Part shown: positions 1-64,000 of the stretch, piece after piece | How positions within the stretch are numbered: the stretch's first letter is position 1 | How the letters are laid out: every line of letters starts with the position of its first letter | Position numbers and translations under genes: made by a program | Source: Flavobacteriales bacterium | Lineage (GTDB): Bacteria; Bacteroidota; Bacteroidia; Flavobacteriales_D; CAJJDF01 | DNA length: 64,000 nt | NCBI GenBank assembly: GCA_965655625.1 | Contig: CBFHHA010000006.1 | Location: 11,745 to 75,744 of the forward strand | Direction: 5' to 3' | Notes under the pieces: generated by a model | Seen by the model: only the letters and a program-made list of their open reading frames with translations | Told to the model about the DNA's origin: nothing | Database searches by the model: none

Positions 1-18
1 TTATTCCTATTACCTTTT

Positions 19-732
19 TCATTTCAATAGGTTTTTATACATGGCTATTGTTTTTTCGAATCCAAAATACAAAGCATCCGCAACTAGAGCATGCCCGATA
101 GAAACTTCCAATAAATTAGGAATTGACGAAGCAAAAAACGCCAAATTTTCTACATTCAAATCATGCCCAGCATTAAGACCAATTCCCATTTCTGAGGTGA
201 GTTTAGCGGCCTCCATAAACGGACGAATAGCTTCTTCTTTATCTGAAGAATAACCACTTGCATACGATTCTGTGTAGAGTTCGGCTCTATCCACCTGAAT
301 GAGTGCTAGCTGCTCTATATCTTTTGTGTTGGCTTCCATAAATACAGAAGTTCGAATTCCTGCTTTGGACAGTTCCCCGAGCGATTCTTCCAATAGGGAT
401 TTATTCTCTTTCACTTTCCATCCTGCATTAGAGGTTAATACTCCTGGCGGATCGGGCACCAAAGTTACCTGATGAGGTTTCGTTGAAAGCACTAAATCCA
501 TGAAACGCTTGTTGGGATATCCCTCCACATTAAACTCAGTTTGAATATTTTGAGCTAACTCGCTCACATCGGCATACCGTATGTGTCTTTCATCAGGTCT
601 AGGGTGAACAGTAATACCATCTGCCCCAAATTTTTCGATATCTAGCGCAACTTTTAGCAAGTTCGGAACGTTGTTTCCTCTAGCATTCCTTATTGTGGCT
701 ACTTTATTTATATTTACACTTAATTTTGTCAT
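19..732 (-). CDS. pdxJ: Pyridoxine 5'-phosphate synthase
   Basis: LSVNINKVATIRNARG, GITVHPRPDERHIR, LNAGHDLN and EVSIGHAL motifs of PdxJ. Confidence 0.96.
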   Translation of the reverse strand: MTKLSVNINKVATIRNARGNNVPNLLKVALDIEKFGADGITVHPRPDERHIRYADVSELAQNIQTEFNVEGYPNKRFMDLVLSTKPHQVTLVPDPPGVLTSNAGWKVKENKSLLEESLGELSKAGIRTSVFMEANTKDIEQLALIQVDRAELYTESYASGYSSDKEEAIRPFMEAAKLTSEMGIGLNAGHDLNVENLAFFASSIPNLLEVSIGHALVADALYFGFEKTIAMYKNLLK

Positions 733-834
733 ATTTTTGTAGTAAACTGAACTGCGAAAGAACAGTTTTTTGTTTAAAAAAGTTACATTTAAAGGTAAAA
801 AAAATACTCAACAAAATTCATCTATAAGAATACT

Positions 835-1497
835 ATGATTGCATCTCAATTAATTGTGGACTTACTTCCTCCATTAAAGCCCTCCGAAACTTTCAGCAAG
901 GCATTGCTTTGGATGAGCGAATTTAAGGTGGGTCATTTGCCGGTGGTTGACAAAAATAATTTTTTGGGAATTGTCTCAGAAGAAGATATTTTAGATTCCA
1001 GTTTGTCGGATGTAACCTTCCAATCCAACATAATTCAGCTCAACTCGGTATTTATTTACGAATACCAACATATTTTTGAAGTGATGAGAAAAATGTCTGA
1101 ATTTCAACTCACCGTAATGCCTATTCTTAATAGAAATGATGAGTATTTAGGATGCACAACTCTCTCTCACCTTATGACAGTTGCATCCAACACGACCTCC
1201 ATAAAGGAATCTGGCGGAGTGATTGTACTGAGAGTAAATTCTAAAGATTATTCACTGGCCGAAATTTCTCAAATTGTAGAAAGCAACAATGCCAGAATCT
1301 TAAGTTCTTACATCACCTCTTCGGACGATACATCTGAAATAGACGTGACTATCAAATTGAACAAAAAAGAACTAGGAGCGATTCTGCAAACCTTTCAACG
1401 GTATGATTATAAAGTCATTGAAACCTACCAAAAAGATGATGACTTTGATGAGTTAAAAAATAGATTTGATAATTTGATGAACCTCCTAGATTTATAG
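835..1497 (+). CDS. CBS domain-containing protein (AcuB-like, C-terminal ACT-like region)
   Basis: HLPVVD..FLGIVSEEDIL and MPILN..YLGCTT CBS pair; divergent from pdxJ. Confidence 0.85.
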   Translation: MIASQLIVDLLPPLKPSETFSKALLWMSEFKVGHLPVVDKNNFLGIVSEEDILDSSLSDVTFQSNIIQLNSVFIYEYQHIFEVMRKMSEFQLTVMPILNRNDEYLGCTTLSHLMTVASNTTSIKESGGVIVLRVNSKDYSLAEISQIVESNNARILSSYITSSDDTSEIDVTIKLNKKELGAILQTFQRYDYKVIETYQKDDDFDELKNRFDNLMNLLDL

Positions 1498-1512
1498 TAA
1501 TTTTACCCCACA

Positions 1513-2787
1513 ATGAAATACATTTTACTTTTCTTATCCTCGTTGTTGTATTGCCAATTGGCACTCTCACAACCTTCTAACAACAACTGTGCAAGCGCAA
1601 CAGAAATTTGCATTGCGAAAACAACATCTGGAACCACCCGTGATGCAACCAGCCAAGTGTGTGGAACTTGTGCAGATGGAGCTACCGTGATTGGTTCAGC
1701 TTGTTTTCAGCTTGTAAAAACGGTTTGGTATCAATTTACAACCAATGCCACAGGAGGAAATGCTGATGTCAGTGTAACTAGTTTAAATTGTTCTGCTGGT
1801 TCTAATGGATTGGGAGGAATTGTTTATTCTGCCGGAACTGCTTGTAATTCTTCCACATACGTTCCTGTTTCCAACTGTGAAGTAAATTCTGGTGGAGACT
1901 TTACCCTGAACGCAACCGGATTAGCAGCCAATACTACGTACTATATTCTTATCGCTAGCGACTCTGCAGGGAGCTGTGATTTTGATATTACGATTAGCGG
2001 TCCCGCAGTTGTATTGCCTCCCAGTTCAATCGTTATCTCGAACAACGTAGACACCACTATCATTTGCCCAGAAGACGTGGTAACTTTTTCTGCCAATGTA
2101 ACAAATTGCACCAATCCAGTGGTAAATTGGTTTGTAAATGGCGGATATACAGCAACTACAACCAATGGAAATTCTTTTCAAAAAGATTATTTTGTAAATG
2201 GCGATGTTGTAGGAGCTCAGGTAGAATGTGATTGTGGAGCAAATGCTGGGTCTAATCAACTATCAATAAATGTACATCCTTACATCACAATAAGCGCAGG
2301 ACCTTACACCAACATTCCATTCGGAGGATCTACCAAACTTAAAGGTTCTGGAGGGGTTACATATTCTTGGGCACCCACCGAAACTTTAGACAACCCAAAT
2401 ATTGCCAATCCAATTGCGACACCTTTGGGAGCTACAACATACACATTAACGGCAACTTCGATAGAAGGTTGTCGGTTTTTTGACAACGTCATCGTGAATG
2501 TTCTTGACTCCATTTTCGTTCCCAATACGTTCACCCCTAACTCGGATGGAGTTAACGACACCTGGGAAATAAGGCTTATCGAGTTTTTTCCGAAAGCAGA
2601 AATTACGGTATTCGACAGATGGGGACAAATTGTATTTAAAACAATTGGTTACCCAACTTCTGCTCGTTGGGATGGGACCCGAAACGGAACTCAACTTCCG
2701 GCATCAACCTACTACTATACAATTAGTTTGAGTATCGACTCCAAAGAAGAAAGAATAAAAACTGGATCAGTAACCCTAATATATTAA
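1513..2787 (+). CDS. T9SS type B (gliding-motility-associated) CTD cargo protein, Cys-rich
   Basis: Signal peptide; C-terminal VPNTFTPNSDGVNDTW...FDRWG...WDG...TYYY...GSVTLIY; followed by a PorP/SprF gene. Confidence 0.9.
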   Translation: MKYILLFLSSLLYCQLALSQPSNNNCASATEICIAKTTSGTTRDATSQVCGTCADGATVIGSACFQLVKTVWYQFTTNATGGNADVSVTSLNCSAGSNGLGGIVYSAGTACNSSTYVPVSNCEVNSGGDFTLNATGLAANTTYYILIASDSAGSCDFDITISGPAVVLPPSSIVISNNVDTTIICPEDVVTFSANVTNCTNPVVNWFVNGGYTATTTNGNSFQKDYFVNGDVVGAQVECDCGANAGSNQLSINVHPYITISAGPYTNIPFGGSTKLKGSGGVTYSWAPTETLDNPNIANPIATPLGATTYTLTATSIEGCRFFDNVIVNVLDSIFVPNTFTPNSDGVNDTWEIRLIEFFPKAEITVFDRWGQIVFKTIGYPTSARWDGTRNGTQLPASTYYYTISLSIDSKEERIKTGSVTLIY

Positions 2788-2788
2788 G

Positions 2789-3724
2789 ATGATTAAGAAA
2801 CTCTCACTGGCTTTATTTCTAGCTTTTTCGGTTACCGGTTTTAGTCAACAAATTCCGCAATTCACCAATTATCTAACCAATCAGTTCGCCTACAATCCTG
2901 CAGTGGCGGGAAGTAAAGAATGCTTAGATATTACCTTGGGACATCGAACTCAATGGAGTGGATTTGAAGGAGCACCCGTAACGACCTACGGAAGTTTTAA
3001 CACAACACTGAAGCAAGATAAATTTGGCTTGGGGTATAAACATGCTATCGGAATTGTTGCCCTGAGCGACTCTTATGGTCCTTTTACTCGTTCCAAATTA
3101 AAAGCTGCCTACGCTTATCACCTTCCACTCACAAGAGATATTCTATTCTCTATGGGTATGTTCTTTGGTATAGAACAAGTAAATTTTGATGCCAGTGACA
3201 TAACTCTAATTAACTATAATGATGATGCGGTAAACAACTCAAGGAGATCTACTATTTTTCCTGAAATTACGCCAGGAGTGTTCCTACAATCTGATAGATG
3301 GTTTGCTGGAGCTACACTTCAACAAACACTAGGAAACAGAAAAAAAGCAGTAGGAACAGACGATACACGTCTCACTAGGCACGGAACAATCATGGGGGGT
3401 CTTAACATTCCTATTACGGATGATTGGTCTATTATACCTTCTACGATGTTCAAGTTTTCGAAAGCAGCTCCATGGGCAATCGATGTAAATGCAATGGCAG
3501 ATTTCAAAAGGAAAATTTCAGTTGGAATCTCTTATCGAAATATAGATGCCGTTGCAGCCTTAATTAATTTCAATTTTTTGAATTATTTCAGAGTGGGTTA
3601 TGCCTATGATTATACTTTATCTAAAATAAGATTTGGTGGATTCAACTCACACGAGGTAACACTAGTAATCAATCCATGCGGTTTTAAAGAAGATCCTAAA
3701 TATGCCTGCCCTACTTTTAATTAA
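2789..3724 (+). CDS. PorP/SprF family T9SS outer-membrane protein
   Basis: QQIPQFTNY..NPAVAG, RTQWSGFEGAP, GYAYDY...SHEV motifs. Confidence 0.92.
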   Translation: MIKKLSLALFLAFSVTGFSQQIPQFTNYLTNQFAYNPAVAGSKECLDITLGHRTQWSGFEGAPVTTYGSFNTTLKQDKFGLGYKHAIGIVALSDSYGPFTRSKLKAAYAYHLPLTRDILFSMGMFFGIEQVNFDASDITLINYNDDAVNNSRRSTIFPEITPGVFLQSDRWFAGATLQQTLGNRKKAVGTDDTRLTRHGTIMGGLNIPITDDWSIIPSTMFKFSKAAPWAIDVNAMADFKRKISVGISYRNIDAVAALINFNFLNYFRVGYAYDYTLSKIRFGGFNSHEVTLVINPCGFKEDPKYACPTFN

Positions 3725-3821
3725 GCGGGTAGTTTGATTTTATTCCAAAATCAAATTAGTACTTATATTTAGTCCTATATTTTCACTAAATTCTATTGAT
3801 TCAAATAATAAATTCACTTCA

Positions 3822-6230
3822 ATGTACAAGATTATTTATGCACTTTCTTTTCTGTTAATTTCCGTTTTGGGAACATCTCAAGCTACTCAAACCATAAGAG
3901 GTAAAATAATTGACAAAGAAACATTTTCGCCCATCATTGGAGCCACTGTTTTACTTGTTTCAAATCAAGAAACACCTCAGGGAGCCTCCACAGATATTGA
4001 CGGAAATTACCGCATAGATGGAATAACGATTGGCAGACACACCCTGAAAGTGAAGTACCTAGGTTATTACGAAAAAACAATTTCGATTGTTGTGAATTCT
4101 GGTAAAGAATTGATTCTTAATATCGAATTGGAAGAATCAATGATAAAGATGAAGGAAGTTGAAATTTCAGCAGACGAAAATGGAGGTGTAAAAAATGAAA
4201 TGGCACTTGTAAGCGTTACTAGTTTTTCGGTAGAAGAAACTGATAAATATGCAGGAAGCCGAGGAGATCCGGCCCGAATGGCTGCAAATTTTGCCGGAGT
4301 GCAGGGAGCAGATGACTCCAGAAACGATATTATTGTGCGAGGAAACTCTCCGTTGGGAGTTCTGTGGAGAGTTGAAGGAATTGATATTCCTAACCCCAAT
4401 CATTTTGCCATTGCGGGAACCTCAGGTGGTCCGGTTTCTATCCTGAATAATAAATTAATGGCAAACTCCGATTTCTTTACTGCCGCATTTCCGGCAGAAT
4501 ATGGAAACAGTATAGCTGGAGTATTTGATTTAAAACTAAGAAATGGAAACAACCAAAAGCATGAATTTAGTGGTCAATTTGGTTTTTTAGGGACGGAATT
4601 AATGGCAGAAGGACCTTTGAACAAAAAGAATGGCTCATCCTATTTAATCGCCTACCGATATTCTACTTTAGCAATTTTTGGTGGACTGGGAATCAAAGTC
4701 GGAACAGATGCCATTCCTGCCTATCAGGATTTGAGCTTCAAGCTTAATTTTCCTCAGAAAAAAGGAGGAACCATTTCCTTGTTTGGAATTTCTGGAAGTA
4801 GCGACATCGACATTGAATTTAGTCCAGAAGAAAAGCCAAATGATGAACTCAATATTTATGGCGAAAATGACAGAGATCAATATTTCAATACGCGCATGGC
4901 TGTAGCTGGACTAACCTACATCAAACCACTCAAGAAAAATGCCTATTGGAAAACAACAATAGCAGGATCAGTAGAAGAACAAAAAGCCGTTCACAATTAT
5001 TTTAATCGCAGTGTAAACACTTATGGATTCTACAACTTGGATACAATCTATACAATTTTAGATTATCGCTTCAGGCAGTTCAAAACCTCTGCCTCTTCAT
5101 TCATAAATAAAAAGCTGAACAAGCAAAGTGTCCTCAAATTTGGGTTTAATGCTGATGTTTTTTTCTATGATTTTCACGACAGTGTACTACTTGATCAATT
5201 AAACCCTCCTACTTGGGATGTTCGTTGGGATCACAATGGTACAGCTGCACTCATCCAACCTTTTGCTCAACTTAAGCACAAGTTCAATGAGCGATTTGTC
5301 ATGAATTTCGGATTGCATGCCCAAGCATTTACGCAAAGTGAGAGTATTTCATTCATAGAGCCAAGAATCAGCATGAAATGGAATTTGGACGAGAAACAGG
5401 TAATTTCTTCAGGTGTTGGGCTACACAGTCAATTACAACCTTCATACACCTACTTTTATCAGTTGCCATCGGGAGTTGGCACAGAAGAAATTCAACATAA
5501 CAGTAAAATGGATTTCTCCAAAAGTATCCATTCGGTGATAGGGTATGCAAATTCCATTTCGGCTAAAACATTAATTAAATCGGAAGTGTACTTTCAGTAC
5601 TTATATAACATTCCTGTAGAAGTAACTCCTTCTTCGTTTTCTATGGTGAATCAGGGGTCTGGCTTCACAAGATTCTTCCCAGACTCTCTTCAAAATACGG
5701 GCACGGGTAAAAATTACGGAATCGAATTAACAGTAAAGCATAATTTTGACAAAACACTCTTTGCCTTGTTTACAGGAGCCATTTACAATAGTTTGTACAG
5801 AGGTAGCGATGGAATTGAAAGGAACACAGATTTTAATGGGAATTTTGCCGCAAATTTCTTGATGGGAAAGGAGTTTAAACTGAATAAAAAGAACTCCATT
5901 ACGATTGGTGCAAACATAACTTGGGCAGGAGGAAGAAGGTTTGGAATTGTGGATTCTACGGCCTCTGCCGCAGCGCGAGAAGTCATCTTTCTAGATGAGG
6001 GCTACAACGAGTCGCAGTTCAAGGATTATTTTCGTGCCGACATTAAAATCAATTACAAACTGAATACAAAAAAACTCACCCACGAAATTGGTCTAGATTT
6101 GGTAAATGTATTAGGAATAGAAAACATTCTGGCGGTAACTTACGCCCCAACACCTGATGATCCTCAGCGAATTACCTATTCCAATCAGCTAGGATTTTTA
6201 CCTTTGTTTTATTACCGAATTGATTTTTAA
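3822..6230 (+). CDS. TonB-dependent receptor with N-terminal carboxypeptidase-regulatory-like domain
   Basis: IRGKIIDKET..IIGATV N-domain; plug NDIIVRGNSP..EGIDIPNPNHF; C-terminal YRIDF. Confidence 0.88.
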   Translation: MYKIIYALSFLLISVLGTSQATQTIRGKIIDKETFSPIIGATVLLVSNQETPQGASTDIDGNYRIDGITIGRHTLKVKYLGYYEKTISIVVNSGKELILNIELEESMIKMKEVEISADENGGVKNEMALVSVTSFSVEETDKYAGSRGDPARMAANFAGVQGADDSRNDIIVRGNSPLGVLWRVEGIDIPNPNHFAIAGTSGGPVSILNNKLMANSDFFTAAFPAEYGNSIAGVFDLKLRNGNNQKHEFSGQFGFLGTELMAEGPLNKKNGSSYLIAYRYSTLAIFGGLGIKVGTDAIPAYQDLSFKLNFPQKKGGTISLFGISGSSDIDIEFSPEEKPNDELNIYGENDRDQYFNTRMAVAGLTYIKPLKKNAYWKTTIAGSVEEQKAVHNYFNRSVNTYGFYNLDTIYTILDYRFRQFKTSASSFINKKLNKQSVLKFGFNADVFFYDFHDSVLLDQLNPPTWDVRWDHNGTAALIQPFAQLKHKFNERFVMNFGLHAQAFTQSESISFIEPRISMKWNLDEKQVISSGVGLHSQLQPSYTYFYQLPSGVGTEEIQHNSKMDFSKSIHSVIGYANSISAKTLIKSEVYFQYLYNIPVEVTPSSFSMVNQGSGFTRFFPDSLQNTGTGKNYGIELTVKHNFDKTLFALFTGAIYNSLYRGSDGIERNTDFNGNFAANFLMGKEFKLNKKNSITIGANITWAGGRRFGIVDSTASAAAREVIFLDEGYNESQFKDYFRADIKINYKLNTKKLTHEIGLDLVNVLGIENILAVTYAPTPDDPQRITYSNQLGFLPLFYYRIDF

Positions 6231-6232
6231 GC

Positions 6233-6664
6233 ATGGCAGGGAAAACTCCTTATAAACCACTGATTTATCCAGCTAAAATAATACTGGCTTGGGGAGAAGC
6301 AATTTCGGGCAATACTGAAATTCGCGACTGGCTCGGGAAAAATGGATATCCGGAACTGTACACCTTTGTCTTTGCTCTTAACCTAAAAGAAACAGCCAGA
6401 GAGTGGCTCATGAAAAATAAATACCCTCACTTAATGGCATTAATCCAAGGAGTAGAAGGAAATGAGAAGGCGTTGGATTGGCTTAACAAAAATGGGTTTG
6501 AAGTCCTCTTTCATATCGCCAAAGCAGGTGATGGTGACACATCCTCTTTGGAGTGGCTTAAAGTAAACCAACGCGACTTTGCACATCTGGCTCTAAAAAT
6601 TAAAGCAAGAAAAGATCAAATACAACTAGATCACGATGATGTGCACAAAATGAGTCCAGAATAG
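6233..6664 (+). CDS. Hypothetical protein with four ~25-aa helical repeats
   Basis: Repeated G[ND]xxxxxWLxKNG[YF]xxL-like motif; starts 2 nt after the receptor stop. Confidence 0.75.
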   Translation: MAGKTPYKPLIYPAKIILAWGEAISGNTEIRDWLGKNGYPELYTFVFALNLKETAREWLMKNKYPHLMALIQGVEGNEKALDWLNKNGFEVLFHIAKAGDGDTSSLEWLKVNQRDFAHLALKIKARKDQIQLDHDDVHKMSPE

Positions 6665-6705
6665 AGTATTCTAGGCTATTTTTCGTTTATAAACTGCTGT
6701 TCCAA

Positions 6706-7998
6706 TTACAAGCTCCAGTATTCTATTTGTTTAATTTTGTCTTTCAAAATCCCCTTCACATCTACAAAAACTCCTTTGCCCTCAGGCAAAAAAGACTGGA
6801 AATACTTCTCGTCCAAGTTCACATAGTCTTGGTGATTCACAGCTAAGATAATTGCGTCATATTTTCCGGTTGGTTCATTTACCAAACCAAATCCATATTC
6901 ATGTTGCAATTCATCTGAACTAGCATGCGGATCTACTACTTCTACGTTACAAGAAAACGACTCCAATTCTCTAATTACATCCACTACTTTGGAGTTTCTG
7001 ATGTCACTCACATCCTCCTTGAAAGTTGCTCCCATAACAAGAACTCTGGCATCCATAATATTGGTCCCTTGTGCCAATATTTTCTTTACAGTTTGTTTTC
7101 CAATATAGAACCCCATTGAATCATTCACGTACCTTCCAGAGTTTATTACTTTGGCGTGGTATCCTGTTTTCTTTGCTTTGTGAGTTAGGTAATAAGGATC
7201 TACACCGATACAATGACCTCCCACTAAACCAGGCTTAAAATTCAAGAAATTCCATTTGGTTCCGGCCGCTTCCAACACATCATACGTATTTATTCCAACT
7301 CTATTGAATATGATTGATAGCTCGTTAATCAAAGCGATATTTACATCTCTTTGCGTATTCTCAATAATTTTGGCAGCTTCCGCCACTTTGATCGAGGCAG
7401 CTCTATGAACTCCTGCATCCACAACCAATTCATAAGTCTTTGCTACTTCCTCCAAAGCCTCTGGCGAACAAGCTGAAGCTACTTTCACGATGGTACTTAG
7501 TGTATGCACTTTATCACCCGGATTAATTCTCTCTGGAGAGTAACCTACTTTAAAGTCTTCTTTCCACTTGAGACCCGAAACTTCTTCCAACACTGGAATA
7601 CAATCGTCTTCGGTACAACCAGGATAAACAGTAGATTCATACACAACATAATCTCCTTTTTTGAGAACTTGAGCTACTGTTTTACTCGCACCCAACAAAG
7701 GACGTAAGTCCGGCAAATTGCTTTCGTCAATTGGGGTTGGAACAGCTATAATATAAAAAGAGGCTTTCTTCAGTTCTTCTAGGTCTGCAGTGAAGGTAAT
7801 ATCAGAGTTTTCAAAATCTTTTGCTTCAAGTTCCTTGCTAGGATCGATGTTGTTTTGCATCAATTTTACTCGATCTGCATTGATATCAAACCCTATTACT
7901 TTTATTTTTTTAGCGAACTCTAGGGCGATAGGAAGTCCTACATATCCTAATCCTATTACGGCTAAAGTTGCTTCTTTATTTACTAATTTATCGTACAT
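6706..7998 (-). CDS. UDP-N-acetylhexosamine 6-dehydrogenase (WbpA/WbpO/TviB family)
   Basis: GLGYVGLP, YESTVYPG, YSPERINPG, GGHCIGVDP. Confidence 0.92.
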   Translation of the reverse strand: MYDKLVNKEATLAVIGLGYVGLPIALEFAKKIKVIGFDINADRVKLMQNNIDPSKELEAKDFENSDITFTADLEELKKASFYIIAVPTPIDESNLPDLRPLLGASKTVAQVLKKGDYVVYESTVYPGCTEDDCIPVLEEVSGLKWKEDFKVGYSPERINPGDKVHTLSTIVKVASACSPEALEEVAKTYELVVDAGVHRAASIKVAEAAKIIENTQRDVNIALINELSIIFNRVGINTYDVLEAAGTKWNFLNFKPGLVGGHCIGVDPYYLTHKAKKTGYHAKVINSGRYVNDSMGFYIGKQTVKKILAQGTNIMDARVLVMGATFKEDVSDIRNSKVVDVIRELESFSCNVEVVDPHASSDELQHEYGFGLVNEPTGKYDAIILAVNHQDYVNLDEKYFQSFLPEGKGVFVDVKGILKDKIKQIEYWSL

Positions 7999-8066
7999 AA
8001 GTTAATCTTGTTATCTTCTTAAAAAAAGAACTATCACAGTTCCACATGTTCAATTTGATCACTAAT

Positions 8067-9098
8067 TTAATATCCTTGCTCGTCTCTTACTTTGTAAATT
8101 CTTTCAATGATATCTACCACTTTCATTCCTTCGAGCGCGTTGGTAGTTGTAGTAGCTGAACCGCTTAGGGTATCTACCACGTTTTCAATCACATAATTGT
8201 GGTTAGCCGCAGAACCTTTATAAGGTCCATAATCATTCGCTGGGTTACTTGGCGGCAATACGGGCATTTCGTACCCTTCTATGTGGCAATATTCTACTTC
8301 ATTCATATATTGTCCTCCCACTTTAACACTTCCTTTGCTTCCTATGATTGTCAAGCTACTTTCTAAATTTTTGTCCCATACAGCTGTGGAATAATTTAAT
8401 ACGCCCATTCCTCCTTTTAAGAAGTCGAAAGTTACTAAACCTGAATCTTCGAATGCGGTAGTTTCTTTGTGAGTAAAGTCTTTAAAATTTCCTTTGATAT
8501 TATCAATATCACCACACAACCAATACATGATATCGATAAAATGAGAAAACTGAGTAAACAAAGTTCCACCATCAAGGTCTGGTGTTCCTTTCCACCCACC
8601 TTTTTTGTAGTAACGATCATCTCTGTTCCAATAACAGTTCAACTGAACCATATGAATATCACCCAGCAGCTTGTTCTCCATCACTTCCTTTAACCATGCT
8701 GACGGAGGTGAATACCTATTTTGCATGACGCAAAAAACTTGTTTGTTATTTTTTAAGGAAACATGCATGATTTCCTCGCAATCTGCTTTAGAAAGCCCCA
8801 TTGGCTTTTCGCACACTATGTGTTTTCCTGCCTCCAGTGCCAACAAACTATGTGAAGCGTGAATTCCATTCGGTGTACTCACCGTTAACACATCAAACTC
8901 TGTGTCACTGGCTAGTAATTCTTCTATCGATTGAAAAAAAGGAACAGGAAAATTTTCTATTCCTAATTCTTCCTTTGGTCTAATATCGCACAAAGCGGCT
9001 AATTCAGCCCCTTCATTTCTCATAATCATTTCGGCATGTCGTTTTCCGATATGCCCATTTCCTACAACTGCAAATTTTACTTTTTTCATTCTATTCAT
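8067..9098 (-). CDS. Gfo/Idh/MocA oxidoreductase, WbpB-like UDP-GlcNAcA 3-dehydrogenase
   Basis: GNGHIG, CEKPM, QNRY, GGTLFTQFSHFID; operon context. Confidence 0.85.
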   Translation of the reverse strand: MNRMKKVKFAVVGNGHIGKRHAEMIMRNEGAELAALCDIRPKEELGIENFPVPFFQSIEELLASDTEFDVLTVSTPNGIHASHSLLALEAGKHIVCEKPMGLSKADCEEIMHVSLKNNKQVFCVMQNRYSPPSAWLKEVMENKLLGDIHMVQLNCYWNRDDRYYKKGGWKGTPDLDGGTLFTQFSHFIDIMYWLCGDIDNIKGNFKDFTHKETTAFEDSGLVTFDFLKGGMGVLNYSTAVWDKNLESSLTIIGSKGSVKVGGQYMNEVEYCHIEGYEMPVLPPSNPANDYGPYKGSAANHNYVIENVVDTLSGSATTTTNALEGMKVVDIIERIYKVRDEQGY

Positions 9099-9670
9099 TT
9101 TATTGGAAATACCTTGTTACTCTCCAATCTGTATTTTTGTTTTGACTCTACGCAAATTGCCTCGCCATTGGAGTCAAACTTTAATCTATGACCGTATTCA
9201 CTTACCCAGCCTATTTGTTTTGCGGGGTTACCCACCCACAAGCTGTAATCTGGAATTTCTTTGGTTACCACTGCTCCTGCACCTATAAATGAGTAGGCCC
9301 CAATGTCATTTCCACATACAATTGTGGCGTTCGCTCCAATTGAAGCTCCTTTTCTCACTCGAGTTTGTAGGTATTCCTCTTTTCTCACAATTGCACTTCT
9401 GGGGTTAATCACATTTGTAAAAACCATGGAGGGACCAAGGAAAACATCATCTTCACATATTACACCAGTGTATATTGATACGTTGTTCTGCACTTTCACA
9501 TTATTACCAAGAACAACCTCTGGCGAAATCACCACATTTTGACCAATATTACACCGTTTACCAATAATGCAATTAGGCATGATGTGTGAAAAATGCCAAA
9601 TTTTAGTTCCTTCACCAATTTTGCTACCCGCATCAATCACGGCTGTTTCATGAGAAAAATATGTATCCAT
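9095..9670 (-). CDS. Hexapeptide-repeat N-acetyltransferase, WbpD-like
   Basis: KIWHFSHIM..CNIGQNV..VKVQNNVSIYTGV..FTNVINPRS; start reassigned to ATG 9670 (MDTYFSHETAV), which overlaps the upstream TAA. Confidence 0.9.
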   Translation of the reverse strand: MDTYFSHETAVIDAGSKIGEGTKIWHFSHIMPNCIIGKRCNIGQNVVISPEVVLGNNVKVQNNVSIYTGVICEDDVFLGPSMVFTNVINPRSAIVRKEEYLQTRVRKGASIGANATIVCGNDIGAYSFIGAGAVVTKEIPDYSLWVGNPAKQIGWVSEYGHRLKFDSNGEAICVESKQKYRLESNKVFPIK

Positions 9671-12558
9671 TACTTCTTTATTATTTTTTCTACAGAACGT
9701 TTTCCGTCTGCCTGTACTACCAGGTAATAAAGACCTGTGGCACATTCAGTAATGTCTACATCTAAAGAAGTAAGGCCATCAATTGATTGAGTCATTATTT
9801 GTTTTCCAAGCTCGTCAAACAAAAAAATTGTTCCTTTACTCACCGAATTTTCAAAGACCAATCGCACATCTCCATCGGTTGGGTTTGGATATACTTTTAA
9901 ATCGAATTTATCTTTCTTGTTAATGTTTATACTGGCACTAGGATTGAACCTAACTGTGTATTGAAATTTATACGTTTCGCTTGTATCGTTATTCGCATTT
10001 ACGGCAAATACTTTGAAAAACACTTTTGTTCCCATGGGATAGTTGGGAATGGGTGTACTAGAAACGTAGGTACTATCGGCAGTATTCACCATCCCAATTC
10101 TGTTACCAAAACTAGGAGTGTTAACAGACCACATAGCATACACACTTCTCACAGGCAAGCCGCTAGATATTTGTGCATTGATATGCTGATCGATATCTTC
10201 TCTTGGCACAACTAAAGTTGGCATGTCATCAATCCATGTTTTTACGATAGCCGGATAATTATCTCGTCCAACTAATGAATATTCCCAAAGACCTCTTCCC
10301 CAAATTGCGGCTCTCAATGTATTCGAGCCATTTACAACTTCGAGCTCTTTTATTGTCGAATTGGGCAATCCCGGAGTGTACAAAGTCCAAGCCGTATCAG
10401 ATATAGTTTTTGTGTACACACCAATTTCTGCACCTACATAAATATTTCCCTCTTTTGTATGGTCTACAACCACATTTCGAAGGGGCATATCACCTAAGTT
10501 ATAAGTAATGTTTATCCAGTTTGTTCCGCCATTTGTAGTCATGAAAATTTTATTTCCATCATTTTGGTATCTATTGTAGGTAACAAATATATTCTCGTCA
10601 TCATTTGGGTTAAAAGCAATATCAGTGATCGTATAGTTTGGTAAATTTGTTTTGATAGAGGAAAAGGTGGCACCAGCATTTGTCGATTTCATGAGGGCAG
10701 CTCCTCTTGCTACCACAATTATATCTGAGTTATTCTCTGCAATAGCCGCTTCACTAATCGTATTTCCAAATGGGTCTCCTCGATAAGTCCAATTCCCGCC
10801 AAATTCCTCACTCACATAAATATCTTTTGCAAAATTATATACCTTCATCTGGTCATTTGGATCAAATGCTAATGGTGCTTCCCAAGCTCCATTTCCTGAA
10901 CCAGATTGACCGGAAGGTGACGCACCTCCTTGAGTCAAACCTCCATCTGTTGTTTTTCTCCTTGAACCATATTGCACACTTCCCATCATGTAGTCATCAT
11001 TCAATGGATGAATGATTGCCTCCATTCCGTCTGCCCCATAAAATTCAATCCATGCATCTTTGTGTTTGATACTGGTTCCGTTATCCTGTGAACCACTCAT
11101 CGTTCTGTAGTGGTTCGATTGACTGACTCCTAAACTGTAATTTTCTCTGATTCCTAGGCCATCACTCAAAACTGTCCAGGTCACACCATCGTCTGTGCTC
11201 TTGGCAAACAAACCGTCTGTTCCTACGTAAAAAATCCCATCGATGCATTGAGCGACACGCAAATCAGCATGAATGTATTTCCCTCCTTGCTTAAGATTTG
11301 CTTCGTAGTTTCCCATTCCATGGGCAGAACTTCCCAAACTCCACCATGTTATTTGGTTAGAAGTTCTTCCACCGTCTGTAGAATTAACAATATCTAAATA
11401 CCCGTAAATCATTTTTGACGTGTCTAAATCATGCACCGCAAATCCGTCACAAGACTCGGGCGGATTACTCATAAAAGTAAAATCTATCCCTTTATTCTTG
11501 GAGGTCCATATCCCGTTGGTTGATGCAAAAAAGACGCAATCTGGACAATCTTTACTTACTGATATTTTACCTGAAGCCCCGCTGTTGCCAACAAGTGTAT
11601 TTGATCCTGTAAAGGATACCCCTTGGTTCAATGAATACAATACTTTGTCTTTGTTTGAGCCCCAATAGTAATAGTCATAAATGTAAATGATATTGTCATC
11701 TGTCGGGTGAAATTCTATTTCAGATATTGACCCATTTGTTACTTTGGTCCAAGTGGCCAAATTATCTGTGGAACGGTACAAACCGTCACTTGCCGCAACC
11801 AAAATTAAATTTGCTACCCTCGGGTGGTAAGCAATTGTATTTATTTTAAAACTACTTCCTAGCCCGCCTTTTCCAAGTGTAGAAGGATTAAAATTAGTTT
11901 CTCTCCAAGTGGTGCCGCCATCTGTTGATCTGTAAATTCCATGGGAATAATTGTTGCCTCCATTTTGTACTGCTATCAGTATAGAATCTGAATTTGTGGG
12001 TGAAACTCCTATTGATTCGACTCCACTTGCCGTGAGCGAATCGGTATATCCTCCGGTCCAGGAGATTCCTCCATTGTTAGATTTCCAAAAGCCACCACTT
12101 CTGGATCCCACATACATAATTTGGGTGTTGCTCGGATTTACATAAAATGTTTCTATCCTTCCCAATCCGGCAGAGTAGTGCCCGGTGATGCTGTCTAATG
12201 TGTAAGGACCAAGATCTTTCCATCCTCCAGAATAAAGCGATCTATTCGTATTTCCGGCTGATTTAGATGTATTCAAAAACTGTAAATAAGCTTTTTCCAC
12301 AAATCTTGGATCCACATTATTTCTAGCTCCAGACGGAGCATACTTACTCTCATTTTCGTTCTTCCACCTTTGGTATCCTTTGTAGCCAGAACCTTTTCCT
12401 TTTCCATGACTTTCAAAATACTTATCGGCTTCTTTACAGACTTCGTAAAAATTGTAAGTAGGATCCTGCATCATTACCTTATATAGTTTTTGAGAAAAGG
12501 AAGAACTTATCAGAAAAACGGAAGCTAAAAAAAGTAATATTCTGACTATTTGCTGCAT
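9670..12558 (-). CDS. T9SS type A CTD protein with BNR/Asp-box (VPS10/GH74-like) beta-propellers
   Basis: Signal peptide; about 11 S/T-x-D/N-G-G-x-T-W-like boxes; C-terminal KVYPNPT...GLYYL...EKIIKK. Confidence 0.88.
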   Translation of the reverse strand: MQQIVRILLFLASVFLISSSFSQKLYKVMMQDPTYNFYEVCKEADKYFESHGKGKGSGYKGYQRWKNENESKYAPSGARNNVDPRFVEKAYLQFLNTSKSAGNTNRSLYSGGWKDLGPYTLDSITGHYSAGLGRIETFYVNPSNTQIMYVGSRSGGFWKSNNGGISWTGGYTDSLTASGVESIGVSPTNSDSILIAVQNGGNNYSHGIYRSTDGGTTWRETNFNPSTLGKGGLGSSFKINTIAYHPRVANLILVAASDGLYRSTDNLATWTKVTNGSISEIEFHPTDDNIIYIYDYYYWGSNKDKVLYSLNQGVSFTGSNTLVGNSGASGKISVSKDCPDCVFFASTNGIWTSKNKGIDFTFMSNPPESCDGFAVHDLDTSKMIYGYLDIVNSTDGGRTSNQITWWSLGSSAHGMGNYEANLKQGGKYIHADLRVAQCIDGIFYVGTDGLFAKSTDDGVTWTVLSDGLGIRENYSLGVSQSNHYRTMSGSQDNGTSIKHKDAWIEFYGADGMEAIIHPLNDDYMMGSVQYGSRRKTTDGGLTQGGASPSGQSGSGNGAWEAPLAFDPNDQMKVYNFAKDIYVSEEFGGNWTYRGDPFGNTISEAAIAENNSDIIVVARGAALMKSTNAGATFSSIKTNLPNYTITDIAFNPNDDENIFVTYNRYQNDGNKIFMTTNGGTNWINITYNLGDMPLRNVVVDHTKEGNIYVGAEIGVYTKTISDTAWTLYTPGLPNSTIKELEVVNGSNTLRAAIWGRGLWEYSLVGRDNYPAIVKTWIDDMPTLVVPREDIDQHINAQISSGLPVRSVYAMWSVNTPSFGNRIGMVNTADSTYVSSTPIPNYPMGTKVFFKVFAVNANNDTSETYKFQYTVRFNPSASININKKDKFDLKVYPNPTDGDVRLVFENSVSKGTIFLFDELGKQIMTQSIDGLTSLDVDITECATGLYYLVVQADGKRSVEKIIKK

Positions 12559-12563
12559 AGGTG

Positions 12564-13547
12564 TTATTTTATGAACTTATCGAAATTATAGTGATCTACT
12601 TCGGACAATTCTTGTTTTGATAATGACTTGAAAAAATTATAGGTTAATTTCAATCCTTCTTGCCTCGACACTTTTGGTTCCCAGTTCAGCAGTTGCTTCG
12701 CCTTTGTAATATCTGGCCTTCTTTTCTTTGGGTCGTTCTCCGGTAATTCTTTGTAAATTACTTTTTGACTTGTTCCTGTTAATTTAATAATTTCTTCGGC
12801 AAAGTCTCCAATTGTAATCTCATCTGGATTGCCAATGTTAACAGGTTCAGGGTAATCCGATTGCAATAACCTACATATTCCCTCTACCAAATCATCAACG
12901 TAACAGAATGACCTGGTCTGAGAACCATCTCCAAAAACTGTTAGATCCTCTCCTCTCAAAGCCTGACCAATAAAAGCTGGTAGAACTCTTCCATCGTTTA
13001 GCCTCATTCGAGGACCATAGGTGTTGAAAATCCGTATAATTCTTGTCTCAACTCCATGAAATCGGTGATACGCCATAGTAATGGCTTCCTGAAAACGCTT
13101 TGCTTCATCGTATACACCTCTTGGTCCGATAGGGTTCACATTTCCCCAATAGTCTTCCGTTTGCGGATGAACTTCAGGGTCGCCATAAACCTCTGATGTG
13201 CTAGCTATAAGCATTCTAGCATCTTTTGCTTTTGCTAGGCCCAATAAATTATGAGTACCAAGCGACCCCACTTTCAGAGTTTGAATTGGAATTTTAAGGT
13301 AATCAATTGGACTTGCTGGAGAAGCAAAATGAAGAATATAATCTAGTTCTCCCGAAACATGAATATAATTAGAGATATCATGATTGTGAAATTCAAAATT
13401 CTCTAATGGAAATAAGTGTTCTATATTCTTAAGTCTTCCGGTAATGAGATTATCCATCGCAATCACGTGATATCCGTCTTTAATGAACCGATCGCACAGA
13501 TGTGATCCCAAAAATCCTGCAGCTCCTGTAATTAATACTTTTTTCAT
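12564..13547 (-). CDS. UDP-glucuronate decarboxylase (UDP-xylose synthase family SDR)
   Basis: [35 protein letters not shown]. Confidence 0.92.
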
Positions 13548-13555
13548 ACTTTGTT

Positions 13556-14866
13556 TTAAACTATTTCTCTTCCAATACTTTGGTACCTAAATCCGTTCTT
13601 CTTCATTTCTTCCAAATCGTATAAGTTTCTTCCGTCAAAAATAGTTGGTTCTGAAAGAGTTTCTTTTATTCTGTTAAAATCTGGAGTTCTAAACACTTGC
13701 CATTCTGTTGCAATCACCAAAAAGTCAGCATTATTTAATGCTTCATACTGATTCTCCACAAAGGAAATTTTAGACCCGTAAATCTCCTTTACGTTCTCCA
13801 TTGCTTCTGGATCAAAAGCTTGAATTGTGCATCCCTCTTCCAACAATGCATCTATGATATACAGTGCCGGTGCCTCTCTAATATCATCTGTGTCGGGTTT
13901 AAAAGCCAATCCCCATAAAGCGATATTTTTGCCTTTTAGATCTCCTCCGTAATATTGTTTTATTTTGTCAACAATAATTACTTTTTGTCTTTCATTTACT
14001 TCTATTACCGAGTTTATTATTTTGAAGTTATATCCATTGTCATTTCCAGACTTGATCAAAGCTTTCACATCTTTCGGAAAGCAACTTCCTCCGTATCCAA
14101 TTCCTGGGAATAAGAATCTGTTTCCTATCCTAGCATCAGAACCAATACCTTTTCTTACCATGTCCACATCTGCGCCCACTATTTCACAAAAATTTGCTAT
14201 TTCGTTCATGAAAGTAATCTTGGTAGCCAAAAATGAATTAGCCGCATACTTCGTTAGCTCCGCAGACTTTTCATCCATGAAATAAATTGGATTTCCTTGC
14301 CTCACAAAAGGCTTATAAAGCTCCTCCAAAATCTTCCTGGCTTTGGCAGACTCAGTTCCAATAACTACCCTGTCTGGTTTTAGGAAATCACTTACCGCAA
14401 ATCCTTCTCTCAAAAATTCAGGGTTGGAAACCACATCAAATCCAACAGAAGTGTTTTTTGCAATAGCGTCTTTCACTTTATCGGCAGTTCCTACCGGTAC
14501 AGTACTCTTATCAATAATTACCTTATAATCTTTTATTAATTTACCCAGCTGGTCTGCTACTCCTAGGATGTAACTCAAATCAGCTGATCCGTCCTCACCT
14601 GGAGGAGTGGGCAATGCCAAGAAAATAATCTCTGCATTCTCTATCGATGATTCGATATCCGTTGAAAATGACAACCTGCCTTGCTTTTGATTTCTTTCAA
14701 ACAACACATCCAACTGAGGCTCATAAATTGGCACCTCACCATTTTTCATTCTTTCTACTTTGTTGGCATCAATATCCACACAAACCACATTATTGCCTGT
14801 CTCGGCAAAACAAGTCCCTGTAACTAAACCAACATACCCAGTTCCTATAACTGCTATATTCTTCAT
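13556..14866 (-). CDS. ugd: UDP-glucose 6-dehydrogenase
   Basis: [34 protein letters not shown]. Confidence 0.94.
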
Positions 14867-14871
14867 AATCT

Positions 14872-15996
14872 TTATTTAAATTCTTTTACTGTTTTTGTTA
14901 TATACACCAACTCCTCTTCCGTTAACTCGGTATGCATTGGCAACGAAATTACTGCAGCATTCAATGCTTCTGTTTTCGTAAAGTCCACCTGGTCATACCG
15001 TGGATCGGTGTATGCTTTTTGTTTGTGCAATGGCAATGGATAATACACCATCGCAGGTATTCCTTTTTCGGATAAATAGGAACGTAATTCATCTCTATTT
15101 ATTCCCTTGGTTATTAATGTATACTGATGAAATACATGAGTGGAACTTGGATCTCTAAATGGAGTAGTTAACCACGACACATTTTCGAATGCGTTATCGT
15201 AAAAATCTGCTGCTCTGTTCCTATTGGCAATGTAACTATTCAAGTGAGGCAACTTCTTTCTTAACACGGCCGCCTGAATACTATCCAATCTTGAATTTAC
15301 CCCAATTTCATCATGGTAATATTGAGTACTTTGACCATGATTCGCTATCATCTTTATCCTTTTCCCTAGATCGGAATCATTGGTAAATAGTGCACCTCCA
15401 TCTCCGTAACATCCCAAATTTTTGGAGGGAAAAAACGAAGTGGTCCCAACGTGACCAATTGTACCAGCTTTTTTGACACTTCCATCTGAAAACTTATAGT
15501 CGGCACCAATTGCTTGAGCAGTGTCCTCAATCACAAACAAATTGTGTTTGTTAGCAATTCTCATTACCTCCTCCATATTAGCACATTGACCATACAAATG
15601 CACGGGCACAATGGCTTTGGTTTTAGGAGTAATTGCCTTTTCTAAAGATTCTGTATCGATATTAAAAGTCTTGGAATCGACCTCTACCAGCACTGGTGTT
15701 AAATTTAGAAGTCCTATTACCTCTACCGTAGCAACGTAAGTAAAGTTCGCTGTAATCACCTCATCGCCTGGTTTCAACCCTAGAGCCATCATTGCAATTT
15801 GCAATGCATCGGTTCCATTAGCACACGGAATTACATGATTCACATCAAGGTAGGCCTCTAGTTCTTTCTGAAACTCCTTAACTTCTGGACCATTAATATA
15901 CTGCGAAGACCTTACTACATTGAGTATTGCTTCATCAATTCCTTCTTTTATTTTTTCGTATTGACCAATTAGGTCAACCATTTGGATGTTTTTCAT
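14872..15996 (-). CDS. DegT/DnrJ/EryC1/StrS aminotransferase, WbpE/PorR-like
   Basis: CANGTDAL, IEDTAQ, SFFPSKNLGCYGDGG, NSRLDSIQAA. Confidence 0.92.
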   Translation of the reverse strand: MKNIQMVDLIGQYEKIKEGIDEAILNVVRSSQYINGPEVKEFQKELEAYLDVNHVIPCANGTDALQIAMMALGLKPGDEVITANFTYVATVEVIGLLNLTPVLVEVDSKTFNIDTESLEKAITPKTKAIVPVHLYGQCANMEEVMRIANKHNLFVIEDTAQAIGADYKFSDGSVKKAGTIGHVGTTSFFPSKNLGCYGDGGALFTNDSDLGKRIKMIANHGQSTQYYHDEIGVNSRLDSIQAAVLRKKLPHLNSYIANRNRAADFYDNAFENVSWLTTPFRDPSSTHVFHQYTLITKGINRDELRSYLSEKGIPAMVYYPLPLHKQKAYTDPRYDQVDFTKTEALNAAVISLPMHTELTEEELVYITKTVKEFK

Positions 15997-16013
15997 ACCC
16001 TATATATAAGTTG

Positions 16014-16021
16014 CAAATATA
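16014..16021 (-). promoter_or_regulatory. Bacteroidota sigma70 -7 element (TATATTTG) of the sugar operon
   Basis: Exact TAnnTTTG 17 nt upstream of the ATG at 15996. Confidence 0.6.
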
Positions 16022-16085
16022 CTGAAAAAATCAACTTGAATAGGACTTTACACCAACTAGAATTTCAATTTGTAAATACGCAATA

Positions 16086-16328
16086 CTAAGACTTTGGCTT
16101 CGTAATTAATGAATAAATGATCCAAACTAATAGAACTAGGGAAATGAGAGCTGATCCTCCGTGCATGACGAAATCAAACCAATCAATGGGTTTCATACCA
16201 ATTGCTCCTCCCTCAATCCATTTCAGTTTTCCAATAAGATGAGGTTCACCAATAGGAGATAAACCCAAGAATCCAAGTAATAAGGCAAGTATTACTTGGT
16301 TTTGAATATTGGAGTTTTTCTTACTCAT
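16086..16328 (-). CDS. Small membrane protein (PHLxGKxxW...DWFDxxxHG type)
   Basis: Two hydrophobic segments; start reassigned to ATG 16328, which overlaps the rhodanese gene end. Confidence 0.7.
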   Translation of the reverse strand: MSKKNSNIQNQVILALLLGFLGLSPIGEPHLIGKLKWIEGGAIGMKPIDWFDFVMHGGSALISLVLLVWIIYSLITKPKS

Positions 16329-16746
16329 ACTCAAAACCTGCTTTTTTCCAAGCCCCAAATCCTCCCAACATATTGTACATAACTTGATATCCGGAATTAG
16401 ATAACTTACTCATTGCACCTGAGGACCTTCCTCCAGCAGCGCAATAAATCAATAAGGTTTTAGATTTGTCTAACTCCGTTACCTTTTGCACAAAATCAGA
16501 AGAAAAGTAGTCTATATTTACCGCATTCTTGAGGTGACCAGCTTCAAATTCCATCGATCGTCTCACATCCAAAATTATCACCTCATCGGTAATTAATTTC
16601 TTGAATTCATTCACAGAAACATTCTCAGCTATTTTCGTAGTTTGAACATCCTCTTGGTTCTGATTTAAATTTCCTGATTGGTTGGAACAGGATAAAATCC
16701 CCGCCAAACCGACAAAGAATATAAAATAAAAAGTTCGTTTCATCAT
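16321..16746 (-). CDS. Rhodanese-like lipoprotein
   Basis: Lipobox ILSC; ILDVR..EFEAGHL; YCAAGGRS active-site loop; LGGFGAW. Confidence 0.88.
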   Translation of the reverse strand: MMKRTFYFIFFVGLAGILSCSNQSGNLNQNQEDVQTTKIAENVSVNEFKKLITDEVIILDVRRSMEFEAGHLKNAVNIDYFSSDFVQKVTELDKSKTLLIYCAAGGRSSGAMSKLSNSGYQVMYNMLGGFGAWKKAGFEYE

Positions 16747-17120
16747 TGTTTTTTGTTTTTGTAAGACATAAATAAATTAGCCCAGATAATCTTTGATAAA
16801 GAATATAAATAAGGACCTAAAACCACCATCACTAAACCTATTAAAAGTATGTACTCGAGTGCTCCCGGATTTGGATAAAGCAGGTATGTTAGCATAAAAA
16901 CAGCCACAAATACGGCTACACCCAAAGCATAAGATACATACATCGCACCATAATAAAATCCTGGCTCTTTCGAAAAAGACTCGCCACATTCTCTACATTT
17001 CTCATTTACTGCGCCCATATGTTTAAAATCATAAGAGGAGGAAACAAAGAAATCGCCTTCTTGACAATGCGGACATTTCCGTTTAAGAATACTGAATAAT
17101 TTAGTTCCTTTTTTTAACAT
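16743..17120 (-). CDS. DUF983-like membrane protein with CxxC pairs
   Basis: KCPHCQEG...CRECG..EPGFYYGAMYVSY followed by two TM helices. Confidence 0.8.
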   Translation of the reverse strand: MLKKGTKLFSILKRKCPHCQEGDFFVSSSYDFKHMGAVNEKCRECGESFSKEPGFYYGAMYVSYALGVAVFVAVFMLTYLLYPNPGALEYILLIGLVMVVLGPYLYSLSKIIWANLFMSYKNKKQ

Positions 17121-17174
17121 AATTCAAAAGTATAAATTGTTTCTTTTAGTCAAAGTAATAATTGTTACACTCTC

Positions 17175-17843
17175 CTACTTTATCGCAATGGTCATTTCTC
17201 TCTTACCTGGGGGGCCCGGGACATTCATCACTTGAAAACCTACCGATTTTAAATCTCGTTTAAATTGACCCATAGCACAATACGTTACCAACACACCTCC
17301 AATAACTAAATGATTGTACAAATTTTCGAAAATTTCTTTTTCCCACATTTCATTTTGAGCGCGAGGTCCAAAAGCATCGTAATATACCAAATCAAACCTA
17401 TTCGAGGTTTTAAAATTTTGCACTTTCTGATTGATTTTAGTCAGATAAAAGTTAGGGTGAATAGCTACTTCCCTTTCCCACTCTACTGAATGTAGTTTAG
17501 CGAAATCAACCTTGGAGAGAGATGGCTCTAATTCTAAATAATTTAGTTCATCGATAACCTCTTTTGGCAAAGGCACCGTTTCTAGCCCTGTGTAATGGAT
17601 AATAATTCCAACCTCCTGCGAATGCAATGAAGTAAGAATAGCATTCAAACCGGTTCCAAATCCTACCTCTAAGATTGATAACTCTTCTTTTTGTACTTGG
17701 GCAACTCCGTTTTTAATAAACACATGCTTGGCTTCTTGAATAGCACCATGTGTTGAATGATACGTTTCTTCAATCGAAGACAAGAATAGAGTTGTGGAGC
17801 CATCACCTGTCTTTCTAATCGATATTTCTTGAATATTTTCCAT
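17175..17843 (-). CDS. mnmD: tRNA mnm5s2U34 methyltransferase (stand-alone MnmC methyltransferase domain)
   Basis: TGDGSTT, YHSTHGA, LEVGFGTGLN, YYDAFGP, GPPGKREM. Confidence 0.9.
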   Translation of the reverse strand: MENIQEISIRKTGDGSTTLFLSSIEETYHSTHGAIQEAKHVFIKNGVAQVQKEELSILEVGFGTGLNAILTSLHSQEVGIIIHYTGLETVPLPKEVIDELNYLELEPSLSKVDFAKLHSVEWEREVAIHPNFYLTKINQKVQNFKTSNRFDLVYYDAFGPRAQNEMWEKEIFENLYNHLVIGGVLVTYCAMGQFKRDLKSVGFQVMNVPGPPGKREMTIAIK

Positions 17844-17844
17844 A

Positions 17845-17877
17845 AAAAAGCCCTAGAAGTTAATACTACTAGGGCTT
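17845..17877 (-). terminator. Intrinsic terminator after the OmpA/PorE-like gene
   Basis: AAGCCCTAG/CTAGGGCTT stem with U-tract on the minus strand. Confidence 0.7.
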
Positions 17878-17930
17878 AATTTTTTTTTTATTAATCACTT
17901 TATTGTGTTCTGCCTTCTAGAATTCTTTGT

Positions 17931-19955
17931 TTATGAGACAATTCTAAATTCTGTTCTTCTGTTCATTTGGTGTTCTTCGTCTGTACAGTCCGACTTGTTT
18001 GTTTTATCGCAATCGCATTCATTAAGAAGCTTCGTTTCTCCATAACCTTTTCCGTAAATTCTTGAAGCATCAATTCCTTTAGAGATAACAAAATCTCTTG
18101 CGGCTTTGGCTCTTCGCTCGGATAGTTTTTCATTGTACACATCTGACGCTCTACAATCGGTATGAGACCCAATTTCAACTTTTATGGTTGGATTCGCTTT
18201 CATACAAGTTACTAACTTTGATAATTCCACTGCAGCATCAGGACGAATGAAAGCCTTGTCAAAATCGTAAAAAATCGTTTTTATCTCGCAAAACTCTGTT
18301 ATTTCATTCCCTGCCTTATTCTCTTGAATTTTGGTGTTAATGTATTCACTCAAGTTAATAGTTCCTGGCTCCTCAAAAGTTTTATTGAAGGGAACTGTTT
18401 TTGACAAATAACCTTTTTTCGAGATAATCACATCATAATCCATTTCGTATCCTTCATATGATCTACCTTCCATGTTATTCAAAAAAGAGCCTTTTTCATC
18501 GGTAATGAATTCTTCCACCTCTCCCGTTCTTCTATCTCTTAGTTTTACCGAAACTCCCGCTATTGCCTTTCCATTTTCGGAATTCATAATCGTAGCGGCA
18601 AGCTTGTATTCACCCTCTTTTATTTTAATCTCTTTTACCTCGGCTAATGGCCTTGCCGAGTTCATTTTAAATCTGTAAATATCGTCATTTCCTTTCGCAG
18701 TAATTCCATCTCTGTTTGAACTAAAATACCCTTCTGTTTGGTTTTCATTGATAATAAATCCAAAATCATCGTGATTTGTATTTAATGGATACATCATATT
18801 TTGCGGTTCTGAAAAGTTTCCTTTTCCATCTCCTTGTGCTTTGTAGATATCTTGTCCTCCTAGCCCCAGAAAGCCGTCTGTTGAGAAATAAAGAGTATGA
18901 TTTGCCGAAATAAAAGGAAACATTTCTTTTCCTTCGGTATTTAAGTCATCGACATTCATAGGTTTTGACCATGAATTACCTTCTTTTTTTGACATCCAAA
19001 TATCAGTTTCACCTTTGGATCCTGGCATATCCGACACAAAATACATCACCGTACCGTCTTCTGTAACTGAAGCATGACCCGTTGAATACTCATCGCTGTT
19101 GTGAGGAAATTCAGTTAACTCACCCCACTCTCCGTTTTCTTTTTTTACTGAAAGGTAGATTTTAAGGTTATTATGTTTGGCCGAATCAGAACCTTTCTTC
19201 TTGCTTAGGTAGTTACTTCTTGTTAAGTACATAATTGTTCCATTATTGCTGAAAGACACTGGACCTTCATGATACTTTGATTTTAATCCTCTTTCAAATC
19301 TTTCAATTTCAGCTTGCTCACCATCACCACCCAGTTTGGCAATAAACACATCTAAAAAATTAGAGCCATCCCATTGCAATCTGTTGTTTAGCGCGCTTGT
19401 ATTACTTGTTCTTGCTGAGACGAACAACAGATTTGTTTGACCATCCACAGAATAAAAACTAGGGGCAAAATCAGAAGCCGAAGAATTCACACCTAAATTC
19501 GCAATTACATACTTATTTGGCATTGATTTTAATTCATTCACGTAATCCTGATTACCAGCATGTACTTTTCCAATAGAATTATTTGGTTTCATTTTAGCGA
19601 ATTTCGCAATCATTTTATTCGCCAGATCGTACTTTTCGTTCATCTTTAGAGTTTGAGCATAGTGATAAAAATCTTCAGCTTTCACTCCCTCATGGCTTAC
19701 TAGTTTAGCATACCACTTTTCCGCTAGGTCAGTGTTCCCAACTAGTCTATAACATTCTGCTGCTCTTCTTATTTGATGGTCGGTAGCTTTAGATTTTTTA
19801 GCTAGCTCTGAGTACATTTCTCCGGCGGTTGCGTAAGCCAGCATGTTAAACTTTTTGTCGGCAGTTTTTTCTTTCATTCCTTGAGCTTGAGTAGAAAAAC
19901 TAACCAAGGTAGTAACGAGAACAAAAACGAATTTTATTGTGTAATTCTTAATCAT
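17931..19955 (-). CDS. PorE-like OmpA family protein (TPR + PD40 propeller + carboxypeptidase-regulatory-like + OmpA_C)
   Basis: TPR-like N-terminus, YFVSDMPG/YFSSNR PD40 repeats, SHTDCR..YNEKLSERRA..NRRTEF; follows PorP. Confidence 0.88.
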   Translation of the reverse strand: MIKNYTIKFVFVLVTTLVSFSTQAQGMKEKTADKKFNMLAYATAGEMYSELAKKSKATDHQIRRAAECYRLVGNTDLAEKWYAKLVSHEGVKAEDFYHYAQTLKMNEKYDLANKMIAKFAKMKPNNSIGKVHAGNQDYVNELKSMPNKYVIANLGVNSSASDFAPSFYSVDGQTNLLFVSARTSNTSALNNRLQWDGSNFLDVFIAKLGGDGEQAEIERFERGLKSKYHEGPVSFSNNGTIMYLTRSNYLSKKKGSDSAKHNNLKIYLSVKKENGEWGELTEFPHNSDEYSTGHASVTEDGTVMYFVSDMPGSKGETDIWMSKKEGNSWSKPMNVDDLNTEGKEMFPFISANHTLYFSTDGFLGLGGQDIYKAQGDGKGNFSEPQNMMYPLNTNHDDFGFIINENQTEGYFSSNRDGITAKGNDDIYRFKMNSARPLAEVKEIKIKEGEYKLAATIMNSENGKAIAGVSVKLRDRRTGEVEEFITDEKGSFLNNMEGRSYEGYEMDYDVIISKKGYLSKTVPFNKTFEEPGTINLSEYINTKIQENKAGNEITEFCEIKTIFYDFDKAFIRPDAAVELSKLVTCMKANPTIKVEIGSHTDCRASDVYNEKLSERRAKAARDFVISKGIDASRIYGKGYGETKLLNECDCDKTNKSDCTDEEHQMNRRTEFRIVS

Positions 19956-20001
19956 AATTAGTGCGTTGAGATAAATATTGAGGATATTAATTTATTTTGA
20001 A

Positions 20002-20940
20002 TTAGAATCTTCTTGGCGTTTTAAACCCTTTTCCTAGAAAATCTAAATCATAATTAATCATTATTTCGTGGGAACCGGCATTAAAATTACTTAGCTCAGA
20101 AGTTGTGTAATCGTATGCGTAACCGGCTCTGAACTGTGGAGTAAAATGGTAAACCAAGTTTCCGATAAAAGAATCACCAAATCGGTAACCACCACCGATC
20201 CACAATTTATCATAAAACATAAAGTTCACGTTTACATCTAAAGCTAAAGGTGCATTTTCTACCACTTTTGCAATAAAAGAAGGAACTACATCAACCACAC
20301 TATTCAATTTTACTGTCTTTCCTGCTGTCAAAAAGAAATGTCTTTCTTGGTAAGATGTGACACCGTTGACCGTTGCACCTTCCAAATTGTTTTTAATTAT
20401 TTTGGGAACAGTTAAGCCCACATAATAATTATCTGAATGAAGGTAAACTCCAAATCCGAAGTTAGGCAACAAAAGATTTTGAATAGGTGTAAAGAATTGC
20501 TCATCACTTTCATCTCTTACTCTAAGTCCACCAAAGTCGGCAGAAAAAATATCCGTACCTCCTTTTAAACCAAATGCCAACCTACTTTTCTTTGACACTT
20601 GAAATCTGTATGAGAAATCAGCGTAAATACCAGTTGACTGTGTTGGACCAATTTCATCTTGAATCACAGACAAGCCAAGCGAAACTGATTCATTTCTTAG
20701 TGGCGTATGGATTGACAAGGTAGCTGTTGTAGGAGCTCCATTGATATTCACCCATTGATTTCGCCCTAGCATCGTTACACTTAACGCATCTCTACTTCCA
20801 GCGTAAGCGGGATTAATTGATAATGGATTAAACATGTACATTGAATACTGAGCATCCTGTTGAGCCGTAACTTCTGTAGCTGAGGCCATTATAAACACTG
20901 CAATGATTCCAGTTGTAATTTTTAATATAATTTTTTGCAT
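20002..20940 (-). CDS. PorP/SprF family T9SS outer-membrane protein
   Basis: QQDAQYSMYMFN..NPAYAG, RNQW..GAP, GYAYDY..GSHEI, PRRF; start reassigned to ATG 20940 behind a consensus promoter. Confidence 0.92.
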   Translation of the reverse strand: MQKIILKITTGIIAVFIMASATEVTAQQDAQYSMYMFNPLSINPAYAGSRDALSVTMLGRNQWVNINGAPTTATLSIHTPLRNESVSLGLSVIQDEIGPTQSTGIYADFSYRFQVSKKSRLAFGLKGGTDIFSADFGGLRVRDESDEQFFTPIQNLLLPNFGFGVYLHSDNYYVGLTVPKIIKNNLEGATVNGVTSYQERHFFLTAGKTVKLNSVVDVVPSFIAKVVENAPLALDVNVNFMFYDKLWIGGGYRFGDSFIGNLVYHFTPQFRAGYAYDYTTSELSNFNAGSHEIMINYDLDFLGKGFKTPRRF

Positions 20941-20960
20941 AATAAATGAGATATATTTCG

Positions 20961-20992
20961 CAAATATAGAGTTAGTAAATCGTTTTAACAAA
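20961..20992 (-). promoter_or_regulatory. Bacteroidota sigma70 promoter TTTG-N20-TATATTTG
   Basis: Both -33 and -7 elements at consensus spacing upstream of the PorP gene. Confidence 0.7.
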
Positions 20993-21256
20993 AATAAATC
21001 ATTTTTTTTAATCAAAAGTTAACTGACTAATTTTCAAAAGTCACCACTCTTAACTTTTAATACTTTACAGCAAACCCAATTCTTGCCAAATAAATTTTTC
21101 AACGCCTCTTAGTTTGGCAAAAATCAGTTTTAGACAAATACGCGATCCTTCACTTACTTTTCTGTACATGAAAAAAAAATCCCGTTTTTTTTATCAATCT
21201 GGAAAATCAAAAAATCTTCATGAAACTATTTAGTTGCTATTTTTATGAATTTTAAT

Positions 21257-21766
21257 TTACTTTTTTTCCTTTTTCGCTCTAAACACAGCACTTCTAAAAA
21301 CACCGTTAGCCAAGCCAGAAAATGAGATGGTAAGCACTTCTTCTTGATACAAATAACTCAAATTGGTTGGAAACTTATCGGTGGTATTCACAAATCTCAA
21401 AAATCCTTCAGACACCGAATCTTGGACAAAAGTTGTTTGCTCGCCCGCTTCGGTATAACTATAATAGTACTTTCCGTCTGTTTGCAGCAAACTCAAACCG
21501 GTGGAACTTGAAGGTTCTCCATTGACTATTTGAAATTTTGAACCAACTAGCGAATTATCGCTTGATTCTTTCCAATTCTCAACAAAGATAGCTCTACCAC
21601 CAAAGGAAGAGGAGTCTCGCCATTCTCCCTCAAGCCAATCCAGACTGATATCTGTGTTCTGTAAGGCACTCTCAACTAGAATTTGAGACTTATCTGTTGC
21701 AGGATCAATTTGCGAACAATGGAATAATAAAAGTAAGAAAACGAACAAACTAGCATTTCTAAACAT
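21257..21766 (-). CDS. Putative lipoprotein, DUF6265-like
   Basis: LLLFHC lipobox; LDWLEGEW...ENWK...FVN..DKFP. Confidence 0.65.
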   Translation of the reverse strand: MFRNASLFVFLLLLFHCSQIDPATDKSQILVESALQNTDISLDWLEGEWRDSSSFGGRAIFVENWKESSDNSLVGSKFQIVNGEPSSSTGLSLLQTDGKYYYSYTEAGEQTTFVQDSVSEGFLRFVNTTDKFPTNLSYLYQEEVLTISFSGLANGVFRSAVFRAKKEKK

Positions 21767-23447
21767 CTTTAATCAGCTTTAATTTCTGTCTTACCGTTTC
21801 AATTTCTTGTTTGCTTTTATCAATTTTCTTTTGAATCTCGGCCTTCATTTTTTCGGCCCCTTTTGAGTTCCCAAAGAATCCCATGTTATTCTCGTATTGA
21901 CCAATTTCGTTATTCAAGTTGGTTAATTTTCTTTTCAAGAAATCTCGTTCCTTATTTATGGTTTGAGAATTCCCCTTTTTCATCATGCCATCTAACTTAT
22001 TCTTATAGATGATTTTTGTTTTTTCTCTTCGATCCAGCTTAAGAGAATCATAATGAATATCCAATGCAGACTTATATTCGCTGTAAACTTCGTCTTTTTG
22101 TTTGAATGGCACATTCCCTATTTCCAAAAACCGAGCAGAAAACTCTTTTAGTTTCTGAATAGCTTCTGATGAATTCTTTGGCAAAGAAAAATTTGTAATC
22201 TCCTGAATCACGGCTTTTTTCTTTTTCATGTTTTCAGCCTCAATCGATTCTCGATTTGCGTAATACTCTTTCTTGTTGTCAAAGAAAAAATCGCAAGCAG
22301 CACGAAACTGTTCCCATACTTTTTGTTCCCCTTTTCCGGTGTGACCAATTTCTTTCCATTTATTTTGAAGATTCTTGAGCTCAATAGTCGTATTTTTCCA
22401 GTCATCAGATAATTTAATCTCTTCTGCCTTCTTTACGATTTCCTTTTTTAGATTTAGATTTTTGGAACTGTCTTTTTTTAACACTTTGAAAAACTCATTT
22501 TTCTTCGAAAAAAACACATCAAAACTTCCTCTGAACTCTTCCCAAACTTCTTTGTTCTTTTCTTTGGATACAGCACCTGTTTTCTTCCACTCTTCCTGAA
22601 GAGTAAGGGCCTTTTCGGTAGCAACATTCCACCCTTTTACGGTGGTTGATTCTAGTTCAGCTATTTCCTTCGATTTTTCAATTAGGGCAAGCTTCACTTC
22701 TAGGTTTTTTTCAAGTTTTTCGGCTTGAGCAATGTAGTGGGCTTTTATTTTTGCTCTCAATTCATTTACAGTTCCCCAAAACTGCTCTTTCAACTCTTCC
22801 CACTTTTCTTGAAAGGTAGGTCCTATTTCATCCCACTCGGCAATAAGTTCGTTGAGAACAGACTGAGTTTTCTTAATTGACTTTTCCTCTTTCAATCCGT
22901 TCAAGTCAAAAATAATCTTATTCTTCAACGAATAATTTCTTTTTAAATCATGTTCTTGAATTTCCTTGTAAATATTGATGTTGTAATTAAAAAAATCATT
23001 CAGGCGACTGTATTGAGACTGAATGTCTTCAAACTTTTCTCTGGGAACATTTCCTAACTCTTTCCACCTGTCCTGAATTTCCTTTCTTTTGCCAAAGGCC
23101 GCACCAATATTCTCTTCGTTTTCTACCAGCTCCTTGAACTCAGCAAGAATCGCTTTTTTGGCAATAAGGTTTACTTTTTCCTCTTCTTCCTTTTTCTTTC
23201 TTTGTGCCTTTCTTCTCTCTTTGAACTCAATGATTAACTCTTCTATTTTTGTATCCAATTTTCGGTTTTCCAAAATAAGAGCAAGCTCCTCCTCGGTTTG
23301 CTCTTCTTCGGCAGGTTTGGCTACAAGTTGCTCATCAGACAACAAACTCCTGTAGGTTCTAATTGCCTCATTGGCAGCAGTGTTAATTGATTTCACCTCT
23401 TCATTCTGAAGAAGAGTTGTTAGGTTTTCTAGTATCTCAGCTCTCAT
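21759..23447 (-). CDS. DUF349 domain coiled-coil repeat protein
   Basis: Repeats of N...K..l....LQ.xWK.IG.vp...W..FR...D.FF; start reassigned to ATG 23447. Confidence 0.88.
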   Translation of the reverse strand: MRAEILENLTTLLQNEEVKSINTAANEAIRTYRSLLSDEQLVAKPAEEEQTEEELALILENRKLDTKIEELIIEFKERRKAQRKKKEEEEKVNLIAKKAILAEFKELVENEENIGAAFGKRKEIQDRWKELGNVPREKFEDIQSQYSRLNDFFNYNINIYKEIQEHDLKRNYSLKNKIIFDLNGLKEEKSIKKTQSVLNELIAEWDEIGPTFQEKWEELKEQFWGTVNELRAKIKAHYIAQAEKLEKNLEVKLALIEKSKEIAELESTTVKGWNVATEKALTLQEEWKKTGAVSKEKNKEVWEEFRGSFDVFFSKKNEFFKVLKKDSSKNLNLKKEIVKKAEEIKLSDDWKNTTIELKNLQNKWKEIGHTGKGEQKVWEQFRAACDFFFDNKKEYYANRESIEAENMKKKKAVIQEITNFSLPKNSSEAIQKLKEFSARFLEIGNVPFKQKDEVYSEYKSALDIHYDSLKLDRREKTKIIYKNKLDGMMKKGNSQTINKERDFLKRKLTNLNNEIGQYENNMGFFGNSKGAEKMKAEIQKKIDKSKQEIETVRQKLKLIKDV

Positions 23448-23466
23448 GGTAGTAGAATTTAAAACG

Positions 23467-24237
23467 TTATTTGTTTTTAAATTTATTAATGGCGTTTTTA
23501 GTGAAATCAGAAAGTACCAGCTCGCCACTCATAGCTGCTCTTTCTTTTAGTAAGTCGTCCCAGTTTTCTGTTCCCTTCCAGAACATTTGCTTCAATAATC
23601 TCATTGCTTCGGGGTTTGAGTTTGACAATTTATTAGCCAAAGCCCTAACTGCCTCATCCATTTCTTCCACGGTATCATAAACCTCCGTGTACAATCCTTT
23701 TGCTTTTGCCCAATCCGCTGTTTGCCATTCGGTAGCATCAATCGCTAGCTGGCTCATTGCCGATGTTCCAATCTTTCTTTCTACTACTGGCCCAACCACA
23801 AATGGCCCAATACCTACTGCCAATTCGCTCAACTTAACCGAAGCAAACTTCGTGGCTACACAGTAATCTACAGCACTAGCCACTCCTACTCCTCCTCCAA
23901 CAGCTTTCCCTTGAACTCTTCCTATGATAAGTTTGGGGCATTTTCTACAAGCATTAATTACATTCGCAAATCCTGAGAAAAACACTTTTCCCGTCTCCAA
24001 ATCATTGATATCAATCAATTCATCGAAAGAAGCTCCAGCACAAAAAGCTCTCTCTCCAGAAGATTTCAAGACAATCACTTTTACTGTATCTTCAGCGCCC
24101 ATTTTGGTTATGGTTTGTGCCACCTCAGCCAATAATTTCCCTGGAAGGGAATTGCTCAAAGGATGAAAAAATTCTATTGTCGCAATACCTTCTTTGATAT
24201 CACTCACTACTTTTCCTTGTTCTAAAATATCTGCCAT
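23467..24237 (-). CDS. Enoyl-CoA hydratase/isomerase (methylglutaconyl-CoA hydratase-like)
   Basis: AFCAGASF, VQGKAVGGGVG, LSELAVGIGP. Confidence 0.88.
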   Translation of the reverse strand: MADILEQGKVVSDIKEGIATIEFFHPLSNSLPGKLLAEVAQTITKMGAEDTVKVIVLKSSGERAFCAGASFDELIDINDLETGKVFFSGFANVINACRKCPKLIIGRVQGKAVGGGVGVASAVDYCVATKFASVKLSELAVGIGPFVVGPVVERKIGTSAMSQLAIDATEWQTADWAKAKGLYTEVYDTVEEMDEAVRALANKLSNSNPEAMRLLKQMFWKGTENWDDLLKERAAMSGELVLSDFTKNAINKFKNK

Positions 24238-24243
24238 AATTGT

Positions 24244-24582
24244 TTAATATTCTTTTTCTACTTTACAAATTCTTGTTTTAAAACTCTTGTACCACTTTTC
24301 TTTTCCTAGACTTTTTGCTCGTTTGTGGAGCGAATTTTCTTTCCAGTTTTTAATCGATTCCAAATCTTTCCAATACGAAATGTGAATACCAAATCCATCT
24401 TGCTGCCTTGCTCCTTCATGTCCAAGGTAACCCGGGTTATTCTCAACTTCTGTATAAATCAACTCATCCATTTCTACATACCCTTCGTTTTCTTCGGTAC
24501 GAATAGAGGAAAACACAACAGCGTAATAAGGCACGGTTAAATTTAACTTAAACATGAGCAAAAATATAATTAATTCGCTCAT
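24244..24582 (-). CDS. Antibiotic biosynthesis monooxygenase (ABM) family protein
   Basis: PYYAVVFSS...PGYLG...ISYWKDLESIKNWK..H; true start may be ATG 24555. Confidence 0.82.
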   Translation of the reverse strand: MSELIIFLLMFKLNLTVPYYAVVFSSIRTEENEGYVEMDELIYTEVENNPGYLGHEGARQQDGFGIHISYWKDLESIKNWKENSLHKRAKSLGKEKWYKSFKTRICKVEKEY

Positions 24583-24610
24583 TTGACAAACTATTGTGAC
24601 GGGTTTCTGC

Positions 24611-25222
24611 TTACTCCCAATTCAAAATTTCATCTATGGGCTTGTCCTGTATCAAGATAGTGTTAATACCCAAACTATCAGCCGATTGTATATGCTGAAA
24701 AGAATCATCGATGAACAAAGTTTCTTTCGCTACCAAATTATTTAGATCCAAAATAGTTTGAAAAGCGAATTGGTTTGGTTTTCTATGACCAAAATGATGC
24801 GAATAATAAACCGATTCAAAAATAGAATCGAAGTCACTTTCTACCTTATTAATAAAAGAGGCATAATGAGTTTCATTGGTATTACTAAACAAAAACAAAC
24901 GGTATTTCTTCGAAAGCTTTTTTAATACCTCCACTCTTTTCTTTGGCAAATCAAGCAACATAGCGTTCCATGCTAGGCGATATTCATCCATCGAAAAATC
25001 TTTCCCCGAAGCTACTTTTAAACTTTCATAAAATTCCAATTCAGAAATCTTACCAACCTCAAAATCGTCTGAAAGTGACGATTGTGTGTACTGCGAAAAT
25101 ATTTCATCAAATCTATCGATTCCTAGTTTTTTGAATTCATTCAAGGTTACGTGATAATCAATATTCAAAATTACGCCACCTAAATCGAAAATAATATTGC
25201 TTACTCCTATTAATTCTTGCAT
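24611..25222 (-). CDS. HAD family phosphatase (YihX-like)
   Basis: IIFDLGGV, FSNTN, RKPN, LFIDDS. Confidence 0.88.
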   Translation of the reverse strand: MQELIGVSNIIFDLGGVILNIDYHVTLNEFKKLGIDRFDEIFSQYTQSSLSDDFEVGKISELEFYESLKVASGKDFSMDEYRLAWNAMLLDLPKKRVEVLKKLSKKYRLFLFSNTNETHYASFINKVESDFDSIFESVYYSHHFGHRKPNQFAFQTILDLNNLVAKETLFIDDSFQHIQSADSLGINTILIQDKPIDEILNWE

Positions 25223-25366
25223 GACTTAAATATAGTTTTTATTTCAGAAATTCGAGGAATTTAATCTTGAGGTAAAATGTCAAGTATGATTTTAGTCCTT
25301 AAAATTTCTATTGTCAGAAACATTCCATAATTTTACTTAATTGAAAACATAAAACACAAGAAAAAA

Positions 25367-26770
25367 ATGAGCAAATACGATGTAGTTGTAATAGGATCAG
25401 GGCCTGGAGGATATGTGGCAGCGATAAGATGTGCACAATTGGGAATGAAAACTGCCATTATCGAAAAGTACGATACATTGGGTGGGACTTGCTTAAATGT
25501 AGGGTGTATTCCTTCCAAGGCTATGTTGGATTCTTCGCACCACTACCACGAAGCGACTCATAACTTCACAAAACACGGTATTGACATCAAAGGCACTGTA
25601 AACCCAAACTTGAAACAGATGATTGCTCGTAAAGCAGAAGTGGTCTCGCAAACTTGTTCAGGAATTGATTTCTTGATGGACAAAAACAAAATTGATGTTC
25701 ACCACGGAATGGGATCTTTTGTTGACAAAAACACGATTAAAATAACCAAAGACGGCAAAGAAACTACCATCCAAACCGACAAAACAATAATAGCAACAGG
25801 AAGTAAACCTAATTATTTCCCAGGAATGGAGCCGGATAAAAAAAGAATTATCACCTCTACTGAGGCATTGGAACTGAAAGAAATTCCAAAAAAAATGATT
25901 GTAATTGGCGGAGGTGTAATTGGTCTTGAACTCGGACAAGTATACGCCAGATTAGGTACCGAAGTTTCTGTTGTAGAGTTTATGGATTCCATTATCCCAA
26001 CCATGGATAATGCCCTTGGTAAAGACCTGATGAGAGCGCTGAAAAAAGAAGGATTTAAATTCAACTTCAATCACAAAGTAAAAAGTGTGGTAAATAAAGG
26101 AAAAACGGTTGTCGTAACCGCTGACAACAAAAAAGGAGAAGAGGTTACTTTTGAGGGAGATTATTGCTTAGTTTCGGTAGGAAGAAAAGCCTACACAGAT
26201 GGTTTAGGTTTGGAAAATGTAGGGATTCCGACTGACGATAGAGGACGTGTAGAAGTAGGTGCACAGTTACAAACCAATGTGGCGGGAATTTATGCCATTG
26301 GTGATGTGATAAAAGGTGCTATGTTAGCTCACAAAGCCGAAGAAGAGGGTGTTTTTGTGGCAGAAACGATGGCTGGACAAAAACCACACATCAATTACAA
26401 CCTAATTCCTGGAGTGGTGTACACTTGGCCAGAGGTTGCTGCAGTAGGACAAACAGAAGAACAACTGAAAGAGGCTGGAATTGAATATAAATCTGGGCAA
26501 TTTCCTATGAAAGCACTAGGTAGAGCAAGAGCAAGTATGGATACTGCAGGATTTGTAAAAATATTAGCCGACAAAGAAACAGACGAAGTATTGGGAGTTC
26601 ACATGATTGGCCCGAGAGTGGCAGATTTGATTGCCGAGGCAGTTGTAGCGATGGAATATCGAGCTAGTGCCGAAGACATTGCTAGGTTTTCTCACGCTCA
26701 CCCAACGTATGCCGAGGCAGTGAAAGAAGCTGCACTTGCAGCTACTGAAGATAGAGCCATACACGTTTAA
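25367..26770 (+). CDS. lpdA: Dihydrolipoyl dehydrogenase
   Basis: GSGPGGYVAA, GGTCLNVGCIPSK, LAHKAEEEG, HAHPT. Confidence 0.97.
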   Translation: MSKYDVVVIGSGPGGYVAAIRCAQLGMKTAIIEKYDTLGGTCLNVGCIPSKAMLDSSHHYHEATHNFTKHGIDIKGTVNPNLKQMIARKAEVVSQTCSGIDFLMDKNKIDVHHGMGSFVDKNTIKITKDGKETTIQTDKTIIATGSKPNYFPGMEPDKKRIITSTEALELKEIPKKMIVIGGGVIGLELGQVYARLGTEVSVVEFMDSIIPTMDNALGKDLMRALKKEGFKFNFNHKVKSVVNKGKTVVVTADNKKGEEVTFEGDYCLVSVGRKAYTDGLGLENVGIPTDDRGRVEVGAQLQTNVAGIYAIGDVIKGAMLAHKAEEEGVFVAETMAGQKPHINYNLIPGVVYTWPEVAAVGQTEEQLKEAGIEYKSGQFPMKALGRARASMDTAGFVKILADKETDEVLGVHMIGPRVADLIAEAVVAMEYRASAEDIARFSHAHPTYAEAVKEAALAATEDRAIHV

Positions 26771-26789
26771 ACAAAAACCGTTAAACTAC

Positions 26790-26827
26790 AAAAAGTCGCA
26801 GTTCAAAATATGAGCTGCGACTTTTTT
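26790..26827. terminator. Bidirectional intrinsic terminator between convergent lpdA and dprA
   Basis: AAAAAGTCGCAG...CTGCGACTTTTTT. Confidence 0.85.
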
Positions 26828-26840
26828 AGGTCTAATAAAT

Positions 26841-27959
26841 TTAACTTAATAAAAAAGAATTTCCCGGCAAGGCTTTGACCAAGCCCTTGAATTCTAATTG
26901 CAACAAACCAACAGCTAACAAACTGGTTGCCAACTTTGTTTTTTCGCTCAATTCATCCATAGAAATGGAAGTTTCGGTTGAAAGAAAATCGTAAATGAGT
27001 TTCTCGTCCTCAGGCAAATCAATAAACAATTGTTTTTGAATTATTTTTGGTTTTTGTGAAATATTAAGTTCCCAATTCATTAAATAGACGATGTCCGCAA
27101 CTGAATTGAGCAAATGAGCTTTATTTATTTTGATTAAATGATTACAACCTTGAGAGTATTGGTCGGTAACTCTCCCTGGCACAGCAAATACATCCCTGTT
27201 GTAGGAATTGGCCATTTCGGCAGTTATTAACGAGCCACCTTTTTTTGCCGATTCGATCACGATTGTAATATCGGACAATCCCGCAATGATTCGATTTCGT
27301 TTTGGAAAATTCTCTCTATCTGGATTGGTGCCACTCATAAATTCGGTAAGTAATCCTCCTGTGGAGAGCATCTTTTTTGCCGTTTCTTTATGTAAGTTGG
27401 GATACAACCGATCTAGTCCATGCGCCAAAACACCAATAGTTGAAATAGTAAGCTCCACACATTTCTTGTGTGCATAAATATCCACACCATAAGCCATTCC
27501 GCTAATTACAAGAGGATTGTGTGGCTTTAAGTCTGCTAGCAAATTGGAACAAAAATCTTTTCCCCTTCCTGTTACTTTCCTCGTCCCCACTACGGCAACC
27601 GTCTTGTGATTACTGAAATCAAGCGCTCCTTTTCCATACAACACAAAAGGGGAATCCTCACATTGTTTTAAATTCAATGGATAAGTTTTTTCTGTAATTA
27701 AAAAGGTTGAAATTTTATTTTTTCTAATAAATGTTAGCTCTTCCTCGGCTCTTTTTATTGCTTCACCACTTTTTATCTGTTTTACGATAGAAGTTGACAA
27801 AACCTCACCAATTCCTGGAATTTGGGTAAGCTTTCCTTTATGTGAATTAAAAACAGCTTCAAAACTACCACAGTATGCTAATAATTTCTTCGCATTAATA
27901 TTTCCGACACCTTCGAACAAGGTGAGAGCCATAGCGAGTATAAGTTCAGTTTGATTCAA
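26841..27959 (-). CDS. dprA: DNA-processing protein DprA
   Basis: AVVGTR, ISGMAYGVD, FPKRNRIIAGLS, GGSLITA, FAVPG; TTG start. Confidence 0.95.
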   Translation of the reverse strand: MNQTELILAMALTLFEGVGNINAKKLLAYCGSFEAVFNSHKGKLTQIPGIGEVLSTSIVKQIKSGEAIKRAEEELTFIRKNKISTFLITEKTYPLNLKQCEDSPFVLYGKGALDFSNHKTVAVVGTRKVTGRGKDFCSNLLADLKPHNPLVISGMAYGVDIYAHKKCVELTISTIGVLAHGLDRLYPNLHKETAKKMLSTGGLLTEFMSGTNPDRENFPKRNRIIAGLSDITIVIESAKKGGSLITAEMANSYNRDVFAVPGRVTDQYSQGCNHLIKINKAHLLNSVADIVYLMNWELNISQKPKIIQKQLFIDLPEDEKLIYDFLSTETSISMDELSEKTKLATSLLAVGLLQLEFKGLVKALPGNSFLLS

Positions 27960-28042
27960 TTGCGAGAACAGTTAGATGTTTAAAAATAAGGAAATAAATA
28001 GGAATTAAAACAAAATCATTACTTTTAACTAAACCTAAACAA

Positions 28043-30400
28043 ATGAAAAAACTGCTACTTTTTCTCTTCGTTTTTAATCTTACTTTTTCATTCTGTCAGG
28101 AGGAAAAAGGAACGTTAAGCGGGATAGTATTTAACCAAAATTCTGACCAGGCAATCCCATTTACCCAAATTCTACTAACCAAGAAAGATTCATTATACTA
28201 TTTCACCCAAACCAATGAAAAAGGGGAGTATTTGTTCAAAAACATTCTGGCTGATACTTTTGAAATTGAAGTGCGATCAATGGGATATAAGACAACCAAA
28301 TTCGAAAAAATAATCGTACCAAACGAAAATAGAGTTTCATGGATTAAACTGGAACCAACAGAAATTAGTTTAAGAGAATACACAATAAGTGCAAAGAAGT
28401 ATGACCACAAAATTTCGGACGAAACTGTGTCATCAACGGTAATTGAATCAGAAATAATTACTGCACGAGCCACGACCAATCCCCGTGATATCGTTACACA
28501 AATACCTGGAGTTCACACCCAGGAAGAACAAGTTAGTATTCGGGGTGGGGCAGGATTTAGCTATGGAGCAGGGAGCAGAGTATTATTAATGCTAGACGGC
28601 ATTCCAATGCTTTCGGGAGATGCAGGAGATGTGAAATGGAACTACTTGCCTCTTGAAGGAATAAACCAAATAGAGGTACTAAAAGGAGCTTCCTCTGTTC
28701 TCTACGGGTCTTCGGCACTAAACGGAGTAATAAATATCCGCACACAGTATCCAACTGAGAAGCCAAAAACGGAAATCAACTTTATTTTCGGCATGTACGA
28801 CAGCCCATACAAAAATAGAGACTTAAAGTGGTGGAATGGCTATCGAGGAATGCAAGGAATTAACTTTTTTCATGCTCGACAAGTTACTGATCATTTTGAC
28901 CTAGTAGTTGGAGGAAACTTTTTTAACGATCAAAGTTTTAGATTGGGCGAAAAAGAAACAAGAGGAAGAATGAATATAAACACAAAGTTTAAGCATAAAA
29001 AAAGAGAAGGACTATTTTATGGAATAAACATGAATGCTCAATTAAGTGATGTTGATCTATTTTTTGTTTGGAAAGAAAAAGATAGCGTATTAACGCCCTC
29101 ACCCGGCACAAATTCCTCGGGCTTGAACAATCGATTTAATGTAGACCCCTACCTAGAGTATTACACGAAATCTGGGGATAAACATTCACTCCGAACAAGG
29201 TGGTTCAATACAGATAATAATAATCAAGTTGATCCAACCCAATCGTCCACTTCCGATCTCATTTTCAGCGAATATCAATTCAAAAAGCAACTAGATTCAA
29301 CTTTCAAAATCACCTCAGGTGTAACTCTTATTAGAACCTACGTAAATTCAGAACTATATGGGAATCATTCTGCTACTAATTTTGCTCTTTATACTCAATT
29401 GGATAAAGTCCTTTGGAAAAAACTTACCATTTCTGCGGGTATTCGAGGAGAATACTATGCGTTAAACTCTATTAATGAGCCAATTATACCCATTGCACGA
29501 ATGGGAATCAATTACAAAGTGGCAAAAGCGACTTTCTTGAGATCCTCATTTGGTCAAGGTTACCGTTTTCCTTCCGTAGCTGAAAAATTTGCAAGTACTT
29601 CTGTTGGTTCATTAACCGTTTTTCCCAATCCGGCCTTGACACCTGAAAAAGGATGGAGTGCTGAACTTGGAATAAAACAAGGAATTAAAATAAAAAAGTG
29701 GGCCGGATACATTGATATAGCTGGTTTTGTAAATGAATATCAAAACATGACGGAATATACATTTGGATTTTTTGACACCCTTACATTTGCCCAAAAACCA
29801 ACTGGCGGAATCAACGAATTTGGGGCATCCTCAAGAAATGTGAGTAGAGCGCGAATAACCGGAATAGATGCCACAATCGCTGGGAAAGGAAAAATTGGAA
29901 AAATAGAAGTCTCTATTTTGGCAGGTTACACTTTTATGAACCCTAAGCCGATTGGTGCAGACTCGAATTATTTGAGTACATTTTCTTCTTTAACAACTGA
30001 CTTCACTTACGATCCTTCGCTCAACTTAACTAGCGATACCGTGAGTAATAATTTAAAATATCGATTCAATCATTTATTCAAAACAGATATACAATTGAAA
30101 TACAAACAAGTAAGCCTTGGAGCTAGTTATAGATTCAATAGTTTCGTACACAACATCGATGAATCCTTTCATATTTTAGGAATATTTAGTGGAGGTAGTT
30201 TCCTGGGCGAATTAGAAGAGTACCGCAGAGAGCAACCAAAAAATACACAAGTGATTGATGCGCGAATTGGGGTTGAAATTTCGGATAAAGTAAAGGTAAG
30301 TTTTGTCTGTAATAACATATTAAATACTGAATATCAAACAAGGCCGGGTTGGGTAATGCCACCCAGAAATTTCATTTTTCAATCTACTTTCAGGTTCTAA
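28043..30400 (+). CDS. TonB-dependent receptor
   Basis: SIRGGAGFSYGAGSRV plug, IEVLKGASSVLYGS, C-terminal TFRF. Confidence 0.9.
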   Translation: MKKLLLFLFVFNLTFSFCQEEKGTLSGIVFNQNSDQAIPFTQILLTKKDSLYYFTQTNEKGEYLFKNILADTFEIEVRSMGYKTTKFEKIIVPNENRVSWIKLEPTEISLREYTISAKKYDHKISDETVSSTVIESEIITARATTNPRDIVTQIPGVHTQEEQVSIRGGAGFSYGAGSRVLLMLDGIPMLSGDAGDVKWNYLPLEGINQIEVLKGASSVLYGSSALNGVINIRTQYPTEKPKTEINFIFGMYDSPYKNRDLKWWNGYRGMQGINFFHARQVTDHFDLVVGGNFFNDQSFRLGEKETRGRMNINTKFKHKKREGLFYGINMNAQLSDVDLFFVWKEKDSVLTPSPGTNSSGLNNRFNVDPYLEYYTKSGDKHSLRTRWFNTDNNNQVDPTQSSTSDLIFSEYQFKKQLDSTFKITSGVTLIRTYVNSELYGNHSATNFALYTQLDKVLWKKLTISAGIRGEYYALNSINEPIIPIARMGINYKVAKATFLRSSFGQGYRFPSVAEKFASTSVGSLTVFPNPALTPEKGWSAELGIKQGIKIKKWAGYIDIAGFVNEYQNMTEYTFGFFDTLTFAQKPTGGINEFGASSRNVSRARITGIDATIAGKGKIGKIEVSILAGYTFMNPKPIGADSNYLSTFSSLTTDFTYDPSLNLTSDTVSNNLKYRFNHLFKTDIQLKYKQVSLGASYRFNSFVHNIDESFHILGIFSGGSFLGELEEYRREQPKNTQVIDARIGVEISDKVKVSFVCNNILNTEYQTRPGWVMPPRNFIFQSTFRF

Positions 30401-30471
30401 CATGACTAATCTTAAACCACAACAACGTGAGAACATAAAACCTCGTTTTTCAAAATAAAAACAGATTAAAA

Positions 30472-30503
30472 TTTGGAAAAAGGACAAAGTCCTTTTAAAT
30501 TCG
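30472..30503 (+). promoter_or_regulatory. Probable tRNA promoter TTTG-N20-TAAATTCG
   Basis: Near-consensus Bacteroidota -33/-7 elements about 50 nt upstream of the tRNA. Confidence 0.45.
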
Positions 30504-30553
30504 CAGACTTTCCTAGATAAGGAATAAAATTATTATTCAAATTCAGAATAATA

Positions 30554-30627
30554 GGGCCTATAACTCAGCTGGTTAGAGTATCTGACTCATAATCAGAAAG
30601 TCCCTGGTTCGAGCCCAGGTGGGCCCA
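30554..30627 (+). tRNA. tRNA with CAT anticodon, most likely tRNA-Ile2 (lysidine-modified); CCA not encoded
   Basis: Cloverleaf with GGGCCTA/TGGGCCC acceptor, CTGA-CTCATAA-TCAG anticodon arm and GGTTCGAGCC T-loop; the G1-C72 pair excludes initiator; Ile2 versus elongator Met inferred from the acceptor stem. Confidence 0.9.
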
Positions 30628-30634
30628 CAAAATG

Positions 30635-30670
30635 AAAAAGACTTGTCATTTGCTTGACGAGTCTTTTTTT
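30635..30670 (+). terminator. Intrinsic terminator after the tRNA
   Basis: AAAAAGACTTGTCA / TGACGAGTCTTTTTTT. Confidence 0.75.
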
Positions 30671-30727
30671 GTGCTCGAAAGTTTTGAGCGAGAAGTTTAC
30701 CCTGAGGGAGCTTTTGCGAATCGATGG

Positions 30728-30749
30728 GAGCCCAGGTGGGCCCACAAAA
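30728..30749 (+). repeat. 22-bp direct repeat of the tRNA 3' end (att-like)
   Basis: GAGCCCAGGTGGGCCCACAAAA is identical at 30611-30632 and 30728-30749. Confidence 0.9.
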
Positions 30750-30910
30750 CGAAACCAATTCTTTTAAGCAATTGAAAGGTTTTTCGTTTTTTTCGTCTTG
30801 CCAAGTCTTTTTTTTCAGTTTTCAACACTCGTGAATAACTAAGTCACAATTCAATTCAATCTAATTATTCAATTGTTTATTTTCGTAAAGAAACTTATAG
30901 CAAACAACTC

Positions 30911-31735
30911 ATGAAACAATACCACGACCTACTTCAATACATACTCGATAATGGAGAGCAAAAAGGAGACCGGACGGGTACTGGGACCATTAGTTGTTTT
31001 GGTTACCAAATGAGATTTAATTTAGCAGAAGGATTCCCTATGGTTACCACAAAAAAGCTTCACCTCAAATCAATCATTCACGAATTATTATGGTTCCTTA
31101 AAGGAGATACAAATATCGCCTATTTACAGGAGAATAAAGTAAGAATATGGGATGATTGGGCAGACGAGGATGGGAATTTGGGGCCTGTTTACGGTCACCA
31201 ATGGAGAAACTGGAACAGTGACGGAATTGATCAAATTACTGAAGCGATAGATCAAATTAAAAACAACCCGAATAGTAGAAGAATAATGGTATCTGCTTGG
31301 AATCCCAGTGTCATGCCGGACACCAGCAAATCATTTTCGGAAAATGTCGAAAATGGTAAAGCTGCTTTACCTCCCTGTCATGCATTTTTTCAATTTTATG
31401 TTACCAATGGCAAATTATCATGTCAATTGTATCAAAGAAGTGCGGATACTTTTTTGGGAGTTCCTTTCAACATTGCTTCCTATGCCCTTTTCACCATGAT
31501 GGTTGCCCAAGTATGTGAACTAGAATACGGTGATTTTATTCACACATTTGGCGATGTTCATTTATACAACAACCACATCGAGCAAGCTCAGCTCCAACTA
31601 ACTAGAGAACCACGCACACTTCCTACGATGAAATTGAATCCTTCCATCACAAATATTTTTGATTTTACATTTGAGGATTTCAATTTGATCGATTACAATC
31701 CACACCCACACATAAAAGCATCGGTTTCGGTATAA
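30911..31735 (+). CDS. thyA: Thymidylate synthase
   Basis: [40 protein letters not shown]. Confidence 0.97.
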
Positions 31736-32138
31736 GCGAAAAATACAATTTACAATTAAAAAAGAATCAACAACATTGAAATGGATTGCCCATTCATTTG
31801 GTTCTTTTTTGCTGTTTTAGGGGCCGAACTATTCATATTTCGTTTGACAATTACCCTCTACTCTAGTTGAAAATTAAAACAGAAATCAACTTTATTTTCC
31901 CGCATTTATTTTCTCAACACAATTCATATTTGCCGATTGAATAAACCCAAAAACTGAACTAAAATTGATCTGTTTTTTTATTGTAAAATATTGTTAACAT
32001 CATAAAATATACTCACAAAGAATGATCAGAACAATAAAACTTAACATGTTCTTGTTTACAATTATGCAATTTACTAAATCAAGATTCACAACATAAGTGT
32101 AATTTTATCCTGTAAAAAACTAACAAATAAAAATCGAT

Positions 32139-32831
32139 ATGATACAAGAAGCAGCAAGCGCAGGAGCAGCAATGGATTCAGTTGCTAACTCAACAATAGC
32201 GGAAATGTCCGTTATGGAAATCATCAATGAATCTAATTCTTGGTATATTTTAATCCCGTTGCTGTTAATGTCTGGGTATGCAATTTACATTTTTGTAGAG
32301 AGATTTATGACTCTGAGAAGAGCTTCGAATGACGAAAAACAATTCATGTCTAGAATTAAAGATTATGTTCAAGATGGCAAATTGGATTCGGCTAAAAATC
32401 TTTGTGAAACTACTGACAGCCCAATAGCAAGAATGGTTGACAAAGGAGTATCTAGAATTGGAAAACCAATGCAAGACATCAAAGCCTCTATAGAGAATGT
32501 GGGGAAATTGGAAGTATCGAGATTAGAAAACAACCTTTCTGCTTTGGCCACCATTTCAGGGATTGCCCCTATGATTGGATTCCTAGGAACAGTTTTGGGA
32601 ATGATTAAAGTATTTTATGATTTAAAGAACACGGGGATCAAAGCAAATTTCCTTGAAGCCTTGTCTGAAGGAATTATGATGGCGATGGTCACAACTGTTG
32701 CTGGTTTGATTGTAGGAATTTTAGCCTACTTCTTCTATAACTTTTTGGTTGCAAGAGTATCTAAAGTTGTGCAAAACATGGAAGCTCATTCAATTGAATT
32801 TATTGACATCTTGGAGGAGCCAGGTAAATAA
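32139..32831 (+). CDS. exbB: MotA/TolQ/ExbB proton channel protein
   Basis: LATISGIAPMIGFLGTVLGMI, AMVTTVAGL. Confidence 0.9.
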   Translation: MIQEAASAGAAMDSVANSTIAEMSVMEIINESNSWYILIPLLLMSGYAIYIFVERFMTLRRASNDEKQFMSRIKDYVQDGKLDSAKNLCETTDSPIARMVDKGVSRIGKPMQDIKASIENVGKLEVSRLENNLSALATISGIAPMIGFLGTVLGMIKVFYDLKNTGIKANFLEALSEGIMMAMVTTVAGLIVGILAYFFYNFLVARVSKVVQNMEAHSIEFIDILEEPGK

Positions 32832-32897
32832 AATAATTCTTTTCTCAACATCGAGTTGATTCGAAATTAAGACCAACCAACTAAAAATCTTTGAACT

Positions 32898-33287
32898 ATG
32901 AGTTTAATTAGTCAAAATAAAATTAAAATAGAAGGAGGCATGTCGTCCATGACTGATCTTGTCTTTCTTTTGTTGATATTCTTTATTATTCTATCGGCAT
33001 TAGCAAAAAATGCCGTGGACGTAGACCTACCGCAAGGAGGTGCTTCTTCTCCATCAAAGCCAGCTTTGGCAAGTGTGGTAATCAAACCTGACAACACAAT
33101 TACTTTGAATAATAAAACAGTAGATTTGGCTCAAATTGAAACAGCTATACTAGCGGCAGTTGCGGAAGACGAAGAAAAAGTTGTGGAACTTTATGGAGAT
33201 ATGGAATCAAATTACGGAACAGTTTTCAACATCATTGAAATTTCTAAAAGGAATCAACTCAAGGTTTTACTAATGTCTAAGAAGTAA
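32898..33287 (+). CDS. exbD: ExbD/TolR protein
   Basis: SMTDLVFLLLIFF..VDLP. Confidence 0.9.
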   Translation: MSLISQNKIKIEGGMSSMTDLVFLLLIFFIILSALAKNAVDVDLPQGGASSPSKPALASVVIKPDNTITLNNKTVDLAQIETAILAAVAEDEEKVVELYGDMESNYGTVFNIIEISKRNQLKVLLMSKK

Positions 33288-33338
33288 CATTCACAATTTT
33301 ATTTCATAAATTACGTTAATCTCCAAATCCCTGACATT

Positions 33339-34064
33339 ATGAGTGAAGAAGAAAAGAAAAATAAAACGCTAGGCATCCTAATCACCAGTGTATTTCATGT
33401 GGCAGTGGTGTTGCTACTTTTTGCTTTTTCTATGTCTACAGAAGGAAAGAAAGAAGAGCCAGTGATGTTGGTGATGGATTTTTCTGCTGGATCCAGTTCA
33501 GCTGGTGGAAGTAGTTCACCAAGCGAAACTTCAAACCCAACTGAAGACCCCCAGCCGATAAACAAAGTAGACCCAGTGAAAACTCAGACTCAAGAATCGG
33601 CAGCGAATAGATCGAACAAAGCTCGAAGCGAAAGTTCTAACAACAAAAATACAGATGAAAAACAACCGAATACAAACGCTTTAGCTAGTGGTGCCTTTGG
33701 TGGAAATGGAACTGGAAAAGCAGATGGCGATGGAAACGGAGAGAACCCAGGATTGGGTGAAGGGGAAAATGGTCCTGGAGTAAAAGGTAAAATTGGCGCA
33801 TTAGGCTCTGGTGATGGAATTCCTCCAAAAGTTTCAAACCCTACGCGAGATCAAGAAGGAAAAGTAGTTATTGAACTAACCGTGGACAAACAAGGAAACG
33901 TAGTAGATGTAAAAGTTTTATCTAATCACAAAGAAACCACAACAACAGATCCTGTTTTACTTAATCAGGCCAAGAAAGATGGATTTAGGTATAAATTCAA
34001 ACCGGATAATAGAAGAGCTGACCTAAGCAAAGGCCTCAGAAAAATAAACTATGTACTTCGATAA
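33339..34064 (+). CDS. TonB-like energy transducer
   Basis: N-terminal TM with SxxxH, low-complexity linker, EGKVVIELTVDKQGNV TonB_C; follows exbBD. Confidence 0.82.
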   Translation: MSEEEKKNKTLGILITSVFHVAVVLLLFAFSMSTEGKKEEPVMLVMDFSAGSSSAGGSSSPSETSNPTEDPQPINKVDPVKTQTQESAANRSNKARSESSNNKNTDEKQPNTNALASGAFGGNGTGKADGDGNGENPGLGEGENGPGVKGKIGALGSGDGIPPKVSNPTRDQEGKVVIELTVDKQGNVVDVKVLSNHKETTTTDPVLLNQAKKDGFRYKFKPDNRRADLSKGLRKINYVLR

Positions 34065-34070
34065 ACGAAA

Positions 34071-35294
34071 GTGAAAACCTACCAAGAAACCCTCGATTTT
34101 CTTTTTTCACAGCTTCCCCAATTTCAGAAAATTGGGCAAAAAGCATACAAAGCGAACTTAGATAACATCCGTGCTATTTGCGATGTTTTACAAAATCCTC
34201 AAAACAACCTCCACACTATTCATGTTGCTGGAAGTAACGGAAAAGGCTCTACCTCACACATGTTGGCCTCTGTACTTCAAGAAGCTGGATACAAGGTTGG
34301 ATTGTACACCTCCCCTCACCTAAAGGACTTTAGAGAAAGAATTAAAATTAACGGACAAGAAATTTCGGAAGAAAAAGTCATCCAATTTGTGGAAGAGTTT
34401 CAGCCGAAATTAAAAGAAATAAAACCTTCGTTCTTTGAATGGACGGTAGGCTTAGCCTTTTATTATTTTCATCAAGAAAAAACCGACATCAATGTAATTG
34501 AAACAGGGCTGGGAGGCAGATTGGACTCAACGAATATCATTCAGCCGGTTGTATCTGTCATTACAAATATTTCGCTTGAACACACCGCGATATTAGGAGA
34601 TACAATTGAAAAAATTGCAGCGGAAAAAGCAGGAATTATAAAATTCAAAACTCCCGTAATTATTGGCAAAACTCAAAAGAAAACAACCAGTGTATTCGAA
34701 AAGCAAGCAGAGCGAAACGAATCCACTATTTTCTTTGCAGATTCAGTGCCTGACCTTGATGTATCTTTAGATCTTATCGGTCAAATTCAACAGGAAAATG
34801 CAAAAACTGCTTGGAAAACTTGTGAGGTTTTGGCTACTCAGGGTTTCGCAACATCAAAGAATGAGCGAATCAGTGGATTAGAAAATGTATTGAAGAACAC
34901 TCGATTACAAGGGAGATTTCAAATTGTAAGTACCTCCCCACTTATCGTATTTGATACAGCCCACAATCCAGATGGAATAAAAGCATTGTGCAGAGAGATC
35001 AAAAGAATAAAGCCTACTCGAATTCATTTTGTGTTAGGAATGGCTCGTGATAAAAATCACGATGAAATGTTCAAACAGTTCCCAAAAAACTCCTTATTTT
35101 ATTTTTGTTCATCAACCAACGAAAGAGTAATTTCGGGAAAATCATTGAAAAATATCGCATTCGGGCTAAACCGAATTGGAAATGATTACTCTTCGGTTAA
35201 AAGTGGTTTAGAGGCCGCAAAAAAGACCGCCTCAAAAACAGAAATGATTGTGGTTACAGGAAGTAATTTTGTAATTGCAGACGTACTCTCATAA
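34071..35294 (+). CDS. folC: Bifunctional folylpolyglutamate/dihydrofolate synthase
   Basis: IHVAGSNGKGS, YTSPHL, ETGLGGRLDSTN, DTAHN; GTG start. Confidence 0.95.
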   Translation: MKTYQETLDFLFSQLPQFQKIGQKAYKANLDNIRAICDVLQNPQNNLHTIHVAGSNGKGSTSHMLASVLQEAGYKVGLYTSPHLKDFRERIKINGQEISEEKVIQFVEEFQPKLKEIKPSFFEWTVGLAFYYFHQEKTDINVIETGLGGRLDSTNIIQPVVSVITNISLEHTAILGDTIEKIAAEKAGIIKFKTPVIIGKTQKKTTSVFEKQAERNESTIFFADSVPDLDVSLDLIGQIQQENAKTAWKTCEVLATQGFATSKNERISGLENVLKNTRLQGRFQIVSTSPLIVFDTAHNPDGIKALCREIKRIKPTRIHFVLGMARDKNHDEMFKQFPKNSLFYFCSSTNERVISGKSLKNIAFGLNRIGNDYSSVKSGLEAAKKTASKTEMIVVTGSNFVIADVLS

Positions 35295-35304
35295 TGTTAG
35301 TCAC

Positions 35305-35337
35305 AAAAAAAACCTCAAAGATTTCTCCTTGAGGTTT
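35305..35337 (-). terminator. Intrinsic terminator between convergent folC and OmpA genes
   Basis: AAACCTCAA/TTGAGGTTT stem with an A-run giving a minus-strand U-tract. Confidence 0.65.
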
Positions 35338-35364
35338 CATTCTAATTACAGGTTAGTTTTGCAG

Positions 35365-36534
35365 TTAGTTTTGCAGTTTGAAAGCTACCCTTCTATTCTT
35401 TGCTTTTCCAACTAAGGTTCCTTCTCTGGATTCAGGCTCAGAATCATTCATTATTTCAGATTCAAATCTATCTTCTCCCAATCCATGGCTTTTCAAATAG
35501 TCAATCACATTCTTGATTCTTCTACTAGCCAAATCTAAATGAATCTCGTCCCCTCTTGCAGCAAGCGCCTCGTCCGCAGTTGTATGACCGTACACATTCA
35601 ATTTCATTGTTGGGTTTTCTATTAGTGTCAATGCCAATACATCCAAATCTTCTTTCGACCTTGGCAACAATGATGATTTCAAATAAGCAAAATATACCGT
35701 TGAGTTCGTTACTATTTGCTCAGGAGTAAATCCATCTACCGAACTACTTGCTTTGCTATACACCACTCTTTCAATTTCTTTTTCGTCAATTTCTCCACAC
35801 TCACATTTCTCACCTTCTTCCAATATTTTCACAACGACTTCATCAATATAATAGTAGGCATAAGGAATTTGAGCTCCATTAAAGTCTTTCTTCTTTCTCA
35901 ATTTTTTCCAATCAGTATCCGTTGTTTCATTGAAGTTGCCAATCGTAATGTATCTTTCTCCTCCATTGGCTACAAATTCTCCACACATAGTTTCCCAACT
36001 GTATCTTTTTTCGAATACCTTATTATCAGCAATTCTCACAAACTCTTCCCCTTTTGATAACACGATGTCTTTTTTACCTTCCACCTCAATTGGGTTTTTG
36101 GATAAAAATGCTCCGAGGTTGTTTACTGCATATTTCGACAAATCGGCCAAACTAACTTTGTAAGATACGCAGTACCTAGCGCCTTTTTTAAGTTTTTCTT
36201 TTAAATCTCTTGAAACGTAAGTTCTTGGGTCTTTTCCTCTGTAAGAGTAAGCAATAATTCCGGCATAATTATCTCCATCAGAAGGCTCTTCTTTTCCGTA
36301 AATATTGTCAGGAGCGCCAATCTCTGTTCCCTTTGCAGATTTCGTAAACAAATCAGCTCTCAATGAAGTTGGAGAAAACCAATCCATTGCTTTATTAATT
36401 TGTTTTAGTCGCTTCAATTTTCCTTTCGTTCCCTCAAAACTGTAGTTGTCAACCAAATTGTTGTCGTCTTGGGCGTAGGAATTTCCAACTAACGCAAAAG
36501 CCAAAAAGGCTCCGATAATGTATCTTTTTTTCAT
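35365..36534 (-). CDS. OmpA_C domain protein with N-terminal jelly-roll/CBM-like domain
   Basis: Signal peptide, NLVDNYSFE...YITIGNF...YYYIDEV, C-terminal YGHT...NRRV. Confidence 0.8.
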   Translation of the reverse strand: MKKRYIIGAFLAFALVGNSYAQDDNNLVDNYSFEGTKGKLKRLKQINKAMDWFSPTSLRADLFTKSAKGTEIGAPDNIYGKEEPSDGDNYAGIIAYSYRGKDPRTYVSRDLKEKLKKGARYCVSYKVSLADLSKYAVNNLGAFLSKNPIEVEGKKDIVLSKGEEFVRIADNKVFEKRYSWETMCGEFVANGGERYITIGNFNETTDTDWKKLRKKKDFNGAQIPYAYYYIDEVVVKILEEGEKCECGEIDEKEIERVVYSKASSSVDGFTPEQIVTNSTVYFAYLKSSLLPRSKEDLDVLALTLIENPTMKLNVYGHTTADEALAARGDEIHLDLASRRIKNVIDYLKSHGLGEDRFESEIMNDSEPESREGTLVGKAKNRRVAFKLQN

Positions 36535-36687
36535 AATATTTCTTTTAATAGGTTTAAAAATAAGAATCTATTTTCAATTACCAATGCTTGTTGAGTGATA
36601 AAATCAAATATCGTTCAGATTATTTACAACTTCAATGCCACAAAAAAAAATCTCAAGTCATTAACGGTTTCTTAACAAGAATGGTCG

Positions 36688-37470
36688 CTAACAAGAAATA
36701 AAATAAGGCACGTATAAATCTTCTTTGTTGTATCGCAGCGGCTTACCCGTTGCTTCCTTGTAAATATCCTTGCCAATTCCTTGCAAAATAGCATGGCCCG
36801 ATGCTGTATCCCATTCCATACATGGATAATCTCTTGGGTAAATATCTACTTGTCCTTTTGCCATCAAACAAAATTTTACGGAGCTGGCAACTTTTCGAAA
36901 CTCAATAGAATCATATTCTTTCCTCACCAAATTTGATTCTTCGTAAAAGAGTGTTGGTGTTGGTTTTCCTCCAGCTACAATCAGTACTTCTCTTGGTGTA
37001 TTTTCGCAAGGAAGCTCAATGAGTTGTTCCAGTTTCCTATCTTCTATCGTAGTAGCGTACGAACCGATTTCGGCTCCCCCAAAAAAGACCTCACCCGAAA
37101 CTGGAATTACAATCACTCCAAAGATTGGCTTTCCTCCTTTCACAAGTCCTATATTAATTGCGAAATTTTCTTTTCCTGCAATAAATTCCTTTGTTCCATC
37201 CAAAGGATCTACGATCCATAATTCATCCCATAATTTCCTTTCTTCAAACGGTATTTCACCGCCCTCTTCGCTCAACACTGGGATATTGGTTTTCTTCAAC
37301 TCATTGGTAATTATCCGAGACGACTCCAGATCTGCAACAGTAACGGGCGATTCGTCTGACTTAAATTCGGTTCCCAATTCATTGGTCCTAAAATAACCCA
37401 TAACCAGGCTCGTTGCCTGAATGGCAGCACGAATAGCCGTTTGGTAAGTATGTGGTAGTTCTAGCTTCAT
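36688..37470 (-). CDS. cysQ: 3'(2'),5'-bisphosphate nucleotidase
   Basis: KSDESPVTVAD, LSEE, WIVDPLDGTKEF, EWDTASGHA. Confidence 0.9.
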   Translation of the reverse strand: MKLELPHTYQTAIRAAIQATSLVMGYFRTNELGTEFKSDESPVTVADLESSRIITNELKKTNIPVLSEEGGEIPFEERKLWDELWIVDPLDGTKEFIAGKENFAINIGLVKGGKPIFGVIVIPVSGEVFFGGAEIGSYATTIEDRKLEQLIELPCENTPREVLIVAGGKPTPTLFYEESNLVRKEYDSIEFRKVASSVKFCLMAKGQVDIYPRDYPCMEWDTASGHAILQGIGKDIYKEATGKPLRYNKEDLYVPYFISC

Positions 37471-38183
37471 TATAAACTTCTATTCTCTCTAAATCTTTGT
37501 GATTGTCTTCTGGATACTTCTATTTCCTCCCCATTTTTCAAGGTTAATTTGAGCCCACCGCTAAACCAACTATCTACTTTTTCTACCCACGTCATATTCA
37601 CAATATGCTTCCTATTTACCCGAAAAAACTCTTTTTCATCCAATCTCTCCTCAATCTTGTTTAACGACCTCAACAGCATCGGTTTATTATCGCCAAAATA
37701 CACCTTCACGTAATTCCCAACCGATTCAAACAATCTAATTTCACTAAGTTTAACAAACCAACAGTTGTCACCATCTTTGATAAAAATCTGATCATCGTAC
37801 CCCAATTTGGAACCTTGCTCTGTTTCAGTTTTTCTTTTTGGTCCTTCTAATTTGTTCATTATTTGGTCGAGTCTTTTGGGATCAACCGGTTTCAAAATAT
37901 AATCAGTAGCGTTTACCTCAAAGGCTTTTATTGCGTATTCATCAAATGCAGTTACAAATACCACTTGGGGAATATTCTCTAATTCTTCCAGCAAATAAAA
38001 TCCTGTTTTTTCGGGCATTTGAATGTCAAGAAAAATCAAATCTGGCTGGTGTTTTTTGATCGAAATTAGCGCCTCATCCACATTGGCACACTCATCTACA
38101 ACTTCTATGAAATCATAGTCGTTCAGCAAAGTGGAAAGTTCTTTTCTAGCAAGTCGTTCGTCATCTACAAGGATAGTTTTCAT
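37470..38183 (-). CDS. LytTR family response regulator
   Basis: VDDE, FLDIQMP, DYILKP receiver; FFRVNRKHIVN...VSRR LytTR domain. Confidence 0.94.
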   Translation of the reverse strand: MKTILVDDERLARKELSTLLNDYDFIEVVDECANVDEALISIKKHQPDLIFLDIQMPEKTGFYLLEELENIPQVVFVTAFDEYAIKAFEVNATDYILKPVDPKRLDQIMNKLEGPKRKTETEQGSKLGYDDQIFIKDGDNCWFVKLSEIRLFESVGNYVKVYFGDNKPMLLRSLNKIEERLDEKEFFRVNRKHIVNMTWVEKVDSWFSGGLKLTLKNGEEIEVSRRQSQRFRENRSL

Positions 38184-39229
38184 AAGATAGTTTTTAGCGG
38201 AATAGAGATGTTCGCGACCACTCCATTCTGGTTTGAGCCAAGTGTAAATGAGGCCATTTTTCCGTAAAGCAACTCGAGTCGTTTTTGTGTGTTTTCAATT
38301 CCGATTTGGGTGCCTGATTCCGATTGCGAAAAGAGTGAACCAGGATTGCTTATTTTAATATTGAGCAACTCTCCTTCTAGCCTAGCAGAAATATGTAACT
38401 CACCTCCCTTTTTAAATTTAGAAATTCCGTGTTTTATGGCATTTTCTACTAGGGTTTGAATGAGCAAAGGAGGAATTTGGCAAAAAAGTGACTCTTCTGA
38501 GATTTCCAATTTAACTTGAAGTCTTTCTTCATACCTAATTTTTTCTAAACTCAAATAATCAGAAACCATAGTCATCTCCTGTTTTAAACTCACAAGTTCT
38601 TTTTTGGTGTGCACCAAAGAATTACGCAACACATTAGATAATTCGGTTATGGCTTTCTTAGATTTCGATGGATCTTCATCAATCAATGCGCGAATACTAT
38701 TCATCGCATTGAACATAAAATGTGGATTGAGTTGAGAACGTAAGTTTTTTAATTCTGTTTCGGCATTAAGTGCTTGAAGCTGGATGTTCTTGAATTCGAT
38801 AATTCTCGCTTTGTAAAATAACAAGTATCCAAAATACAACAAGTTCCAAATAAAGTAGACAAAAGTCCCAAACAACCAATCGTTCGGAGAAAGCAAGTGA
38901 AGTGGGGTGTCGAACACCAATACGTTGCTTGTATTAATAATGAATGAAAATATCAAACCAAGAAAAACACTTGACAACCCTATCCTAAACCACAATATAT
39001 TCAGTTTTACTTGGAGCCAACCTCGTTGGTTTATAAAAAGACGGTACAGGTGACTCGTTACTATATTCAGTACAAAAACATTTAATAAAAATAATATCAA
39101 CTCGTAAGAAAACCCTTCCTGCTTTACATTAAACAAAGCAATAAGTGCCACAAAAAAACCCCAACCAATGAGTTGGAAGATGAAGTATTGAGTCCTGAAA
39201 TTAACTTTTATTTCGGTAGATTTAGCCAT
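38180..39229 (-). CDS. LytS-type sensor histidine kinase
   Basis: N-terminal TM helices, LRSQLNPHFMFNAMNSI, LVENAIKHG, GIENTQKRL. Confidence 0.93.
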   Translation of the reverse strand: MAKSTEIKVNFRTQYFIFQLIGWGFFVALIALFNVKQEGFSYELILFLLNVFVLNIVTSHLYRLFINQRGWLQVKLNILWFRIGLSSVFLGLIFSFIINTSNVLVFDTPLHLLSPNDWLFGTFVYFIWNLLYFGYLLFYKARIIEFKNIQLQALNAETELKNLRSQLNPHFMFNAMNSIRALIDEDPSKSKKAITELSNVLRNSLVHTKKELVSLKQEMTMVSDYLSLEKIRYEERLQVKLEISEESLFCQIPPLLIQTLVENAIKHGISKFKKGGELHISARLEGELLNIKISNPGSLFSQSESGTQIGIENTQKRLELLYGKMASFTLGSNQNGVVANISIPLKTIL

Positions 39230-39262
39230 GGCATGACTAAGTTACATTTTTTTTAAAAACTC

Positions 39263-40291
39263 CTAATTATTATACGACAAACGGGGAATAAGCCGGTAGA
39301 ATACCTCTACAAAAAACCCGAACATCAAAATCGAAAGCAATAAATGAATGGGTTGTGCAAATGCTTGCATTCCAAAATAATACATAATTATTCCTGCAGA
39401 AATTTCAAACAACGTAAAAACCAAAATAAAGGTAAGCGGCCTTTTAAACCTCTTATCTCGGTAAAGCTTAATCATCAGAAATGCAAGACAAGCAATAACC
39501 AGGTATGAGAAAGTTCGATGAATGATGAACATAGAATCAAAGCTATCGGCAATTAATTCTCTTGGCACACCAGCTTTAAACAGAGTATCGGTTTGTTGCC
39601 TTACCTGAGTTCCCAATACTATTTGCAAAAACATTACTACAATCGATACCAAACTCACTGCTTTCACTAAGCCAGGCGAAGAAGTTATGGAACTTTGGGA
39701 CGACTCTCGCTTTATCAATTTGAGCAAAAGCAACTGAACCATGACCATGACGACCACACCTATCATGTGGTAGGTAATCATGTAAGGATTTAAGTTTGTA
39801 TCTACAGTTAATTTACCCAACCATGCTTGAAACAAAATCAAAAACAACTGAATTACAGCTAACCCCAAGAACCATTTGTTTATTTTCCATTTTCGAGCAG
39901 CCAACACGATAGTAATCAATGCTACAAACCCCAAAAGAGCTCCCAAGAGTCGATTGATATATTCAGTCCAGGTATGGAACACATTGAAAATAGCGTAATC
40001 GTGTTTTGTGTATTTTGTCCAATTTTGAGGATTGTAGTTTTCACCTGCTACAAACTTGGAGTTAGACTTCCACAAAGATTCTTCGTGAATAATCATTTGT
40101 CCTTCTGCAAATTCTTTGCCTTCCTTCCACTCAATTTGCGATTGCTGAGTAGGGGGAATTATGTAACCGAAACACTTGGGCCAATCAGGACAGCCCATTC
40201 CGGAACCTGTCATTCGCACTACACTTCCTGCAACGATTACTAGAAAAATGTTGATGAGTACAATCCAAGAAAAACGATGTAAACTTTTCAT
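39263..40291 (-). CDS. ctaA: Heme A synthase (COX15/CtaA family)
   Basis: GSGMGCPDWPKC, EYINR, ITYH, IHR, PIHL; about 8 TM helices. Confidence 0.88.
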   Translation of the reverse strand: MKSLHRFSWIVLINIFLVIVAGSVVRMTGSGMGCPDWPKCFGYIIPPTQQSQIEWKEGKEFAEGQMIIHEESLWKSNSKFVAGENYNPQNWTKYTKHDYAIFNVFHTWTEYINRLLGALLGFVALITIVLAARKWKINKWFLGLAVIQLFLILFQAWLGKLTVDTNLNPYMITYHMIGVVVMVMVQLLLLKLIKRESSQSSITSSPGLVKAVSLVSIVVMFLQIVLGTQVRQQTDTLFKAGVPRELIADSFDSMFIIHRTFSYLVIACLAFLMIKLYRDKRFKRPLTFILVFTLFEISAGIIMYYFGMQAFAQPIHLLLSILMFGFFVEVFYRLIPRLSYNN

Positions 40292-40294
40292 TAG

Positions 40295-41680
40295 TTAAAG
40301 GGAGTTAATAAAGTCCGACAAGCAAAATAAGACATCGCGACTTATGGTGGTTTCAATTTTTTGATATTCGTCTGGCATGCCCGTATTAGAAGGTTGAAAT
40401 AAATGATTTAACTCTCCAAAAGTAGCAAAGCGTAAAGTTCTTCGCGAAAATAATCTTGAACGAGATTTACCCAAGGCCGATCTAATTTCCTTCATATTGG
40501 GATCGGTAGGAACTTGAACGTCTTTTCCTCCGCCAACTGCCAACACAGAACATCTCACTTTTGAAAGGTAATTCTCCGGAACCACAGACACAAAACTTTT
40601 GTACCAAGCCCCATCAAGTAGGTCGAACTGAGCAGAGACAAGGGTCTTTTCCTCGGTCTCAGACAATCCTTTTTGCTCAGAAAAATCCATTAACACTTTT
40701 TTCAATTTCAAGCTTTTTTGATCTCCTTCGTAAGCAATTACCACACTGTCAATGGACGAAAACAGTTGTTTTTGCTCAAGAATTAGTTCGTCAGAAAGCC
40801 CTTGATCTTTATAAATTGCTTCTCTCTGAAGATGCATCATTTCGGTGATGGGCATACCTGGCGCTCCCATCATAATGACAAAATCAATTAGTTTCTTGTT
40901 ATTGCTTGCAAACTTAGGCGCAAGAATTCCACCTTCGCTGTGACCCAATATGCCCAGTTTATTTACTTCTTTTCGTTTGCCAATCACCTCGATTACAGAT
41001 TCTAAATCGGTATACAAATCCGACAAATCCGCCCCTCTATATTCTCCAGTAGATTTGCCCACTCCTCTTTCATCATACCGAAATGACCCAATCCCTTGTT
41101 TGGCCAAATGATCCGCTATTACCGCAAACAACTTATGCCCAAAAATTTCTGAATCACGATTTTGAGGACCACTTCCCGAAACCAAAACAACCACAGGAAA
41201 TGCTCCTGATTGGCTGGGCAAAGTCAGGGTTCCGCTCAAAGTCAAAGAATCCTTTTTGTTCTTTATCAAGATTTCTTCGGTGTAGTAATCTATCTCGCCA
41301 ATTAGTGTTTGAGGTCTTTTGAGTTTTTCTTGAACAAACTCACCAAGCGACATAGCTAAATCCAACTCAAACCCATTTTGTTTGAACACGCCAAGCAAAG
41401 AATCTTTGCTATGAATTCCCTCGTAGGCTATTCCTAATTTGGACAAACCAAAAAAGAAGGACGAATCAGAAATGTAAACGGAATCACACCAAAAGTCAAG
41501 CGAAGGATTAGATTCAGCTTGCAAAGAGACTTTATATGTCGAATTGTTTCGTTCTACCTTGAAAAAAACTTTTTGAGTCGTTCCCATGGCCGATAAATCT
41601 CCTTTCCATGTACCTTCTGTGATTTGAGAAACCGACCAATAAGAGGAAAAAAGAAGAAGAAAAAGAATAAATTGTTTCAT
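40295..41680 (-). CDS. Secreted alpha/beta hydrolase
   Basis: Signal peptide, SGSGPQNRD, GHSEGG nucleophile elbow, KDVQV, LNHLFQ. Confidence 0.88.
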   Translation of the reverse strand: MKQFILFLLLFSSYWSVSQITEGTWKGDLSAMGTTQKVFFKVERNNSTYKVSLQAESNPSLDFWCDSVYISDSSFFFGLSKLGIAYEGIHSKDSLLGVFKQNGFELDLAMSLGEFVQEKLKRPQTLIGEIDYYTEEILIKNKKDSLTLSGTLTLPSQSGAFPVVVLVSGSGPQNRDSEIFGHKLFAVIADHLAKQGIGSFRYDERGVGKSTGEYRGADLSDLYTDLESVIEVIGKRKEVNKLGILGHSEGGILAPKFASNNKKLIDFVIMMGAPGMPITEMMHLQREAIYKDQGLSDELILEQKQLFSSIDSVVIAYEGDQKSLKLKKVLMDFSEQKGLSETEEKTLVSAQFDLLDGAWYKSFVSVVPENYLSKVRCSVLAVGGGKDVQVPTDPNMKEIRSALGKSRSRLFSRRTLRFATFGELNHLFQPSNTGMPDEYQKIETTISRDVLFCLSDFINSL

Positions 41681-41913
41681 TGTGTCAGTTTGAAAATCAA
41701 ATTTACTATACTTCGGAGATAATAACCATAAATACGAAGTCGATTTTTTTTTGTGATTGGGTAAAGAGAGCAGAAAAAAACTTATCAGGTATAACTATTT
41801 GAAGGAATAGAAGAAATAAGATTCAATTTCATCACAAAATTGGATTAAAAACCCCTTTTATTTGGCAAGATTTTTGATAGAACAGAAACCCACAACTAAC
41901 TGATCATTTTTTC

Positions 41914-44325
41914 ATGTTTCGAACCCTTATTTTTTTTATTTTTTTCCAAGTTTGGACTCTACTGGTTTCAGGGCAAACTGTAACAGTTACGAACTATTCC
42001 ACTTCGGACCCCATAGAAAACGTAAGAGTAACCAACAACGACCTCACGATCGAATTATTTACGGACAAGAAAGGATCAGTTTCCCTCAATGATTTCAACC
42101 TAAAGGAATTGATTTATTTCTCTCACCCTTCTTTTGAATCCGTTACCTTGAGCTTTGCACAAGTAATAGAAAGCAACTACCAGGTAATTCTTTTTGACGA
42201 AATATTACTGCCACAAATTGACATAAAACCTCCTCGAGAAAACACTCACGAAGATTTTTCTTCAGTAAGAATCAACAAAATCTCTCTTCAGGATATTCGC
42301 CTCACCATTCCTCAAACCTCGGCAGATATGCTCCAAAAAAACACAAATATTCTTGTACAAAAAAGCCAGTCTGGCAGTGGAAGTCCAATAATTAGAGGGT
42401 TTGAAGCAAACAAAATCTTGCTGGTGGTAGATGGAGTGCGCATGAACAACGCCATATACAGAAGCGGTCATTTGCAAAACGCCATTACGGTGGATGCAAA
42501 TATCTTACAAAATGCGGATGTGTTTTATGGACCAGGATCGGTTATTTATGGGAGTGACGCATTGGGAGGTGTTATTCATTTTCACACGAAAAACCCAGAA
42601 TTTTCGGTTGATTCTACTCTATTTACTTCGGCAAATGCCATGGCCAGAATTGGTTCGGCCAACGGAGAACAAACCTACCACGCAGATGTAAATATTGGAG
42701 GTCAAAAACTCGCTTCCCTTACTTCTGTTACGTTCAGCTCCTTTGAGGATTTCACAATGGGAAAAAATAGAAATCACGGCTATGAAGATTTCGGAAAAAT
42801 ATACCAATTCACACAAGTTACCGATAAGGGAGATAAAGTAGTGACGAATACAGATAAAAATACAATGCCTCGGACTGGGTATTCTCAATTGGACTTACTA
42901 CAAAAACTAAATTACAAGGTAAAGAAAGGGGTAAATCTTGGGCTCAACTTGCAATATTCAACTTCGAGCGACATCAATCGATTTGATAAACTGAATGAAT
43001 ACAGGAATGGAGCGCTTCGTTTTTCTGAGTGGTCCTACGGACCTCAAAACAGATTGCTTACCTCGTTAAAACTGGAGAACAAAAACGAATCGAGATTTAC
43101 TGACTACTATACAGTTATTGGTGCGTTTCAAAAAATAGACGAAGACAGAATATCAAGAAGTTTTGGCTCTACGAGTTTGTTTACAGAAATGGAAGATGTT
43201 TATGTGTATAGCATAAATGCTGACTTTCTCAAAAAACTCTCTACCAACGAAGTGTTGTATTATGGAGCGGAGGTTACCCACAACAATGTAGTCTCTACGG
43301 CCACAGAAAAAAACCTATTAACCCAAGAATCGAACCCTACGCAAACAAGGTATCCTGGAGGAGAAAACAGAATTACTTCACTAGCTCTGTACACAACCAT
43401 TGACAAAAAGATAACCAACAAGTTAATCGTTAATCTGGGTGCGCGTTACAGTCACTTTGTGAATTTTTCTGAGTTATCAGATTCCACTTTTACAGAATTC
43501 CCATTTCGTACTATCGATTTTAATACGGGAGCTTTGTCCGGTAGTTTTAGTGTTAAATACGAGGAAAAAAGCGGTCTCAGGATTGAATTGATTGGATCTT
43601 CTGGATTTAGAGCACCTAATGTAGATGACTACGGAAAGGTATTCGAAAGAAACGGAAACCTTGTTGTGCCAAACAACTATCTGAAACCAGAATTTGTGTA
43701 CACGGGAGAACTTAATCTTTCAAAAAAATGGGTGAAAAATGAACGAGAATACCTTCAAGTGAAAGCAGCAGGTTTCTTCACCTCATTAACCAATGCACTG
43801 GTGTTGACCAATTACACATTGAATGGAAACGACTCGGTTACATACAGAGGTGATCGCGTGAACTTAGTTTCAAATCAAAATGTGAATGCTGCCATGATTT
43901 ACGGAGGTTCTTTTGACGTAAGACTCGCTCTTACATCCTACCTTAAATTAATTGGAGCAATCAACTACACAGTAGGAAGAAATTTAACTGACGACACTCC
44001 GTTGTCGCACATTCCTCCCGTTTTTGGAAGAGCTTCTCTTCACTACACCAGTAAGAAGTTACAAATTCAGCTCGCTACACAATTCAATGGAACCAAAAGA
44101 ATGGAGGATTACGGAACAGACGGAACAGATAATCCTGAGGAAGCTACCGTAGATGGAACGCCAGCTTGGAGTACATTTAATTTATATGCCACTTACAAAA
44201 TAACACCTAAATTTAGCGTTCAGGCAGGAATAGAAAACATCTTAGACACTCACTACAAACAGTTTGCATCAGGTGTAAGCGCATTGGGTAGAAATTTCAC
44301 AATTGCCCTGAGAGGAAACTTCTAA
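41914..44325 (+). CDS. TonB-dependent receptor (heme/hemoglobin-receptor-like subfamily)
   Basis: GSPIIRGFEAN, YGSDALGGVI, FRAPN, C-terminal GNF. Confidence 0.88.
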   Translation: MFRTLIFFIFFQVWTLLVSGQTVTVTNYSTSDPIENVRVTNNDLTIELFTDKKGSVSLNDFNLKELIYFSHPSFESVTLSFAQVIESNYQVILFDEILLPQIDIKPPRENTHEDFSSVRINKISLQDIRLTIPQTSADMLQKNTNILVQKSQSGSGSPIIRGFEANKILLVVDGVRMNNAIYRSGHLQNAITVDANILQNADVFYGPGSVIYGSDALGGVIHFHTKNPEFSVDSTLFTSANAMARIGSANGEQTYHADVNIGGQKLASLTSVTFSSFEDFTMGKNRNHGYEDFGKIYQFTQVTDKGDKVVTNTDKNTMPRTGYSQLDLLQKLNYKVKKGVNLGLNLQYSTSSDINRFDKLNEYRNGALRFSEWSYGPQNRLLTSLKLENKNESRFTDYYTVIGAFQKIDEDRISRSFGSTSLFTEMEDVYVYSINADFLKKLSTNEVLYYGAEVTHNNVVSTATEKNLLTQESNPTQTRYPGGENRITSLALYTTIDKKITNKLIVNLGARYSHFVNFSELSDSTFTEFPFRTIDFNTGALSGSFSVKYEEKSGLRIELIGSSGFRAPNVDDYGKVFERNGNLVVPNNYLKPEFVYTGELNLSKKWVKNEREYLQVKAAGFFTSLTNALVLTNYTLNGNDSVTYRGDRVNLVSNQNVNAAMIYGGSFDVRLALTSYLKLIGAINYTVGRNLTDDTPLSHIPPVFGRASLHYTSKKLQIQLATQFNGTKRMEDYGTDGTDNPEEATVDGTPAWSTFNLYATYKITPKFSVQAGIENILDTHYKQFASGVSALGRNFTIALRGNF

Positions 44326-44418
44326 TTGATTAGACCCAAATTTTTGAGTCATCTATTTTTAACTGTTAATAAGCTATTTTTGTATCTTTAGCCTTCCACA
44401 TAATGGAACTACCTCAGA

Positions 44419-45375
44419 ATGAGTAAAAGAGCAAAGTATAAATACGACCCCAACACGCTCCAATATCAAAAAATAGAACTTACCCTCAAGGGAATTCTGT
44501 TAAAAATATTGAAATACGTGGCGGTTGGTGTTTTCATTGCTGGACTCATTATTTTAGTGTCCTATCCATTTATTAAGGACTACTCCACCAGAAAAGCACA
44601 AAAGGAAATTGAATACCTCAAAGCAAATTACGAATTGCTTAATTCAGAGATGGATACGATGGTTTCGGTTTTAAAAAACCTTCAAGAAACGGACAATAAT
44701 TTGTATCGAGTAATTTTTGAAGCAGAACCCTACAAAAACAAAGAATTAACCCGAAAAAACCTTGTAGAAAGGAGAACGCATCAAGACTATGTAATTGCCT
44801 TGAAGGAGCGGATCAATTCAATTTCGACCAGTATTGTCGGTCAATCCAAATCATTTGACGAATTAATTAAACTAGCTCTTAACAAAGAAAAAATGTTACA
44901 ATCGGTTCCTTCGATAATACCGATTGGCGACAAAGAACTCACGCGGCTATCTTCTACTTTTGGCATCCGAAACGACCCAATTTACAACGTTCCAAAAATG
45001 CACTCCGGACTGGATTTTACAGCCCCCACAGGATCCAAGATTTATGCAACCGGAGATGGAATAATAGAAACGATGGAGTATAGCACAGGAGGGTACGGAA
45101 ACCATATCGTAATTGACCATGGTTTTGGGTATAAATCTCACTACGCCCATTTAAGTAAATTCGAAACAAAACGAAATCGAAAAGTGAAAAGAGGAGAGCT
45201 CATCGGTCGAGTAGGAAGCACAGGAAAATCAACGGCTCCCCACCTGCATTACGAAGTCATAAAAAACGGAAACAAAATTGACCCGATCAACTTCTTTTTT
45301 ACTGATATTACCCCTGAACAATATTCACAATTAATAGAAAAAGCCAAAAATATGGGTGGCTCTTCTTTAGATTAA
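44419..45375 (+). CDS. M23 family metallopeptidase
   Basis: HSGLDF, YAHL, HLHYEV; N-terminal TM and coiled coil. Confidence 0.93.
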   Translation: MSKRAKYKYDPNTLQYQKIELTLKGILLKILKYVAVGVFIAGLIILVSYPFIKDYSTRKAQKEIEYLKANYELLNSEMDTMVSVLKNLQETDNNLYRVIFEAEPYKNKELTRKNLVERRTHQDYVIALKERINSISTSIVGQSKSFDELIKLALNKEKMLQSVPSIIPIGDKELTRLSSTFGIRNDPIYNVPKMHSGLDFTAPTGSKIYATGDGIIETMEYSTGGYGNHIVIDHGFGYKSHYAHLSKFETKRNRKVKRGELIGRVGSTGKSTAPHLHYEVIKNGNKIDPINFFFTDITPEQYSQLIEKAKNMGGSSLD

Positions 45376-45384
45376 GAAACAACA

Positions 45385-45720
45385 ATGGAACCAATCAAAC
45401 TAAATGATGAAAAAATCTTTTACTCCATTGGAGAAGTGGCAAAAATGTTTAATGTAAATGCTTCCCTCATTCGATTTTGGGAAAAAGAATTCAAACAAAT
45501 TGCTCCAAAGAAAACAGAGAGTGGCAAGCGAAAATTTACACAAAAAGACATTCGAATATTTGAAAAAATATATGAATTAGTGAAAGAAAAGGGATTCACT
45601 TTAGCCGGAGCGAAAGAAGAATTGAAAGCCTCTAAAAAAAATAACTCCAAAATATCACAAATCGAGTTGAAACTCACTCAGATTAAAACTACTTTAGTGG
45701 AACTTTTAAAAGAGCAATAA
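45385..45720 (+). CDS. MerR family transcriptional regulator
   Basis: YSIGEVAKMFNVNASLIRFWE HTH. Confidence 0.9.
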   Translation: MEPIKLNDEKIFYSIGEVAKMFNVNASLIRFWEKEFKQIAPKKTESGKRKFTQKDIRIFEKIYELVKEKGFTLAGAKEELKASKKNNSKISQIELKLTQIKTTLVELLKEQ

Positions 45721-45748
45721 GCCAAAAAAAAGTCAATAACCCGAATAA

Positions 45749-46171
45749 ATGAAAGAAGTCACAATTATTAGGAGAGAGCGCTTTTGCTCTGCTCACAAAC
45801 TATGGAACCCTGATTGGGATGCAAAAAAAAACGAAGAGACTTTTGGCGGCTGTTCCAATCCAAATTGGCATGGACACAATTATGAATTAATTGTAAAAGT
45901 AGCTGGAGAAATTGAGCCAGAGACAGGGTTCGTAATGAACCTAAAAACTTTATCGAAAATATTGAAACACAAAGTCATCAATAAGCTAGACCACAAAAAC
46001 CTAAATATGGATGTGGACTTCCTAAAAGATAAAAGAACCACTACCGAAGTTGTTGCTGTGGCGATTTGGGAAGAAATTGAACAAGAAATAAAAGAAAAAG
46101 GAGGTAAATTAATAAGCGTGCGAGTAAACGAAACTGAAAACAACTCAGTAGAGTACTTTGGCGAAAAATAA
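45749..46171 (+). CDS. 6-pyruvoyl-tetrahydropterin synthase family (PTPS-II-type CxxxxxHGH motif)
   Basis: [33 protein letters not shown]. Confidence 0.9.
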
Positions 46172-46175
46172 GAAA

Positions 46176-46772
46176 ATGGGATACAAAAAAACAGAAGAAT
46201 ACGACCAAGAGAAAACAGAAAAGATGTCTGGTTTTTACCAAGAAATCTTAAAAGATTTAGGTGAAAATCCTGAGCGCGAGGGATTACTAAAAACACCAGA
46301 AAGAGTAGCAAAAGCATTGCAATTTTTGACTCATGGATACGACATTGACCCAAGCGAGATTATTAAATCCGCCATGTTTAATGAAGACTACAGCCAGATG
46401 GTACTAGTAAAAGACATTGAAGTGTATTCTATGTGTGAGCATCACATGCTTCCATTTTTTGGAAAAGCACATATTGCCTACATCCCAAATGGAAAAATTG
46501 TGGGATTGAGCAAGCTGCCGAGAGTAGTGGATGCATTTGCGAGAAGATTGCAAGTACAAGAAAGGTTAACGAACGAAATAAGAGATTGTATTCACGAAAC
46601 CTTGCAACCCCTGGGAGTTGCTGTGGTGATAGAAGCGAGTCACATGTGTATGCAAATGAGAGGAGTTGAAAAACAAAACTCTGTCACAACTACTTCTGCT
46701 TTTACTGGACAATTTACTGACAAAACAACTAGGCAAGAATTCATAAAATTAGTATCTTCGAAATTACATTAA
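46176..46772 (+). CDS. folE: GTP cyclohydrolase I
   Basis: [39 protein letters not shown]; ATG 46176 preferred over TTG 46158. Confidence 0.96.
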
Positions 46773-46788
46773 TTAAATTTTAAAGACA

Positions 46789-47517
46789 ATGGAAGAAAGA
46801 AATCAATTCAACTCGATTCTTGATGCAGTGGCACAAGAAAAAACAATGGCAAAATCTTTCATGGCGAACGTATTTTCGTACATGTTTCTTGGGTTAATGC
46901 TCACTGGTTTTATCTCGTGGTATTTTGCCGATTCGGGAATGATATTTACTTACCTATTCGATAGGCAAACAGGAAGCCCTACCGCACTCTATTACATAGC
47001 AGCCTTTGCTCCTCTTGGATTTGTTCTTATTATGGGAATGGGATACAAACGACTGAGCGCTTCGGCAATGCTTGTGTTGTTCCTTGCCTTTGCCACGCTC
47101 ATGGGAGTTAGTTTAAGCACAATCTTCGTTACGTATAGCATGGGCGATGTTTCTACCGCTTTTTTCTCTGCGTCTTCGGTTTTTGCAGTAATGGCTGTGG
47201 TTGGGTACACCACCACTACTGACCTAACTAAACTAGGAAACATTTTGTACATGGGACTTATTGCTATTCTTATCGCCATGGTCATCAACTTCTTTATGCA
47301 AAGTAGCATGATGAGTTACGTAATCAGTGTAATTGGAGTCATTATCTTTACCGGACTTACCGCTTATGATGTACAAAAACTAAAGCGTATTGGAGAAGGT
47401 GCTGAAATTGGAACCGCCTCTACAAGAAAAAGAGCCATTTATGGAGCGCTTGACTTATACTTGGACTTTATCAATCTATTTTTATTCTTACTCAGATTAA
47501 TTGGAGGAAGAGACTAA
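46789..47517 (+). CDS. Bax inhibitor-1/YccA family membrane protein
   Basis: About 7 TM helices, TAYDVQKLK, ALDLYLDFINLF. Confidence 0.92.
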   Translation: MEERNQFNSILDAVAQEKTMAKSFMANVFSYMFLGLMLTGFISWYFADSGMIFTYLFDRQTGSPTALYYIAAFAPLGFVLIMGMGYKRLSASAMLVLFLAFATLMGVSLSTIFVTYSMGDVSTAFFSASSVFAVMAVVGYTTTTDLTKLGNILYMGLIAILIAMVINFFMQSSMMSYVISVIGVIIFTGLTAYDVQKLKRIGEGAEIGTASTRKRAIYGALDLYLDFINLFLFLLRLIGGRD

Positions 47518-47569
47518 AATAAATTTGTAACAACTACGAGTTTCATTACTTTTACAAAAAAAATAACAC

Positions 47570-47665
47570 ATGTCAGATAATTATTTTCACGAAAACTCAG
47601 GAATCATAGGATACGTATACACTGCTGTAGCAATTTTGGTTGTGGGATATTTGATTTTCTTCTAG
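47570..47665 (+). CDS. Putative 31-aa single-TM small protein (not in ORF track)
   Basis: MSDNYFHENSGIIGYVYTAVAILVVGYLIFF*; A-rich leader and TTTG-N19-TACTTTTA promoter-like sequence upstream. Confidence 0.5.
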   Translation: MSDNYFHENSGIIGYVYTAVAILVVGYLIFF

Positions 47666-47722
47666 GTCTTCATTTGACTAATTAATTGAGGAGATTTTTT
47701 TGACTCCTACATCACATTCTGT

Positions 47723-49216
47723 ATGCCATTCGACACTATTTTTTCTTGGATAATTAAGAAAAGAATAGAACAAATAGAGCAGTTCACTAACCATCCTATT
47801 GAGGCTCAACAAACAGTATTGCACGATCTTTTGGGCAAAGCGAAACACACTGAAATAGGAATTGAACATGGGTTTCCCGATATTGGAACCTACTATGATT
47901 TTAAGAAAAATGTACCACTTCGCACCTACGAAGATTTCACCCCTTACATCAATAAATCAATTGCAGGAGAAGAAAATATCTTGTGGCCTGGAAAAACACA
48001 CTGGTTTTCGAAATCATCGGGCACCACAGATGCCAAAAGTAAATTCATTCCTGTAACTCAAGAAGCAATTCAGGATTGCCATTACAAAGGTGGCAAAGAT
48101 CTGCTGAGCATCTATTACCACAACAATCCTTCGGCAAAACTATTTTCTGGAAAACACCTTATTTTAGGTGGAAACACTTCACTCAATAAATTAAATCAAG
48201 ACAGTTATTTTGGTGATTTATCTGCTATTATAGTAAAAAACCTACCCTTTTGGGCCGAAATAAGAAGAACACCTAGTAAAGAGATTACCTTGATGGAAAA
48301 TTGGGAAGAGAAGATTGATAAAATGGCCAAAGCTTCGCTTAAAGAAGACGTAAAGATAATTGCTGGCGTGCCTTCCTGGATGTTAGTGTTATTGAACAAA
48401 ATCAGCGAAGTTTCGCAAGGCAAAAGGCTCACCGAAATATGGCCGAATCTAGAATTGTACATGCACGGAGGTGTAAACTTTGAGCCCTACCGCAATCAGT
48501 TCGAATCCATCCTTCATTCCCAAAAACTCAATTATTACCAAACCTACAACGCATCCGAAGGTTTTTTCTCGCTTCAGAATAAAAACAAAGCAGAAGATAT
48601 GCTGCTCATGTTAGACTACGGTATTTTTTACGAATTTATTCCGATGGATAAATTCGATGGCACAGAGTCAGAAACTATTGAATTGCAGGAAGTAGAATTG
48701 AATAAAAATTACGCACTCGTTATCAGTACCAATGGAGGACTGTGGAGGTATATCGTGGGAGATACCGTAAAATTTACTTCGCTTTCACCTTTCAAAATAC
48801 AAGTAACAGGCCGAACCAAGCACTTTATTAATGCCTTTGGCGAAGAACTAATTATCGAAAATACAGATAGAGCGATTGCCAGTGCTTGCAAAGAAACCAA
48901 CAGTGGATTCAAAGAATATACGGTTGCACCAAACTATCTAGAAGGCAAGGAAAAAGGAGCTCACGAATGGGTGATCGAATTCACTTCACCGCCAAAAAAT
49001 CTGGAGGAATTTGCCGAAATTTTAGACAAGAAGTTAATGGAGCTAAATTCGGATTATGAAGCCAAAAGAAACATGATTTTGAAAGCGCCAATTGTTCATT
49101 TGGCAGCACCCAATACTTTTCAAAAATGGCTCAAAGAAAAAGGAAAACTGGGTGGACAAAATAAAATACCTCGACTAAAGAATGACCGAGTCTTTATGGA
49201 AGAAATACTCTCCTAA
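47723..49216 (+). CDS. GH3 auxin-responsive-promoter family protein (acyl-adenylate/amido synthetase fold)
   Basis: KSSGTT..KFIP, YNASEGFF, GLWRYIVGD, GQNKIPRL. Confidence 0.92.
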   Translation: MPFDTIFSWIIKKRIEQIEQFTNHPIEAQQTVLHDLLGKAKHTEIGIEHGFPDIGTYYDFKKNVPLRTYEDFTPYINKSIAGEENILWPGKTHWFSKSSGTTDAKSKFIPVTQEAIQDCHYKGGKDLLSIYYHNNPSAKLFSGKHLILGGNTSLNKLNQDSYFGDLSAIIVKNLPFWAEIRRTPSKEITLMENWEEKIDKMAKASLKEDVKIIAGVPSWMLVLLNKISEVSQGKRLTEIWPNLELYMHGGVNFEPYRNQFESILHSQKLNYYQTYNASEGFFSLQNKNKAEDMLLMLDYGIFYEFIPMDKFDGTESETIELQEVELNKNYALVISTNGGLWRYIVGDTVKFTSLSPFKIQVTGRTKHFINAFGEELIIENTDRAIASACKETNSGFKEYTVAPNYLEGKEKGAHEWVIEFTSPPKNLEEFAEILDKKLMELNSDYEAKRNMILKAPIVHLAAPNTFQKWLKEKGKLGGQNKIPRLKNDRVFMEEILS

Positions 49217-49421
49217 GAATACGATCACATTTCATTGGTTTTTACCATCAATTAAGACGAGTAGGTAACAATCCTATTCCCAAAAAATAACGGGAAAAAT
49301 TGTTCAATTTGGTTAGTCAATAGTTAAAACGTGCATCTAAAGCAAAATAAACCACCCTAACTCAATAGCATTTCCCATTTTTTGTATGTTTTGTTTTAAG
49401 TCCTTTATTAAAACAAACAAG

Positions 49422-50384
49422 ATGAAAAATTTAACGTATTTATTTCTCCCCCTTTTTATCGCCCTACAGGTAAGCGCCCAACAAAATGACATGTGGATCA
49501 AGACTCCATTTCTTGGAGGAAATTCAACTTTCCCTCCTACCTACCAAAGAGCTTCTTTTGAACTCGATTTTTCAAACTATGCCAACAACACGTATTTCAA
49601 CCATAGCCGTCCGTTACTCAGAATTTCTGAAATTAAAGAACTAGGAAGCGGTGTTTTATCTCCTCCCAAAAGAGACGTGTTGCTTTTCATGACTTCAACA
49701 GGTCGTTTTGGATTATCAACTCCCTCACCAAATTCCCTGTTTCATTTGCACAAAACTGGAAGTAAAAAAGGGTTGTTTACGCTTTCTTTCACCTCCGCAA
49801 CTGGAGCTCAAATAAACTCGAGCGAACTGGGAATCAACTCAACCAACCAAAGTTATTGGCTCGCAGGAGCTACTGCAATTGGCGGTAACAAGTCCTTGTT
49901 CAGTCCCGGATTTACTACGGCTAGTAAAATTGAATTTGACAACGAAGGCATTTCTTTCTTTTCCTGCTCAAAACAAGGAACTTCCCCCATCATTTCTTCT
50001 ACAAACTGGAAAAAAGGAATGACCATTGACAAACTGGGCAGAGTGAGAATTGGAACACAATCCTTACTAGGAGGCTCGCACAAGGACTTCAAATTATCAG
50101 TAGATGGGAAAATAGTAGCAAAAAAAATCATTGTGACAAACGGACCTGAATGGGCCGACTATGTTTTTGCTCCCGATTACTTTTTAATGCCTCTTTCTGA
50201 TTTAAAATTATTCATTGATAAAAATCATCACCTACCAAATGTCCCCAGCGCTACTGAAATTACTGAAAAAGGCGTGGATGTATTTGAAATGAATAAAATT
50301 TTGTTAGAAAAAATAGAAGAAATGACATTGCATCTAATTCAAATGGAAGAAAGAATGAAAGTCTTAGAAAATAGAGAAGATTGA
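49422..50384 (+). CDS. Exported fibre-like protein with C-terminal WADYVF/coiled-coil domain
   Basis: Signal peptide (VSA-Q); GRFGLSTPSP and GRVRIGT repeats; KLSVDGKIVAK..WADYVF..HLPNVPSA..LLEKIEEMTL; start reassigned to ATG 49422. Confidence 0.75.
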   Translation: MKNLTYLFLPLFIALQVSAQQNDMWIKTPFLGGNSTFPPTYQRASFELDFSNYANNTYFNHSRPLLRISEIKELGSGVLSPPKRDVLLFMTSTGRFGLSTPSPNSLFHLHKTGSKKGLFTLSFTSATGAQINSSELGINSTNQSYWLAGATAIGGNKSLFSPGFTTASKIEFDNEGISFFSCSKQGTSPIISSTNWKKGMTIDKLGRVRIGTQSLLGGSHKDFKLSVDGKIVAKKIIVTNGPEWADYVFAPDYFLMPLSDLKLFIDKNHHLPNVPSATEITEKGVDVFEMNKILLEKIEEMTLHLIQMEERMKVLENRED

Positions 50385-50418
50385 AAACCATTTTTCATTA
50401 TTTGCCAAAAAATAAGGT

Positions 50419-51213
50419 ATGAAAAACTTACTTACCACCTGCCTAGCTATCCTTCTGTTGTTTGCTTGCAAAAAAGAACCCAAAGAAGAACCAAACCCGT
50501 GTTGCGGAGAAACTCCCGTAAAAGCCGATTTTGGCATGATGAATGGAACTTCTTTAACCCTGCGTTTTGTCGGATTTTATCCCGATGTAGCCTTTGCAAG
50601 AGAATTCATTACGTTCAAGGCAATTCCCGAAGACCCCGAAGCTACCTACACCTGGTACCTGGGAAGCGAAGTGATAACAGGCTCAACCTTTCAACGAGAT
50701 TTTAGTCCCACCAAAACAACGGGCGAAAACAACATTCCTATTACTATGGTGATAAGAAAAACACCCAACAAAGAGTGCTTTCCCAATGACGAGGGTTATG
50801 ATTCCATTACCAAAACCATCACCCTAGTAGATGATTATTGTGACTATTTAACCAATGGAGATTTTAAAGTGCTTTTTACTGGTGCAGCCGATAGTTCAAT
50901 CGTTCGTGTGAGGAATTGGGATGTAATGTACCCGGAATATTTTACAATTAACTGCGTCCAAAGACGACCAACACCTGTTGGATTTGATGGGGCTAATAAA
51001 ACTGACACTATTTGGAGTAGTAATGGTTCAGATGGTGCTGAACAGTTCTATTCTCGAATGATTTTCCCTCAGCGCTCTTCTACAATTGATGCCATTTTCA
51101 ATGGAAGTTTTACCGTAAATCCAAATAATTATGATGTTTCTGCTCACTACCAAATTTTTAGAAGGGATGGAACTCATGATGCTTATAAATTCAAAGGAAG
51201 AAAAATAAATTAA
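50419..51213 (+). CDS. Lipoprotein with PKD-like domain
   Basis: Lipobox LFAC followed by KKEPKEE; VKADF...ITFKA....TYTWYLG. Confidence 0.78.
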   Translation: MKNLLTTCLAILLLFACKKEPKEEPNPCCGETPVKADFGMMNGTSLTLRFVGFYPDVAFAREFITFKAIPEDPEATYTWYLGSEVITGSTFQRDFSPTKTTGENNIPITMVIRKTPNKECFPNDEGYDSITKTITLVDDYCDYLTNGDFKVLFTGAADSSIVRVRNWDVMYPEYFTINCVQRRPTPVGFDGANKTDTIWSSNGSDGAEQFYSRMIFPQRSSTIDAIFNGSFTVNPNNYDVSAHYQIFRRDGTHDAYKFKGRKIN

Positions 51214-51220
51214 TAAGACT

Positions 51221-53896
51221 ATGAGAAAATTTATATTCACACTAATTACATTCTTGATATCCAATTTGGCAATCTCTCAAAACTGCCAAGATTGTTTTCA
51301 AGATAAAAATATCAGTACAAATCCTGAAAATCCTGAAAACTGTGAAATGGATTTATATGCCAATGGGAAAAATAATCAATTTTTAAATTCATTTGATTGG
51401 GGCAGTAATAACGGCAGTATATTTCTATCCTATGATTTAAACCCTAATTCTCCTTGGCAAGTTCCATACTCTACTGCTCCCTCAGGATACTTTATGCAAT
51501 CTCCTTTCAGGCAAGGTTTTTTAGACCTAAATAATAATTCGCCAATATCGATACCTCTTAAAGATTACGATTTTCAATGGGAAGATGGATGGGAATTAAT
51601 GTTTATGAATACAGGATATTGGCCTGATGGTAGCTCTTATGAGGTAGCTGATCCTGCCAATATGTTTGCGAATCCTGAACAAATACCTCATAGACGAATT
51701 CCCTATGTAATTCTCTACAACAGATATACAGGTAAAATTCGATTTCTACTTGGAGTCTATGCTAATTTCGAAGATTTTACTGATATATCATTAAATGTGG
51801 GTTACTTAAGTGGAACATTGGGTAGCGGGATTTTTCGCCATGGCAATACCTTAGATAGAGCACTTGACCAAGAAACGACAACTCCCTCCTACAACACACA
51901 CTTTACAGCACCAGGCAATATTGATTTATGGTTAATGGCTGATGCGCAACTTGCCTATGATCCATGCGTATGTGAAGTCCAAACAGCTTTCGATATCCAA
52001 CTCCATGGTATTACAGAATCTAAATTAGATTTGTTAGCAAGAGGTATTTCTATTAATCGCCCTTTGCAAGTTGGCGGGCAACCCACTTATACCGATTATT
52101 TAAACATCAGTGCCGATAATCTAAAAACCAATGCCAATGGTGCTTTAATTTATAAAACGTTGGATGGAATGATAGATGAATACAACAAGAATCTGGACAT
52201 TTATCACAACCAACTGAATGACTACAATACATTGGGGGCTCAACTTCATCGAAATCTTTACGACTTAACCAAGCAAGGGCTGAATACTGGTTTTCAATCT
52301 GTTATCCCTGCCTCGGTGTATCATCACCTAGGAGGAAATGTAGCCGGTATTGTCGGTTCCTTCAAGGGTGGGAATGGAACGAAAGCAGATTCAGCCAAAT
52401 ACTCCAAACAATTAAGCAAACAACGAAAGGCAGCCTTAGGTAATTTATCTGACCAATTATTCGTTTCCTTAATTCAAAAACCAACCAAACCCACTAAACC
52501 CACAATGCCAGTAGCCTCTTTTAGCGAAATGCGGATTTCAGGATTATTGACGAAGTCAAATTCGATTACTCTGGGCAACTATCCTACTCCTGGTAATTTA
52601 AAAGCCAATAACGGCCCTTTTGATCCAACTCGCTATCCCATTTACAACAAACCAGTGGGGTTGTTTGCTTTGTTGGAAACTCCTAGTTTGGTGGGTTGGC
52701 AGTCTTTGGAGGACAAAAATTATTGGGAGAGAAATCATTACCATCCATTTTTTAAGTCACACCTATGGTATAAAAAAGGCTTGAAAACAAGTTTTAAACT
52801 AAAATCATCACTCCAGTATAAATTCAATGACAATGTCGACATCGACAAAGAGCAAACTGAAATTTATGGACAGTATAGAATCGAGATTTCCAAAAATTTC
52901 AATCATCCATCAAGTTCCAAAAACCTACAATTATTGGAAGATAACAACCTCATTATTTTGCACGAATTTGATGATAAAATTATTCTTCAGAGCGATTGGT
53001 ATCCCATAGAAATTTTAGGTGAGATTGTGGCTTCAACGAGCATGATTTTCGATCACGGTTGGATTAATAAAAACAAAAAGAATTATGAGCCAATCCTAGA
53101 AAAAGTACAACTCACTTTAATGGCAGATATTTATTTCGAATCTCTCGGTTCAGACGGAAGAGAAAAAAACACGACCCAAGTGTTTACTTATGAATTGTAC
53201 AACAGGGAAAAGGAAGTCGATTTAATTGCCGAAAAAGGTAGTTGGGAATCAGATAAAAGAGAGGTTCAAAAATTCACACCAGGCACCATCGAAATAAAAG
53301 ACGAAGTAATTAAACCATCTTCTGACTTTGTATGGGATGTAGTGGGCAATGAAATTCACATAAAAGCTGAGTATGTAAACCTACAAGGCAAAGTAGGAGT
53401 GCAACCTGGGTACAAGGCAATCATTGAGGCATTTTGGGAAATAGAGGTGGATCCTACCTTAGAGTTGGACAGGATTCAGCTCGAGGTAAAAAAAGATTTT
53501 TATGGATTCCCCGAACCAAGTGAGGTTACCCTCGATGAGCTAAAAGAATTCTGTGGCAATGACCAGAAATACAAAGCCAAGATAGTAAAAGAAGGCATCA
53601 TAAATCCGAATACGGTGGAGGAAAAGAACGATACTGTGGAAGAAGACTTGAAAGAAATGAAGTTTATCTTGTTTCCCAATCCAACTTCGGAATTTATCAC
53701 GATTGACATACAAGGTGTTTCGGAGGGCGAAAATGGGACAGTCCGAATTTTTGATTTAAGTGGAAAAGAAGTTTTGTCTAAAAACATACATTCCATTCGT
53801 TTTTCGGTTGATGTAACCACCCTAAGTAAAGGAGTCTATTTTATAGAGATAGGTACTAAGGAACAAAAAAAGGTAAAACGATTTATTAAAATATAG
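51221..53896 (+). CDS. T9SS type A CTD protein of unknown function
   Basis: Signal peptide; C-terminal LFPNPTS...IFDLSGK...LSKGVYFI...KRFIKI; no recognisable catalytic domain. Confidence 0.85.
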   Translation: MRKFIFTLITFLISNLAISQNCQDCFQDKNISTNPENPENCEMDLYANGKNNQFLNSFDWGSNNGSIFLSYDLNPNSPWQVPYSTAPSGYFMQSPFRQGFLDLNNNSPISIPLKDYDFQWEDGWELMFMNTGYWPDGSSYEVADPANMFANPEQIPHRRIPYVILYNRYTGKIRFLLGVYANFEDFTDISLNVGYLSGTLGSGIFRHGNTLDRALDQETTTPSYNTHFTAPGNIDLWLMADAQLAYDPCVCEVQTAFDIQLHGITESKLDLLARGISINRPLQVGGQPTYTDYLNISADNLKTNANGALIYKTLDGMIDEYNKNLDIYHNQLNDYNTLGAQLHRNLYDLTKQGLNTGFQSVIPASVYHHLGGNVAGIVGSFKGGNGTKADSAKYSKQLSKQRKAALGNLSDQLFVSLIQKPTKPTKPTMPVASFSEMRISGLLTKSNSITLGNYPTPGNLKANNGPFDPTRYPIYNKPVGLFALLETPSLVGWQSLEDKNYWERNHYHPFFKSHLWYKKGLKTSFKLKSSLQYKFNDNVDIDKEQTEIYGQYRIEISKNFNHPSSSKNLQLLEDNNLIILHEFDDKIILQSDWYPIEILGEIVASTSMIFDHGWINKNKKNYEPILEKVQLTLMADIYFESLGSDGREKNTTQVFTYELYNREKEVDLIAEKGSWESDKREVQKFTPGTIEIKDEVIKPSSDFVWDVVGNEIHIKAEYVNLQGKVGVQPGYKAIIEAFWEIEVDPTLELDRIQLEVKKDFYGFPEPSEVTLDELKEFCGNDQKYKAKIVKEGIINPNTVEEKNDTVEEDLKEMKFILFPNPTSEFITIDIQGVSEGENGTVRIFDLSGKEVLSKNIHSIRFSVDVTTLSKGVYFIEIGTKEQKKVKRFIKI

Positions 53897-53954
53897 AACG
53901 AAATCAGTCCGTTTTAATTCATTCATTTACCCATTTAATTTATTGAAAAAGCCA

Positions 53955-53962
53955 TATCTTTG
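53955..53962 (+). promoter_or_regulatory. -7 element (TATCTTTG) of dxr-rseP
   Basis: Exact TAnnTTTG 18 nt upstream of ATG 53981. Confidence 0.6.
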
Positions 53963-53980
53963 ACACTCATCAAGCAAATT

Positions 53981-55135
53981 ATGAGTAAAAAAGGTATCGC
54001 AATATTAGGTTCTACGGGTTCAATAGGCACTCAAGCCCTAGAGGTAATTGAACAGTTTCCCGAAAAATTTGAATTGGTGGTCCTTACGGCCAACCTAAAT
54101 GCCGATTTGTTAATCGAACAGGCACTTAAATTCAAGCCAAATACGGTCGTAATTGTAGATGAAACACAGTACCAGAAAGTGAAAGATGTTCTGTGGGAAC
54201 ACGACATAAAAGTATATGCTGGCGAAGAGTCATTGAATCAAGTGGTAGAAATGAACGAGGTAGAAACTGTACTTACGGCAACAGTTGGATATTCTGGATT
54301 ACTGCCTACCATTCATGCGATTAACGCAGGAAAAAATATTGCTTTAGCCAATAAAGAAACACTCGTAGTAGCAGGAGACATCATCACCAAACTTGCCCAA
54401 CAAAAAGGAGTGAACATTTACCCAGTCGATTCGGAACATTCAGCAATTTTTCAGTGCTTGGCAGGAAACTTTGAGAATAAAATCGAAAAACTTATTCTGA
54501 CTGCATCTGGAGGACCATTTAGAGGAAAAACATACGAGGAACTAAAATCAGTGACAAGAGAACAGGCACTGAAACATCCCAACTGGGAAATGGGCGCAAA
54601 AATCACGATTGATTCGGCTTCATTGATGAATAAAGGCTTGGAGGTAATTGAAGCCAAGTGGCTGTTTGGCATTCCTGCCGAAAAAATTGAGGTGGTCGTG
54701 CATCCACAATCCATCATTCACTCCGCGGTGCAATTTGAAGACAGCAGTATTTTAGCTCAAATGGGAATTCCAAGCATGAAAGTGCCTATTCAATACGCTT
54801 TGACTTATCCAGAGAGGCCAAAATCAAATTTTGAGCGGTTTAGTTTTTTCGATTATCCAAATCTTACTTTTGAAAAACCAGACATGGAAACTTTTAAAAA
54901 CCTGAAACTAGCGTTTGATGTAATTGACAAAGGTGGAAACTCTGCTTGTGTTCTTAACGCTGCTAATGAAATTACGAACAAGGCGTTTTTAGATGGCAGA
55001 ATCTCGTTTTTGGACATTGGGGATATTAATGAAAAAACGATAGAAAGCACTACTTTCATTTCCCAACCAACACTAGAAGATTACATTGCAACCAATACTG
55101 AGGCAAGAAGAATTGCCGAAGAATTTTGCCATTAA
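53981..55135 (+). CDS. dxr: 1-deoxy-D-xylulose 5-phosphate reductoisomerase
   Basis: LGSTGSIG, LANKETLV, PVDSEH, LTASGGPF, HPNWEMGAKITIDSA; start reassigned to ATG 53981. Confidence 0.97.
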   Translation: MSKKGIAILGSTGSIGTQALEVIEQFPEKFELVVLTANLNADLLIEQALKFKPNTVVIVDETQYQKVKDVLWEHDIKVYAGEESLNQVVEMNEVETVLTATVGYSGLLPTIHAINAGKNIALANKETLVVAGDIITKLAQQKGVNIYPVDSEHSAIFQCLAGNFENKIEKLILTASGGPFRGKTYEELKSVTREQALKHPNWEMGAKITIDSASLMNKGLEVIEAKWLFGIPAEKIEVVVHPQSIIHSAVQFEDSSILAQMGIPSMKVPIQYALTYPERPKSNFERFSFFDYPNLTFEKPDMETFKNLKLAFDVIDKGGNSACVLNAANEITNKAFLDGRISFLDIGDINEKTIESTTFISQPTLEDYIATNTEARRIAEEFCH

Positions 55136-55158
55136 CATTTTTAACACTTTAACGTTTC

Positions 55159-56499
55159 ATGGAAACTATTTCAGTTATATTTCAATTATTGCTTTCTCTC
55201 TCTATTTTAGTCGTTTTACACGAATTGGGACACTTTATTCCTGCAAGATTATTCAAAATAAGGGTAGAGAAATTTTATCTTTTCTTTAATCCTTGGTTCT
55301 CTTTATTTAAATACAAAAAGGGGGATACAGAATACGGAATTGGTTGGTTACCACTTGGTGGATTTGTAAAAATCGCTGGAATGATAGACGAATCAATGGA
55401 TACAGACCAAATGAAACAACCTCCAAAACCGGATGAGTTTCGGTCCAAACCAGCTTGGCAAAGGCTCATTGTAATGATTGGCGGAGTAGTTGTCAATGTT
55501 CTTTTGGCCTTCTTCTTATACGCTATGATTGCTTTTGTTTGGGGAAAAGATTATGTGAAAAATGAAGACCATATCCACGGAATAGAAGTGCTTACGCCAA
55601 ACTTGATTGGAGAAAACCTTTTTCAAAATGGGGATAAAATTATTTCCGTTGAGGGCGAACCGCTAGAAGAGCTGATGCAAGCCAACAACAAGATGCTCAT
55701 CAATCAAGCGAAACAATATAAAGTAGAACGAAATGGCGAAATAATTGATATCACCATTAAGGACGAAGGGGTGGATTACATGTTGAAAAAGGAAAGCATT
55801 GTATTTATTCCTCGTGTACCTACCCAAATAGATTCTGTTTTGCCGAATGGAATAGGAAAAGACTTGGGGCTAAAGAAAGGCGACAAAATACTCACTATCA
55901 ACGACAAAGATGTCGCTATGTTTGATCAGTTTAGAAATAAATTAGCTGAGTTTAAATCAGCCAAGGTTGATTCCTTTGAATTGGTTGTGAATAGAGACGG
56001 ACAAGAACTGGTATTCGCCTCAGTTTTTGATACTACCTACAAACTTGGGTTTCTCAACGTATTTTTTTTAACTCATGATTTCAAAAAAACTCATGTAGAT
56101 TATTCGTTCGCAGAGTCCATACCCGAGGGGATATATCTGGCTAAAAACACGTTGGCCGATTACGTAAATCAGTTCAAACTAATTTTTACGAAAAAAGAAG
56201 CAGTGAAAAAGGTAGGAGGATTTGGAACGATTGCCAAAATATTCCCCAAAACTTGGGATTGGAAAATATTTTGGTCTCGAACAGCTTTTTTATCAGTGGT
56301 TTTAGCTTTCATGAATATATTGCCAATTCCGGCACTCGATGGAGGGCACGTCATGTTCTTGCTCTACGAAATGGTATCTGGCAGGCCACCAAGCGACAAA
56401 TTTCTGGAAAAAGCCCAAATGTTCGGGTTCTTTATTTTGTTATTCGTCATGCTTTACGCAAATGGGAATGACTTTTACCGTTGGTTTACAGGTCAATAA
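55159..56499 (+). CDS. rseP: RIP metalloprotease RseP
   Basis: HELGH, PDZ domains, NILPIPALDGG; follows dxr. Confidence 0.95.
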   Translation: METISVIFQLLLSLSILVVLHELGHFIPARLFKIRVEKFYLFFNPWFSLFKYKKGDTEYGIGWLPLGGFVKIAGMIDESMDTDQMKQPPKPDEFRSKPAWQRLIVMIGGVVVNVLLAFFLYAMIAFVWGKDYVKNEDHIHGIEVLTPNLIGENLFQNGDKIISVEGEPLEELMQANNKMLINQAKQYKVERNGEIIDITIKDEGVDYMLKKESIVFIPRVPTQIDSVLPNGIGKDLGLKKGDKILTINDKDVAMFDQFRNKLAEFKSAKVDSFELVVNRDGQELVFASVFDTTYKLGFLNVFFLTHDFKKTHVDYSFAESIPEGIYLAKNTLADYVNQFKLIFTKKEAVKKVGGFGTIAKIFPKTWDWKIFWSRTAFLSVVLAFMNILPIPALDGGHVMFLLYEMVSGRPPSDKFLEKAQMFGFFILLFVMLYANGNDFYRWFTGQ

Positions 56500-56501
56500 T
56501 A

Positions 56502-56666
56502 ATGTATTACACGATAGTAGGAATAGTAGTAGTGATTGTAGCTTTTTTTATGGCTGCTACACAAAAAGCACGCGGTTACAATTTTTGGCGATACTTTGTC
56601 GTTTCTATCGTGGTCATAGCCGGAATATATATGATGATAGAAAACCTCATCAACAAACCGAGATAA
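56502..56666 (+). CDS. Small two-TM membrane protein (54 aa)
   Basis: MYYTIVGIVVVIVAFFMAATQKARGYNFWRYFVVSIVVIAGIYMM...; ATG 2 nt after the rseP stop. Confidence 0.6.
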   Translation: MYYTIVGIVVVIVAFFMAATQKARGYNFWRYFVVSIVVIAGIYMMIENLINKPR

Positions 56667-56734
56667 GTGTAACCAAAAACTACTAAGAGTTATTTTTATT
56701 TTCTATATTTCGATGACAGAATAAAGCCCCTCAT

Positions 56735-58279
56735 TTGAAGTCAAAAAAATTATACTCCACCAAACAAGTCTGGAAAACCATCCTTTCCATTTTGGCACTA
56801 ATCATAATTGGATTATCGCTCTGGTACACCAATTACTTGGCCAAAAAAATCCAAAACGAAGAACGATTAAGAGTGAAATTATGGAGTGAAACAGTAAAAA
56901 AACAAGCTCAACTTATCACTTTAACTAACCAAACTTTTGATCAGCTCAGGGCAGAAGAAAGTGGCAACATACAAGATTGGGCATTTGCTTTGAAAGAATC
57001 GAGCAGAGAACAGAACGATTACACGTTTATCTATTCCTTCCTGTCCAAGACAAACAACATTCCCAAGATTCTTGAGTACGTAGATTTAAAGTCTGGAAAC
57101 CGGGAAGTTACCTTCTCGGGCAATGACATTCCGTTTTCGATTGAGGAATTTGAATCAAAAAAAGAGTTCAATGATTCCGTAAGGATATTCGTTCAATCGT
57201 GGGATTCACTGAATCCGCCAATTAAAATCCCAAATACGGTCTTTCAATTTCAAATGCTTCATTACGGCAATTCCAAACTTTTTGAAGAATTAAAAACGAA
57301 ACAAAAATCGCTTATTTCTTCTTTCGAGAATGAATTGATTGCAAACTCCTCGTCTATTCCCATTTTGTACGTGGATTCTGCAACGAATGAAATCAGAAGA
57401 ACGATCAACATTGAAGAAGAAAAAATCATAGATTCTGCCTCGATAGCTGCTACTATTTCGCAATTAAAATCTGAGAATCCAAGAATAGAAGTTTCTTTTG
57501 GCGGAGAAAACAAAGGCTACATTTACTATGCAGAATCTACCTTACTCAAACAATTGCGGTTTTACCCTTGGGTGCAATTAGTCATTATCCTATTGTTTTT
57601 AATGGTATCCTATTTCTTATTTAGCACATTCCGAAAAGCTGAACAAAACCAAGTGTGGGCCGGAATGGCCAAAGAAACTGCCCATCAATTAGGCACACCA
57701 CTTTCCTCTCTTATGGCTTGGCTTGAAATAATAAAAGCCGATGGAGTTCCTGAATCTTCAATCAAAGAAATGAACAAAGATATTAACCGGCTCAACACCA
57801 TTACCGATAGGTTTTCGAAGATTGGCTCTGAGGTACGAACAACGGAAGAAAACATTTTCTCTGAGGTTGATAAATCACTTGATTACCTCAGAAGTAGAGT
57901 TTCCAAACAAGTGGACTTGAGTGTAGTTGGCTCGCGAAATGCCATTGCTTACATCAACGCTTCGTTGTTTGAATGGGTAATCGAAAATATAACAAAAAAT
58001 GCCATTGATGCGATTCAAGGGAAAAAAGGAAGCATCAAGTTCGAAATCTCCGAAAATGACAAGAAAGTCATTCTAGACATTACTGATACAGGAAAAGGAA
58101 TTCCTTCTTCTAATTTCAAATCAATCTTCAATCCAGGATTCTCGACCAAAGAAAGAGGCTGGGGATTGGGATTGAGTCTTGTGAAACGCATTGTAGAAGA
58201 GCAATTGAAAGGAAAAATCTTTGTGCTAACTTCTAAAATTGATCAAGGAACTACGTTTAGGATTACGTTGAAGAAATAA
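56735..58279 (+). CDS. Membrane-bound sensor histidine kinase (no adjacent response regulator)
   Basis: Two TM helices, ETAHQLGTPLSSL H-box, NITKNAIDA, DTGKGI, GWGLGL. Confidence 0.92.
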   Translation: MKSKKLYSTKQVWKTILSILALIIIGLSLWYTNYLAKKIQNEERLRVKLWSETVKKQAQLITLTNQTFDQLRAEESGNIQDWAFALKESSREQNDYTFIYSFLSKTNNIPKILEYVDLKSGNREVTFSGNDIPFSIEEFESKKEFNDSVRIFVQSWDSLNPPIKIPNTVFQFQMLHYGNSKLFEELKTKQKSLISSFENELIANSSSIPILYVDSATNEIRRTINIEEEKIIDSASIAATISQLKSENPRIEVSFGGENKGYIYYAESTLLKQLRFYPWVQLVIILLFLMVSYFLFSTFRKAEQNQVWAGMAKETAHQLGTPLSSLMAWLEIIKADGVPESSIKEMNKDINRLNTITDRFSKIGSEVRTTEENIFSEVDKSLDYLRSRVSKQVDLSVVGSRNAIAYINASLFEWVIENITKNAIDAIQGKKGSIKFEISENDKKVILDITDTGKGIPSSNFKSIFNPGFSTKERGWGLGLSLVKRIVEEQLKGKIFVLTSKIDQGTTFRITLKK

Positions 58280-58302
58280 GTTTTAGTTCATTCAAAACTC
58301 AA

Positions 58303-58381
58303 TGTCATCTCCGTAAAAACGGACATCTTATTCATCCGCCATGATTCTCGTTTTAAGATTCCCACTTTGGTGAGAATGACA
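58303..58381. repeat. REP-like palindromic element (TGTCAT...ATGACA)
   Basis: Terminal IR TGTCAT/ATGACA, inner ATCTTA/TAAGAT, and a small hairpin in each arm. Confidence 0.6.
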
Positions 58382-58423
58382 AATGAAAAGATTAAATATC
58401 TTTGTCAAAATAAATACATTAAA

Positions 58424-58885
58424 ATGCCAACCTACAGAGCTTTATCCTTAAAAGAACTAGAATTATTCGAACAAGAATTCAAAGAATTCCTTGCCGTAAA
58501 TGGTATTGATGCCGATTTGTGGAAAAAAATCAAAGAGTCGGACGAAGACAAAGTCAACAAGATTATTGATACATTCAGTGATGTAATTTACAATTCGGTA
58601 TTGCATAAAATGGAATACATTCAGTATGCCACTTTGCATGACATAAAATACTTTTATTATGGCAAAGAAAAAGCAGAACTCATTGGTTTACAAAGTAATG
58701 AAATCACATTTGACGACCCAAAAAGAGTAGCCAAAGCGATAGAAGAAGGAAAAGTTTCTATCAAGTCGTACAAAACCACAAAAGAGTATTCACAAAAAAG
58801 AGAAATCGAACTATTTTACATGCTAAAAAACGGATGTCAACCATGTGATGGAAACATGTTTAAACTACTCGCCAGTGTTGTTTAG
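58424..58885 (+). CDS. Conserved Bacteroidota protein (DUF6495-like)
   Basis: YRALS..EL...EF.EFLA.NGI....W motif; start reassigned to ATG 58424 behind TATCTTTG at 58397-58404. Confidence 0.75.
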   Translation: MPTYRALSLKELELFEQEFKEFLAVNGIDADLWKKIKESDEDKVNKIIDTFSDVIYNSVLHKMEYIQYATLHDIKYFYYGKEKAELIGLQSNEITFDDPKRVAKAIEEGKVSIKSYKTTKEYSQKREIELFYMLKNGCQPCDGNMFKLLASVV

Positions 58886-60828
58886 AATAGGTTATTATTC
58901 GCTATTGACGCTTCCACAGCTACACCTACCATTTTTTCAACTTCAGTTAAAATAGAATTGGCATCAAAACCACATTCTTTGTACAATTCTGCTTGAGTTC
59001 CGTGTTCGATATACCTATCTGGAATTCCCAATCTTTTTACCTGAGCTTGGTACCCATTTTCCGACATAAACTCTAATACAGCTGAGCCTAAACCTCCCAA
59101 AATAGTTCCATCCTCTACCGTAATTACTTTATCAAATTTAGTAAATACTTCGTGCAGAATAGTTTCGTCCATCGGTTTCAAAAATCTCATGTCGTAATGT
59201 GCCACACTAATTCCTTTTTCTGCAAATTGTTTTTCTATTTTCGCCATAAATGTTCCGGTTATTCCTATAGTCAAAATGGCGATATCAGTTCCATTTTTTA
59301 ATTTACGACCTTGGCCAATAGTCAGTTTTTGCATTGGCTTTTTCCAATCAGGGGTAATGCCTTTTCCTCTTGGATAACGAATAGAAAAAGGCCCATTCTG
59401 ATCTGCCTGAGCAGTATACATTAGATTTCTTAATTCCAATTCATCCATCGGTGCAGAAACGATCATGTTAGGAATTGATCGCATATAAGCCAAATCGTAG
59501 GCTCCATGGTGAGTTGGACCATCGGCACCAACCAAACCTCCTCTATCCAAACAAAATACGACATTCAAGTTTTGAATTGCCACATCATGCAACACTTGAT
59601 CGTAAGCTCTTTGCATAAATGAGGAATATATATTACAAAATGGAATCATTCCTTGAGTAGCTAATCCCGCAGAAAAAGTCACCGCATGTTGTTCAGCAAT
59701 ACCTACATCAAAGGCTCTATCTGGCATTGCCTTCATCATGATGTTCAGCGAACAACCAGTTGGCATTGCAGGAGTTACACCCGTAATTTTATCATTCTTT
59801 TCCGCCAATTCCACAATTGTGTGCCCAAATACATCTTGAAACTTTGGAGCATCAGTAGATTTAGGCAAAACCTTGACTATTTCTCCCGTTTCTTTGTTGA
59901 ATATTCCTGGCGCATGCCAAACAGTGGTATCGCCCTCCTCAGCTGGTTTAAAACCTTTTCCTTTTTCTGTCAAGCAATGAACAATTTTCGGGCCGGGCAA
60001 GTGTTTAATTTCATTAAACAACTTAACCATCGCCTGAACATCGTGACCATCCACTGGCCCAAAATATCGGAAATTCAATGACTCGAAGTAATTACTTTTT
60101 TGATAAATACTTCCTTTCAAAGCATCGCTCACTTTATGAACGATTTGTTGGGCACTTGCCCCAAATGAACTTAATTTACCCAATAAATTCCAAACTTCAT
60201 CCTTCACCTTATTGTACGGCTGTGAAGCCGATAAATCTCTTAAATATTCTTTTAAGGCACCAACATTAGGGTCAATGGACATGCAATTATCATTCAACAC
60301 AACAATCATATTTGAGTCCTCAATTCCTCCATGATTTAGACCTTCAAAAGCCAAACCAGCAGTCATTGCTCCATCTCCAATCACAGCGATGTGCTGTCTT
60401 TCCTTTTCTCCTTTTATTTGACTTGCAACAGCCATTCCAAGAGCCGCTGAGATAGAAGTAGACGAGTGACCTACACCAAATGTGTCGTACTCACTTTCAC
60501 TTCTTTTTGGAAAGCCACTTATTCCTTTGTAAATTCTATTGGTGTCAAAGACATCTTTTCTACCCGTTATGATTTTGTGTCCATAAGCCTGGTGACCCAC
60601 ATCCCAAACCAATTGATCATAAGGAGTATTGAATACATAATGAATTGCAGAGGTAAGTTCAACCACACCCAAACTTGCACCAAAATGCCCTCCTTTTTCA
60701 GAAACCACATCTACAATAAACTGCCTCAATTCTTTGCAGAATTGAGGCAATTGTTCTGGCATCACCATTTTTTTTAAGTCCTCAGGACTATTAATTTTTG
60801 AGAGTAATTCTCCTGCTTGAAAAGGCAT
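58882..60828 (-). CDS. dxs: 1-deoxy-D-xylulose-5-phosphate synthase
   Basis: GGHFGASLG, WDVGHQAY, GDGAMTAG..LNDN, DVGIAEQHA, DGPTHHG. Confidence 0.97.
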   Translation of the reverse strand: MPFQAGELLSKINSPEDLKKMVMPEQLPQFCKELRQFIVDVVSEKGGHFGASLGVVELTSAIHYVFNTPYDQLVWDVGHQAYGHKIITGRKDVFDTNRIYKGISGFPKRSESEYDTFGVGHSSTSISAALGMAVASQIKGEKERQHIAVIGDGAMTAGLAFEGLNHGGIEDSNMIVVLNDNCMSIDPNVGALKEYLRDLSASQPYNKVKDEVWNLLGKLSSFGASAQQIVHKVSDALKGSIYQKSNYFESLNFRYFGPVDGHDVQAMVKLFNEIKHLPGPKIVHCLTEKGKGFKPAEEGDTTVWHAPGIFNKETGEIVKVLPKSTDAPKFQDVFGHTIVELAEKNDKITGVTPAMPTGCSLNIMMKAMPDRAFDVGIAEQHAVTFSAGLATQGMIPFCNIYSSFMQRAYDQVLHDVAIQNLNVVFCLDRGGLVGADGPTHHGAYDLAYMRSIPNMIVSAPMDELELRNLMYTAQADQNGPFSIRYPRGKGITPDWKKPMQKLTIGQGRKLKNGTDIAILTIGITGTFMAKIEKQFAEKGISVAHYDMRFLKPMDETILHEVFTKFDKVITVEDGTILGGLGSAVLEFMSENGYQAQVKRLGIPDRYIEHGTQAELYKECGFDANSILTEVEKMVGVAVEASIANNNLF

Positions 60829-60919
60829 AAGCGTTTAGTTTTCTTTGAGAAACTAAAGATAGATGAAATTATTGTAAAAATCTATTTTGTTTAACAAATT
60901 TTAAAAATAGATAAACAGT

Positions 60920-61210
60920 TTAGATTTTAATAGATACAATGCGTTGGATTGGGATAAATACCCCTTTTTTGAGTACGATATGATCTTCTCCCACAGCCCA
61001 AATCGTTGTATTCACTTCTTTCAATCCCTCCGAATCTTGGAAGATAATTTCAATTTTATTATGAAATAGATTTCCCAATTTTTCGGCATCTTGCAACTTT
61101 TTCAATAAAGTTTTTTGTTCTTCTGCCGATCTAAACTTGATTGGTTTTGAGGGAAACACTAAATTTTCCACCTCTTCTTTTTCAATCAATTTTGCTGCTA
61201 AATTTTCCAT
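60920..61210 (-). CDS. Conserved hypothetical protein
   Basis: IEKEEV..L.F...LGN.FHNKI.I.F...V.TTIWAV...LK.G.FIP; ATG 61210 lies directly after the tilS stop. Confidence 0.7.
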   Translation of the reverse strand: MENLAAKLIEKEEVENLVFPSKPIKFRSAEEQKTLLKKLQDAEKLGNLFHNKIEIIFQDSEGLKEVNTTIWAVGEDHIVLKKGVFIPIQRIVSIKI

Positions 61211-61211
61211 G

Positions 61212-62546
61212 TTAATTTGAATCAAAGGTTATTTTTAAAACTGTTTTGGTTGATTGAGTTAGTTTAAATGAGTCGTCCACTCGGTGACCTACCAACCAGC
61301 AAATTCTATCGCCTGACAGTAGCACCCATGTTTTTTCCTTTTCTATTTTTGATACTTTTTCATCTATCAAAAAATCACTTACTTTTTTCTTCCCAAACAT
61401 TCCCAATGGCTGAAACTTATCTCCTTCTTTCCACTTTCTTAACTCCAATGGATACGTCAATTTATCCGCATCTAAAAAAGCAAATTTCGAATCGGTCAGT
61501 AAGTCAAAATCTCCCTTAGGAAATTGGTTAAACGTTAATTTTACACCAAAAGTTACAACTTTATTTTGATTATTGATAGTTATGATTTCATTTTTCTGCT
61601 CTTCGATTCTTTGAACAAAAATGAGTGTCCGGTCAATTAAAAGGCGATGAGTTTGAGAGAAGAACTCTTTTCCAACGTAATGGTTTTTTGTGAGCGCTAC
61701 CAGAATATCATTGGCTTGGGCACGATCAAACCCAAAAGACTTTGTTGCCTCAAACAATACCAAAGAGGGATTGTGATACACCAACAATTCCTTCCAGCGA
61801 ATGGACAATCCTTTGTCATCGGCCTCAGAAACTGAAGCAATCATGGTGTCCATCGATATTTTGTAAAACTCAAAAGCCTCGTTGAAATGAGACAAATTAT
61901 TTTTCATGGTACCCACAAAACCTGGATTAATTTCTTCCAAGATTGGCAACACCTCGTTCCGCATTTTGTTTCGCTTGTAATCATTGGAGCTATTACTTTT
62001 ATCTTCGCGATACAAAACCTGGTTGACTTTAGCGTACTTCCTTAATTCCGATTTCGAAGTATTTATTAATGGGCGAAACAAGTCATTACTTATCATCGGG
62101 ATTCCTTTAATCCCTTCGATACCTGTTCCCCTAGCTATATTTAACAAAGCCGTTTCAATTGAATCATTTAAATGATGGCCGGTTACTAAAAAATCACAAG
62201 GGTGCAACGCCATTAATTCTTGAAACCAAGAGTAGCGCAAGTCTCTGGCGGCCATTTGTGTAGAAACTCCTGCGGTTTTTTTATACTGATCAAGGGCAAT
62301 TTGTTTCACAAAACATTTTATCCCTTTGACTTCACAAATACTTGTTACAAGTTCTTGATCTCGATCAGAGTCCTGTCCTCTCAAGCCAAAATTACAGTGA
62401 GCCACAACAAAATTTAGTCGAGCTGAATGAAAGATATCCAATAAGACCATAGAGTCAACCCCTCCGCTCACTGCCAGAATAAACTTAGAGTTTTTGGAGA
62501 CATTTAATTCTTTCAGGTTATGTTGTAATTCTTCTTTCATATTCAT
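61212..62546 (-). CDS. tilS: tRNA(Ile)-lysidine synthase
   Basis: AVSGGVDS PP-loop, HCNFGLRG, ARDLRY, GHHLNDSIET, RNKMR. Confidence 0.96.
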   Translation of the reverse strand: MNMKEELQHNLKELNVSKNSKFILAVSGGVDSMVLLDIFHSARLNFVVAHCNFGLRGQDSDRDQELVTSICEVKGIKCFVKQIALDQYKKTAGVSTQMAARDLRYSWFQELMALHPCDFLVTGHHLNDSIETALLNIARGTGIEGIKGIPMISNDLFRPLINTSKSELRKYAKVNQVLYREDKSNSSNDYKRNKMRNEVLPILEEINPGFVGTMKNNLSHFNEAFEFYKISMDTMIASVSEADDKGLSIRWKELLVYHNPSLVLFEATKSFGFDRAQANDILVALTKNHYVGKEFFSQTHRLLIDRTLIFVQRIEEQKNEIITINNQNKVVTFGVKLTFNQFPKGDFDLLTDSKFAFLDADKLTYPLELRKWKEGDKFQPLGMFGKKKVSDFLIDEKVSKIEKEKTWVLLSGDRICWLVGHRVDDSFKLTQSTKTVLKITFDSN

Positions 62547-62574
62547 AAAAAAACCATCTCAATATTTGAGATGG
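62547..62574 (-). terminator. Intrinsic terminator after the YceI-like gene
   Basis: CCATCTCAA/TTGAGATGG stem plus 7-nt U-tract on the minus strand. Confidence 0.7.
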
Positions 62575-62600
62575 CTCTATTAATTTAATTGAATATCCCT

Positions 62601-63215
62601 TTATTTTTTCAAAATGGCCACAGAAGCTTTTATGTCTACTTCGCTCCATGTTTTGCTCACTCCATCTTTTCCTTTGTGCAAATCGTAGCAAGCCACATTT
62701 AAGGAATCCATCGCTTCTTGTCCGTTCCAGTTTAATACATCCATTTTGGCTGTGATAAAAATAGAGTCATTCTTTAGAGAATACTCATAAGGCAATTCTG
62801 TAGATGTTCCGTTCATTTCTAAATCCAACTTACCTTCTCCATTTTCTCCTTGATGAAAAGTTCCTTTAATGAATTCGGTATTATCCATTACTCCAAAGAA
62901 CAGGTTCACCAATTTCCAATCTCTGTCTTTGTTACCTGTAAATAAACTTGATACCGGCACAGCAAAAGACACTCCATTGAGCGCTCCTTCTTTTGACTCA
63001 GCTAATTGGTAATCCTTGATGTTAATTTTACCAAACTCACCTCCCACTCCAACTTTTTCTGTTGTTTTATACGCAACCCATTTTAGGCTAACCGTCTCTG
63101 TGTCTATTTGGTACATAGCTGACTCATCCACTACAGCCACTTCCGTTTTTGTTGATTCTCCACAAGAGAAAAGGGTAATTCCTGCTAATACTAGTCCTAT
63201 CGTAAATACTCTCAT
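62601..63215 (-). CDS. YceI-like lipoprotein
   Basis: Lipobox LFSC; LKWVAYKTT..GVGGEF, NKDRD.KL..FF, KTWSEV. Confidence 0.75.
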   Translation of the reverse strand: MRVFTIGLVLAGITLFSCGESTKTEVAVVDESAMYQIDTETVSLKWVAYKTTEKVGVGGEFGKINIKDYQLAESKEGALNGVSFAVPVSSLFTGNKDRDWKLVNLFFGVMDNTEFIKGTFHQGENGEGKLDLEMNGTSTELPYEYSLKNDSIFITAKMDVLNWNGQEAMDSLNVACYDLHKGKDGVSKTWSEVDIKASVAILKK

Positions 63216-63238
63216 TATTCTATATTTTATGTTATCAA

Positions 63239-63739
63239 TTATTCAAATTCTATAAGAATCGCGTTCTTATCTACCGTTTTTGACTTTTCTGTCTTTATGG
63301 ACTTTATCACTCCGTCAATCGGAGATTTTAATACATTCTCCATTTTCATCGCTTCCAAAATCAACACGGAATCACCTGCTTTCACTTCTTGTCCCGGCTC
63401 TACCTGAATTGAAACGACTAATCCAGGCATTGGTGCCTTGATTTCTTTCACCACTTTGGTAGTCATATTACTCAGCCCGAGTTCTTTTAGTAGGATATCG
63501 TACTTATCTTTTAGGCTTACTTGATACGTGTTGTTGTTCACTTTAAGCGTTACTATTTTTTTCTCGTCATCATACCCCACAGTTTCGATCGTGTAAGAAA
63601 CGTTATCTATTAGCGCATGCTTTTTATTTTCCGAAACCTCAATCACATCAAGCTTCTTGTTTTCTGAATTAACCGTCACTTCGGAAGGAGAAATTACTTC
63701 TAAGTCGAATTCCTTTTGATTTATTGTTGCCTTAATCAC
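63239..63739 (-). CDS. Biotin carboxyl carrier protein
   Basis: IKAPMPG...LEAMKMEN biotinylation motif. Confidence 0.93.
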   Translation of the reverse strand: MIKATINQKEFDLEVISPSEVTVNSENKKLDVIEVSENKKHALIDNVSYTIETVGYDDEKKIVTLKVNNNTYQVSLKDKYDILLKELGLSNMTTKVVKEIKAPMPGLVVSIQVEPGQEVKAGDSVLILEAMKMENVLKSPIDGVIKSIKTEKSKTVDKNAILIEFE

Positions 63740-63868
63740 TCGTTACAAATTTCAGTAAAGATAGTTATTTTCTATTAAAATATGTGTTAATTTGAATCTT
63801 GAAACGAGAGAATATATAGAAGATATCTCTGTTTTTTTTAGACACAAAATCCAATTCACCTGATTATT

Positions 63869-64000
63869 TTGCAACTTTTTCAGTATTTCTTAATTCTTTT
63901 ACTTTACCTGGCTGTTTTTCCTACGAGCGGTCTTTGCCAATCAGATTCCCAACAGGTATTGGAAGAATTTCTATGGAGTGAATGTTTCGATTCTAACAAA
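63869..64000 (+). CDS. Possible 5' fragment of a secreted protein running off the window
   Basis: Open frame from TTG: MQLFQYFLILLLYLAVFPTSGLCQSDSQQ..., signal-peptide-like. Confidence 0.4.
   Translation, partial: MQLFQYFLILLLYLAVFPTSGLCQSDSQQVLEEFLWSECFDSNK

Follow-up and report, generated by a model that had tools for sequence, protein, structure and literature searches.

Joint allele exchange in the lipoprotein and T9SS cargo genes of a three-gene Bacteroidota cassette, a candidate polymorphic toxin system

We find that a three-gene cassette, in the genome of a Flavobacteriales bacterium, has exchanged parts of two of its genes as old alleles. The cassette lies in a window of 64,000 nucleotides (the whole stretch of DNA analysed). 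It encodes a fibre-like protein (A), a lipoprotein (B) and a type IX secretion system (T9SS) cargo (C). The exchanged blocks are the β-barrel of B and residues 22–280 and 437–470 of C. We put at roughly 0.5 the probability that the cassette is a polymorphic toxin system whose gene order is mirrored, with C as toxin, B as surface immunity protein and A as aiming fibre. The tail of B and the head of C are then likely to be swapped together because they are antidote and toxin against rival bacteria.

Coordinates are listed in Table 1. The initial annotation described three co-oriented genes and the ORF calls agree; all are on the + strand and are separated by 34 and 7 nt. Each is single-copy in the genome. 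An in-frame ATG at 49386 would lengthen A by 12 residues, while the signal peptide fits the start at 49422. The predicted SpI signal of A and the lipobox of B, with Cys17, were read from sequence only. The putative Sec signal of C, also of SpI type, was read by eye and coincides with an AF2 helix at residues 2–19.

Table 1. Features of the cassette and its flanks (window positions)
Feature	Position	Strand	Basis
Left flank: gene of the GH3 family (PF03321) in the core neighbourhood	47723..49216	+	Pfam match, synteny
Gene A: fibre-like protein, 320 aa	49422..50384	+	ORF call, family profile
Gene B: lipoprotein, 264 aa	50419..51213	+	ORF call, alignment, AF2 model
B PKD-like domain, residues 31–139	50509..50835	+	AF2 model pLDDT 86.7, fold match 1l0q
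B lipocalin-like β-barrel, residues 141–264	50839..51210	+	Fold match 3h3i
B swapped block, residues 169–264	about 50920–51189	+	Comparison with G001, marine contigs
Gene C: T9SS cargo, 891 aa, family without a name, candidate toxin	51221..53896	+	ORF call, Pfam, NCBIfam
C variable N-terminal β domain, residues 22–280	51284..52060	+	G001 comparison; secondary structure, AF2
C helical insert, residues 281–436, between two long strands	52061..52528	+	AF2, hydropathy, alignment
C second variable patch, residues 437–470, the strand after the insert	52529..52630	+	G001 comparison, marine contigs
C module resembling 3-coathanger stack domain, residues ~684–760	53270..53500	+	Profile-profile match
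C T9SS type A C-terminal sorting domain (CTD), residues 817–889	53669..53887	+	PF18962, TIGR04183
Right flank: TATCTTTG motif and dxr	53955..55135 (motif 53955–53962; dxr 53981–55135)	+	Synteny, motif counts

The cassette sits between a GH3-family gene and dxr. Note that the former is not a glycoside hydrolase, since PF03321 is the GH3 acyl-amido synthetase type; the OlsH model scores it at 415 bits, below the 620 cut-off. The two flanking genes are adjacent in 11 of 12 congeners, with a spacing of 37–52 nt, and only one congener, G001, has the cassette at this site. Congener synteny thus rejects core-genome status and upholds the earlier proposal of an accessory module in a core neighbourhood. 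The GC content of the cassette is that of neighbouring DNA, so recent transfer from a compositionally distant donor is rejected. We also reject a prophage origin, given three window proteins without a PHROG match and flanks of housekeeping genes. A similar motif to TATCTTTG precedes dxr in congeners lacking the cassette. Hence, it is plausible that dxr has its own promoter at this motif. In the window, TANNTTTG occurred 87 times, against 83 ± 9 by chance, and was not enriched. A scan for sigma-70 promoters and terminators gave matches at chance level. Outside genomes, the best matches to the window DNA were in marine and plankton metagenomes; no RNA datasets were among the matches listed.

The cassette is scattered across Bacteroidota; of 401 genomes of the order, 39 encode C. 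In the 38 other genomes of the order with C, we compared 49 loci containing 53 C starts. Gene B is directly upstream of 52 of these, the sole exception being at a contig end. Gene A is at most five genes upstream of 42, and 8 of the remaining 11 reach a contig end. A co-occurrence search had been proposed as a check on the cassette; homologues of the three genes keep a fixed order. Gene numbers are unequal, with 70 B genes (230 aa or more) versus 36 full C genes in the 49 loci. The B genes form tandem arrays, often without a C fragment behind. Elsewhere B is accompanied by N-terminal fragments of C, spanning about 75 to 290 aa (loci L017, L018, L067, L068, L073, L074, L078 and L094). Such a range of sizes suggests decay following duplication no less than storage of cassettes. 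Among 16 distant loci, B is upstream in six and absent, with A adjacent, in four; loci without an upstream lipoprotein, four of the 16, count against the toxin reading. In three, an unrelated lipoprotein of 374–383 aa replaces B, followed in one case by an N-terminal fragment of C. That B can be replaced in this way fits a role in immunity.

Divergence was measured against G001, where dxr and the GH3-family gene are 99% identical to those in the window. Much of the cassette is well conserved: identity is 98% for A, 94–100% for the PKD-like domain of B (three G001 copies), 99% for C residues 471–790 and 93% for the helical insert of C. Between these lie diverged blocks. Identity is 40–45% for B residues 169–264 (pS 0.6–0.7), 59% for C residues 22–280 (pS 0.71) and 53% for C residues 437–470 (pS 0.71). 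Synonymous divergence is ~0.7 in the swapped blocks versus 0.03 in the flanks. Synonymous sites in these blocks are close to saturated, which leads us to reject fast point mutation as the source of variation. We conclude that the B barrel and both C blocks have been exchanged as old alleles. Such replacements are also apparent in marine metagenomes. In two of four runs, from different studies (X12 and X15), single contigs cover the locus and carry replacements of these same blocks. In the remaining two, a B end is joined to a B start, indicating tandem B genes. A diverged block of the same length, at 52531–52631, is found in X2, X12 and X15.

Sequence comparisons further suggest that B and C alleles travel as pairs. 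The B barrel of the window is 71% identical to that of the first B in G012, a more distant genome, versus 41–47% for the three G001 copies. Similarly, C residues 22–74 are 85% identical to G012 versus 74% to G001. The partial correlation between B barrel and C N-terminal domain was 0.31 in 35 pairs, which are related rather than independent. In 29 triads, again not independent, it was 0.18, below the 0.23 for the coathanger-like module of C. Hence, these mirror-similarity tests were not robust between runs. Note that the two regions adjoin in the DNA, so co-exchange is possible without binding.

The C-core family comprises 2,631 clusters at 50% identity. At the C-terminus, residues 817–890 match PF18962 (E 1.4e-14) and TIGR04183 (E 7.8e-15), scoring 54.6 bits against cut-offs of 27 and 23. 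The type A CTD read in the initial annotation is thereby confirmed. The AF2 model places helices at residues 306–416, partly with pLDDT under 50, and we infer that residues 437–470 fold back onto the N-terminal domain. Across the C family, the best 17-residue hydropathy has a median of 1.31 in the insert versus 0.89 in the N-domain. A value of 1.6 is reached by 20% of 286 inserts versus 0% of N-domains, and 80% of inserts fall below it; the insert of the window's C is at the weak end (0.84). The insert is a candidate for the membrane-inserting part. In classical polymorphic toxins, it is the toxic domain that varies. Here, the conserved part of C is the putative pore insert, an observation that speaks against the toxin reading. 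Towards the C-terminus, the module at ~684–760 matched the coathanger profile with 87% probability (E 4e-6, 61 columns), in profile-profile comparison only, versus at most 0.2% for four other segments of C. With the same profile, hmmsearch gave a match for only one among 106 close homologues of C and none for the window's own C. One distant homologue passes the NF045639 cut-off. This module is a candidate fibre-docking tag.

The 780-residue core of C has no family in Pfam, NCBIfam, PHROGs or PADLOC. Searches of PDB sequences returned CTD matches only, and coiled-coil noise for the core; Atlas matches were restricted to Bacteroidota clusters without names. Fold searches with the full-length model found no known toxin. 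However, the CTD swamped these searches and filled the match lists, so the core was barely tested, also for MACPF, aerolysin and other pore-former folds, and novelty of its fold is not shown. The lack of any sequence or fold link to a known toxin, with the core barely probed, counts against a toxin. Membership of the cholesterol-dependent cytolysins (CDCs) is rejected; C has no Pfam Thiol_cytolysin (PF01289) match and a profile probability of 0.08%, and genome G000 has no PF01289 match.

All 76 aligned B proteins keep Cys17; in the window's B it is followed by K-E-E, resembling an export signal. PMC5080379 defines the signal for surface lipoprotein export in Bacteroidota as K-(D/E)2-type, after the lipidated cysteine. 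At least two acidic residues occur at +2 to +8 in 62 of 76 B proteins, by a test looser than the published motif. Loosely scored, B therefore carries the features of a surface lipoprotein. In the AF2 model, the PKD-like domain aligns with 1l0q (Z 8.3, rmsd 2.8, 81 aligned) and the barrel with 3h3i (Z 8.2, rmsd 3.2, 106 aligned). A PDB sequence search with B gave no match under E 0.1. We regard B as a candidate surface immunity protein.

Protein A is a predicted trimeric fibre. The predicted signal is followed by a variable body, with MAT-type capping-loop motifs, and a conserved C-terminal module (residues ~223–318) ending in a predicted coiled coil. The A-family profile matches the Bdellovibrio MAT fibre Bd2133 (8ond, E 1.1e-7). 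It also matches three more chains of MAT type; the E value for 8ojn is 7.2e-5. Of 28 A proteins, 15 have a relaxed form of the capping-loop motif. Together with the profile matches, this gives the family the character of MAT-like (non-S74) fibres, which are marked by capping loops and β-helix repeats. None of the 28 has a Pfam match, and two to three weakly match PHROG tail-fibre families. An S74 chaperone fibre is rejected; the SDxxxK motif occurs in 1 of 28, and a profile from a 6-sequence S74 set gave a probability of 4.7%. Elsewhere, 20 loci with A-family genes were examined. In four, the A-family gene directly precedes one for an RHS-core protein, and two of these proteins carry Ntox23 or Cytotoxic tips; in three, it precedes a gene for an M4 or M12 peptidase. 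The neighbours also include an alpha/beta hydrolase, a GH16-like protein and SpvB-RHS proteins. Some A-family genes adjoin non-toxin cargo or no cargo, which weighs against the toxin reading.

For A, B and the C core, scans of Pfam, NCBIfam, PHROGs and PADLOC gave no enzyme family, as the initial annotation had noted of enzyme domains. PADLOC anti-phage defence models gave no family for any of the three proteins, and Pfam and NCBIfam gave no TANFOR, RHS or known tip domain. That annotation could match the cassette to no named system, and neither family scans nor our literature search found one. We found no paper on the cassette; subscription literature was mostly outside the search, and the supplements of PMC10769870, PMC7073777 and PMC11169675 may list loci.

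Partial parallels do exist, and the first is a precedent for the toxin reading. In PMC11169675, the gene directly before CDCL-S encodes BcdI, a surface lipoprotein of 30.4 kDa, and CDCL element variants diverge from within the BcdI gene through the toxin gene. The cassette is alike in having a gene for a ~30 kDa surface lipoprotein directly upstream of a secreted protein, at an accessory Bacteroidota locus, with divergence that starts inside the lipoprotein gene and runs into the next. However, CDCLs are two-component SpII lipoproteins with the CDC β-barrel fold, whereas C carries a T9SS CTD and shows no similarity to CDCs, and the cassette adds a fibre gene. A B profile, searched against 17 CDC loci with 1.5 kb flanks, gave a best E of 0.005; BcdI was not identified among these loci. 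Polymorphic toxins (CDI, RHS and the TANFOR toxins of Bacteroidetes, PMC7073777) share a conserved frame, a swappable block and a linked putative immunity gene; for TANFOR toxins, the T9SS context is shared too. The cassette differs in its mirror order, and in swapping alleles of one family instead of unrelated tips. Its arrays of extra immunity-like genes and its orphan-like fragments recall the orphan layout of CDI and RHS loci. With the MAT fibres of PMC10769870, A shares profile similarity to Bd2133, a capping-loop-like motif and a predicted signal peptide. Unlike MAT or phage tail fibres, it has ~300 rather than ~1,000 aa, no S74 domain and its own conserved C-terminal module. The CTD and coathanger likenesses of C concern export and accessory modules only.

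If the cassette is a toxin system, C would be exported through its CTD and dock on A by its conserved C-terminal half, including the coathanger-like module. The fibre would then aim C at target cells. At a related Bacteroidota cell, the N-terminal β domain would assemble, releasing the helical insert into the membrane to form an α-helical pore. This pore step is the weakest link and we think it doubtful. In producers, the barrel of surface-exposed B would bind the cognate N-domain of C and block the pore step, and spare B copies would protect against alleles of neighbours. Mirror order has a logical basis. The sorting signal must be C-terminal, so the variable toxin end is N-terminal and the cognate immunity gene is upstream; one recombination tract can thus swap both. 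The conserved frame, the recombination-swapped block and a tightly linked, co-varying partner gene with extra copies all resemble polymorphic toxins, but the C-terminal variable tip and downstream immunity gene do not apply.

The same genes could instead form a surface adhesion or receptor-binding complex. Then B would be the anchor or chaperone of a cognate C, and A an adhesive fibre. Blocks would be swapped for a new ligand, or for escape from phage or predators, and spare B genes and C fragments would be silent donor cassettes. Surface binding proteins of Bacteroidota indeed often have PKD and lipocalin-like folds, as B does, A is similar to adhesive MAT fibres, any cognate pair could show co-exchange and fixed order, and the full-length model of C, with match lists filled by the CTD, has no toxin fold match. 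However, there are about two B genes for each C, often without a C fragment behind them, and in 7 of 16 distant loci B is missing or an unrelated lipoprotein stands in its place. Furthermore, bona fide RHS toxins are flanked by A-family genes, and a hydrophobic helical insert would be superfluous in an adhesin. We judge adhesion possible, though rather unlikely. Allele swapping, B arrays and B replacement favour toxin and immunity over such anchor or adhesin alternatives.

Other targets and activities were also considered. A fibre-delivered toxin might act on eukaryotes, such as grazing protists or algae, with B a co-secreted activator or targeting partner and variation tracking the target. 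The marine and plankton origin of the best metagenome matches, the membrane-like insert of many C homologues, and the secreted peptidases and SpvB-RHS proteins beside A-family genes are consistent with this. We consider it improbable, since it would not explain why the producer has arrays of B paralogues that diverge from one another. Least probable is a role for C as an enzyme or nutrient-binding protein, secreted and with an unrecognised fold, with B an inhibitor or product receptor. Peptidase, hydrolase and GH16-like neighbours of A-family genes point this way, as do invariant R174 and D247, and well-kept E125, N167, D216 and D241, in C. Against it, the most conserved positions are mostly G, P, W, Y and C, the alignment has no conserved histidine or metal motif, and the polar residues lie in the domain being swapped. 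A hydrolase fold was named at the outset as evidence against an effector module; no hydrolase family or conserved catalytic-looking set was found in C.

A broader and still tentative proposal, which we think unlikely as it stands, is that short, separately encoded trimeric fibres are a general Bacteroidota device for aiming T9SS weapons. Unrelated cargoes would carry a coathanger-stack tag for docking on the fibre, among them RHS toxins, proteases and C. The latter would be a new class of helical-insert pore-former, its N-domain and upstream immunity lipoprotein exchanged as one cassette. If fibre genes are linked with cargo that bears this tag, soluble T9SS toxins may have a means of reaching their targets. 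To our knowledge, strain-level competition of environmental Bacteroidota is poorly explained. If true, the toxin and immunity reading would give a function to three large families without names, and equip these bacteria with a system of antagonism that relies on the T9SS and is aimed by a fibre. Because one frame carries several B barrels and C heads per species, this natural allele series would make cognate-pair specificity directly testable.

The cassette comprises fibre gene A, lipoprotein gene B and gene C, which encodes a type IX secretion (T9SS) cargo; the letters also denote the families elsewhere, and residue numbers are those of the window proteins. As the initial annotation described, the three open reading frames are separated by 34 and 7 nt and flanked by a GH3-family gene and dxr. 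Its proposal of an accessory module inserted in a core neighbourhood also stands. GH3 adjoins dxr in all 12 congeners, at a distance of 37-52 nt in 11 of them, and the synteny comparison places a cassette at the same site in congener G001, with gene B present three times. Congener G012 has a decayed copy at another site, consisting of a split A, B, a fragment of C, another B and a C whose middle part is missing. The host genome (99.5% complete) has one copy each of A, B and C, and cassette composition shows no anomaly relative to its surroundings. Sequencing runs containing this DNA are marine or aquatic metagenomes and one coded organism. All four metagenome runs compared have one additional A nucleotide in the A-B spacer, at window position 50406, which may be a homopolymer variant or an error in the window sequence. 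Features are listed in the table. Judged by sequence, the GH3-family gene may encode a related lipid acyl-amido synthetase. In another family, locus L070 has a frameshifted cassette between dxr and a GH3-like gene, identified by N-terminal sequence only; the neighbourhood may have been targeted twice.

Features of the cassette, its neighbour and related loci
Feature	Position	Remarks
GH3-family gene	47723-49216	OlsH lyso-ornithine lipid synthetase model, 415 bits; cut-off of 620 not reached
A, fibre-like	49422-50384 (+)	
B, lipoprotein	50419-51213 (+)	
C, T9SS cargo	51221-53896 (+)	
C, N-terminal beta domain		
C, long strands	residues 256-272, 438-455	either side of helices
C, helices	residues 306-416	model confidence low in part
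C, second beta domain		
C, small beta module	residues 686-756	
C, sorting domain (CTD)		C-terminal
Unrelated lipoprotein family replacing B	L132:8782-9906, L133:10229-11347, L136:4779-5930	372-383 aa
Lipoprotein gene after C	L020:7834-8307, L080:5194-5646, L081:10097-10567, others	~150 aa; absent from window
C homologue directly after A	L131:5716-9270	~400 additional N-terminal residues; no B gene
C-A hybrid gene	L078:9979-11064 (-)	C N-terminal domain (profile 2-270) joined to conserved C-terminal module of A
150-aa protein	L149:5081-5530, L159:13877-14329	little beyond T9SS CTD

One search returned 140 full-length relatives of C, and a profile of its core matched 2,631 clusters at 50% identity. 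Source labels of the relatives are Bacteroidia, Flavobacteriales, Crocinitomicaceae, Cytophagales and Ignavibacteria. C has a patchy distribution. It is present in 39 of 401 genomes at order level and in 16 of 401 at phylum level, with the host counted in both. Gene order was counted at 49 loci, which represent every one of the 38 other genomes of the order with a C match, for C reading frames whose match begins within the first 60 profile positions (n = 53). Note that these genomes are kin, not independent. Homologues do co-occur. B is the next gene upstream of C in 52/53, and A lies at most five genes upstream in 42/53 (one a C-A hybrid gene); eight of the 11 C starts without A reach a contig end. 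Among 16 distant loci, B is upstream of C in six, A is adjacent without B in four, an unrelated 374-383 aa lipoprotein occupies B's position in three, and three are uninformative. At L136, the replacing gene is followed by a C N-terminal fragment. The fourth gene, after C in loci of two families, has no Pfam match.

Recombination is apparent from the comparison with G001. Identity is 94-99% for GH3, dxr, A, the PKD domain of B and C 471-790, but falls to 40-45% in B 169-264, 59% in C 22-280 and 53% in C 437-470. Since synonymous divergence (pS) is 0.6-0.7 in these blocks and 0.03 in GH3 and dxr, we conclude that the blocks are old alleles acquired by recombination. The insert between the two variable C patches is 93% identical (pS 0.22). 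The window B barrel is 71% identical to G012 but 41-47% to the nearer G001; for the C head, the values are 85% and 74%. In two runs, from different studies, these three blocks of B and C are likewise exchanged in single contigs that cross the locus; the other two have a joint leading from the B end back to the B start. The 49 loci contain 70 B genes and 36 full-length C genes, and B genes with an N-terminal fragment of C behind them recur. After its second B, L082 ends in further C fragments. The L078 hybrid, flanked by two B genes, may be what a deletion left behind, or else a head tipped with a fibre.

The predicted B structure (pLDDT 86.7) combines a PKD-like domain (Z 8.3) with a lipocalin-like barrel (Z 8.2), matches that are middling by the search tool's own scale. 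In 62 of 76 B homologues, the lipidated Cys has acidic residues after it, a pattern resembling the surface lipoprotein export signal described in PMC5080379. For C (pLDDT 79.9), the layout and co-exchange lead us to infer that strand 438-455 would pack back onto the N-domain. Fold-search match lists were occupied by the CTD, and hence say little about the core. Distant homologues have a shorter insert, which ends in a hydrophobic helix and then glycines. For 286 distinct inserts, the median of the best hydropathy window is 1.31, versus 0.89 for the N-domain; a value of 1.6 is attained in only 20%, and C of the window scores 0.84.

The A profile matches the mosaic adhesive trimer fibres of Bdellovibrio (PMC10769870), with no match to S74. 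Genes of the A family were found in 16 of 121 genomes of the phylum, and a single genome can have as many as 14 matches. For 20 loci picked among the best-scoring matches, we recorded the next cargo: an RHS-core protein at four (two of them with Ntox23 or Cytotoxic tips), an M4 or M12 peptidase at three and a C homologue at one; the remainder have other cargo or none. NF045639 (3-coathanger stack) scored above cut-off in 5/19 A-family neighbours and 1/10 C homologues. With a coathanger profile built from seven such segments, the match probability of C 680-775 was 87%, and none of four control segments exceeded 0.2%. The profile also matched 9/17 fibre-adjacent cargoes (six being seeds), versus 0/55 other T9SS proteins of the host; by hmmsearch it found only 1/106 close C homologues. 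The similarity of A follows the C-terminal parts of C (partial 0.27, 0.26) over its head (0.10), a weak trend opposite to the linkage expectation. The proposed attachment of C to A via a coathanger-like module is therefore a lead, not a result. Separately, L142, L148 and L156 share A-family fibre gene(s), OmpH/Skp and a 1,750-1,800 aa protein, plus a small protein in two of three; the large protein has no recognised toxin tip, a PKD end in two and weak YD matches in two. The 150-aa CTD protein, encoded between a pair of fibre genes and the gene for an SpvB-RHS toxin, might act as carrier for a toxin that itself has no CTD.

We favour, with a probability of about one half, a system in which C would be a candidate toxin, B, encoded upstream, its candidate cognate surface immunity lipoprotein, and A a fibre that would aim the toxin. 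The closest layout precedent is the Bacteroidota CDC-like toxin (CDCL) with BcdI; PMC11169675 describes an upstream 30.4 kDa surface lipoprotein that stops pore formation, and variants whose divergence begins inside that lipoprotein gene. The cassette is not itself a CDCL, since C has no CDC similarity, nor is it an RHS system or a TANFOR system as described in PMC7073777.

Three observations count against toxin and immunity. C fragment lengths vary widely, adjacency of B and C is enough for co-exchange, so this need not signify pairing, and the similarity-matrix correlation is unstable (partial 0.31 in one run, 0.18 in another). C could instead be an adhesin with B as its cognate anchor, although we consider this rather doubtful. 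A toxin acting on eukaryotes is improbable. Least probable is an unrecognised enzyme. As initially noted, no enzyme domain is recognisable, with A, B and the C core unmatched in Pfam, NCBIfam, PHROGs and PADLOC, and the CTD the sole part of C with a family match.

Within the literature accessible to our search, which left most subscription journals outside, we found no account of the cassette. Like polymorphic toxin-immunity loci, though in mirror order, it exchanges alleles; unlike classical polymorphic toxins, its variation is not that of a C-terminal tip. We conclude that the three genes form a genuine system, so far undescribed, which is widespread and is actively diversifying. Its sequence behaviour is like that of a polymorphic toxin-immunity locus, in which C would be only a candidate toxin.
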